Positions 1 to 64,000 are shown, counted from the first letter of the stretch. The stretch is DNA of 64,000 bases from Octopus vulgaris (GCA_951406725.2 OX597815.1:147250001-147314000); one strand, 5' to 3'. Translations and numbers: made by a program. The notes: generated from the sequence alone by a model not told the origin.

Positions 1-1130
1 ACAGGACAATTGGATATCATATTCTTAATATAAGACGACAAATACATTTATCAGATCTGGGTGAATGAAAGCTGTTCTGTAATATGATAAAATGTAGTTA
101 TATGAAAATTTCTATGTAATGCTGAGTTTTATGTGATTACCCCACAAAATATTAGTAATATTAATAAGCTATATTAACAAGCTTTTTCACCAGCCTTTAT
201 GGTTTTGTCTTTGATTTGAAACAATGTCTGCAATTAAATTCTTGAGCAAATTTCGACAGTAGGTCTAAACACGGGTCAAACCATCTCAAAGGAAAAGCGA
301 ATCACGGTTCAATCGAGATCCATTGGCGTATAAAAGCGCTGACTCAAGAAATAAGCAGTGGCACAGACAAGTTGTAGTAGTGAAATAGTTTAATGGAGTG
401 TTAGTGAGGTACACAAAATCTGTTTGATTATTATGGCAATCCAGTGTGGTCTATGAAAATTAACAGCTCGCTCCAGGCGTGTGTACTCGCACTCAGCCAC
501 ATACTCGAAGAGGAATTCTCCGTTTGTGATATATTCAATAATGTTGTAAGAATCCACCAGGCTGAAATGAAAATCAGATTTGTGGAAATGGAGCAATATC
601 AAGTTACACCACCCATTCATGCGGCTATTAAATTACAATAGCCATTCATGTATCATAAAGTATATACACTGTCAATAGTCCAGTTACTGCAATATTCGTC
701 CTGAGACAACATCCATTATGAAAGTGCTGTTAAAGAAACGCTATAAAATTAGTAGTAAACGATAGTTTGTCCTAACGGTGACTTGCAATCAATTGCAGTG
801 GCACATATACGTAGCTAACCACATGCTTTTGGTTTTTATTCTCTTTAGACATTTGTTACCTTATCTTACACATATAGCTTTTGTTTGTCGTTAAGTACAT
901 ATTTAAAACATAGGGGGATTCTTTTGTAAGGTGGGAAATTGCATAGTAATGAATCTCATGGTGGCCATTACACAGCTTGTGATTACATGTAAACTATGAA
1001 AAGTATTAAACTAGGTAAGGGATTTATTTCTAGATTAGAGAGTTTTGATAAAAACATATTCAATTCAACTTTTATTGAAGGTCAGCTTTATTTAATATAT
1101 TTATGTCTAATAACATAATAAATTATACTG

Positions 1131-1530
1131 ATGTACTTGCATAGCAAGTGACCTGAACTGAGATCGTGAGCTGGAACCAAAACATTTGCAGTGTGGAAGG
1201 TGTTTACAAGCCACTTAAGAAACTCAGAAAATCCGTTATATTCACTTTAACGTTTAAATTCAATTTGCCAAAATATTTTCGCAGCTTTGCGACCGTGACC
1301 TGTTCACAGACAAAATTCCGTGCTGCATCTGAGAATGTATCAGTTAGTTCACCTAACAGTTAGTTCAAATAAATATTACTTTCTCATATGCAGCACGGAA
1401 TTTTGTCAGTGCACAGGTCGTGGTCTCAAAGCGACGAAAATATTTTGACAAATTAAATTTGAATGTTTGAGTGTATCTAACGGATTTTGTGTATTTCTTA
1501 AATGGCTTATAAACACTTTCCACGCTGCAA
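1131..1530. repeat. Long imperfect inverted repeat (arms 1186-1335 and 1381-1530), likely a foldback/MITE-type repeat
   Basis: The reverse complement of 1381-1530 (ttgcagcgtggaaagtgtttataagcc...gacaaaattccgtgctgcatatgagaa) aligns end to end with 1186-1335 (ttgcagtgtggaaggtgtttacaagcc...gacaaaattccgtgctgcatctgagaa). The spacer is 45 bp. Confidence 0.85.
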
Positions 1531-2356
1531 CATAATAAATGTATCTACTAATTTTGTCTATAGTCTGCTTTATAATTGGAGGGATGTTGGAGATATCATG
1601 AATTTTGCCTCCCATTTGGTTTTACTCTTGATGCCTTTAATTTTGCAACATGGAAATTTAATTCATTTTGTATTTCTTTCTTAGACTGAAAGCAATATTT
1701 CACAAAGAAATGTATGTACATGCACAGAGACATATATGTGTCTATATTCTTTTGTGTTAACGTATATTGACAGGAACATTTCAGCACTGCTGGACACACA
1801 GATAATTTGTCCTTGTTTATCTGTGGAAATGTTTGAAAATGAAAATTCGCGTCACATATCGTTTTATAAAAAATCGATAGTTACTTGAGAATATCAACAC
1901 TGCTAAGACAAATCATGTTTTGGAGACTTCTCGTCTCGGGTGCAAGGTTCTGCGTGAAATGTTCAGCTACTAGCATTGAATGAAATAACAATTTTTCAAG
2001 AGGAATTAGAAGATACAAACATAGAGACAAGAAAATCTTTGTTCGTTCATTCACCTTATATTTAGCAACTAAACCTAAAAATGCAGAAGCTTGTCCAAAT
2101 GAAGTGATCTTTACATCATAACTAAACAAAGAAGATAGTAGTCATATCTCCATAAATCTACAAATATACGTCTGAAAATAAATATCGTATGTAGTTATGC
2201 TCTCTTGAATGTAACACGGGATGCCGGCTTCTAGAAGTGCTTTGATGTGTAGGTCTTATGCATGTAACACATTATATAGTTAGAGAGAGGTACTGCGTGA
2301 CTAATACCTATATATATCAATCAGTTTATCGATCTGTCTGTCTGTCTGTCTATCTA

Positions 2357-2413
<57 letters not shown>

Positions 2414-2701
2414 ATGTATATATATATAACGCATACACACATATTTCTACTAGTAGATCTAATTAACTTTTGGATAAGCATCAGCATCGACGTTCTCACT
2501 GACAATGCCTTGCCATTTGTATATGCACAAATGTAAGACATTTCTCAAATATATTGCGTTTCATGTACGAGGTTTCAATGGAGCTCTAAAGTGTTATTCA
2601 GGCACTCAACTATGAGTACACTACATCTTACCGCTGAAATAGTTGTAAGCTGATGAAGTTCACGATAATCAATCGTCTTTTAATTTGTCATCCCATTTTC
2701 T

Positions 2702-2725
2702 GATATATATATATATATATTTACA

Positions 2726-2823
<98 letters not shown>
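2702..2823. repeat. Compound (TA)n/(CA)n microsatellite
   Basis: Directly visible. It is one of dozens of TA/CA/GATA/TAA tracts in the window (e.g. 2337-2440, 3294-3555, 4308-4428, 32172-32425, 42194-42720, 47790-48110, 57780-58030). Confidence 0.95.
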
Positions 2824-2824
<1 letters not shown>

Positions 2825-3289
2825 ATGTGTGTGGGTTGTAAATATATAATTAAGAATAGCTCAACATATGTATCCTTTTATGAATAAAAATCTAATAAAT
2901 TGAACAGCCCTTAGTAAATATAGTTGGGACCTTAAATCTAGATCTATTAAATATAAATTAAGTTGGGAGATTATTTGTAGGTAAATATCGTATTGTATTT
3001 TACAAGATTATATACGTATATTTATTAATTTATTTAATTATTTTATTGTTTTTATCTTTAACCTGAAGAGTGACTATATTTATATTGAATTGATTTTAAT
3101 GTTATCATTGCTTTAATATAGCCACAAAAAACGTATAGTTATTCTACCAAATATATACGTTTTATTTATTACTTCGCACATTACTTAATCAACGGTATAT
3201 GCTTTTATGTTATGTTTAATTTTTGCATTAGATGTAATTGTTCCTAAATGGTACAATTTAATTGTTGAATTGATAAAAGGTGTTTTTTC

Positions 3290-3346
<57 letters not shown>

Positions 3347-3440
3347 ATGATATATATTATATATATATATATATTGTGTAATTTGTCTTAATATTTCTAA
3401 ATTGAATTTTCCCTTGTAAGTTTGGAATATTATTCCCTCA

Positions 3441-3555
<115 letters not shown>

Positions 3556-3558
3556 CAC

Positions 3559-4305
3559 ATACTGGTCTTGCACAAAATATTGGAAACACCTAGCATCATG
3601 ACATCACATTTTTACATATCTATAGAACCGTCAAAATCCTGTTTATCTTTATATTTTTTTCATTTATTATTAATGTTGCTTATTATGTTTTGCTAAACTT
3701 GCTCGTCCTTTCACATATCATCAGAAAAAGGTAATTAAAATTCATTAAAATAACAGATCTATCGGACTTCAAAAAGATCAAATTATTGGTGCTCGCGTAA
3801 TGAAGACAACCGTAATGTATGTTGCATCAAGAAGTAATGACTAAAAAGTAATGATAGCCTTTGAGAAAGAGGGAACAAATTCCTCGTCCAAGCAAAACTC
3901 AGGAAGAAAACCAAAACTTTCAGCTCCCAAAATTACTGCAGCGCTTAATGAACACTTGTATGACATTTGGCTACCCCGGTAACTATTTATTTATTTTCCG
4001 TGTTAATGTTTAATAAGGGAAAAATAAACTCATCTATATATGTAAAATAAATGCTTAAACAGAGATTTTGGTATCATAATTCAATGAAATGAAGTCTTCC
4101 TACGATCGTTTCAACGGTTCATTCCGAGAGTACATGTGAATCTTACGATTCACTTCGAAGGAATGGCCCCATCAGGAGGATAGAGCTTGTGCCAGAAATG
4201 TGTTTAATTGTTTTGGAAGTATTATTTAATTCATCTTTGACGAGTTATGGAAAATTTTAAGAGGACTGGAGGAGGTTTTTATTTGTTTTTTAATTATAAC
4301 CATCC

Positions 4306-4311
<6 letters not shown>
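3559..4311 (+). mobile_element. Degenerate, internally deleted Tc1-family DNA transposon
   Basis: The left end tactggtcttgcacaaaatattggaaacacct is followed by a decayed Tc1 transposase N-terminus (DLSDF..QIIGAR..KVMIAFEKEG.NSSSKQNSGRKPKL). The degenerate right TIR ends ...ccctgta, and both ends abut TA tracts. Confidence 0.65.
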
Positions 4312-4370
<59 letters not shown>

Positions 4371-4429
4371 TAGATAGATAGATAGATAGGTATATAGATA
4401 TATAGATAGATAGATAGATAGATAGATAT

Positions 4430-4830
4430 GCGCAGGAGTGGCTGTGTGATAAGTAGCATCCTTAACAACAACATGGCTCCGTCTTCATTCCAACTACGTG
4501 GCACTTTGGACAAGTGTCTTTTACTATAGCCTTGGGCCGACCAAAGCCTTGTAAGTGGATTCGGTTGACGGAAACAGAAAGCAGCCCGTCGTATATATCT
4601 ATATATATATATGTGTGTGATTGTGTATATGTGTTTGTCCCCCCAACATCGCTTGATAACATATGCTGGTTTGTTTACGATCTCATAATTAGCGGTTCGG
4701 CAAAAGAACCGATAGAATAAATACTATGCATACAAAGAATATATCCTGGGGTCAGTTTGCTCTAGTAAATGTAGTGCTCAGGCATGGCTGCACTCAAATG
4801 ACTGAAATAAGTAGAAAAGAAAAGAGAGAA
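4430..4830 (+). mobile_element. tRNA-derived SINE, family 1
   Basis: Head gcgcaggagtggctgtgtgataag with A/B-box-like motifs, an internal TA/TG tract and the tail gcatggctgcactcaaatgactgaaataagtagaaaag. It is homologous to the copies at 12169 and 14094. Confidence 0.85.
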
Positions 4831-4832
4831 AG

Positions 4833-4876
<44 letters not shown>

Positions 4877-4990
4877 GACGAGCTTCTTTCAGTTTCCGTA
4901 TACGAAATCCACTCACAATGCTTTGGTCGGCCCGAGGCTATAGCTGATGACACTGACACAAGTGGTTGATAAGCAAGCTACTTACTACAC

Positions 4991-5035
<45 letters not shown>

Positions 5036-6260
5036 CTGTGCTTGTGTGTGTGTATGTATGTGTGTGTGTATGTGTGTGTGTATATGTGTGTGTGTATGAA
5101 TATTTTTACATACACATGTATATGTGTGTATTTGCATATTTTTATGTTTACGATGATTCTATTGGGATTCATATAAATATATTATAACAATGAAAAATAT
5201 TTTCATGACATAGCACCACAAATTTTACAAATGTTTCCAGCTATTTGAATCAACTTATTCTTGCCCGGTACTATATTTTATCGATCCTCAAATAATCAGT
5301 ATCACTTCGTTACCGGCAAAATTTTATCTGTTTTTTTTTTTTTTGCTATTATTTACAAGCTTCTGGTGAATCCTGATAATGAAGTCTTCGATCAAAGACC
5401 CTGTGACCGTGAGTTCCATGCGATTTATCGCTTTATAAAACTGATAAGAAGGGATTTTATAAAACTGATAAGAAGGGATTTGTATGCATCTCATCGTCAG
5501 CTAAGAGGTGCATCCTGGGTTCAGTTTGCTCTAGTAAATGTAGTGCTCAGGCATGGCTGCACTCAAATGACTGAAATAAGTAGAAAAGTAAAGAGAGAAA
5601 GATATATATATATATATATATATATGTACGACGTGCTTCTTTCAGTTTCCGTCTACGAAATCCACTCACAATGCTTTGGTCGGCCCGAGGCTATAGCTGA
5701 AGACACTGACACAAGTTGTCATGCAGTGGGACTGAATCCGGAACCATGTGGTTGGTAAGCAAGCTACTTACTACACACCCTATATATATATATATACATA
5801 TGTGTGTGTCTGTGCTTGTGTGTATGTATGTGTGTGTGTATGTGTGTGTGTATATGTGTGTGTGTGTATGAATATTTTTACATACACATGTATTTGTGTG
5901 TATTTGCATATTTTTATGTTTAAGTTGATTCTATTGGGATTCATATAAATATATTATAACAATGAAAAATATTTTCATGACATAGCACCACAAATTTTAC
6001 AAATGTTTCCAGCTATTTGAATCAACTTATTCTTGCCCGGTACTATATTTTATCGATCCTCAAATAATCGGTATAACTTCGTTACCGGCAAAATTTTACC
6101 TGTTTTTTATTTTTTTGCTATTATTTACAAGCTTCTGGTGAATCCTGATAATGAAGACTTCGGTCAAAGACCCTGTGACCGTGAATTCCATGCGATTTAT
6201 CGCTTTATAAAACTGATAAGAAGGGATTTGTATGCATCTCATCGTCAGTTTAGAGGTGCA
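4743..6260 (+). repeat. ~760-bp tandem segmental duplication (4743-5511 / 5512-6260)
   Basis: Both units start atcctggg(g/t)tcagtttgctctagtaaatg and end gaggtgc. Each contains the same SINE tail, inverted SINE head (4873-4992, 5626-5779), microsatellites and unique flank. Confidence 0.9.
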
Positions 6261-6494
6261 TTCTCGTTGTCGAGTCATCGTTCATCTGATCCAAACAGAT
6301 GTGGAGTCTATTGGACCATGATATGGACGTCTGATATTTCTGGGTATCATCGGTATCGGAAAACTAAAATAGGGAGATCGATGGAAACAACACGTTGCCG
6401 AAGGCAGATAAACGATCGGCAGGTCTTGTGAAATGATACAATGGCGTTTCCTGCCACAATCAAAGTGAATCGTTGCAAAGAATCTCACCCATCT

Positions 6495-6572
6495 AATGAT
6501 GATGATCGGGATGATGATGATAATGAGGTTGACAACGATGATAATAATAACAACTTCAACAACAACAACAGC

Positions 6573-6603
<31 letters not shown>

Positions 6604-6637
6604 GCATCAACAACAACAACAACAACAACAACAATAA

Positions 6638-6731
<94 letters not shown>

Positions 6732-6861
6732 AAGAAGAAGAAGAAGAAGAAGAGGAAGGAGAAGAAGAAGAAGAAGAAGAAGAAGAAGAAGAAGAAGAAG
6801 AAGAAGAAGAAGAAGAAGAAGAAGAAGAAGAAGAAGAAGAAGAAGAAGGGCAACAACAACA
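6495..6861. repeat. Compound trinucleotide microsatellite (GAT)n-(AAC)n-(AAT)n-(AAG)n
   Basis: Directly visible. It explains the poly-N/K/L/F/R/S ORFs in the track. Confidence 0.95.
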
Positions 6862-7094
6862 GATTTTTGTTTTCTCTATAGGCACATGGCCTGAAATTTG
6901 CGGAGAGAAAACAATTCAATTATAGCCACACCATTGCTCTGTTCATATTTATTTTATCAACTTTGAACGGGTGAAACGATAGGTGGTCTAGGCTACGTTA
7001 CATTTGAACTGAGAACATACAGAGCCGGAAATTAACAACAGCAACAACAACAATAATAACACTTATAATTGCAATGTTTTCTTCTAGATCTTAT

Positions 7095-7313
7095 GTTGGC
7101 ACAAGGCCGCTTCAAGACTGGTACCCATGCAAGCGCTTGACAGGGATTTGTCGATCGCAGCACGTAACCGCTACTGGCACATAATTTATCGACGCCGAAA
7201 GAATGAAATGCAAATTGGACCTCGGCGGTATTTGAAATCAGAACTTGAATGTGGACGAAATATCGTTACGCATTTCGTCCAGAAGGTTAAAGTTTCTGCC
7301 AGCTCACCGCCTT
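7095..7313 (-). mobile_element. tRNA-derived SINE, family 2 (diverged); a further decayed copy lies at ~6865-7030
   Basis: The minus strand begins aaggcggtgagctggcagaaac and matches the family-2 consensus seen at 26610 and 53678. Confidence 0.7.
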
Positions 7314-7352
7314 AATAAATAAATAAATAAATGAATAATAATAATAATAATG

Positions 7353-7426
<74 letters not shown>

Positions 7427-7427
<1 letters not shown>

Positions 7428-7937
7428 GATGGTATAGGCACACATGAGAAAAGGTCACAGAAAACGAGAAAGCAACTATAATCTGGGATATGCCGATACA
7501 CACAGATAGAGAAATTAAGGCCAACAGACCAGATATAGTTGTCAGAGATCATGAAGAAAAAAAATGCTTTCTAATTGATGTATCAATACCGGCAGATGAC
7601 AACGTGTCTCTAAAAGAAATGGAGAAACTTTCAAAATACAAAGACCTGGATAGAGGTAACCAGAATGTGGAATCTAAAATCAGAAACAATTCCTATCATA
7701 GTAGGTGCATTAGGCATGATAAAAAATATTCAGACAAATACATAACAAAAACACCAGGACTTACAAACACATATAACATACAGAAAATTGCACTACTGGG
7801 CACCGCACACATCCTACACAGAACACTTTCCATACAATAACCATCAGAGCATCACAACAAATCACAGCACATACCCAAGGAGCACAGACCTGCGCTCGGT
7901 AGTGAAGTGAAAGCACGCTATAAAAATAAAACTACTG
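7427..7937 (+). mobile_element. 5'-truncated R4/Dong-clade non-LTR retrotransposon (restriction-like endonuclease domain plus 3' UTR)
   Basis: Translates to IWDMPIHTDREIKANRPDIVVRDHEEKKCFLIDVSIP..KLSKYKDL..QKIALLGTAHIL, the RPD..D RLE motif of R4/Dong. It carries a frameshift and is flanked on both sides by (TAA)n. Confidence 0.85.
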
Positions 7938-7952
7938 AATAATAATAATAAT

Positions 7953-7997
<45 letters not shown>

Positions 7998-8001
<4 letters not shown>

Positions 8002-8272
8002 TGGAATCTGAAAACAGAAACAATTCCTATCATAGTAGGTGCATTAGGCATGATAAAAAAATATTCAGACAAATACATAACAAAAACACCAGGACTTACA
8101 AACACATATAACATACAGAAAATTGCACTACTGGGCACTGCACACATCCTACGCAGAACACTTTCCATACAATAACCATCAGAGCATCACAACAAATCAC
8201 AGCACATACCCAAGGCACACAGAGCTGCGCTCGGTAGTGAAGTGAAAGCACGCTATAAAAATAAAACTACTG
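7998..8272 (+). mobile_element. Second, shorter 3' fragment of the same R4/Dong family
   Basis: Near-identical to 7664-7937 (MWNLKTETIPIIVGALGMIKK..QKIALLGTAHILRRTLSIQ*), with (TAA)n on both sides. Confidence 0.85.
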
Positions 8273-8290
8273 AATAATAATAATAATAAT

Positions 8291-8509
8291 AAAAATCGTA
8301 TTAACTGGAACGGCTCATGTACTGAGAAGAGGACTATCGTTGTGAAAATAACATCCATGCATGAATTTATTTATTTATTAATTTTTAAATACATATTTTA
8401 TCTGTGAATTTGCGCGTGTAATCTGGGAATGCATACAATGCCCTTCTCTGCCCTAGGTGTATGGAAAACACTCGGCGAGAAACGGAAGAAAATTTGAAGA
8501 AGAAGGAAA

Positions 8510-8510
<1 letters not shown>
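8291..8510 (+). mobile_element. 3' end of another R4/Dong subfamily
   Basis: KIVLTGTAHVLRRGLSL* followed by a 3' UTR whose end resembles the minus-strand element at 35723-36078. It lies in (TAA)n. Confidence 0.65.
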
Positions 8511-8580
<70 letters not shown>

Positions 8581-8582
<2 letters not shown>

Positions 8583-9136
8583 CCCTGATGCAGTACCAGG
8601 CAGTGGCTCTCATGGCTTCTGATCTTAACTGATTGGAAGAGGTTATCATGTACATTGTTTTGTCTTGGTATAAAAGATGGGCTACAGCAAATATTCTGCT
8701 CAATACCACAGATTTGCTTGTCAGTTGTTTGACCTTAACCAGTTGAGCATGTCCCTTAGTGGCTGACGATATGTGCATCTCTGATCACGAGCAGAAGTAA
8801 TGGGGGAGCATCATAGCCATGTGTTGAGAGGGATTCTTTGGGGTTTGAATAGTTCACCTCTGGAAACATGGGTGGTTCTTTCAACATCCTTAAACAACCC
8901 TTATTCAGGGACCGTTTGAGCGGGATGGGCTACTCAACCTGAAGAAAATTCTAACTGGGCCCCACCTGCAAGGTCATGTGCTGTTTATCTTGATATGAGA
9001 TCACCATGTCGCGCACATATGGTTGTGATGCATGTGCCTGGTGTACCTTTATCAGACGGGTAGTCATGATGGGTATATTGGGCTTCGTATATTTTACCCC
9101 AGTGTCACTTTGATGGCATGAACTGCTCTCTCACTC
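8581..9136 (+). mobile_element. ~556-bp non-coding interspersed element inserted in (TAA)n
   Basis: Bounded by (TAA)n on both sides, with no credible ORF. A second partial copy lies at 9208-9518. Confidence 0.75.
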
Positions 9137-9207
<71 letters not shown>

Positions 9208-9209
<2 letters not shown>

Positions 9210-9652
9210 TTTTGTCTTGGTATAAAAGATGGGCTACAGCAAATAATCTGCTCAATACCACAGATTTGCTTGTCAGTTGTTTGACCTTAACAAGTTGAGC
9301 ATGTCCCTTAGTGGCTGATAATAAGTGCATCTCTGATCACTAGCAGAAGTAGTGGGGAAGCATCATGGCCATGTCTTGAGAGGGATTCTTTGTGGGTTTG
9401 AATAATTCACCTCTGGAAACATGGGTGTATCGTTCAACATCCTTAAAGTAGACTAGAAGAAAATTGTAACTGGGTCCCATCTGTTAGGTCATGTGCTGTT
9501 TATCTTGATATGAGATCAAATCCCGAGAAGTACGTGGAACAAATAGGGACTGCAATAAGATTGGAGCACTTTCAGAAAAGGGCACTGCTTGGAACCGCTC
9601 TAATACTCCGGAAGGTGCTCGAAAAATGAGAGGTGTTACAGAGGTGTTACAG
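9208..9652 (+). mobile_element. Partial copy of the 556-bp element fused to an R4/Dong 3' end
   Basis: 9208-9518 matches 8656-9003 with an internal deletion. 9519-9630 encodes EKYVEQIGTAIRLEHFQKRALLGTALILRKVLEK*. Confidence 0.7.
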
Positions 9653-11589
9653 TAATAATAATAATGTAGCTAGTAAATAATTGAAAGAGTGATGGTGATA
9701 TTTTAATCCCGCCGAATAAATAATATATTTCAAATCAAGGGTAGAGTCACCACGTTTTGAAAGAATCGATAATCGAATCTCTTCCACATAATATTCTTGC
9801 CATCATACAAAAGCACGGAAGGGAGCATTTTAACATAGCACTTGCATATAAAGTTGAGTTGCTCACGACTGGAACGCTTTCTATAATCGGTCATATAGAT
9901 CATGCTTAATCTAAATTTAATGAAACAGAAATCTTTTCTCACACCGAGAGCCCTACGGTTCTATATTTTCAATAGTTTGTGTTTTCTATTTTAGATAATC
10001 ATTATACATACGCGTTAAGTATAATGCACAAAAGCCAACGAACGCTTATAGAATAAAATCAACTCTATCTACCTTTCTATCTGCCTATATGCGTGTGTGA
10101 ATATCTGAGGAGTATGTGGGGTTGAGAGTGTGTGTCTATGCGTGTGTATTTGTGTGTATGCGTGTGTGTGTATGTGTGTGTGTTGTGTGTGATTGTAATG
10201 GTTGCACACGCTATACACATAATCTTTACTGCGTATAATGTATTCATTTATGTAATATTCTTACCATAGAGATATCAATTTTTACGTTAATTCTTTCAAA
10301 ATAACCTATTGTTAATTGTATAATGTCAGATGATAAACAGAAAAATCAGGAACAAATTAATAATGTAATATCTATGAAAAAAAAATCAATTTGAGCGAAA
10401 ACAAAAACAAAAAAAACCTGTAATTCTAAGTAAAACATGAATAAAATAAATTACGAGAGAACATTATAGATAAACGGAGCCATAGTACAATAGATGCATT
10501 GACGAGGTCAATTAGAAAATTCTAAAGTAGAAAAAGCAGCAGCAACAACAACAACAGCAACATATTTTGGTATTTAGAATAAAACGAAGCAACCTCTCTT
10601 CTATCAAAAACGATCTTAATATGTTTCCTGTAAAATAGCAGGTTATTTATTTGCAAACAAGAGAACGGAGCATTTATTTTGCTGGATGTACTCCAACATA
10701 AAATGTACTGATCATCATATAGGTTTTTACAATGGGTTTTGTAATTTCTGCCAAAGTAGAAAATAAAAACTTACTTCCTTTTTGTCTATTTTAGATCGCT
10801 TGCTTTATAGGCAAATTAAAATGCGTAGATATGGTTTATAATAGTAGTTAATTTAGCGAACAAGAAAGGGATTTCAAGAATGCGGTATTGAAATGAAGAC
10901 AACAATTTTTACTCTAATACGTGAAGAATTGTATCATCTTATAGAAATATTTTTTCTATTGTCTCGTTTACATTTTTTACACGTATATAATAACGACGGC
11001 AAACACACACACACACACATACAGACACATACACACACACATACACACACACATACACACATACAAGTATTTGTGATGTTTGTAATCCCAAATCGTTTCC
11101 TAATAAATGAATTCGTTGAAACATCCCAGTGATAGCTTTGCAGTATAATGATGCATCGTAAAGGAAAATATGCCATTATGATGAACATAAGAGTGAAGAA
11201 GACAATGCAACTTCATCCTTTTTTACAAGATAGGAGCTTGTGTTGTGATATCTGAGTATTTAAGAGATTGAATTAGAACAATATTGCTCCACATTAAAGG
11301 ACTCAGCTATCCTCATACTTGTTTTATAATTATTTACTTATTTTGTAAAAGAGGGTCGTTATCGAAATTTACCAGGAAAAAAATGAACTGATAATTTTTA
11401 AATCTAGCGTATCACTCCAAATATCGTGGTCCACTTGAGAGAAAGTCAGCTAGGTATGAGATCAAATCCTGGTAAGGCTTTAAAGGAAGATTTTTAGCGA
11501 ATATTTATTTCAGGAATAAAATGTAATGCAATGTATGTGTGTATGTGTTTGTGTGTATGTGTGTATGTGTGTGTGTGTATTATGTCATG

Positions 11590-11968
11590 TCACTCAATCA
11601 GTTCCGACGATGAAGGTTCTAGTTGATGCGATCAAAGGAATTGTCTGCTCATGAAATTAATATGCAAGTGGCTGAGTACTCCACAGACACGTGTAGCCTT
11701 AACATAGTTCTCTGGGAGATTAATCGTGACACAGTTTATGACAAGGTTGGCCCCTTTAAAATACAGGTACAACAGAAGCAGGAAGAGAGATTGAGAGAAA
11801 GTTGTGGTGAAGGAGTACAGCAGAGTTCGCCACTACCCTCTGCCGGAGCGTCGTGGAGCTTCAGGTTTTTTCGCTCAATGAACACTCACAATGCCGAGTC
11901 TGAGAATCAAAATCGCCATCCAATGACCACGAGTCTTCTGTCCTAACCACTGGGTCATTGCGCCTTCA
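11590..11968 (-). mobile_element. tRNA-derived SINE, family 3
   Basis: The minus strand starts tgaaggcgcaatgacccagtggttagg (A-box-like) with a decayed B-box. Its body differs from families 1 and 2. Confidence 0.65.
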
Positions 11969-12168
11969 CATGTATAATGTATGTATGTATGAATGACGTA
12001 AATAAAGTTTTCCAAATTTCGCGGGAATCACTTTCGTCAGTGTGTGTTGTTTCATATGGCCAGAACTTAGAGATTAGTGGTTGTAATGTAGGTGAAGGTT
12101 AATTGTGCATTTTTGTAAAACTAAAGAATTCTATATAAATTCTTCATATAGGCATGTGGTAAGTAGCT

Positions 12169-12585
12169 AGGCGTAGGAGTGATCGTGTGGTAAGTAGTTT
12201 GCTTACGAACTATATGGTTCCAGGTTCAGTCCCACTGCGTGGCACCTTGGGCAAATGTCTTCTACTATAGCCTCGGGTCGACCAAATCCTTCTGAGTGGA
12301 TTTGGTAGTCGAAAACTGAAAGAAGCCCGTCGTATGTATGTATATATGTATGTATGTGTGTGTATACGTTTGTGTGTCTGTGTTTGTCACCCCAAAATCG
12401 CTTGACAACCGATGCTGGTGTGTTTACGTCCCCGAAACTTAATGGTTTGTCAAAAGAAACCGATATAATAAGTGCTAGCCTTACAAAGAATAAGTCCTCG
12501 GGTCGATTTGCTTGACTAAAGGCAGTGCTCCAGTATGGCCGCAGTCAAATGACTGAAACAAGTAAAAGAGTAAAAGAGTAAAGAG
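12169..12585 (+). mobile_element. tRNA-derived SINE, family 1, full length
   Basis: Head ggcgtaggagtgatcgtgtggtaagtag..ggttcagtccc, with a tail ending in (gtaaaaga)n. Confidence 0.9.
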
Positions 12586-12721
12586 GGTACTGTTTCACCG
12601 ATTTTACGGAAAGAACTAGCAGTGCGGGGACCGGGCACACTTGAGGTCTCAACGGCGGCTGGTACGAAAATATAGTGGCCGGCAAAATATCATTTGTTAA
12701 TTATGATTAAGTTTTATTATA

Positions 12722-12910
12722 TTCTTCTCTACTCTAGGCACAAAGTTCGAAATTTTTGAGGAGAGGGCCAGTCCATTAGTTCGACCTCAGTACCCAAGTG
12801 GATTGAAGGTAAAATGAATCTCAGTGGAATTTGAACTCAGAACGTAAAGACAGACGGAATACCACTAAGCATTTCGCCCAGCGTGCTAACGTTTCTGCCA
12901 GCTCGCCGTC
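12722..12910 (-). mobile_element. tRNA-derived SINE, family 2
   Basis: The minus strand reads gacggcgagctggcagaaacgttagcacgctgggcgaaatgc..ctgagttcaaattcc..tgtgcctagagtagagaagaat. Confidence 0.85.
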
Positions 12911-12928
12911 TTTAAATTTTAATATATT

Positions 12929-13297
12929 ACGTGCGAAATGCGTAGCCGTATTTCGTCTGCCGCTACGTTCAGAGTTCAAATTCCGCCGAGGTCAACTTTG
13001 CCTTTCATCCTTTCAGGGTCGATTAAATAAGTACCAGTTACGCACTGAGGTCGATATAATCGACTTTATCCGTTTGTCTGTCCTTTTTGTCCTCTCTGTG
13101 TTTAGCCCCTTGTGGGTAGTAAAGAAATAGGTATTTCGTCTGTCTTTATGTTCTGAGTTCAAATTCCACCGAGGTCCACATTGCCTTTCATCCTTTCGGG
13201 GGTCGATTACATAAGTACCCGATGAGAAAACTACGGTCGATGAAATCGACTTAGCCCCATCCTCAAAATTGCTGGGCTTGTGCCAAATTCGGAAACC
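12929..13297 (+). mobile_element. Dimeric family-2 SINE: a unit with an alternative tail (12929-13129) followed by a 5'-clipped standard unit (13130-13297)
   Basis: Both units contain gagttcaaattcc(g/a)ccgaggtc..gcctttcatcctttc(a/g)gggtcgatta. The first ends tttagccccttgtgggtagtaaagaaata and the second starts mid-head at ggtatttcgtctg. Confidence 0.85.
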
Positions 13298-13806
13298 GGT
13301 ATATTGCAGCAAAACAAAAAAATGTTTCTACTTCTCTTACATAAAATAAATACGTTTTGGCAAATTTATTGTGAGATCTGCATTAAAATATCCATACTAA
13401 CACTCGTGTTCTCGCTCCTATAGGATGCGATAATTGTCTTGACCTAATTCTTTTGTGTGCCAACTATGACCTCGCAATAGCACTCGATATTTTTCATCTC
13501 CGTTAGTTTACCTGTTATAATTTACTATCACGTTATTTTCACAGCGTACTTATAATTATTGCAGTACTATTCTGTTTCCCATTACATTTGTAGTACAAAA
13601 TGCATTTGCCATAAGGAAAATAGCTTTCTTTTCAGATTTTTACAGTATATACTTTTCTTCAGAGCATTATTTTTAATGTAAGTATATTATTCAATGAATT
13701 TGACATGTTTTTCTCTAGATTAAGAGCTTAGATTTATTTTCCTCCTTTTTCAAACATATTTTCTTCCAAAATTACACACACACACACACAAACGTACACA
13801 CACACA

Positions 13807-13855
<49 letters not shown>

Positions 13856-14093
13856 ACACAAACACACACACACATATATATATATATATAAATATATATA
13901 CATAGGAAAATATATACAGTTTATTTCTCTAAATTCAGTCGGTGTTTTTCTTTAATAATTTCTACGACAGCGATACCAGATAAACGTGTTTACTTTTCCA
14001 TTGAAATATTTTAACGAATATTTTTATAACATGCTCTGATATAAACATTTCGTGAATTTTCATATTACAGATGTCTTCGAATGTTACCCATTA

Positions 14094-14508
14094 CTCTTTT
14101 TACTCGTTTACTCTTTTACTTGTTTCAGTCATTTGACTGCGGCCATGCTAGAGCACCACCTTTAGTCGACCAAATCGACCCCAGGACTTATTTTTTGTAA
14201 GCCTAGTACTTATTGTATCGGTATGTTTTGGCGAACCGCTAAGTTACGGGGAACTAAACACACCAGCATCGGCTGTCAGGCGACGTTGTGGGGACAAACA
14301 AAGACACACAAACATTTACACACATATATATAAATACATATATACGACGAGCTTCTTTCAGCTTCCGTCTACCGAATCCACTCACAATGCTTTGGCCGGC
14401 CCGAGGCTATAGTAGAAGACACTTGTCCAAAGTCCCACGCAGTTGGAATGAACCTGAAACCATGTGGTTGGCTAGCAAGCTATTTACCACACAGCCATTC
14501 ACGCGCCT
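14094..14508 (-). mobile_element. tRNA-derived SINE, family 1, full length
   Basis: Its reverse complement aligns with 12169-12585. Confidence 0.9.
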
Positions 14509-14949
14509 ATGTTATTCACATCTTGTACTGAACTACTCCAATTCCAGTTAAGAATCAAGCCAAATATGGTGCCTTTATTCATCTATTTTCTATAGTGTTT
14601 CCTGAACGTGCATACTATAAATTTGAACATTTCAAATTGGTTTTATCGACCAATATCATCTTACATGATTTTGAAAAAAAAAATTGTCTTCATTACCACC
14701 TACATTTAAATCACCGGCACTGTTAAATATATATAATAATATTCGCTCATCTCTTTTTCCATTTCTGCTCTTTTCCGTCACTTTCTTGTGAGTACCTAAG
14801 ATATTTCTGTTACGTGTTATATATTTCCATTTTTTTTCTGGTGCACGTCATGTTCATAGTTTACACCCTAGACTAGACAATATATCCCGGAATATCTTGT
14901 AGTACTACTTCATGAAGACTGTGATTGAAGATACTGAATGGTGTTATTA

Positions 14950-15378
14950 GCTTCAAAATTAGGTGCAAAGCCAGCAAACTCGGCGGAGAGTTAAATGGAT
15001 TGCATCGACCCAGTTCTCAACTGGTACTTATTTTATCAATCTCGATAAGATAATTGGCAAAGTCGGAACTTGAACTGAGAACGAAATGCCAGACGAAAGG
15101 CCACTACGATTTTTTCTGACATGCTGACGGTTCTACCAGCTCATAGCCTTAGGTCTTATATAAATTGGTTTCAATTTTAGCTCAAGGCCAGCGGTTTAGA
15201 GGGAGAAGGTAAATCAATTTCATCGATTGCAGTGTTCAACTGGTTCTTATTTTATTGACCCCGGAATAATGAAAGGAAATGTCGTTCTCGGCGGGGTTTG
15301 AAATCAGTGTAAAGACGGACGAAATACTGCTGGGCATTTTGCCCGGCTTGCTGGCGATTCTGTCCGCTCACAACCTTA
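14950..15378 (-). mobile_element. Two tandem diverged family-2 SINEs (~14950-15150, ~15165-15378)
   Basis: Each contains actgg(ta/tt)cttatttt and g/aacttgaactga or ggtttgaaatca plus gacgaaa, matching the reverse complement of family 2. Confidence 0.7.
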
Positions 15379-16199
15379 AGCGTAGTGATCTTTCGACCTA
15401 GGTGCCGATCAAGGTAATCAGGAAACTACGTTACTTGCATAACCACCCGCACGCACGACAACGCACGCACACATATAAGCTCACACGCATACACAAAAAC
15501 ATTTTATGCTTTTTTCTGTGCTCATTCTCCATTTGGGGTATACATATATGTATATATATAAAACACGTATTATGTAAGTGTTTTATCTCATAATTTGCAA
15601 AAATTAATTGCCTTGCTTTATTTCAGTTTATTTAGCATTTATTATATGAAAAATACATAAATAAACTTTCTTATGCCTATATTGTATGTGCTTACGCGCG
15701 GCTAGTGTAATGCGGAGATTGCGAAACCTCATTACCAGCAACTTGTGTATTGCAAATGTTCACAATGAGTCATGAACTCTCAGGGATCATATTTTATGGG
15801 CAAATATATTAGTCACAAAGGATCTATACGGGGAAATCTAAATAGATTCATGCTTCATCAAACGTTTGAAGGCCACAGCCTGGTAATTATCAACATATTT
15901 TGCCAGAAATACAATCGATATAAGATCACGGTATCACCGACCTCAAAAGTGACATACGCCTGCTTATATCAAAGTTATTATCCATGAAATAAATTGTCAT
16001 ATATAATAATGAGTGTATTGAAAATAATCCGTGGCTCTGTTGAAGCAGTTACAGAGGTGCACCATTTGTGAAAACAAATTAAGAGATCGATAAATGTTTC
16101 TACGTCGTAGAATTTATTTTGTGAACATTAAGGCACACATTCCATTCTTTCAAACCATATTATATGTATTCTGGCAACCAAAGTTTAATAGTATACTAA

Positions 16200-16608
16200 T
16201 ATTGGTTTCAAATTTTGCCATAAGGCCAGTAAGATCGGGGAGGTGTACGTCGGCTACATCAGCTCCGCTGCTCAAGTGGTACTTATTTTATCGACCCCGA
16301 AAGGGTGAAAAGGAAAGTCAACCTCGGCCAAATTTGAACTCAGAATGTAAAGACGTGCAAAATGGCGCTAAGCATTTTGTCCGGAGTCTTAACGATTCTT
16401 TTATAGTCTAGGCACAAGGCCTGATAATCTTGAGTAGGGGCAGTCGATTAGATCGACTCCCAGTACGCAACAGGCACATAATTTATCATCCCCGAAAGGA
16501 TGACAAGCAAAGTCGATCTCGGCGGAATTTGAATTCAGAACATAAAGACAGACGTAATCCCGCTCAGCATTTCGCCCGGCGTGCTAACATTACTGCCAGC
16601 TCACCACT
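16200..16608 (-). mobile_element. Two tandem family-2 SINEs (~16200-16400, ~16408-16608)
   Basis: Core motifs tatcgaccccgaaaggg..aatttgaactcagaa and ctcggcggaatttgaattcagaac..gccagctcacc. Confidence 0.75.
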
Positions 16609-16814
16609 TATATCAACAGTGATATTGAAACACGAAATTGATAGGAAACATTATAACAGCAGACGACAGCAAAAACAAAAATGTTCCTCCTTGATGCGAG
16701 AGAATGAAACATAGGTTGATATGAGGATAATATCTGAATCGAAGCAACAATTATTTGATCCAAGACACTTTTATTTAAATTGTAGGCAAACTAAGAAAAT
16801 CATATAATTTAAGT

Positions 16815-16936
16815 GAATCTATTCCATCTCAATCACAGATTTTTAATTAATTTTTTTTTAACTAAACAGTTTGAAACTTCGAATACTAGTTTTAAAAAAT
16901 TAATTTAAAAATCTGTGATTGTGATGGAATAGATCC
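16815..16936. mobile_element. 122-bp hairpin MITE with 8-bp target-site duplication
   Basis: ~50-bp terminal inverted repeats (gaatctattccatctcaatcacagatttttaatt.. / ..aatttaaaaatctgtgattgtgatggaatagatcc). The sequence atttaagt is present at both 16807-16814 and 16937-16944. Confidence 0.8.
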
Positions 16937-18805
16937 ATTTAAGTTTGAGAAATCTTCGTAGACTGGTGTGAAGGAGAAAGCCTATTGTTATTCCAGCTGA
17001 TCGCAGGCGAGAATGCCTCCAACAGAATGAGCTCTGTTAAAGGCACCAAATACCCAGTTTTATTGGAAAATGAGTACTGTATAAAGCTTATCAATTTGGA
17101 GGAGGAAGAACTGTTGCTTTGCTGAATACCCACATTTAGCGTCTACCATGTTTGCGTTCGCTCGACATACTGAAAAATATATCTCAAATTTCTCTGATAA
17201 CATACCCATATATTTAAAAATTAGAGATTTTCTATGTATTGTTATTAAATCATTTTACTGTTTTGCAAAACAGTGTTTTAGTCAAAATGTAGACACTAAT
17301 GTGTTTCAAATTTTAACAGCAATCTTCAAAGATAGTGTAAATATCAATACGTGGTTGTGTGAATACTCTAGTATATCTTAAAAGAAGATATTTTGAAATG
17401 TAATTTAGATTATTATTGTCTATTAATTACATTATTTCGATACATCGACAATTGCTTAAAGACGTCTGTGCAATTTCTTAAGCAGATATGCACGATAGAG
17501 ACGGTTTATTATGTAGAACATTTTACTGAACACTCTTTTAAAATATATACACTCAGACGTGACCTAGCAACGTTTCCCTGCCTCTACCAGTTGTTTCACC
17601 CATCGCTTAATAATAACTGAGAATAATAATGCCTTGGAGAATAGCGCAATGATTATTGTTTCGGTAATTAATGTTCTATATACATAATTAATATAATGTT
17701 AAATAGAGTGCTGCAGAAAGAAAGAGCATAGCAAATTCTAATGCCGTACATCATAACTTAACTACTCTCATTACTGAATATAATCATGCCGTATTCCTTA
17801 TACTGTTTGTATATGAATGATCCTAGCAATTGAAAAGCAAATTGGAATGTTTTGATAAAAAATACATGATCAACTGCTCCGATGAATATAGACAAGGAAA
17901 ATATGGAAGTGAATTTTCGTATTCGTGTTTGTGCAAATTAGAGGATTATTAATGTTAACCCATTTTTATGCACTAGCTCCAATTAGCGGTTAATTTATGT
18001 GTAATGGAAGCTATTAGGCAGTAAACAGCTGATATTTTATTCATAACTTAAGTGGTGGGGATAACTGATGTGTAATCGCCATATAAAATGTTGAGAATGA
18101 CTTCAAACTGAATTCAAAAAGTTAAACAGAGAACATTATAAAGGCTGAATTATATTACAACGCTAGAGATCCATGCATCAAGAATGTGTTATGCTACGCC
18201 TATTGAATCTACATTCAATATGAAACAGGAGTCTGCGAAAACAACATATCGAACACTTCTGAATTCCAGAACGTGCTGATCGCCTAATCCAATGAGTAAA
18301 TGTTTGAGAAATAAGACAAATGAGAAGGAAATAGAAAGAAATCGCTGGGTAATGACTTAACAAGCATCCTCATAATATTGTAACCCAAATGTGGTAAATT
18401 TGCTAAAACAACATTCATGCAATGCATTCTTAAAACAAAAAAAAAAATGACATTTCGAATAGCTATGATCCTGGAATTATCATGATTAATTTAGAATGTG
18501 TTTTCGTGCTTGTAAATATTTAATGAAAGGTTTCAGGAATCAGTGAGTCCTTAGTCTTGGTGGTGGTGGTGATGGAGTTATGTATTAAATATCAAATAGT
18601 GTCGACATATAGTGATTATTCAATTTGAATACTGGAGAAAACTGAAATAACTTAATCACGTAATTTATTGCATTAGTTCAATTCCTACACATGAAACAAT
18701 ATTCAGTGTGCGTATATATATATATATATATATATATAGTTTCTATGCGTGTGAGTACAATCACGCATGTGAATGTGTATACATGTCTATATATATATAT
18801 ATACA

Positions 18806-19345
18806 TATTGGTTCTTCCCATAAATGATGCGGTCTTTTCAATTGCGTGAACTAAAGGTGCAGGTGTGAGGATAAACTACATGCTTCAACTTGCTATAAAA
18901 GCAGATAGTAAATTTACCTTACACGTATTCTTATTCACGTCTCTTGGATGGACGTTTTTTTTAACCGAATAGTGACCGGTGATGAGAAACGGGTTCTCTA
19001 TAAAAATGCCAAGCGCCGAAATCAGTGGGTAAGGAAAGGAGAAACACCGGCACCCCGGGCTAAATAAGGTCTACCCCCATATAAGGTGTTGCTATTTGTT
19101 TGGTGGGATATGAAATGTTTCGTCCACTTTGAACTTTTAAACCCAAAACCAAAAGAAGGGAAAAGAGATCTACTCAAGCGAGTAGCGTGAGCGATTTATG
19201 TCAGCGCTAGAAGAAAAAAAACGACTGTCTTTGATTTCAAAATGAAAGGTGATCTTCATTCGGAACAATGTTAGACCGCATACACCGGGGATGACATTCC
19301 AAAGACTGGAGCAGTCTGAATGGGAAACGAAGCCCCACCCATCAC
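18806..19345 (+). mobile_element. Decayed mariner transposase fragment (catalytic region)
   Basis: Translates to NRIVTGDEKRVLYKNAKRRNQWVRKGETP..KVLLFVWWDMK..VHFELL and later NNVRPHT..LEQSEWETKPHP. Stops and frameshifts are present. Confidence 0.8.
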
Positions 19346-19371
19346 GTGCGCAGTGAGATCTAGCAGGGACG

Positions 19372-20150
19372 TACATGAGGCAGTGTGCCTAGTGAAATCG
19401 CTCTATTTTCTTCGCAAGTTGTGAAATTTATAATTTTGTGATAATGTGTATGCTGCAGTCTGCGATTTTGTCATGGACAGGAATAGAGATCCAACGTGAA
19501 ATTTTGCGTAGAACTTGAGATTTCTGCTAGAGAAACACTGAACGCGATTTGGAAAGCTTTCAGCGAAGAGGCAATTGGTCGTAAGCAATGTTTCTTGAGG
19601 GTCAAGCGCTTCAAAAACGGAAGAACATCCCTCGAAGATGATAATCAATTTGGAAGACCTTCTAAGAGCGTCACCCTTGAAATTTGGTATTGTGCATCAA
19701 GAATTTGTCCCTCAAGGTCAGAGCATCAATCGAGAGTTCTACGAGGCTTTGAAGCGTTTGAGAGATGACATTCTGCGAAAGAGACTGGATATGTGGAGCC
19801 CGAAGAATTGTATTCTTGACAACGACAATACACTCTGTCACCAAGCTCTCCTCACTCGTGAGTTTCTCGCCAAATTTAACATGTTATCACTTTCACACCC
19901 GCCCTATTCACCGGATGTAGCACTTCCCTATGATGAAAATGCAGCTCAAAGATCGCCGTTTTAACACCGTTTTCGAGATCCAGAGCGAATCGCAGAATGC
20001 CCTCGACTTGCATACGGAAAACGACTTCAAGACCGAAACGCTGAGAGCGGCATAATGTTGCACAGGATGACTATTTTTATTGAGCTTATGCTAGAATTTA
20101 GATAAATAAGTTATTTTAAACAAGGTAAATAAGTATGAAACTCGTGTTTA
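19372..20150 (+). mobile_element. Internally deleted mariner element (second subfamily)
   Basis: HTH region KFCVELEISARETL..FKNGRTSLEDDNQFGRPS, then GIVHQEFVPQGQSINREFY..DNDN..HPPYSPDVA. The TGDE region is missing. Confidence 0.85.
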
Positions 20151-20213
20151 TTCTAATCTAATACTCCTTCTTTTACATGTAACGGATACACCCATTCATC
20201 CATCCATCCATCC

Positions 20214-20325
<112 letters not shown>

Positions 20326-21397
20326 GCACAACTGATAAAGTTTTCTCTGCGCGAGCAGATCGATGAGCAACACTAGTGGGTATCATTCACATTCTCACAA
20401 AATTGTTGGGGTGAAATGCAAGCGTTGATTTCCATTGCTCTCTCTCTCTCTCTCTCTCCCTCTCTCTAACGTTTGAAATGCGCAATTTGTTTCCACTAAG
20501 TTAAGTCGAGTGTGACACAAGAGGTAGAACAACCAGAGCGTGAAAATCTGGAGCATATCCAATATATTTTATCTCACTCTCTGAGGATTCCGGCATTTTG
20601 CAGCAATTTTACATAGAAAAACACGTCTGGTGTTCTGAAAAAATTGATTGAAATCTTATTTGAAATTATTTAATTAATTAAACTTTAATTTTCTATAGTA
20701 TTTTCTATAGTATTTTCGTAATCTATCAAAATTAATAAATATATATTGCCGCATGATAGTAGCAAATTTGACTTTTGATTTTCATGAAGGGTGTGTGTGT
20801 GTGTGTGTGTGTGTATGTCTGTGTGGGTATGTGTGCATTTGCTCCTAGACTTTATATACTGTGTAATTTCGTATTGTATTTAATAGCTTTCCTTGCAGGT
20901 CCATCAATCGTTTTTTTTATCGTGTATGAATATTTAGACGGTAGACCTTGAAAAAAATAGTTATTGCAAAAAATAAGCCTGTTGCAAAACTACAACAGCT
21001 ATAATAACTAGCAGCCAAACCTCTCTCAAATTACACCTCGTCATTTTAATAGCTGATGGATACATTCGGCATTCCAATCTTTGCTATACAAGTACACGAA
21101 ATGTCAATGAGTAAAAAGCTTTAGATCATGTGTCTACTCTACAACGCTTGTATTGTCTAAAGTGACAGTATTCGAAGCAGAACGACAACAAAAACTTAAG
21201 AACTCACACAAATATATATTTTCAAATATCAGTTAATGATTGATGAAAAGACAAAAGGTAGGTAAACCTTAGCTAACGGTTTTTACTCTAAGAAGCACTA
21301 CACTGAAACCTAAGTGTTTGTGCAGTGCATCAGGTTATTCATATGGCTATGAGTAAACCAATTCATAAAATAACCTTGAGTGTATAATGTAGGTATG

Positions 21398-21455
<58 letters not shown>

Positions 21456-23638
21456 CGTGTGTGAAGAGAAGGAAAGTAGTAAATATTTTTTGCATAGTCA
21501 ATTTTTTTTATTTCATCCCTGCTGTCTGATATTCTGAGAGCAGTAAATGGCTAATTCTTAATTTTTATTGCATCGCTTCACTTCGCATAGCTTTGCATTC
21601 GATTTTATTACCTTCTTTTTTTTTTATTTTTACTATAACGAATGACATCATTGGCTGAAGAATGTAAAACTGAATTGAATATTATGATGTTGGATTTAGA
21701 AGAAATGAGAAATTGTAATACTGGTCTCTGTTTGCATTAAATGAGTTTTTAATTGCTGACGATAATGGAAAGCAAAGGAAATAAATTAGCTGGAACCCAT
21801 GGAGGAATAAAGAAAGTGAAAAGAGATTTAAAATATCCCCCTCCTACAAAATAATGTAAAAATAAAAAGAATATCAAACTGCTCCATAATTACTTGAATG
21901 ATAGTAAATTATGTCAAAACCAACCAAATGAAATATTTCCCGGATCATTGAAGATGGAGATAAAAATTGGAGAAAAATGTTAAACGGTAAAAAAAAATGC
22001 ATAAAATTATTATCAACTATTAAAGAAATATCTTGAATCTGATTACAGGTTTATAACGAACAAAAAAATAATATGCTGACAGAAAATTTTATAATTTATT
22101 TCTATCCATTAAATATTATTTAATATTTTCCATTTCTATAAACGTTCACTAAGATCCCAAGACCAAATTATAAAACAAAAATATTTCAATTAGGGAAAAT
22201 ATTAACGAAATAAAGGGATAGGAAAATAAAAATAATTATCGCTGAAACTATTAATAATGCATTCATTTAATTTTCTGAACAGTAAGTTAATATTTCTTCG
22301 AATAAAACATACTTTTAAAGAAACAGCACCTAAATCTCAAACAGACTCGGTTTAAATTTAGAAGCATATTTGAATGAACGTTTGGATATAACGACATATG
22401 AACTAGTGTATTTCTTTTTGGAAACGAATTGTTTGGAAAAAATGGGCGATGTAAAGAAAAAATATTGAAAGCTTTAAACGTTTTATCGTAAAATTCCATG
22501 TCTCTCGTACAACAGGATGCAGTTATTATACTTTTGATTTATGAGAGCAGAGTTTACAGAATCAAAGTTAGGGACATGAATTATCTTTAAAACATTCGAT
22601 GTACTGGGCGGAAAACTACAAACCCATCACTTGAAAAATTAGAGTTATTTATTAAATGAGATCAATTATATCGATACGCGATTGATATTTGTGCAGATGT
22701 GTATATGAACCTTAACATCTCTCTGATATATATTTCGTCAGAATTGGATAAATGCAACATCAAGTATAATCGTAAAAGTGTGAGAACATAACAGACATAA
22801 GTGAATACCGTCAGACATGTTAGTTATACTACAGATACTAAAAACTTTCATAACAAGGCTTTAAAATAGATTTACTTACTATCGTTACGGTCTAGAAAAT
22901 GGCGCTTTGCCTTTACGACCAACAAACTCATCTACGTTCGTTAGTGAAAAATTATTACTATATTGGCACAAAGCCAAACATTTGTAAAAGATAAATATAA
23001 TCGATTGAATCAAAGCTGGTACGTATCACACACTTATGTATTATATCGATCTCAGACACATGAAAAAGCAAGTTAACCCCGGTGTTATATCTAGTAAAAT
23101 ACACAGAAGGATGAAAGCAAATTCTATAATTAATTCAATCTAAAGCTCAAATGAAAAAAAATTCTTATCCAGCAGCAAACCTTGGTGTATACCATGAATT
23201 ATCGGAAATGTTCCGCAACAATCGTACAAGACACATACGCGCGAGTGCACGCTCGTTTATGTATGTATCTTTATGTTTTGTTTGTTTCAGTCGTTGGACT
23301 CCAGATATGCCAGGGCTTTAGTCGAAAAAATATGTCCCAGTTGATACGTTTTGAGCCTAATATATATTCCATGGACTCGTTTGTTTCTTTTCCCGAAACA
23401 CAAGGTAACGGAGATATAAACAAACATAATTGATCAAGAGATATACTGAAGAACGAAATCACAGACACTTATATATTGAACTTGCTTCCACACAGTTACC
23501 CTGTATTAAATTCAGTCACAAGAGAATGTAGGCCCATTGCATAGTAGAGCGTGCTTGCCTAAGGTACTGAGCAGTGATACGGAACCCGAAATCAAGAGGT
23601 TCGAAGAGAGCAAATTTATCGAATCAGCTGTTTTGATT

Positions 23639-24570
23639 CAGGGCCAAATTATTCTCTCATCCTCAATACTCGATGTTGATGCCCCCCCGACGATCATCTT
23701 TCAAAGTGAAACTTGAAAGAGCTGATGACGGTTGCTCTGAAGAAGTATTGGCCTTTAGCCCTTTGAATTTTTTCTACCACACAACCGTGATTGCAGCGAC
23801 AGATAAAATCTGGTCAAAGAAAGATCCTTTTAACGGACACAGCTGATAATCGCAACCATCCTACTCGTGAGAACAACTGTTCAACATTACTTTACAAGTC
23901 AGTAGATCGGAGCTTACAGATCGGTTTCGTCGCTCCATGCGCGAATCGTACGAGTTCGATGAACGGAATTCCAGAGTCTGTAGAGTTTTTCTGAAACCAA
24001 CAATTCTTTCCTGTCGTACTGCCGAGCCGAAGTTTCCTCTATAAAAGATAAGCCAGTTCTTTTGATCGACTCATGGCGTTTTGCTTTTACGAGAACGCCA
24101 TCTATTTTACTGCCACTAATCTCTGGAAAGCGAACGTGGAATTTCCTCCGACGGGCAATGTTCGACGGGTGGATAGTTGTCGATAGTTGTGGGTAATAGA
24201 TGATATTACTGTTTTCGCTATTCTCAGCATTACAGCTCTCTTAGCGTTAAGAGGAAAAGGCATGTGGCTATATATGTCTAGCATCGAGGAATTGCTGGAG
24301 ACGTTGAAACCCCAGCGTATCGTTAGCGCGAGTCTGAAAATTACGGTGAGCACAGTACTTCACGGAGCGGATGTTAAAAGTATATGAACTGATCGACGAG
24401 ATTATCGCATCCCTCACACAAACGACGAAAGAGCAGACGATATGATTGATCAGACGTGAAGCGCAAGAAAACAAGATTGTAAGGTTGTAAGACACATTGG
24501 AGACAACGTAGACGTTCTTTCGATTAGGAGCTAATCTTTAGGAATATTTCTGGCTGCCACTAGCTACGCT
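23639..24570 (-). mobile_element. Old CpG-rich transposon relic, possibly a hAT transposase C-terminus
   Basis: The minus strand gives TLPVGGNSTFAFQRLVAVK..AMS..ELA, which loosely resembles the hAT dimerisation motif (TLPV..S.ERSFS.L..IK..M..RL..LA). A 47-bp homologue occurs at 28333-28379. Confidence 0.3.
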
Positions 24571-26609
24571 AGTCGTTGAAATATTTCTCTGAGACACAGA
24601 AGGGAAAACTGCTCTAAGGCGTGTTACTAAACACGCTGCCATTCTTGAAAGTAATTAAAAAATAAACACTTGACTGATGGTACGAGGTGGCTCACTGATA
24701 TGATAGAGTCTTTGGTGCACAGAAGTTGCAGTCACTTTCACTATAATAACATTTACAATACGTCCATATCGACAAATAGAAGTAAAAGCACAAATATGTT
24801 TTCTATGAGAGAAATGTTATCTGCAACCAGTTAGTGTTAGGCATTCTTGACTCTCATGAGGTGTCATTTTAGAAGAACATTAGCAACATGAAACCCGACG
24901 GTTTCGGAATCCCTAATTAGCTCATGGGCCATAACCCCTCCTTGAAACTATACAAGTAAAATAATAAAAATAATAATTACCCACATATCTAAGTAACAAT
25001 ATATTTCATATTCCTTTTTTTAAATATTTCATTGAATAACACTTCATTTATTTAGTTAATTTAATGAAAATAGTTTTAATAACCGTAAAACTTATCTTTA
25101 TTTACATCATTATTTTAATGTCATGCGTTTTCATACATATTTAACCATTGCCTGCTTTAATGTTAAATAATTGATCAGATAATAAAAACAAACGATATAT
25201 AGCATCATGAACATTAAAAGTATGAGATTTAACACTTCTCTTTTATTGTTTATTATGAATATTAGTTCACTTAAAAAAAAATAACTGGAAAATGTATACG
25301 TCTTCACCGTTTATTAGTTTCTTCTTCTTCGTAATTAAATTACATTTTTATTCTTACTCATATACATTAAAATTACATTTGTATTTCAATAATAAATTAA
25401 ATTAATTTAAATAGTTTTTCTAATGCTGAACATTTAACCAATTTTTTTTTCTAACTCTTTAACTGAAAGTTTAGTGGGTTAATATTTGTTTACGCTTATA
25501 TATGCGTGTGTATACACAGACATACAGGAGTGTACGATCACACATACGCATACAAATATATAGCCATGAATTAATTCATGTTTCAAATTTACTGATTCTT
25601 CCTCATCAGAGCATTTCAACAGCTAAAGCAAAGAACATTAATGCATTGATATTAAACTCTACCAACACGCTGCAAAGTTTTTCTTCCACTCATATTTTGT
25701 ATAATTCATTATAAGTTATCGTTACAGTTGGGTTTATGATTCGGGGTCATAGTTTTTCTCCCTATAGTTATTTTCTATTCAATTATTAATTCCTCTTAAT
25801 TTATAATAATTATTTTCTGAAAATTTGTAGGTTTGTAATGAACTTATTTGAGAAGTATCCATTGATTATACACAGGTGGAAATATAACATTTTCATAAAA
25901 TTTCAGAATTGCTTCCAGCTTTTCAATAATCAAGTTTTGAATTTATTTCATACATTACGTTCATTACATCAATTATATTTATTTAATTTCATATCTAATT
26001 AATTTCTATATACGCATTTAGGAATTATATGTGCACACGCACGCCCAGGTATTAGAAATATATATTTATGCGTATATGTGTGCGTGTGTATTAATGCAAA
26101 TGTATATATATATATATATATATAAGTTCATCAAAATTTAGATTCAGATGAATATGGCACTTAAGTTAAAGTCACCAAAATTGTGTATGCTATTATCCAT
26201 ATAAATCAAATGGGGTGATTATAATCAAAATAAGCAACAAGGATATCCAAGGTAGAGTAGTACAATTGTTTCATGCTACTTCATTTCATTAAACCCTGTA
26301 AGTATTACATCAGTTTTAAAATGTCGAGCAATCTTCAGCCACATATAGACATTTTCAATTAAACGGGCGATGCACATACCTATACTTATCTCATTTGACA
26401 ACCATACAAAGATGGTAGATAAATAGACAGAGAGGATAATTTCATCATTAAGAACATGATGGTAGTATGTTCATTCTTCGAGACTGAACTGTGATAATGC
26501 AATTCGTCCAATGTCAAAGTTCCTACATGCACCACAAATGCGCGTCTCAGCTGATATCCACAATCCTGAGTACAACGTCAAGTCTCGGATTGCATTCTAT
26601 TTCTCCAAT

Positions 26610-26823
26610 GGTGGCGAGCTGGCAGAAATGTTAGCACGCCAGGCGAAATATTTAGCGATGTTTCGGCTGTCGTTATGTTCTGAGTTCGAATTCCGCGGAG
26701 CTCGACTTTGCCTTTCATCCTTTCGGGGTCGATAAATTAAGTACCAGTTGCCTACTGGAGTCGATCTGTTCGACTGGCCCTCTCCCCAATAATTTCGGGC
26801 TTTGTTCCTAGGGTAGAAAAGAA
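26610..26823 (+). mobile_element. tRNA-derived SINE, family 2, full length
   Basis: ggtggcgagctggcagaaatgttagc..gagttcgaattcc (B-box)..gcctttcatcctttcggggtcgataaattaagtaccag..gtagaaaagaa. Confidence 0.9.
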
Positions 26824-29569
26824 ATCTGCTTCCTCAGTGTTATCCTTTTATGTTGTCACTGGTTCACTGAGCTGGGTGTTTTATGGAACCAAACACTGGT
26901 GCTAAACGTGTATAAGAGAACTTCGAAATCTATAGGTCTCCAACATTTATATTCATATATGTTTTTTCTGATGGTGCACGTGTAAGTGTTGTGTCTCTGC
27001 ATGTGTTTATTTATAAGTTTATTGGCAGACGGTAGCTGTTCGATATTTGAGTAGATGGAAGTTATCTACAATTTTCCTACTTTATTATTTTATAGAATTA
27101 TTACTCCACTGGTGTGGTATCCAATACTCTTCATACAATTCTTTTAGAAGCGATAATTGAAATTGAATTTTGTGTCAAAGGAAGAATGAGTCAATTATCG
27201 ATCTTATCACTGTAAATTGCATTTTAAATATTGCCGATAATAGGACAATGGGTTTAGACTTATTGGCTATAATGTTATTCGTAAAAGTATTAAAAAGTAT
27301 ATGTGGTCTTGCATGTTATTGGTGCACTCTAATAAGGAATGTCTAATTAAATGAAGACAGCAGGTAAAATTTAATCTCTTGCATGCTATTTCGTTTTATA
27401 AGCAGCGCCAAGCATACAAAAGTCGCGCTTTTACAAGTGTAATTTGCTTCTTTGTTAGAAGTGTCTTTACCTCGTGTATGTTTGTGAATTAAGCAATCAT
27501 GCAACGAAATACATGGCACTTCGATAAATTTTATAGAAATTTCCCGTTTCTGATGAGAATACAATGAAGGAATAAATAAACTGAAATATATTGCAGTAAA
27601 GTAGTAATGCAATTTCTGCTTTGAAAGTTCGCACCTGTAGGATGTGTATGGAAAGGAAGAGTGAGTGAAAATCTATGAATAAAATGAAATGTTTGAAAGG
27701 ATTCAAATTTGAAACAAAACTTACTTGTTCTCACAGCAATATATTTTTCTTAATGCATTATAATTTGAAATTAATATATGAGGTTTCAATCGATGAAACA
27801 CGTGCAGGAATTATAAGATACATTCAACGCGCTGTATGTAAATATCTTAGTGCACAAGCTGTTTATAGTAAGTTCTCACGCATCCTTGTTTGCTTTCACT
27901 CATTTCAGTTCATATCTCATGTATCAGGTGCAGATTTTGCACTTGAATACAGGTAAATTTCTCTCAAAGAATTGGTATGTTTGTGATCTTTGCTTCTAAT
28001 TCTCGATTTGTACGGATTTTAAAATGCTAATTATTTAGGAAAACTCGTAAAAGTTACAAATTACAGGGACTAAAACGCCTTACTACTTTGTTGCTATTAC
28101 GCATGCCAGTTTTTTTCTAAAATAATTACCGGTATTTAATTCTAAACTGATACATCATCTTGTGTAGACGGGGTTGATAAAATTCACTGTTGATCTCATC
28201 GGGATTTGAGCTTAGATCTTAAAGAACCAAAAGAAAAACCAAGAAGTATTTTTGTACTATAGCTCTTAGAGTTGTTGACAACGTACAGCCGCTAGTACTA
28301 TATTAATTGATTTGAAGCATGTATTAATTTTCAGCATCGAAGAATTGCCGGAGATGTCGAAACCCCAGCATATCATTAGTAAATTTGACTGAGAATCATT
28401 AGCTCGGTGTGCGGTGTACTCTTCGTAACGAGTCTGGATTTCTAAAATGTACACACAGGCACAGATTTGGTGTAATGTATAGTTCAGTAAATCGAATCCG
28501 TGAAACACAGGTGTGAATTTAACCTAACTGTACCCCTCCCTTCAAACTTTTTTGACCTTTTGTCAAAATTCGAAAGAATTATTTCTAATTTTGAGTGAGG
28601 TTTCTAGCAAGTTTATAATATATAAACTCTGGATTGTTGTTTATATATTCGTCTGGAATTGTTTTTATTATATAAAAAACAAACAATAAAAAAACCTGAA
28701 TTACTAATTATTATTGATGTAACTGCTGTTCGATTCTTTTTTATGTCTCCAAATTTTTCTTGTATTCATGCAGGTGTTTATTTTACGAGAGTGTCTCCAT
28801 AGCGTTTCTACTGAACAACATACACATACATACATACATACATACATACATACATACATACATACATACATACATACATACGAATATGTACGTATGCATG
28901 TATATATGTATGCATGCATGTATGTGTGTATTTTTCATATATATATTAGCTTCCGATAGAATTATTTTATCGATTAGGAGACATTACAGTTTCTGATTGC
29001 TTGGGCAATAATTTCCAGATCAGTGGCTTTAGTCTGCCAGTCATTAGAAACTTCAGTGTCACACTGTATGGCTTTCATAGTTATGTATGTCTTTCACTTA
29101 AACAATTTGCGCTATTGTGTATGTGTGTGTGTGAGCGCGTGTGTATATATACCAACTTTTGTGTTAGAATATGCCACAATACTATCATAATGCCATAGTG
29201 TGTAAAATCCCTAACACATTGAATAAGAGACATATACACCCATATAAATATATTAATATATATTTTACATGTGAAATCATGTGCAACCATTGATCTTCAA
29301 TTTTTTCCTCCTTCCGTTTTTTTTCCTTTCTCCATCTGTATTTTCTTTTCATTTTATTCTTCAGAAAAGTGTAGGCTCGAAACATCAAAGATCCTTCCGT
29401 TTTCTTGAGCGTCAAACTAATACACCTTGTTTGTTACTCGCCCGCCTACGTCTCTCACTTATTTGGATTTTGTACAATTTCTAACCACACACACACACAC
29501 ACACACACATACGAACACATACATATGCATAAGCAAATATATATATATATATATATTCAAAATGCAACT

Positions 29570-29768
29570 ATATATGGACCGTTAGCAATGGTTTCCATCC
29601 ATTTTCCTATTCTCTTGGACTTTCCTCTGTCTCAGGTTTCTGAAAAAGGGCTTTGCTCGAAACGTAAAGTTATCCTTCTTTCTTTCCCTGAGCTAGAGCT
29701 AATACTTTGCATGTACCACGTCCTTACGTTGTTGTTTTATCCTGCTGATTTTTCTTCGATCTTTTTAT

Positions 29769-29772
<4 letters not shown>
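29570..29772 (+). mobile_element. Short non-coding element in (TA)n with hammerhead-like motif (29636-29670); related decayed copy at ~29280-29485
   Basis: tttCTGAAAA-a-gggc-ttt-gctc-GAAAcgTA-aag, followed by the family body (ctgagc..ctaatac..). Confidence 0.55.
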
Positions 29773-29822
<50 letters not shown>

Positions 29823-29843
29823 GTGTGTGTGCGTGTGTGTGTG

Positions 29844-29879
<36 letters not shown>

Positions 29880-31952
29880 CAAACAGAAACGGGCCCCTTA
29901 CAAAGAAAAAAAACACTCATCAGGCGCATCAAAAGACTCAACAAAAAATCAACCAATTAAAATATTCCCACACACAACATCTATATTCAACAATAATGAA
30001 AAGGCTTGAGCTGGATAAACTTCATCTGCACACCGACATGAAAACCTCCATTGAAAATCAAAGAGCTGTGGAGGAACAGTGGGTAATCAAAAACATCAAA
30101 CAGAACGCAAAAGTGTTCTATTCTTATGCAAATAATCATAGAACCACTGTCTCACCCATTGGGCCATTGATTGAGGATAATGGCATTCCCCAACACGATG
30201 CTAAAGAAATGGCAGAAATACTGCAGAAACAATACTGCTCTGTCTTCAGTGTTCCCACTGATATTGACGTAAGAGAAGCGAAAGAAGTTGACTCCCAACA
30301 TAAAATCTCAGACATAACCTTCACTGCCACTGATATCATAGCAGCAATACATGAGGTCAAATACTACTCTGCTGTAGGACCTGATAGATTCCCCGCTAGT
30401 CTCCTGAAGGAATGTAGACACCAACTTGCAGTCCCTCTAACCAACCTCTGGAGAATTCGTTAGACGCAGGTTATATACCGAAACAGTTTCTATCCCAATC
30501 AGTCATTCCGGTTTTCAAACAGGGAAACAGATCCCTCGCACTCAAATATCGCCCAATCTCACTCACCTCCCACATCATTAAAGTGTTTGAAAGAATGTTA
30601 AGATCAAGGATAGATGACTTCCTGGAGACCCACAAACGCCTAAATGCAAATCAGCATGGCTTTCGCTGTGGAAGGGACTGTCTAACACAGCTCTTACACC
30701 ACATTGAAGATGTACTCAAAGCCTTGGGAACAGGTTCGAACTCTGATGTCATATATTTTAACTTCAGTAAAGCGTTCGACAGGGTAGACCATAATATCCT
30801 ACTCTCAAAATTGGCAAATGTTGGAATCCGTGGAAAAGTTCTACACTGGATTAAGTATTTCCTGGCGAATGGAACACAACATGTTGTAGTTGATGGAGTC
30901 CATTCAAGCCCAGCAAAAGTCACCAGCGGTGTCCCCCAGGGGACTTTTCTTGGGGCCGCTACTCTTCATAATTTACATAAACGACCTTTCCAGTGTCGTA
31001 CATTACTGCAAAGTGAAAATATTTGCTGATGACACTAAGCTCTAGCAAATCGTCAATGAAGAAGCAGACCGAACTCAACTCCAGTCTGATCAGAAACAAA
31101 ATGCAACTGAATGAGGGAAAATTTGAGCTGATGCATTTTGGAAGAAATTCCTCACTAACACAGCCATACTCTCTTCCTTCAGGGGAACCGCTCACAGCCT
31201 CTAACAATATCAGAGACCTGGGTGTAATTGTTGATGACGATCTCATTTGGAGTGCACACATCAACAAGAAGTTCGATATAGCTCGTAGGATGAGTTCCTG
31301 GATCTTAAGAACGTTCCGGTCCAGAGAACAAGGTCTCATCATACCACTTTTCTCCTCTTTTGTACGGCCACACCTCGAATACTGCTGCCCACTGTAGTAT
31401 CCCCATACAAGACAAAACATCACGAGGATTGAATCACCCCAGACGAATTGAAGGCATGACTGCTCTCAATTACTGGGATCGCCTTAAAGCCTTGAAACTC
31501 TACTCTCTCCAGCGTCGCCGTGAGCGGTACATCATTTGTACGATGTGGAGAATATACCGCCAACTTTGCCTAAACGACCTGAACATTAGCTTCAAGGTTC
31601 ATCCAAGACTTGGACCACGGGCCATACGTCCCCTGCCCAATTCAAGATCACATAATACATGTACACTACAACATAATTTCTTTTCCTCAACAGGCCCTGC
31701 CCTATTTAACATTGTCCCGAAAGAGATCAAAGAGGAAAAGGATCCCATCAACTTTAAACGGAGTTTGAATAGATTCCTTCAAAGAATACAAGATAAGCCA
31801 CCCATAATTGGATACAACTCACCGAACAATAACTCACTAGTTGAATGGACCATAAACAAAACTTGACTTAAACAAGATTCAAATAATCCTATCAGGTGGT
31901 GCTATTAAGTTAGATATGGCCTGGACCAATCTTTGGTCGAAACATATCTAAG
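29880..31952 (+). mobile_element. 5'-truncated, frameshifted CR1-type LINE (RT domain and 3' end)
   Basis: AVGPDRFP, YRPISLTS, QHGFR.GR, FSKAFDRVDH, SGVPQG, IFADDTKL, PHLEYCCPL and LYSLQRRRERY across ORFs 29405-30463, 30583-31029, 31023-31397 and 31360-31866. A 3' stem-loop lies at 31912-31949. Confidence 0.92.
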
Positions 31953-31964
31953 TTTATATAAGTA

Positions 31965-32172
31965 TATATGTCGCCATGATAGAGTGTTAGCCACTACACA
32001 CATTTTTTTCTCTCCTTGTTTCTCTCCTTGTTTTTTTCTGTGTCCCTTTCTGTAGAAGAGCGTAAGCTCGAAACGTAAAAGACTGTTTCTATTCCTGAGC
32101 GTTCTACTAATACATCTGTTTGCTTTGTACACCACCTGTCTTCGTCTTTTATTATTTTCGTGAACTCTCCCT
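31965..32172 (+). mobile_element. Short non-coding element with hammerhead-like motif (32046-32081)
   Basis: cttt-CTGTAGA-a-gagc-gtaa-gctc-GAAAcgTA-aaag. The body is homologous to 45025-45220 and 49981-50125(-), and it ends in a TA-rich tract. Confidence 0.7.
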
Positions 32173-32227
32173 ATATTTATATATATATATGTATATATAT
32201 ATATACATATATATAAATATATATAAG

Positions 32228-32259
<32 letters not shown>

Positions 32260-32297
32260 GATATGTATATATATATGTATATATATATGTATATATG

Positions 32298-32328
<31 letters not shown>

Positions 32329-32365
32329 GTATGTATATATGTGTACATGGGTATATATGTATGTG

Positions 32366-32418
<53 letters not shown>

Positions 32419-33094
32419 GTGCGTATAATGAATGAGGAAAACGGAAAATGGATGAATAAATATTCTCGTGTACTCCATTTCCCGTTTCGCACATTCATTA
32501 AAAACGCAACGAATACTGCGTAATTCCCGAGGAAGATCCAATGACAATTATATCAAAGCGATGGATGATCTCAGGTAGCTTAAATAGTGGAAGTGCTTTA
32601 ATCGGTATACTACTAATCGTATACCAAAAATCCAAATAATTATATAAATACACATATACATGTGTTCGTATGTGTGAGTGTTAGAGTGTGCGTGCTTGCG
32701 ATTGTGAGTGTGGTTAGAAATATTCCAAGAGAGATAAAAAATAATCAGGAACTAAACCAAAAGTACAGGTGGGATAAGACCAATAACACGCCGGATACAC
32801 TGGCCTAGGTAGGGAATCAAATTCGGTGCAGAACCCGAGTAATGATATGAGTAATTATGCATCTTTCCAGCAGCATATTATTGAGTTACCAATAATATGG
32901 CAGTCGGTTTGCTGGATGGAACCTAAAAGAACTGTAACATCGAATGAAAAGGAAACTATGATGGTTCTCCTGTAGGACATTTTTGCTCAGCCGCTTAGAC
33001 TACTGCTCCCAACCATGGTCACCACACAGTATAAAATTGACGGCAAAACTCGAAGTAATCCCGCAAAGCTACACAAAAATAGTCTCAATCTGAT

Positions 33095-33472
33095 ATGTCA
33101 GCTACTGAGAGAGTCTCACTAATTTAAGACTTTACACGAGTCTTAGAATAAGGGCGAGAAAGATATGCTGTTATATGCATCTGGAAAACCCCAGAAGACC
33201 ATGTACCAAACATTGGCATTATAAATTACACGAACAGCTTCAAAACTAAATGGGGTTTATTTAGGCGTATCCAAAACAATATAGATTCTAATCTTCCCAA
33301 GATTTGCGGATAAACCTACCTCATGGTAATAAATGAAGATAAGGGCAGCAAAATCAAACTCTTTCATTCACAACTGCTTCATATCAGGGGAGGTTTCAAG
33401 TAGTGAAACTGTAGAAAGTTAACAGCGTTGCTCCTGCATGGCCGCTGCTCTCGAGCTGAAACTAGTAAAGAA
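33095..33472 (+). mobile_element. Decayed CR1-type 3' fragment plus tail
   Basis: gcgagaaagatatgctgttatatgcatctggaaa (RERYAVICIWK)..VPNIGI, then gcgttgctcctgcatggccgctgctctcgagctgaaactagtaaag. Confidence 0.5.
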
Positions 33473-34031
33473 AAATATAGTATACATTTGTCTGTACAAA
33501 CAAAGTTTACCTCTGTTCATATGATACTACAAAATTAGCAATAATGAAATTGCTTGTTTCTTCTAAGATCACAGGTTTTGTTGCTCGTTGAATTTTCGGT
33601 AATTTCTAGTTGTGAAGTTTTACTCATACGACCGCCAAAAGTGATAGAATAAATAGAGCTTTCAACTCATCTTATTTCATGATTCTCTTGCCATTACAGT
33701 TATTTTTACTCCCGTTAACCACTTTGACATTAGTTGCTGCCAATTGGATTTTTCACAGAATGTTTTTCAGTATACGTGATGGATATACAAAACCATTGGA
33801 ACAAGCGAAACATCCTTTTACTACTGGCGTAATGTTTTGACACAATTTAATCACCATCACCACCACCATCACCACCACAACCAATCATCATAAACATCAT
33901 AATCATCATTCATGTGCATCTGTGCACTGTGTAGTTTGTTCACCACTATAGTTTGTTCACCACTGGAACATGGAAATAAGCTTTATACTTACCCATACAC
34001 GTACACATACATACACTCATACATACATTCG

Positions 34032-34094
<63 letters not shown>

Positions 34095-34125
34095 GCATAT
34101 ATATGTGTGTATATATATATATGTA

Positions 34126-34187
<62 letters not shown>

Positions 34188-34600
34188 AATGCATCAGGCT
34201 CTTGGACTACATACACAATGTATTTTCTCTTGGTATATTAACGCTAAAGGGAATCCATGTTTGTATGGAGTATTTTATGTTTGTATTTCTTTGAGTTTCC
34301 CTGAGGCAGAACGAAAGCTTTTTCGGATTTTAGCATTTAACTGAAGCTATTAATGGTATTGAACCTATCCTCTTTCTGGAAATTTGTGAGATTTCTAGAC
34401 TTACTTCTATTCCGTTGTAATTTATTTACGAATTTGTTTTGGAAAATATTGACGTATACATGTATAAAAACATCCATTAGAAAACATTCCGTATTTCTCT
34501 CTGGATAAGTAAGTTACTATCTCTCCAAAATGTTTTAACCAATTTGTAAGGATTTACTGCTTTCAATACGAACTCTCTCTTACTAACTCTCAGTACTGTA

Positions 34601-34773
<173 letters not shown>

Positions 34774-35259
34774 CCTGTGGAAATTCCAGGATATTAGCCT
34801 TTTTCAGCACATACTTTCACTTCTGCTAGGTGAATGAGCCTACTCTCATAATATAGAGAAGGATTTAAGCCTAGGAAGAAAGAAATACACACATACACAC
34901 ACCAAAAAAACAATGATGGTGGTGTCCAAGCATGGCCACAATGTTTGGTCTGGAATGCATAAAATTTAGAATCACTACAGTCGCAGCTATTTACAAACAA
35001 AGACAATTTAACTTTATTTTTCTGTCTATCTTTCAATGCATACAATTATAGATATTCATGACACTCTTTCATTACGATAAACATTTAGTTTGTACCTGTA
35101 ATTTGAATACGCAATTTCAAAATAATTTTGACATTCCCCCTCTTTCTGTCTCCGTCTCTAGTGTTTTCTCTTTCTATTTTTGAATAATGCCATAATTTTC
35201 ATTTCTCTCTTTCACTACTCCTCTTTCCTCCCTTTATCACTCTGCCTCTCACTCTATCA

Positions 35260-35440
35260 ATATAGGACCAGTTATCTCTACACGTTTTTTTTTCATTCTC
35301 TATTTATTTCCTCTAGCCATGAGCGTTGGCTCGAAACGTAAGACATGTTTCCATTTTTCCCGAGCGTCAAACACTAATACACTTGCTAGTTGTTCCTACA
35401 CCTGTCTTCGTCTTTGTTTTTCTAAAAATTTGAACAGTAT
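35260..35440 (+). mobile_element. Diverged copy of the hammerhead-like short element
   Basis: gagcgttggctcgaaacgtaaga..cccgagcgtcaaacactaatac..cacctgtcttcgtctttg, ending at (TA)n. Confidence 0.6.
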
Positions 35441-35637
35441 ATATATATATATATCGGGTTCCAAATTTTTCTTTTCTGAGATACATTTTGAAGAAGCATT
35501 CGTTGAACATCTCATAGTCCTTGATAACCATATTTAGCTGCTGTCGATTAGAAGGCATTTATTATTAATATTATTAATATTATTATAATTATTATTATTA
35601 TCATTATTATTATTATTATTATTAATAATAATATTAT

Positions 35638-35722
<85 letters not shown>

Positions 35723-35723
<1 letters not shown>

Positions 35724-36078
35724 TTATTGTTATTTTGGTCTTGTTTCTTTTAATTTTGTTCCTATTTGTTGCTGAGTGTCTTCCTGACACTTAGTGCAAG
35801 GCAATTCACTGTATGCATAAGTAGGTCATGACAATATACACAGCATATTACCAGTTTAGAAAGTCAAGGTATGTCATAGAAGACAAAAAATATAAAATGG
35901 AGAAAGTAAAAGAAAAAGGGATAAAAATGAAATAACAAAGAAAAAGCAAACAGAATAAAATAGGTATAACGTACTAGTTAAAACTATCTTTTGCACTTCT
36001 TGGATGGTAAGCCAAGGATCATTACAAGTGCGCCTGTAATCACTGGTATTATAAGTAACTGGTGTTAGATCCCACATT
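35723..36078 (-). mobile_element. R4/Dong 3' fragment
   Basis: The minus strand gives MWDLTP..IQEVQKIVLTST. Its 3' end (taagtgtcaggaagacactcagc..) resembles 8450-8510 and runs into a TAG/TAA tract. Confidence 0.55.
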
Positions 36079-36279
36079 TTGTTTCTATTTCAATGCGAAA
36101 ATCTTTATTTTTTCTGAGCTTGACATATTCTTTTGTCAAAATGTTATGATCTAAAGTTATGCTCATGTCGAGCACATGACCTATCCTTTTGAATTCAAGA
36201 ATAGGATTCTCTCGAACCAGTTAATTTTAATTATTTTTCGAACATATAATAAATATACCTATTTTTAATTGGTTACTTT

Positions 36280-36477
36280 AGGCGGTGGACTAGCAGAAAT
36301 AATTGCTTAGCAGCATTTATTCCGGCTTAAGTTCTTATTTAAATACCAATAGGGTCAAATTTGCATTTCCTGCTTTCGGGGTTGATAAAATACTATCACT
36401 TGTGTGCTGGGATTGATTTAATCGTTTTCAATCCTCCCTCACAATTGCTGACATTGTGCCAAAATATCTAACCATTA
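36280..36477 (+). mobile_element. Old family-2 SINE
   Basis: aggcggtggactagcagaaa..ctttcggggttgataaaatact..ttgtgccaaaat. Confidence 0.6.
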
Positions 36478-37009
36478 TAAATTGGTTAGTTAGTTAAATA
36501 TACCACTAATAACAATTAAAAGAATTTAATCCGGACCAGTTCATGTTCATAAGAATATGTTTTGCTGCATTCGTTGCGGTTGTTAATGCTCTAATATGAA
36601 TTCCTACCAAGATCACCTTTACATTTTGTTTCAAATGAAATATAGTAACAGTCAGATATGTGGATCGATATTATCAATTAACTCCATTTTCAATAAATTT
36701 TAAGTGTTGTTCCTAAATTAGAAACTCTTGTTAAGGCCCTAATGACTGTAAATCAGATGGAGCTGTGATCTTCAGATAAATGCTATTTAATTGCATCTCT
36801 TCGTGTGATAACGTTTGCACAAACTTATAGATCAGAAATTCGCTTTTCTTCCTCCTATGTTTGACAATGCAGATAACAGTTCTTGTTTCCCAAAATATAT
36901 AGCAATGAATTTAACGTATCGAATAGTATATGAGACAAAAGCGCAGTTGATTGTAGTTTAACTCACATGTAAACAGAATCTGCGTGGGAATATGTGTATA
37001 TACATAAAT

Positions 37010-37109
<100 letters not shown>

Positions 37110-37214
37110 ATATAGACATATACATATATACATACATTTGTAAATATGTATGTATAGGTATCTATATGTATATGTGTGTATATATGTATTTACATTGTAA
37201 TTTATATCTATGCG

Positions 37215-37263
<49 letters not shown>

Positions 37264-37529
37264 ATATCTATAGTGTTTGTTCTAATGCTGAGTTATAAAA
37301 CAATTTAACATAAAGCTGAAGAATCACTTAATACTTTTTGCAGATTACATATTTAATATACTTTTACAAGATGAGCGGTGTCATTGACTTCGAAATTTTC
37401 TCTTGTTTACCTTTGTCGGTCATGTTAGTTGTAAAAATGAAATATTTCTCTCTCTCTTTCACTCTCTTTCCCTGTTTGTCTGTCTGTCACGTTCTTTCCC
37501 TGTCTGTCTGTCTGACACATACACACACA

Positions 37530-37623
<94 letters not shown>

Positions 37624-39729
37624 GTCTATCTATCTATGTAACATCAGTGATAATTTAGAATGTTGTTTCCTAGAACTTACATATTTAGCGGCTAGAAAAA
37701 CAGACCTTGGTTTGTAGACAAGTCATATTTATACATAAGTTTCCGTCTATTAGATATTAACAGCAAAAGAAAGTGTAACTAAACAAGCTGTGCAGTTCAC
37801 GAAAATTACGTATACGAATAGGATTGCGAATAATTATGACAATTGTAATCTGCAAAGTTATGATAAAATGAACCAAGGGAAATAACTAAAATTGGCCAAA
37901 GGATAGAATTTAGATAATTGAATGCTGCAGAATGCCGTACGCAAGGAATTAATAATTAATTGACATTTTCCTTCTAAAGAAGTGAAGGAAAACCTAGCAA
38001 CTGTCAAAGAAAACAGGGGCGAATTTTAAGAAATCAGTAATAGAATCTTTCAAAGTTAATTTCCATGAGTATGGAAAGAAACGTCTGATAATTGCTTGCA
38101 AACAAGGAATAACGATGGACATACTTCAGGCAATTGCAACGCCTCAGTATACTAGAGTCTGACAATGGCTGCAAGTCTCTTTCAGTGGAGTTTACATATA
38201 GAAAATCGCGTATGAATGATTATTAGCCTCCATAATTTGAATAAACATTAAATAAGTGGTATATAACAACTATTCGTCTTAGTCATATATACCACAAACA
38301 AGTTGAATTTACCTCAGATATATATACCTGAACTAAATTATAGTTACGTAAGGTGCGTATACTTCAAATAAGGCATTTTAACCCGGATATATGGGCTTTG
38401 TGTGTAGGTAACATGTTTATGTTTGTATGGTCCGATTGCTTATTATTGTTGTCGATGTTGCTGACATTCGCTTGTGCCGAGCGCATGGGACCATAAACGC
38501 CGTAAATTGCAGATTCAGTGACGAGGAAGAAAGAAAGGCAAAATCGTTAGCATGTCGGATGAAATACTGACCAGCAAATTGCATGATCTTGATGGATGTC
38601 TTAAAGGTTTCGTTTATGTGGCTTGATCCGCAACTGTTTTATAAGATATTTACAACTAATAGCAGCATTTCTATGTGCTGATGAGTGATATCACTGCTGC
38701 GAAAGGACAGAAAAAAAGAAGAACCACATTGAAAACTTTTGCTCAAATATTCAGCGTACATTTTGACGCTCGTCATGAATGACCTTGCAGTATCCATATG
38801 CCATTCCATATTGATCTATTTTAGTGTATCTCCACTTCGTTCAATAAATCATAGAGACAGTAAAAAACGTGACATTGCTGGAACCTGATCAACTTAGGTC
38901 AATTGAAAATCTTCAATAGGACTGACAGTCAAAAGAAAAATGTTTCGGTCACATCCTCCGTAACTGGATTACCACAATGTACAGCAATAGCTGTTTAGTG
39001 GTTACAGTAAAATCCACCTTTCGAAACAATTCAAACCCACGTGCTTGTTTCGTTAAAAAGTGTTCATTCTCGTGCCTTCTCTATGTACTTATTCGGAGAC
39101 GCTTCTGTAGAATGTAGAGACGTTTAAGAATCTAGACATCCTGCACGTGGAAGGTCTCTGTTCGCATATACATACACGACTAGTGTCGGGCATCAACCAC
39201 ATAGAGGTGTCAGACACCGCTCTAATTAAGTACAATTAACGAAGATAAGTCAATGGACCTACAGATTAGACTTGGAGATGCAGGTCTATGAACTTAAATC
39301 CTGTTGTAAGTTACTGAGAGACTGACCGACACAATTGTGAAAGATAGAGAAATCTGGGCAGCGAAACGGTTCAGTGTTTTCAGAATACTAAAAGAAAACA
39401 ATTCCATACAGATGTTAGAATGAGGACTGTGTCTGAATGCGAAATAACCGATAGCGAGAGGAGGGAAGGTGTGGAAGGTACGCTTGAGTACAGTTTGGTT
39501 GAAGTTATTCAGTTTTAAGTGATGGCAGTAATTACTGTAGAATAGATGGAAAGATTATTTCTGGACTCCCTTTGTATATGCATTTATGTCGCTTTGTGTT
39601 CTACTTTTAATGTCTGCCACATTCAAATTTCTAACATTACTAGTAAAGTAATCTGGTTTATAGCATTACTATTGACAATGGTAATAACACATGTTATTAT
39701 TATTATAATCATCATCATCATCATCATCA

Positions 39730-39788
<59 letters not shown>

Positions 39789-39809
39789 GTTATCATCATC
39801 ATCATCATC

Positions 39810-39873
<64 letters not shown>

Positions 39874-40879
39874 ACAGAAAAAATGCGCTCGGGACTGTTT
39901 TCGTTGGTATATGTCTGGCAATTGTCGATGCATATATTATAGAGTAAATTGACAATATGCTCATGAATTGAACAATGACTCAGTTATAGTTTATTCTGTA
40001 AACAGTAAACCAATCCATGATACATTTAAAAAAAAAGCGATAATGAAAATTGGAGAAGAGATTAGACTGTCAAGGGAAAATGTTGACGAATCTTCACTTG
40101 AGTGAATATGAAAATAGATTCTCTGGTGGGAATCAATGAATTACATTTACCAGTATGAAGAATTGAGTTTTGCTATATTATTGTTTCATTATATATTTAC
40201 TTATAGACGTCTTAAGTGTTTCTAGTGTGCTTTTCATAGCAATTAAAAGAAACTTAAATTAATTTCAGTTACAAGAACGCAATGAATGTCTCACATTACT
40301 GTAGAATTTTTTTTTGCAGACGCAGCCGTCAGCAAATGGTCCCTTTTCATTTACCTCGGTGAATATTTTTATATTTTCCGTTCTTGACGTTCTTGATAAT
40401 GCAACATACACATGAACATGTGCGAAGAATTGTGTTGGGAGATGATATTATTGAATAAATGATTTCAAGGTGGTATCCCAGCATGACCGCAATCTAACAA
40501 AATTTGAAAACTTAATTCTATAAGATAGGGATTATTGTTTTTGCACTACGTAATACTTTAAAAAATAATTTACGCACTACTTTTGTTGTTTTTTCGCTTT
40601 ATTACATTTTTACGGACGCGAAGAAAAGCTTTTTGTTTGCATATGGAATTCAAACAGAATTTGACATTTAAAACAGAAGCGAATCTTGTAATATTAAGCA
40701 TTATAATTTATGTTTAATATACAAATAACCTTTAGAGTATAAAAATGATATAATATTCATTTATAATTTCTTCAAAGTAATATGAATTTTTTTAATAAAG
40801 TGGGGAGAAACAAAAATGGATAGAGTACCGCACTTCTTCGATCAGTTTAATATAGATTATTATTTTTATTATTATTATT

Positions 40880-41686
40880 ATTATCATTAATATTATCATT
40901 GAGTATCCCATATATAGTCAGCAACGTCCTTCTATTTCTGTCTAAGCTGTGGAGCTCATCTACCCTCCATGCGACTACCCCTGCTCTATATCTAAGGTGT
41001 GGAATCGCCCAGGTGTTGATAGCTTCAATCTTATTCCGTCCCTTCAATTTTGAGTTAGGGATCAGTCTATGTCTGCGCAAGTATTCCACCTTAAATTTTT
41101 TCTGTCATTTCTTTCTCCATCAATTTATCCATTTCCAATATCCCCAAGTAGTTATGGCTCGTCTCTTCTATCTACTTTATACCCTCCCCCAACGGTATCG
41201 CTAGCCCGTTCATACATTTGGTTTTGCGTATTGTCAAGACTAACACACTTTTCCCGTCCAAACTTCATTCTAATATCAGCATTGAAAGTATACACCGTAT
41301 CAACGAGGAAACTGATTTGGGATTCATCTTTAACTATAAAGATTGAGGTTATCCACGAATAACAAGCGGTTGGATTTTTGCTGGCGGCTTTTGAATACAT
41401 ACCCACCCTTTGTTTTCCTCAGAATCAGTGTTAGTGTTATCATACACAGTACACGAATGAGCGGTGAGAGACAGTGTCCTTGGAAGATGCTCTCCTGATT
41501 TGTTTTGTCCCTAAAAGTTCATATGCTGTCAATTCCATCGTCCACTTCTCCATACCTTTTCCAAGCAATCGCTCTACAAATAGGTTCATACATCCGATAA
41601 TCCAAGAATATAGAATCATACCGTACGCCTTACGTTAATCGATCCATGACATGGCTAAGTTAGTTTTCCTCCTCTTGCAGTCTCTA
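40880..41686 (-). mobile_element. R4/Dong-clade RT fragment (pseudogenised)
   Basis: The minus strand gives DCKRRKTNLAMSWID*RKAY..SWI, IFQG..LSPL, MKFGREKC and GRNKIEAINTWAIPHLRY..ELHSLDR. It is flanked by TAA-type tracts. Confidence 0.8.
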
Positions 41687-41710
41687 AGTACATTATTATT
41701 GCTATTATTG

Positions 41711-41832
<122 letters not shown>

Positions 41833-42189
41833 TGTAGTAGTAGTAGTAGTAGTAGTAGTAGTATCATCATTATTATTTAATTGATTTGTTCAATGGTATG
41901 CCACGAAATATATGGGCTTTTAGATGAAGTTGCGTGAGCTATGTTTGATAGCTGAAGTATTTTGTAGTTACTGTTTGATGTAGTTCTTTATCATTCCGCT
42001 GTTAATAATGTAGCCTTTCTATACCCATTTGCCCTTGTTACTTCTTTTAGTAATCAAATATAAAATTTATGTATAAGCTTACTAAGTGATCATAACAATG
42101 TTGCTAATATAATTATTTACTTAGAGATATAACAATTGAGAACAATCTGAGAATACACATACAGTCTCTCTCCTTCTCTCCCTATCTCC

Positions 42190-42264
<75 letters not shown>

Positions 42265-42428
42265 GCATATATATATATTATATGTTTGCCTGTCTCTCCT
42301 CTTTCTCTTAATCTCCCTATCCAAAGTCATTATAACCATTCTTGCTAATCCTATACATTTGTTCTTAAGTAGCGTAATATAAATCACGGAATGAACTCTA
42401 AACTTCTGTCCAAGATTAAATATTAGAT

Positions 42429-42516
<88 letters not shown>

Positions 42517-42548
42517 GCAGGCACACATAAACATACACACACACACAA

Positions 42549-42605
<57 letters not shown>

Positions 42606-42636
42606 TATATTTATGTGTTTACATAAAAATACACAC

Positions 42637-42720
<84 letters not shown>

Positions 42721-45024
42721 ATTTTTATGTGTGCCTGCATAAATATAATTTCATTTAACAAAATCTTAGCCCAGTATGTTTAAGTTAAAGACTGAGCTAA
42801 GTTTTATTCGAATTTCTGAATTATCACACGGTTTTATTTACTAACACTTCATCAGCGGCCCTATGTCTACGATACATCAAATTTCAACACGCTTCATATA
42901 CATACGCATATCAAAGCACAATCAAGTCAGTGCGTTACCTAAATATGAAGTGTAGTGGCTGCCTGCATTGCACATATGGAAATGTTAACAAATTTCAACA
43001 ATGACTTTTAAATAACAATTGTATTTATTGTCTATAATATAGATGTATGGACGATATATATATATATATATATATATACATTCTTTCATTTATTTATTCC
43101 GATTTCGAAATCTCTTTTTATTGATGATGTTTCTTAAATTGTTGATATCATTGTTGATGTGATGGTAGCTAAGAAGCGGTTCAATGTAACCCTGAATGTA
43201 ATTTACATTCATATCTAAACAACATAGCAATTACTTTCTAAAAGATCTACAAATGCATTTGCTAACTCCCTATAGCCCATTTTGTTGTCGAACTCTTGTA
43301 AATTTTAAACTCCCCATTTAGAATGCGGTATCTCATTCTTCCAGGAGCACAGTTTTTGATAGAATCACTGATCGTTCGCTGAAATTTGCTTGCAACCACA
43401 AATGCATCCATCCGCCTAATCACACTATGTACACTTGTTTTCTAGTCAAATTTTCTTTTGGTTTTTCTAATATCACCTTTTGCATTCTGCTTTCAATGAT
43501 TAATCTTCTATCTTAATTATTCCAGCTTTACAGTAACTGCTACGCATTATAAAATACGCAACGTAGCACATTATCTTTCTTGTTATGTACGGATTTCTCT
43601 TGAGTAATTAATTATCTCCGTCTTTTTAAGTGTGATATATATCTCAATTACGTCATGCGCAATATGTTCAGTTATTGCTTGGCTTCAGGTCGTCAACCCT
43701 GATAAACGAAACTTATGATCAAACTTTTTTCAGTAGTAACCATCTCATTTGAATATTTCGCAACTTCATAATCAATTGTACTGTTCAAATTTTGTAAGAC
43801 ACGTTGGTGATACCTTCAGAGATATCTAGTTGAAATTCCTCGGAGATAGACTGTTATCAATGTGGGAGATTTCTCGTTGACTTCAAATATACTTCAAGAC
43901 CTTCCTACTTATCTTAAAATCATCATTTTCATATTTTTCTTATTGTACTCCATTATACACACACTCAGAACGGAACTTGTTATATTTTGTAACTACGTTA
44001 TTTTGAAGTTTAGTGTAGTTAGTCACGAGTCTGTAATAATCTAATCATTGTTACCTTTCATTTATGTTAGTGAAAGAGCGAGAAAAAAAGATGTATCTGT
44101 TGAATTTAAACGAAACAACTATTTTACCAACATTTATTGTTCGAAAGGACAAGTTTATCGCTTTTCTCATTTTATAGCCTTCTCTAATTATACATCACCG
44201 AAAGATAACCGTATCCACATTTATTAGATGTGATTCCTTAGGACTACTGCATTCACGTTGCATATAATAAGAAGCAATTTGCGTCGTGTGTGGTGCTGCT
44301 ATAGCACACAAGCTTCCAAAACCGTATCCAGATTACGATGACCTAACTGATTGGCATAACGTCACTCACGGAGAGACAGCAGCATATGGGTTACATATGT
44401 CTCTCTCTATTCTATTCTCTCTGTTATTTTCTACAACTACTATAATAGCATCTTCTCATTGAAGCTGTTAGGACTTGCGGTACCCCACTCGTTTCTCGTC
44501 ATCTTATCTTTCCCATTCACTTTCAGACCCTGCACTACACAATACACCATATCTATCTTGAACAGAACGTTGTTCCCCTGCGTGTCATTCCAAGATCAGG
44601 AATATACTGCAGATTTTAATTACAGAGTATCATGACACTTATTATGCATTTCATTTGTCTAGGAAATCTTGCGTGTATCACAGTTACTGCCTCTCTCACA
44701 AGATCCAGTAAGTAAGGAAAGAAAACGAAACAAGAGAAAATAACTTCCGTTGGATTCAAAATATATTCTACTTCGTTTTCCAAGATATTTGATGTAAAAT
44801 TGTGCGTTAAAAGAGATATTGTTATACTTAGGGATGGACACATTTTGCCATTTAAACACCCGTACAATATATTTGGTTTTCAATTCAGCTTTATTATCAT
44901 TTTAGTTTCTTTGTCAAAGTTCTTTCTTCACAAACACCATGACATCTTCAACGAGTCTCTGAAGTCGCTGAAGACGTCACAGGATGTGTGAGGAAAGATG
45001 TTTGTCGAAGAAGATTGCCAAAGT

Positions 45025-45220
45025 GTTCGCCACGATAGACCTTTAGCCACTATACCTTTTTCTATTTTCTTTCCCTGTTAATGTTTGTGTTCCTTTCTGT
45101 CGAAGAGTGTAGGCTCGAAACGTAAATGACTGACTCACTTCCCGAGCGTTAAGCTAATACATCTGTTTGTTGTTTACACACCCATATTCTTCTTTTGATT
45201 CTTTGTAAATTCTCATTATA
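45025..45220 (+). mobile_element. Short non-coding element with hammerhead-like motif (45093-45128)
   Basis: cttt-CTGTCGA-a-gagt-gtag-gctc-GAAAcgTA-aatg. The body matches 31965-32172. Confidence 0.7.
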
Positions 45221-45246
45221 TATACATACACACACACACACACACA

Positions 45247-45289
<43 letters not shown>

Positions 45290-47165
45290 TATATACGCAC
45301 ACAAGTACAGACTCACGCATATATGTATATAGAGATATACATACAACTATTCAATTAGTTTTGCTGTACCAATTTACAGACTAATATCATTCGTGTTAAC
45401 CATCTACTCTGTGACAACATACATATATCTTAAACTAGCTAAACTGTGATTTGGGAACACGCTTTTTTGCCAAATGTTTGCGAGTCGAAATTCTTCCCAT
45501 CACTCTTCAATATCGTTTCATTAATAACTAATCATATTCGAATATATCAGGTTTAGGAAAACCACTTATCTAGGTATTCCAACTAACATTTCAGGGGATG
45601 ACATCCTCATTCCCTCTCAACATATTTCATACCAATTAAAAGTCAAAATAACAAATTAAATTAGACAATACGAGGTATAGTTTATCTAAGGAGAATGTGA
45701 TCAAATACCTTGGGTCAAACAACCACAAGTTTATGCATGTGAAGCATGTGCACGTGCTCCCCCGCCACACACGTGTATGTGTATATGTGAATTCATTTGT
45801 ATGCATATATAAACGTATGTGTATGCATGCTCATATACATCCATACATTTTTGTGTGTGTGAGTGTGTACGTGTGTATACACAAATATGTGAACCAACTA
45901 GATACTATCTACTCGTCACTTAACACATTAGAAACAAGTGTATAATCAGTAAAAAGGAAAGGTTGTATTAAGTGCTACTCTATACTATACATCTGATAAC
46001 AAATGTGTTTTTCACAGATGGAAGTTCTTGGATTATAGTTCTACTCGATCAGGGTTGAGCTGGAGTAAAACAACTCAGAGACATATGTTACAAAAAGTTC
46101 AATAGCAAAAAAAATAGAACACTTCAATAAGAGGGAACGTTGCACCAAACCTAAGTTATAGAAGTCATCTTTATATTCTGTAGCAACATACACGAAGACT
46201 TTGAAGGAACTAGAGATGTGTTTCCACATGTTTTTATGGCTTACTATATAAGAAAACGTAAGATGAATAAACAAGTGTAACATTGACGTATATGATTCTG
46301 GCTCACCAGTTCTGATACTGGCTGAGATAGCAAGACAAAGAAGAGTAACAAGAAAAAGGGACACAACAGCAACAAGCATATTCGTTTTAATAAGTGATAA
46401 ACGTAGAATTTGCCTTGACAAAACAGCTAGTTATGTAGTAAAAGGGCTGCAAAGGCTATGAGTATGAACGAAACATGTAAACGGGAGGAAATATGATATT
46501 GAAATGACGATATTAACATAAGCGGTTAGGTATGGAATGGCGAATAAAAATCGATAAATATCGTCTTCAAAGTTAAGAATTCGAACAAGATAAACAAACA
46601 AATAACTAATAAAAAACAAGAAATGAAGAAAAGTGAGGAAACAACAAAGAATAAATACTTAATGTTCAGATTATAATGAAATAAAACACTTCAAAATAGG
46701 CCTATTGATATCTGCCTTCCGCTTTAATATATTATAAAAGTATATTTACATACATATACACACACACATGCAGAAAATGCAAATGTTTATTCGCTCACAT
46801 ACATATATACACATGCACACGTATATATAAAAAAATAAAGAAAGAGAAAACGTTGAGATATTTTCCAAACTATAAACAAAACAACAAAACTAAAATATTA
46901 TTATTATTACTATTGTTGTTGTTGTTAATGATAATAATAAGGATACTGATGATGGTACTCTAGGAAGCTCGCAATATCCCGAATGCACTGCCACTTGCTT
47001 ATCTCCCCCAATTACACATACGAAAAGATTCGTAAACATATAGATATATAACAGTTCCAGAGACACACGCACATATATCATCAATATCAATATATATAGA
47101 TATCTATCCATCCATCCGTCTATCTATCTATCTGTCTATCTATCTATCTATATATCTATCTATTC

Positions 47166-47209
<44 letters not shown>

Positions 47210-47815
47210 GTCTGTCTATCTCTCTACTTACCTCCCTACCTATACGGCACACGTACACTGACAAACAAATCGGCATGCCTATATCCATCTACATATCTAT
47301 ATACAAACATAAAGAAGCACATAGGTCTCTATGTTGGGGATAACATAAGTAGGAAATACACAGACTGTCAATCTCCCTCTTTTCACTGCATTATTTTTCA
47401 ACAATAAAATTGTATTCATGAGAAATTACAATCATATTTCACCTCTTATAACTGTGAGCTAAGAGTACAAAATCAATCCTTTCATCTATCGCAATACAAC
47501 TTACATATTTGACTCTTGTAGACAAATATTTTATTCACAAAACGGTATTATATATATATATATGTGTATGTGTGTGTGTGTGTGTGTAGGTGTGTGTGTG
47601 TGTGTGTGTGTGTAGGTGTGTACATGTAGGTATTAATATATATATGTATATAAATATGTATATATATATTTTATACATATACATGTATACATACATATAT
47701 GTATGTATTAATATATGGATGGATGCGTGGCGTTCAACCAAATAACAATATGAATAATATGTTTCTATCTATGTATAAAGATACATACATACACACACAC
47801 ACATATGTATATGCA

Positions 47816-47879
<64 letters not shown>

Positions 47880-47980
47880 TATATGTGTATATATATATAT
47901 ATACATGCATATATATATATATTAATATATATATATGCATATATGTGTATATATATATTAATATATATATATATATATGC

Positions 47981-48023
<43 letters not shown>

Positions 48024-48614
48024 TATTAATACATACCTATATATGCATATAAATAAATATATATATATATATATTTGTGTGTGCGTTCGTGTGTTTGTGT
48101 GTGTGTGTATATGCATGTATTGGCACAGGGCCCATGAACAGTAAACTACATGAAATACGAAAACAAATGAGTTGAATACGCAAACAATGAGAGAAAGAAA
48201 TGGAAAACAGGACAAGTAACATAACGACTCTTCATCAGTTGTCGACTGCTTATTTACACCTCATTTCAATTATTGGTATCTGAAGATATGTATAAATATA
48301 ATTTGACATAAAACTAAAACATTACTCAATACCTTTAAGTGGAATTCATTTCTATCAAATACTTGCCATTAAATGGTTGCTTATGATTTTGAAGTTTTCA
48401 AAATCATATTGGCTTTCTCCGTTTGCTTTTAGCCTTTAGACAGAAGTATACTGGTATTGTATTTGATTTTTATACAAACTTGGGCAATTTCTTCCTTTGG
48501 GTACGTGGGGAACTAAGTGGAATGATAATTTTAGCCTGTTGAGACTAGATTCCTGTAGTCGATATGTAGGGTTAGATAGGGAGGAGAGTAGCACCATATG
48601 TGTTTGTAGGTGTA

Positions 48615-48845
48615 TGTGGGGACGTAAAACAGCTGAAACTGCATACGATATCAACGAAACGTTTGGTGAGAAAATGACAAGTGTATGGTAAGTTCGAAAA
48701 TAGTTCAAAGGAATTCGCAGTGGAAACCTGATCCTTGAAGATTGTGAGCAAAATGGACACACATCTGTCATCGATAACGGTCAATTAAAAACCGACCGTC
48801 ATTGAGAATGATCCACGTAAAAACACTCGAGAACTGGCAAAAAAG
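48615..48845 (+). mobile_element. Mariner transposase HTH fragment
   Basis: GRKTAETAYDINETFGE..FK..RSGNL.LED..IDNGQLK..ENDPRKNTRELAK, which resembles the Hsmar1-like N-terminus. Stops are present. Confidence 0.7.
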
Positions 48846-49685
48846 ACTTTAAAAGCTTAACTGAACAAAAGAACTTAACACGAAAACAACTGTGCAAACC
48901 GGTGTGTATCACTCATATGCGTGAAATCCACGGCTCGACATCGATTGCAATCAATCTGCTCCTCTCACTGCATTCTTTTTAAACCTTTAAATTTTATCCA
49001 TGAAGTATTACGTTCATATTTCATAAAAGAATGTAGGTGAATTAGTTCACCTCACAAATGATTGAGGTCAACCGCATGTGTCAGGCCGGGAATGAGCAGT
49101 TGGTGGTGCAACTAGAGTTATATTAGGTAAATGCTTTGGTTAGATCCGAATTTAGATATTAGGCGACTTTGAATATACTAGTAATGACATATTTATAGTA
49201 GTAAGCCCTCTTAATCCTATCGTTCTCAAAACACTGTTTGGAATTTTTTAATAAAATTCTCTACACGAATTTAAGTATTGTGCAAGATATGCAGGGTAAC
49301 CAAGCAATTCATCTGTGATTATTCTTTTCTGGGCGTTGAATCACAGCTGAAATCAACTTAAAGCTGAGTGTCGTGGCCTGAATTTGAAATATTAGATTGC
49401 ACAGCATTTACCATGTGTCAGTGAGCCTTAAACAGTAACACAGTTCCCACATCAAATGAAGCAAAATATTTTCACAATAATTTTTCTCTCCACTCACACA
49501 CTACAGATATATAATTCCCCCCTCTCTTTCTCTATCCACTTCCTTTACACATCTTAAGTTAACAATTTCTCTAAAGATTATTCTATAAATCACTGAACCT
49601 TGAAATTTGCACATTCTCTATCAAGTTCGTTGGTAGTTATACGAACTTCCACCAGGACACACATTTGTGTATAAATATATATATA

Positions 49686-49895
49686 TAAAGGGGTTGGACA
49701 AAATACTGCAAAGACCTAGAATCATAGCATCATCATTTTGAAATATCTATAAAATCGTCAAAACCTTGTTTATTTTTCTATTTTTTGATTTATCATTAGT
49801 GTTGCTTAATATGCTTTGCTAAAATTGCTGTGTTTTTACCAGAAAAAGATAATTAAAATTCATTAAAATGACAGATCTATCGGACTTTCAAAGAG
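49686..49895 (+). mobile_element. 5' end of the same Tc1 family as 3559-4311
   Basis: aaggggttggacaaaatactgcaaagacctag..aaaatgacagatctatcggactttcaaagag, homologous to 3560-3780. Confidence 0.7.
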
Positions 49896-49980
49896 TTTCC
49901 ATTTGTTTCTCTTGTTTTTTTCCGTATTCAACTCATTTGTTTTTGAACTTCATCTAGTTTCATGCAGCTTACTGTTTGTG

Positions 49981-50122
49981 ACGAAGACAGGTAGTGTAGA
50001 CAACAAACAGATGTATTAACGCTCGCGAAGTGAAAAAGTCTTTAACGTTTCGAGCCTACGCTCTTCCACAGAAAGAAACACAGATAAACAAGGATAGAAA
50101 ATAAAGAATGTGTAGTGGCTAG

Positions 50123-50125
<3 letters not shown>
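49981..50125 (-). mobile_element. Short non-coding element with hammerhead-like motif (50040-50075)
   Basis: The minus strand reads cttt-CTGTGGA-a-gagc-gtag-gctc-GAAAcgTT-aaag. Confidence 0.7.
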
Positions 50126-50196
<71 letters not shown>

Positions 50197-50199
<3 letters not shown>

Positions 50200-52384
50200 A
50201 AAATAGTAAAAAGTGAAAAAACTACAGAAGGCTTAAAAGTTAAATATGTCTGAAGAATATTAAAAATTTTTTTTTTTGTTTTTCCTTAAATTGACATAGT
50301 TTAGAAGAAAGACCGGTTTCGCGTTTAGCTTTTCAAATTTCTTGCGACGTTATGTTTATGTTGAATAGAGTTATCGTCATGTTTATGTTTAAAAGAGTTC
50401 TAAATAAGGGGAGGTAATAAGTGATTTCTTCCGGTGTAAGGGAGATAATCGCTTAAAATTTTTTTCTTTTCCCTTGGTGTGAATTTCTCTGTATCAGTAT
50501 GTTGGCATGGTTTAGTCTGGGCTTGTACTTTTCAATGAAGAATGTTTCCTTGTTTAGTCTAATTTGTGTTGATGATCTGATAGCACATTGGTAAAATGGA
50601 AAGATTAAAAATTGTGGTAGTAGTTGCTTTGCGTATTTCTCAATGTGCTCACTAAAAGGTATCATTCTGTATTCTGGGAATGCAATCTGTTGTTGATGCA
50701 GTGTGCATCTACGTCTGAGTGATAGTCCCGTGGATCCCACGTAGTCTTGGTGGAAGCCCGAGCATTTTATGACATAAATTATGTTTTCAGTAAAGAATTC
50801 ATTACTAAATCAATTGAATTCATCCTACATAACAACCACTTCATGTTTGACAATACATTTTACCGTCAAAAATCCGGAATTGCTATGGGTACAAGGGCAG
50901 CACCAGTCATTGTGAACCTAACAATGGGCTACATGGAAATAATCATTTACCAGGAATCTTTATCAATCTTTGGAAACCCCCTTTCTCAATACATAAAAGA
51001 GAATTGGAAACGATTCTTAGACGATTGTTTTATACTCTGGAATGAAAACACAGATAAACTCCTAAAATTTAAAAACCTATTGAACAGCATAAACCCAAAT
51101 ATACAGTTCACAATGGAATACAACCAAAAGGAGCTCCCGTTCTTGGATATACTAATTTAAAAAATTAACCTTAAAATAGAAACAGACATTTTTTACAAAG
51201 CCACAGACGCCAAACAATACCTTCTTTTTAATTCATGCCACCCAAGACACACTAAAACAAACATCCCCTTCAACCTTGCAAGAAGGATATGCACAATAGT
51301 GTCAGAACAAGGAACTTTAGACTGCAAGAACTCAAAAACACCCTAATTGACAGACATTACCCAGCTCAACTCATAGAGGATGGGATCAGACGTGCAACAG
51401 AAATCAAGATAGAAACTTTAAGAAAAGTTCAACACAACAACACACCTTCCCCGAAAATACTACTTTACATATCTACATACAACCCCAGAAACAAAGAAGC
51501 CTTCACCATCATCACCCAGAATTTACCAATACTTCATAAGGACCCCAAATGAAAGGAAATTCTAAACATACACCAAATCATTAATAGCTACAAACAACCA
51601 AAATCACTTAAAAAGATTCTCACAAAGGCAAAATTGTTTTCTGAAATTACGGATGCAAAAGTAAAAAAATGTGGTAGATCGAACTGTGCAACATGTCCAA
51701 ACCTGCTAGAAGGATCAGAATTCCTCTTTAAAGAGGGACAGAAATTCAAGATCAAATCTAACTTTACTTGTGCCTCTGAAAACATCATTTATGTCATAAA
51801 ATGCTCGGGCTGCCACCAAGACTACGTGGGATCCACGGGACTATCACTCAGACGTAGATGCACACTGCATCGACAACAGATTGCATTCCCAGAATACAGA
51901 ATGATACCTTCTAGTGAGCACATTGAGAAATGCGCAAAGCATCTACTACCACAATTTTTAATCTTTCCATTTTACCAATGTGCTATCGGATCATCAACAC
52001 AAATTAGACTAAACAAGGAAACATTCTTCATTGAAAAGTACAAGCCCAGACTAAACCATGCCAACATACTGATACAGAGAAATTCACACCAAGGGAAAAG
52101 AAAAATATTTTAAGCGATTATCTCCCTTACACCGGAAGAAATCACTTATTACCTCCCCTTATTTAGAACTCTTTTAAACATAAACATAACGATAACTCTA
52201 TTCAACATAAACATAACGTCGCAAGAAATTTGAAAAGCTAAACGCGAAACCGGTCTTTCTTCTAAACTGTCATTGTAAGGAAAAAAAAAAAATTTAATAT
52301 TCTTCAGACATATTCACGCAAATATATATATATATTTTTAACCTTTAAGCCTTCTGTAGTTTTTTCACTTTTTACTATTTTCTA
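50197..52384 (+). mobile_element. Penelope-like element (Neptune-type), 5'-truncated, with inverted pseudo-LTR
   Basis: Body 50791-52113 has RT motifs YRQKSGIAMGT, WKRFLDDCFILW, LPFLDILI and YL.FNSCHP, a CGRSNCATC linker and a GIY-YIG endonuclease (IIYVIKC..YVGST..RR..H). 50197-50790 is the reverse complement of 51776-52384. Stops and frameshifts are present. Confidence 0.93.
52223..52261 (+). ncRNA. Putative minimal type-I hammerhead ribozyme in the Penelope 3' UTR (mirror copy at 50305-50343, minus strand)
   Basis: aagaaa-t-TTGAAAA-gc-taaac-gc-GAAA-ccgg-TC-tttctt: stem I aagaaa/tttctt, 2-bp stem II, palindromic stem III and a GUC site. It has U3/A8 in place of C3/G8. Confidence 0.5.
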
Positions 52385-52418
52385 TATATTCAACCACGTG
52401 CTTTCACAAACCAACTTT

Positions 52419-52464
<46 letters not shown>

Positions 52465-53677
52465 TATAACTTGTATATTATTGTACCGCTTTTATATTAC
52501 ATAGCATCTCAGAGTAGCAATTCTAGCTGTATAATTTATTAATCATCATACGTTGTGCTGTAATGCATAATCTAACGGCACCTTATACTAAAAGATATCT
52601 AATATCACATACCTTGATATTATCTACTGAACAGAAAATATTTATGTCTTCATGAAGCAATTCACTGCATGAGAGACGTCACAAAAGCTGAAGTTGTATT
52701 CATAGGCATGTGCCGTATGTCGACTTCTATAGTTAATAATGAAGCAAAACACCTTATAATATGAAAACACTGATTTACCCCATAAGTTTGAAGGATGTGA
52801 AACTGTTTGTATCTGCTCTTATGACATAATATCCATCGTGTAATCTATAAATATTTTCGAATATTTCAGTGAAAATTTAAACCTATGACATTTGAAAATG
52901 TAGAAATATAGATTAGTATATTTTGATAAATCTAGTAGTCTTCTGGAAATACAAAATAATAACTGTTATATAACTTAGTCTGTAAGACATCAAGTACACA
53001 AATTTATGGTAATGCAAATAGTAATGCAAAAATATAGCTCATAGGCTTAGAATACATTAGAATATTTAGCTAAAAGCGCGTCGTGTTTCTAACTGAAGTA
53101 CATCGGGAGGATTGTAACTCTAACCCCGAGTGTAGATTAATTAACCTCTCTTGATACGAGGTTGGTTTAATTAGGAAGAATATTTTGAGTAATATTAGCA
53201 ACAACATTTATTAATGCCAAGAGCTTCCAGTAATGGAACAACGGCAACACGGTTGGCAGTTGTTTGAATAATATTGATAATATAAATAGTTCTAAATTTA
53301 CCAATTTTAATATTGTCAAAATTCATTTATTATTTCTATATCATAGTTTATATATTATTTCAATATCTTTTCTCCAGTTGTCCTGAAATTTCACAAAGGC
53401 AGATTTCATTATGAATAATCAACGCGTATTGAAGCGAGAGAAAGGTGCATTTTAACAAAGCTTCTACCAACATCAGTATATTAAGTTTTTTCAACGTAAA
53501 TTTAGGGTCGTCGGGAAAAGGTTGTGTCTGAATCTATATTGCATTGGGGTATATTAATATAGGTGGATATTGTAGAACCCCTGCATAAATAAGTTACTCA
53601 TAAAATACTTCGGCTATTTAGAGAGGAAATAAATCTCTTCGTTACATCTTAATACGCAATAGCTCTATTTATTGCTA

Positions 53678-53884
53678 TTCTAGGTACAAGGCCCGAAACT
53701 TTTGGGGAGGAGGCCAGTCGATTAAATCGACCCCAGTATGCAACTGGTACTTAGTTTATTGAACCCAAATGGATGAAAGGCAGAGTCGACCTCGGCGGAA
53801 TTTGAACTCAGAACAAAAAGACAGACGAAATGCGGCTAAGTATTTCCCCCGGCCTGCTAACGTTTCTGCCGGCTCGCCCCCTTA
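53678..53884 (-). mobile_element. tRNA-derived SINE, family 2, full length
   Basis: Its reverse complement matches 26610-26823. Confidence 0.9.
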
Positions 53885-56808
53885 TGCAACAGATATGTTA
53901 GACACATAAAAAATACTTTACTTATTCTTATTCTTTCACTAACTTCAGCATAAATATATTTTACTAAGGAAAGAATAACTTAACCTTTATAGACGTTTGA
54001 GAACTGTTCCGTAAGGTATCTATAATTCTTTACAAATCTGTGGACAAAGCTTATAAGCTGGCTTATATCAATATTATGTATCATAGCAAAATACGTCTAA
54101 CTAATATAGTAAGTTGACGAATGTCAAATTTGTCTTTCACTAACAGTGTCTCCTTCAAGTTGTCTTTGGTTGATACAAACGAAATATTACTTATCCTACA
54201 CAAACACCGCTACAAACCAAGAAAGCAAAGCACAAGTGTTAATCGATAAGCATTTCCTTGTGGAACACATACATAGGAGAATTTAAACAGTGCTCTACTG
54301 GAGCAATTCACAAGTATATATTGGTAAGTAAAAAAATAATTTAGGCAAAATGCATACGTAGAAAATTGAAATCAAGGTAATTAATGAGGCATGTCATTTC
54401 CCCTATGAAGCACAACATAAATCATAATCTACTTAATGGGTCCTTGACACATTTCATGAGCACAACACTTAAATTTAATTGAAGCTTATATAAATATAAT
54501 TTTCTTTGCAGACATATAGACAAAAATGTTTACCGTAGGAATTGATTGAAATTTTCCAATTTGCACTGGCTACCAATGCCACAAGTTATTCCAATATGAT
54601 GAAGGCGTGCATAAACGATTAGGTAAAGATGGGAAATGGATTCACATAGTAGTCTCGATGTAGTTTTTGTATCAAATTTTAAAAATTTACTTTTAGTTAC
54701 TATTAAATTATTTCGCCTTTTTGTCCGTTTCATTTTTTTCTTATTCCTCACTCCTTCATTTATTTTACCATTTCCTTCTGTTTTAATTTCCTTATTATTG
54801 TTGCAATTATCATTATTAATTTACTGTTTTCGGTTTTGAAGTTGAAATATCTTATTTCAGTAGCTATAGGTTGTACCGTTTATAAGTTTGAAATTCCAGG
54901 ATGCTTCTACTCAGTGCTTTGTATATTTTGAATATTCTAGTATTGTGGCTACTTCAGTTCATCTAAGGTATGGTTAATAATGAATTATTTCATTAATTAT
55001 GAATGAAATAGTTACAATATATATTCTATAGAATCTTATATTAACTTAAGTATCGATTTTAACTTTATCCCCGTGATGGGACTCTTACATATTTCTGTAT
55101 TCTATTCTCATCAATCATTGCCGCATATCGATATATTGCATTGTGAGACTAAGTTTCGTTCTTCATCTCTTTAGGTTGACACTGATACTTACCATAGCAA
55201 CACCACTTTCAAATCTTCATGTATCTTATAAACGCCAGAAAATACTTAAAATTTATCAAAGCATTAATTTTATTGAAATCGTATAGAATAAAACTCCCAC
55301 ATCAGACGCGCTGCAGTTATGCACAAATATATTCTAAATCAAATATATTCCGGCGATTATTGCGAAATATCACGGACAAGCACATTTGCAAAAGAGATAG
55401 ATAAAATAAGGACCAGTCTTACAAAAAATAAGTACTGGAGTCGATTCATTGAAATAAATTTCCTCAAGGCTCTGCCCCAGCATGGCCGCCGTCAAGTGAG
55501 TGAAACAAAAATAAGATAAAAGATATTAGAACGTGTGCCACACATGCGTTTTATTTCGTGTGTCTATGTATTTTTCTTTTGTTGTCATAACAGTCTCTAC
55601 TACACGAAATTAAGTGATCTCGTGTGATCCCCTCTCAGATATAATCGGTTTATTCACTTTTTGTATAGTTGCCCCATTGTATCCGAGATACCAGGTTTCG
55701 ATCTAACTGCTAACCAAGTTTGTTCTTCCCAGAGCGTCAAACGTCTGCAATTCCCTCCCTGCTCATGTCATTTTGGCTATCAATTTCTTGAAAGAATTTC
55801 AGCAGTAAGTTGATGCCATTGATATCATTGAACGACGAAATAAATAATAATGATAAAAATAACATCAACAGTAGCAACAACAGAAACAACAAGAACAACA
55901 ACGATGATGATAATAATATGCATATATATATGTGTGTGTGAGTTTGAGTTGTCTGCCGACTAATTTGATCTTAGATCTTGTCGTGGTTCATATTCCTCAG
56001 AGAATGAAGATCTATATTTCTTTCATTTATATTCTGTTACAGCTTCGCAGACTTTTGTGAATTGCATCGTCTCATTTTCTGATCTTAAAATGTATGCGTA
56101 CTTTAATGGTCCCTTATGAATCCGTTTAGATTTTAAAACTTTAATACTATATAAATCCAAATTCAAATTATTCATACACACATATATGTGTATGAGTGTG
56201 TATTTCAATGTATGTATGTATGTATGTATGTATGTATGTATGTATGTATGTATGTATGTATGTATGTATGTATGTGTGTATGTATATATGTATATGTATA
56301 TATAATCTCTCTTTGTGTTTTCTCGCAATGATACTTCAGAAGACACAGATGAACTCATCGATCATCTGATGAACTATTATATTAATACTGATAGCTATCC
56401 ATTCCAAGGTTACCACGACAGGGACGTAGGGAATAATAAATCATATTGAATGGATCATTGCATGATTAACAATGGAGCATTTAGGTATTAAAAATTTACA
56501 AAAGACATTATCGTCACATAGCATGTAGGGAATCTATACAAAAGATTTTTCGTGGCTTTTCTCCTCAGAGATGGAACAAATTTATGGACGATACTTGTGA
56601 CTATCCTATGTTTTCTATTTTTTACATCTGACTGCTTCGTTAAGAGTTTTCATCTTATCGGGAATCGTCGATTACCTATAGTGAAATGTAAAAAGAACTT
56701 TTTTCAAGGAAAATATCCACAACCTTCCGCCTAAATAAACAACTATTGTCCCTGAAAGTTGTCTTTCATATTTACTACAGTTTGCTTGAAATCAACTTTC
56801 TCCTTATA

Positions 56809-56843
<35 letters not shown>

Positions 56844-57785
56844 TGTACATTTAAACACATAATAGGTATCCGTCATATGATTCCTTGCACGCTAGCAAGA
56901 GCAATTAAATCCAAACCACTATTAGGGATAAAACTTCGAAAGTAAAACAAAATAAAAACATTTACCATCTATCTCCTATACCATGATTTCAGACTTTTTT
57001 TAGAAAATAAAGTGATTTTAAATTCTAAATGTACACTGTATTTATATAAATAATATATAGTCTATTGACATTTTTTTTTACACTTCTGGCTACATGTAGT
57101 AAAACTTTCTAAAATGTTGTATTACCTTGATATTATTAATTATATATATACAGAGAGAAAGAGAGAGAGAGAGAGAGATAAGGAGAAGAAAGATTTTGAA
57201 CATTCAAAATGTGTTTATTTCTAGTTAGTTTATTCAGAATATTTGTCCGAAATGTGTTTCAATCTCAGTAGTTGGAATTTTTGCATAATTATATGCAGTG
57301 ATTTATGCCTCATTAGTAAGATCTCTTCAGAGCATATCAATATGACTTTGTTTGAAGGGGAATTTTCCTCCTTTATTAGTTTGGTTTAGGCTTAGTTCTA
57401 GTAGCAAGCCATGACGTTCTTGGATTAGATATTTTTCTTAACAGATTGTCTGGGTAAAATTCAGGAGCAAAGATCGTACTAATAATGTATAAATAGGTGT
57501 TTGTACGACATGCGGCAATAAATAGTGCAATCGAAACATATGTTGAACTATTATTATGAATAAACTAACTGGAAATAAACATAAAGTTCGAATGTTAAAA
57601 TTCTTCATTCCCTTTATTACCAATATTTCATTTCACACTCTAAGTAATTAAGAAATAAATTGTAACATCGAATGGGAGCTAAAGAGAGTTTACCTAAACA
57701 CACACCAACTGACCCAGTCTTGGCATTTTGGTAAGGGAAATTCGGTATCTGCCAGGATATCATATCCCACTTCTTTTTATATCTA

Positions 57786-57848
<63 letters not shown>

Positions 57849-57870
57849 ATATCTATCTACCTATCTATCA

Positions 57871-57937
<67 letters not shown>

Positions 57938-57961
57938 TATGTATATATATATACATATATA

Positions 57962-58010
<49 letters not shown>

Positions 58011-58479
58011 GTATGTGTGTGTGTGTTTGTGTGCGTACGGTTCGAAAAAATGCAAAAACAAAAGACACGGGCAGGTAACAGAACAGAAAACGGAGTATGT
58101 ATGTTTCACCCACTGGAAAGAATGGAAGAAAGCTTGCCGTTTCTAGGCTACGCTCTTCTAGGGAAAGCAATGATAAGAGACAACAAACGGAGAGAGGTAT
58201 TCTCTCTTACTGCTATTCTGTAGAAAATCGTAGGCTCGAAACGTCAGACTTCTTCCATTTTGCATGTGCGTCGGCATCTCTATCTTTTATTTTTACATAA
58301 TTTTCAACCATATTTTATGCGCTCATGTGGGCACCCAATTTTGATCCTGCTTGACCGATGCTCCCTCTGTCTTGGATTTTCATCTCCTTCCTTTCTACTC
58401 GCAATTTTGCCATTTTTCTGAACTTCTTTACCACCACTTTACCCGGATTACCAGTGGTACATTTTATTTCGTGGTTTCA

Positions 58480-58640
58480 TCAGACTTTACGTTCTGAGAT
58501 CAAATGCCGCCAGGGATCCTCGTTGCTTTGAATCCCTTCCATAAAATGAGCACCAGTTGAATACTGGGGAGTGGGGTGGTGGTATATTCGACCTGCCCCC
58601 ACCTACGAAATTTCCGGCCTTGTAATAAATTTGGAAATCA
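58480..58640 (+). mobile_element. Diverged family-2 SINE fragment
   Basis: ctttacgttctgagatcaaatgccgcc..ataaaatgagcaccagttga..aaatttccggccttgt. Confidence 0.55.
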
Positions 58641-58959
58641 ATATTTTGACAAATTCCTACTTATCACATATTTAGGAATAAAGCAGTGGGAAACTTAAAC
58701 TGCCAGCCGTAAAATATTAAAGGCAATAGTATTCAAAGATTTAGATGCTGTGAGGTCTGAGAAATCATTCATCTAAGACAAAGCAGATTTGAAAGAAGTC
58801 TAATTGTTGTTTGTTTATTAGCTTTCTTTTTTACATTTTCATTTCTCACGGCAACATCACCCATTAACTCTTTCAACTTTAATATTGTTTTTCTTTGCTA
58901 TTGCTGTGGACGGAGACCCCAATTAGTTGCGTTTCAGATGTAAGAATGGTTAGTACGCC

Positions 58960-59175
58960 TTACTCCGTAAAGTGCAAAGGGCCGGTTTTGTCGGTTTCTC
59001 TGGCGTATTTATCCCTTCCCCTTTATATAGGATGCCGATCCGTCGCAGAGTGCTACTGGAGCAATAAAAAGTGTTTTGTTCAAGAACACACCACATATTC
59101 CGATCAAGGTTTCGAAACTACATCTTTAAGATCACGATCCCAACACCCTAGCTACGAACCCATGGTCTTCCCCAG
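58960..59175 (-). mobile_element. Old tRNA-derived SINE (other family)
   Basis: The minus strand has a decayed tRNA-like head (tagggtgttgggatcgtgatc..gtttcgaaacc) followed by gtgttcttgaacaaaacactt. Confidence 0.45.
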
Positions 59176-59453
59176 ATGCTAGGGTATTAACGATAACTTT
59201 ACGATACGGTTTCATGCAAATTACCACAAAATCAATATTGATGTTAACCTAAGTCGGTGAGCCGGCAGAAACGTTAGCGCGCTGTCAGAGTCGGGCGTTA
59301 TTTTTTGAGCGGAAGGATGGAAAAAAAAGTGAAAAATTGTAAAAAAAGACGTAACGGGATCGAATCGCGGGAGGCGCTTGTCGATGCGTGCCGTTGCTTT
59401 ATAGAAGGAACGCTTCTCGTTACTTCTTACAGAAGGAGCGTCGACCCCCAGTC

Positions 59454-60740
59454 ATGGAGACTTACGCAGGGGTTGCCGCAACGAAGAGTGGCTCGTCGCT
59501 TGTGATAAGAGACGTGGCTTTCAATAAGGAACAAATAAAGAAATATGAGAAATATGTAAAAAGGGAGGGTGAAAGCGTCAAGCTGATCCCCTCAGCAGAA
59601 ACAACGAAGGAGAGAGACAACAAAATGATAATTTACAGGACACAAGACAAGAACACTAGGAAGCTAATGAGAGTACCGATAGAAGAGATAGAAAAGTGTC
59701 TGGGTGACATAATGGATAACGCAATGTATGTGAGCAAAGGGAAGAAATATGGTACGGTGGAAGTGAGGTGTGCAACAAGTGAAGAGGCGGCCTCGCTAGC
59801 TTCCACTGTACTCAGAGCGGAAAATTGTATTATGTTACCTACCTACAAAGGGAGAAGAGGTGTAAGAGTCAAGATCCAAAATGTAGCACTGGAGAAAAAA
59901 GACGGAATGGCTGGTGACAGCCATTCTAGGGTCGGCCGAAAATGAAAGAGAAGTGGGGTCGATCACAGAGACCAACGTCGTAAACTGGAAGGGATACGGT
60001 GTCGAGCTATGGCTAATGGCCACTATAGAAGATATCGAGAGAATTCCCTTCCAGATAGAGGTGGAAAATGGAAAGACAATTGGCGTAACTGTAGAGGGAA
60101 GAAGGTCGAACTGTTATTTGTGCGGAACTAGGGGCCATATAAGAAAAGAATGTCCTCTATATGAGTTTAAAGTGGAGAAAGAAATGGAACGAAATGAGAC
60201 AACAGAAGAGGTAAAGATAGAGAAGGAAAAAGAACAGGAAGATGAAAAGAATAGTGCACCAAAGGTAGAGAAAACACAATGTAGAGAAACAATCGAAAAC
60301 GAACCAAAGAAACAACAGAAAAGACATAAGATAGAGAGACAACAGACAGAGAACTAAAAAGACAAGAGAAAGAAAAGAAGGAAAGCAAGAAGAGAGAAGG
60401 AGAGAAACCAAGACAGGAGAATAAAGAAGAAATAAGTCCTAAAAGGAAGACAAATGAATACACAGAACGGAATCAGTATTACAAATATTATGGGACAATG
60501 ATAACTTACAAGTGCTGCCCTGAAATGAGCGACTTAACAAGTGAAACAAAAGGAGATACATGGGTTAATATGGGAACCGAGTGGGAGGAAACGGGTGCTC
60601 TAATCCCTGAGGACAGAGCCGATGAGTTTCTCGAGGCCGCCGGAGAAAACGTGATAAATTACTTGGAGTATCGATTGAGAATACGTCCACGTACAATGGA
60701 ATATTACGAAGATCTGGTGCATGTAAAAGGATACTTCTAA
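59454..60740 (+). pseudogene. Frameshifted ORF1/gag-like nucleic-acid-binding protein (~430 aa) with a CCHC zinc knuckle
   Basis: METYAGVAA N-terminus (SYA-like), VTVEGRRSNCYLCGTRGHIRKECP knuckle, a Lys/Glu-rich segment and a C-terminal domain ending at 60740. Frameshifts lie near 59900 and 60330-60355. Confidence 0.8.
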
Positions 60741-60777
60741 ATTTGTGTTAAAAAAAGAAAAACTCTACTTGCAATTC

Positions 60778-61113
60778 TGTGAAAATGTATTTCGAAATTC
60801 TGGGAAATGTATTTTGAAATTAATGTAAAATGTTTGTTGAAATTTTGTGAAATGTATGTTTAAAATTATGTGAAATGTATTTTGAAAATGTATTTTGAAA
60901 TATTGAGAAAAGTATTTTGAAATTCTGTAAAATGTTTGTTGAAATTTTGTGAAATGTATTTTGAAAATATATTTTGAAATATTGTGCAAAGTATTTTGAA
61001 ATTCTGTAAAATGTTTGTTGAAAATTTGTGAAATATATTTTGAAAATGTATTTTGAAATATCGTGAAATGTATTTTGAAATTCGGTGAAATGTATTGTTA
61101 AAATTTTGTGAAA
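60778..61113 (+). repeat. Minisatellite of gtgaaatgtattttgaaa-like subunits with a 79-bp higher-order period
   Basis: tgaaat(g/a)tattttgaaaat recurs at 60871, 60950 and 61029. Confidence 0.85.
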
Positions 61114-64000
61114 GAACTGACGAAAATGTAACCACCCGATTTCGGGGATCGAGTGGGCATTACACCTCATTGTAAATATATTTTCATAACTCATTATTAT
61201 CTTTATTTTCTTCGTCTTTTTTCATTCGCTTTTATTATTTTAAGTTCCCCGGATGTTCTGTCCCCGTCTATGTTGGCCCCTTGTGGGTAATAAAGAAATC
61301 AGAAACGTTAGCACACCGGGCGAAATACTTATTTCGTCTGTTTTTACCTTCTGAGTTCAAATTCCGCCGAGGTCGACTTTGCCTTTCATTCTCTCGGGGT
61401 GGATAAATTAAGTATCATTTGCATACTGAGGTCCATCTGATCAAGTGGATTCTCCCCAAAAGTTTTGTGCCTTGTGCCTACAGTAGAAAAGAATATTGAT
61501 ATTAACCTAGGTAGGGAAAGAATTCAAATGGAAATGTTTGTAATGGATGTAATGAAAAGATGTAAAAAATATATTTTAGTTGTTGAGAATCTTCTAATGA
61601 ATTGTAAAGATAATAATAATTATAGTTTTGTCGAAGTTTTGCCACTGGACAAGCAAACAAACACAAGTATACTTTTATGCATTCATATATAAAATACAGT
61701 CTGTGTGCGCAAGTTTATATATCTCCATCTATGCAGATGAGAAAACCCTATTATGATTATTAATAACGTTTTTTATAAACTTCCCTAAGGAAGTCACAAC
61801 TCGGAAAGATGAACTGAAAATGATCAATGTCCCTGACATGGTTCCTCATACAGTTTCCTATGACTTTAGAATGAAGTGGCTTTGGACAAAGACAAAGAAC
61901 ATATGCTCATTCATTCAACGCTTGAAAATGTATTTTCATACCTGATAGCAGACGCAATGACGCTGTGCTCTGCAGAATATGCGCACACGCAGATTTATGC
62001 GCACAGACAACACGCAGACTGCACGCGCATACACACAAGATTCTGTAATGTAAATTCACGCAAAAACATTTCGGTTTCCATGCCCTCATTAAACTCTGAA
62101 ATACTTTGGTTTTTCAAGTTCTATATGGACTTCTTGTTTAGGAATGACTATATCTGTTTAAGGAATGGGGTGCTGGTGATGTATAGGCATATTATGAGTA
62201 GCATAAAATGAGTTGTAAGAAAAAAAAAACAGAAGCGGATATATCGGGGAAAAGACAAGAAGCTTTATACGTCTACAGTGACAGAATGCAGAGGTAAAAT
62301 GAAAAACACTTTTTCTGGTTTCACAACAAAGGTTTGGTTCCGGTTATGTGGTGGCATCTGCAAAGTTGGTTTTATTTAATTTCAGGGAATGTCGTTCTTT
62401 TTTATTGGTTATCCTTTCCAATCAAAGTATAGAGGAAAGTCTGGCTTCTCAGTGTTAGGCTGATATATGTTCAGTAGGCAAATGGCTCACATTGAAGCCT
62501 CATATTTGTTCTAGCCAACGTTTTAGGTCCAATAAATTTTTGAAATGACTTGTAAGACGATCTGGTTTAATATAAAATATAAGATCTCTTTTGGTGTATA
62601 TCTATACATCTCTAAGAAAGATTCGTGTGTGAATATGTTTGTATGAATATATAAATAAATATGTATATATATTTGCATATATGTATATATATATATGTGT
62701 GCGTGTATAAATATATATACATACATACATACATATATACATACATACATACATACATATACATACATACACACACACAAACACATACACACACACACGC
62801 ACACACACACATATATATATATACACAAATAATGACAGAGAAAGAAGAAGAGAAAGAGAGAACAAGAACCATTTGTATGAGTACGCTACATACATGCGTA
62901 GGCAGTTGCATTTATGTTAAACTCTATAGAGTGATTGTGCACATATTTATATATAACTTGGCGCAAAACTTGCAGATTCCTGACTCTACATTCATCCCTC
63001 ATGCATGCGTGCTGTATATCATATTTCTAAGTCCACAGAAATCTTTTTCTTTCAAGTTTACAGGAGCATTTTGTTCGTATATTTTTAAAATATACTTTTC
63101 AAATCCCTATAAGTTAGACGATTTTTGTTAATTTATACTGCGTGAATTTAGGTCGAAATATTTTATTAAACATACAAATTAGATACTGTGCGAAGTCACT
63201 TGTCTGGGAGAAAGTTCTGTTTCGTTTATAGACTAGCAGGTATTAACTAATACGATCTAGAACACAAACAGAAAAGGGTCTATCTGGATGAGAACGCAGG
63301 ATGTAGAGTACCGTATTAACTAAATATCACAAGCATAATTCATCGAGAGTAACACCGATTCTTTTGTAGACAATACGAGCTTGCTTTAAATATTGAATAG
63401 TTGCATCTGTTCTCTGACTAATGTTATCTGAAATTGTCTCACGACTCTATTTGTTGTAAATAACGAAGATCTATCTTGCCAAAATTCATGAAAATGAAGA
63501 ATGGTTAGGAAATTAATTGAGAATATTTAAATACATGTTTTTAGTAGGAAATTGTAAATCTGTTTTAATGTTAGCTAAAAGTTTAGTTGATGCAGAATAA
63601 AATAAATCTTCCAATTATTAGCTGAAATGTATCGGAACAAAACAAACATATGTTGAATATTCGCCATACAATAGCAATTCATCTTGATACTTAATGATTT
63701 AAAGGAGACGCACGTGCTATGAGTATTGTGGACAGATAGACTTATTACATTTATATTTACCGAGAGCAGTGTCGTACTAATCATTGGATGACAAATAGCT
63801 AAATTCCAAGAACTATCTACATATATTAGTGGAATGTATGTGCCAGAGTGTCAAACTTGCTTTAATGTCAAATAAACCAAGAGTTCATTTCGGATTCAAT
63901 TCCGATTTGAATCTATTTTTGTAAATCCATGTCTACATTTCATTCTGGACAGTAGGCAGGCCACATATTTTAATCAAACATAGGATTAAATAATTATTTA

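Follow-up and report, generated by a model that had tools for sequence, protein, structure and literature searches.

A multicopy ORF1-only retroelement family in Octopus vulgaris, one member of which is inserted in a SINE and shares its 3' tail with L1/Tx1-group LINEs

The window, i.e. the whole 64,000-nucleotide stretch of Octopus vulgaris DNA analysed here, contains a SINE which is interrupted by a 2.0 kb insert; the parts of the SINE and of the insert described below lie on the plus strand. The host SINE is bracketed by an 18-bp direct repeat with one mismatch (59234-59251 and 61492-61509). Chance expectation for such pairs is about 2e-5 per 50x50-nt box. The 5' part of the SINE head (59252-59284) matches other SINE heads in the window and terminates with the left copy of an inner repeat. 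This repeat, CAGAAACGTTAGC, is exact over 13 bp (59266-59278 and 61300-61312) and extends to 16 matches in 19 positions (59266-59284 and 61300-61318). Because the inner target-site duplication (TSD) comprises these 19 positions, the insert spans 59285-61299. It is followed by the remainder of the host SINE with a second tail type (61300-61491), which matches full copies in the window at 75-80% and the other SINE copies of the window at 68-88% identity. We take the SINE head to be tRNA-derived; ARAGORN found no tRNA genes in the window. The two SINE types encountered here presumably are OR1 and OR2. Single DNA contigs from three runs, labelled as three organisms, join the unique left flank to the leader of the insert at about 97% identity. 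Therefore, the insertion is old and shared.

The insert starts with a leader of 169 nt (59285-59453), which matches the leaders of other copies at 72-88%. An ORF1-type gene follows from the ATG at 59454 to the stop at 60738-60740, comprising 428 codons when read through two frameshifts near 59894-59900 and near 60340-60357; unbroken versions exist at other loci. Neither a reverse transcriptase (RT) nor an endonuclease frame was found within the insert, and in DNA contigs from three runs the ORF stop directly continues into the 3' UTR. The latter consists of an array of short AT-rich units (60741-61119), a conserved hairpin with a 9-bp stem (61132-61156) and a tail of 44 nt (61256-61299) which recurs in L1/Tx1-group LINEs, in the main SINE family and in two more families of the ORF1-only type, termed B and F. 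The element ends in AATAAAGAAAT and has no poly(A). Thus, the initial annotation was borne out in the nested repeats, a leader put at about 175 bp, a frameshifted ORF of about 430 aa, the absence of RT and endonuclease, and a repetitive 3' UTR with this end.

That annotation had described the gene product by its zinc knuckle. The CX2CX4HX4C knuckle is present (60109-60156; zf-CCHC, Pfam PF00098, E=4.2e-5), and in addition two RRMs and a separate C-terminal domain are predicted. The predicted order is two RRMs, the CCHC knuckle, a long charged linker and, at the C-terminus, a domain with a ferredoxin-like fold. The RRMs, mapped from an intact copy with AlphaFold and Foldseek, occupy approximately 59625-60085. 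The first 239 residues were modelled with a pLDDT of 81.6, the best Foldseek matches of this N-terminal model were tandem RRMs (E=1.3e-4), and its neighbours in the Atlas include ZCCHC3-type RNA-binding domains. For the last 95 residues (60453-60737) structure prediction yielded a beta-alpha-beta-beta-alpha-beta order as in ferredoxin-like folds. Foldseek returned no structural match for this domain at E<=0.001, the Atlas contained none, and the best VIA Z of 7.1 was within background. The similarity between the C-terminal domains of the family of the insert, termed A, and family B is weak (probability 14%).

The 3' hairpin, located about 140 nt from the 3' end, was examined in 35 copies. 93% of the cells were paired and double changes were observed at three pairs, which was matched in 0 of 500 shuffles, a control inflated by relatedness. 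Exact matches of the tail core numbered 140,158; in the loci inspected they were mostly part of one SINE family.

Candidate loci of family A were 303 by ORF search and 370 by 3' UTR search. Per search the best 40 were scored and 30 fetched, i.e. a best-scoring, non-random sample to which tandem trains contribute several non-independent 3' ends. ORF2 was found directly upstream of the family-A hairpin in none of 56 distinct ends, deduplicated by coordinate. The family-A C-terminal domain was located 65-477 nt 5' of the hairpin in 48 of these ends (read by eye); the others displayed a D-type ORF1 (one), a partial ORF1 (one) or no ORF (six). Unbroken ORFs of 489-493 aa exist at five loci (L022, L024, L027, L028 and L029), and the closest relative of the window subfamily among the best 40 scored of the 303 ORF candidates is about 94% identical. 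The proposal of a multicopy, ORF1-only, non-autonomous family could have failed if the element were single-copy or if other copies carried ORF2; both checks were carried out and it withstood them. The window element belongs to an ORF1-only family.

An ORF1 tree was built from 47 N-terminal domains (two of 49 rows were too short and removed). The 28 family-A rows formed one clade (100/100, stem 0.81) with several subfamilies, standing apart from all sampled LINE ORF1s. Family-A ORF1s are alignable with those of neighbouring LINEs and are 27-37% identical to the other ORF1s sampled. The suggested dN/dS analysis demonstrated purifying selection on ORF1, with a median of 0.16 for the N-terminal domain in 51 computable of 55 pairs (Nei-Gojobori, chosen representatives, saturated pairs excluded, dS often >1). 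The C-terminal domain had a median of 0.55, with some pairs >1. The hallmarks of retrotransposition are present, namely TSDs, 5' truncations and a LINE-like 3' end. An ORF1p propagated as a family without ORF2, selection and these hallmarks together characterize an ORF1-present non-autonomous LINE.

Many family-A copies adjoin LINEs encoding Exo_endo_phos, RVT_1 and zf-RVT. The best PDB matches of the partner endonuclease are L1 ORF2p (E=9e-15), and the partner ORF2 combines an APE endonuclease, an RT and a C-terminal zf-RVT. By these domains the partner LINE is placed in the L1/Tx1 group as a whole. The search for an autonomous LINE with the same 3' tail was thereby successful: the 3' end of one partner LINE, which has the tail of family A, yielded 697 candidates, and at 30 loci 23 ends were ORF2-bearing, four were internal deletions and three were short 3' ends.

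Next to the anatomy of the element, the initial annotation had proposed that it may target tRNA-like SINE heads. An exact 20-mer of the SINE head consensus occurs 46,034 times. The exact tail-to-head junction of the window was found six times, and a looser pattern identified 1,539 junctions against 0 in the control. The 18-nt spacing of the window was present in 94 of 100 junctions listed of the 1,539 (counted by eye), compared with about 12 per offset predicted by random placement, allowing ten times 46,034 heads. The base of the SINE head is a real insertion hotspot. For family A it is a minor target, with only two of 56 ends located there. The upstream unit was a SINE in 26 of 26 fully readable loci among 30 junction loci, and such SINE-SINE junctions might stem either from serial insertion or from the copying of composite masters. 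Coding elements take part in seven junctions (family A twice, B three times, F twice). At C2:157.0 Mb, where the site is identical to that in the window, B and A elements are arranged in tandem at the SINE base with TSDs between them, and the flanks are unrelated to those of the window locus. Coding elements at one SINE base mean that some SINE-in-SINE arrays can stem from site-specific insertion. ORF2-bearing LINE ends were absent from the SINE base (0/23, one LINE subgroup sampled). L035/L175 and L169 had been considered as LINEs at this position and were rejected as ORF1-only deletion derivatives.

Where do the other family-A copies reside? The 56 3' ends, read by eye, were distributed over the SINE base (two), a repeat termed T2 (11), the Helitron T3 (six), positions directly in front of a further related element (23), two more recurring flanks (three) and unique or unclear flanks (11, mostly of one tail variant). 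Recurring contexts thus hold 45 of 56 ends in this non-random sample. The target class tracks the tail variant at least as well as the ORF1 type. No clear sequence consensus was visible by eye across target sites. RNA-gene targets were not detected by Rfam at seven loci: none of 150 listed of 172 matches attained the gathering score, and hits of miRNA models to microsatellites made up nearly all of them. T2, for which 157 candidates were found, was tried as a 5' UTR of an RTE element and rejected; it is a composite repeat of at least 9 kb. In about nine of 30 fetched T2 copies (two known beforehand) related elements lie no further than about 90 nt away, in several different positions, and about 20 copies are empty. 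T3 (1,181 candidates) begins with TC in six of six 5' ends and has a 3' hairpin in seven of seven 3' ends, with an intact CTAG in three of seven; being inserted between A and T, it is a Helitron by its termini. Family A occupies one site in six of 30 fetched T3 copies, query included, and the remaining 24 lack a family element. Filled Helitron and T2 sites carry different subfamilies and truncations. ORF2-bearing LINE ends were found in T2 (6/23) and in a further family-A target, T4 (3/23).

Nineteen arrays were mapped. The LINE was the 3'-most element with ORF1-only units upstream in 14, four had no LINE and one had it in the middle; at two further loci a LINE is upstream of an ORF1-only unit. 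Locus-specific TSD variants found at the 5' boundary recur at the junction that follows (C5, C1, C31 and C2:157 Mb). This fits serial insertion at one site in which each newer unit came to lie upstream. The unit order A2-A3-A2 recurs at three loci, so that some hitchhiking or co-mobilisation is possible; one spacer recurs at two loci.

Family A is not the only ORF1-only lineage. Family B yielded 756 candidates. Identity among its top 40 copies is 97-99%, many copies have ORFs of 365-383 aa, long arrays are formed, and dN/dS is 0.12-0.17 (three pairs). Family F comprises three loci on three chromosomes with one common ORF2 deletion and shows a birth route of ORF1-only lineages, via deletion of a LINE ORF2. 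The D-type ORF1 joined to a family-A 3' UTR points to possible module swapping. One genome thus harbours ORF1-only lineages of three ages, with A old, B young and abundant and F only just born; this makes the question testable why a parasite retains ORF1 after loss of ORF2.

We are largely confident that the insert is a member, now decayed, of an ORF1-only family with a long history which likely borrows endonuclease and RT from tail-sharing L1/Tx1-group LINEs and lands at a few fixed in-repeat sites, the SINE base included. The LINE ORF2p would recognise the 3' tail, perhaps plus the hairpin, and would prime reverse transcription at the target nick. We infer trans-mobilisation by LINE ORF2p because tail and targets are shared. 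The element's own ORF1p may package its own RNA in cis and raise its share of the borrowed ORF2p. Target choice would be exerted mostly by the borrowed endonuclease, guided by local structure or chromatin on top of a weak preference for pyrimidine|purine, and a microhomology of 2-3 nt at the RNA 3' end may assist. Because the upstream TSD copy preserves the native context, the same site could be cut repeatedly, giving rise to trains. The same serial process likely is behind many SINE-in-SINE arrays. The shared tail points to the probable motor of a SINE family for which no fewer than 140,158 exact tail matches exist.

The main rival to the targeting step, and the only step it would replace, is that the element's own ORF1p picks the target when its fast-evolving C-terminal domain binds a host factor on promoter-like DNA. 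We regard this as unlikely. A precedent is the ORF1p of Dictyostelium TRE5-A, which binds TFIIIB (PMC3159450). Each of the seven non-SINE junctions at this base involves an ORF1-only element, as opposed to 0/23 ORF2-bearing ends, and the C-terminal domain evolves faster than the N-terminal one and is unalignable with the C-terminal parts of two types of LINE ORF1 (hhalign probability <1%). However, SINEs, which have no protein, use the SINE base most often, T2 and the Helitron are common to different ORF1 types, LINEs included, and the tail variant is at least as good a predictor of target class. The pairs with high dN/dS comprise only about 95 codons and may reflect recombination. A quite improbable explanation is that recurring flanks are amplified Helitrons or composites already carrying an insertion, and tandems the product of unequal crossing-over, with little true targeting. 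The Helitron ends of T3, the recurring A2-A3-A2 order with its spacer and one subfamily that is 97-98% identical across Helitron copies would suit amplification. Against it, the majority of Helitron and T2 copies lack an insert, those that are filled differ in families, truncations and positions, and local TSD variants were duplicated in place; moreover, the locus in the window and that at C2:157 Mb do not share flanks, and the presence of three ORF1-only families at one SINE base is left unexplained. Finally, a one-off internal LINE deletion that landed in a SINE by chance is extremely improbable and is contradicted by the 3' ends and the ORF1 tree: internal deletions do exist here (L156, family F) and SINE heads are very common, yet ORF2 is at 0/56 ends, family A forms a deep clade into which none of the sampled LINEs falls, and a random hit on the SINE base in this orientation has a probability of at most about 1e-4, allowing ten times more heads.

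One may go further and view the proteins of several independent ORF1-only lineages as swappable targeting modules for a whole tail-sharing LINE/SINE community. The variable C-terminal domain would then direct new copies to SINE heads and Helitrons, where repeated insertion would explain much of the tandem structure of the commonest SINE of the genome. We consider this extension unlikely.

HAL1 in the strict sense is a mammalian L1 derivative which encodes an ORF1p with coiled-coil, RRM and CTD and ends in poly(A). The octopus element, with two predicted RRMs plus CCHC and a AATAAAGAAAT end without poly(A), is outside this definition, and the label 'HAL1-like' stands as an analogy and not as membership. 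The likeness is that of a non-autonomous L1-group derivative with only ORF1p and repeated origins, several in mammals for HAL1 (PMC5753468, PMC5786205). Family A differs by its invertebrate host, its domain composition, a sequence-defined tail shared with a SINE, and an apparently strong site preference with trains. Other ORF1-present non-autonomous LINEs are HeT-A (Jockey clade) and Ag-Sponge (CR1 clade), likewise ORF1-only, with a proposed co-assembly with partner proteins; the ORF1p of such elements has been proposed to help transposition (PMC5786205). The octopus elements come from a different LINE group and are without a suggested host function. HeT-A forms head-to-tail arrays with its partner LINE, whereas the octopus arrays are interstitial, have TSDs as separators and reside inside other repeats, Helitrons included.

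Crocodilian Tx1-Mar LINEs and SINEU-3 prefer a DNA transposon, and tandem copies that arose by sequential insertion enclose a TSD (PMC4494074). The octopus elements resemble these and Xenopus Tx1 in the recurrence of LINE and SINE insertions within repeats and in TSD-separated tandems. The octopus passengers differ in that they include protein-coding ORF1-only families and have several targets, which include a Helitron and the head of a tail-sharing SINE. Target specificity of Tx1 elements has been defined as one target type in >20% of flanks (PMC4494074); T2 holds 11/56 and the SINE head 2/56 ends in our non-random sample. TRE5-A.2 of Dictyostelium is an ORF2 deletion that retains ORF1, is trans-mobilised via a structured 3' module and is targeted to the vicinity of Pol III genes, where it inserts about 50 bp in front of tRNA genes (PMC3159450). 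Among the octopus families it resembles F most. It is a close deletion derivative of its partner, whereas family A is only distantly similar to sampled ORF1s (27-37%, see above) and lands inside a SINE head, not upstream of tRNA genes.

ORF1-only LINEs and transposon-targeting Tx1 elements are each already known, and every ingredient has a precedent. The novelty is the combination in one genome of old, young and newborn ORF1-only lineages with an exact SINE-head site. From the initial overall interpretation the family, its selection and the tail-sharing LINE are retained; the SINE head is retained in part, as a hotspot but a minor target of family A. The available text of PMC13282606 counts L1-Tx1 families in O. 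vulgaris without mention of ORF1-only ones and does not contain the terms 'ORF1' or 'non-autonomous'; the supplement, as available, lists only 80 L1-Tx1 families. A literature account of the octopus ORF1-only system was not found, and Repbase and the library of PMC13282606 may contain the families unnamed. The octopus SINE OR2 is cited in PMC4758252.

Contigs from four runs, presumed to be RNA, cover the leader and the ORF, which is no evidence of transcription; RNA records for holders of family A were not found on record. In annotation some of the copies figure as host genes without a known function. The closest named proteins bear the label Octopus vulgaris, and a protein from O. bimaculoides is 48% identical to family A.

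The ORF1-only family B consists of a unit of about 1.75 kb with 756 candidates, the best 40 of which share 97-99% identity. Its copies (loci L197-L226 of genome G000, among them C7 at 4.99 Mb, C8 at 32.27 Mb, C14 at 37.74 Mb and C17 at 67.75 Mb) are arranged as long head-to-tail arrays, often within a Helitron. Family B is young and was likely active recently. The ORF1-only family F was found at three loci on three chromosomes (L167, L169, L175). All three share one internal deletion that brings the beginning of ORF2 directly up against its C-terminal tip. Two of the three occupy the SINE base, the fixed insertion point in the SINE head used by the window insert.

A second fixed SINE junction was observed at L117-L146, L051:8638 and window position 13124. 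Here, the tail, i.e. the 3' end common to the SINE, the LINEs and the ORF1-only families, is followed by GGTATTTCG, about 23 nt deeper into the head than the SINE base. This second junction accounts for the common 184-bp spacing of tandem SINEs. By eye, both junction sites were placed at loops of head hairpins. The window contains more SINE copies at 7179-7262, 12719-13217, 15004-15362, 16273-16595, 26623-26823 and 53658-53884, some of them tandem or nested.

Related elements, among them copies of family A (the family of the window insert), also reside in other repeats. T2 (L041:700-9800, L057-L086; 157 candidates) spans 9 kb or more and is a composite, comprising an RTE fragment, microsatellites, a mariner-like MITE and a SINE. 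A degraded remnant resembling ORF1 lies inside the Helitron T3 (L046:6480-7400, L049:1880-2400); most common among the fetched T3 copies is a shorter, deleted form. At L051:2600-6550, a non-Helitron site, the 5' ends of the units bear about 20 nt similar to the Helitron flank. This resemblance suggests that their transcription began in a Helitron. Three additional 3' flanks recur within repeats: T4 (L089, L147, L149, L153), T5 (L161, L166, L173) and T6 (L108, L110).

Finally, mosaic copies were encountered. L014 and L045 are 72-82% identical to the window in the ORF but 96-97% in the 3' UTR, and in L039 a family-A 3' UTR is joined to an ORF1 of another type (D-type).
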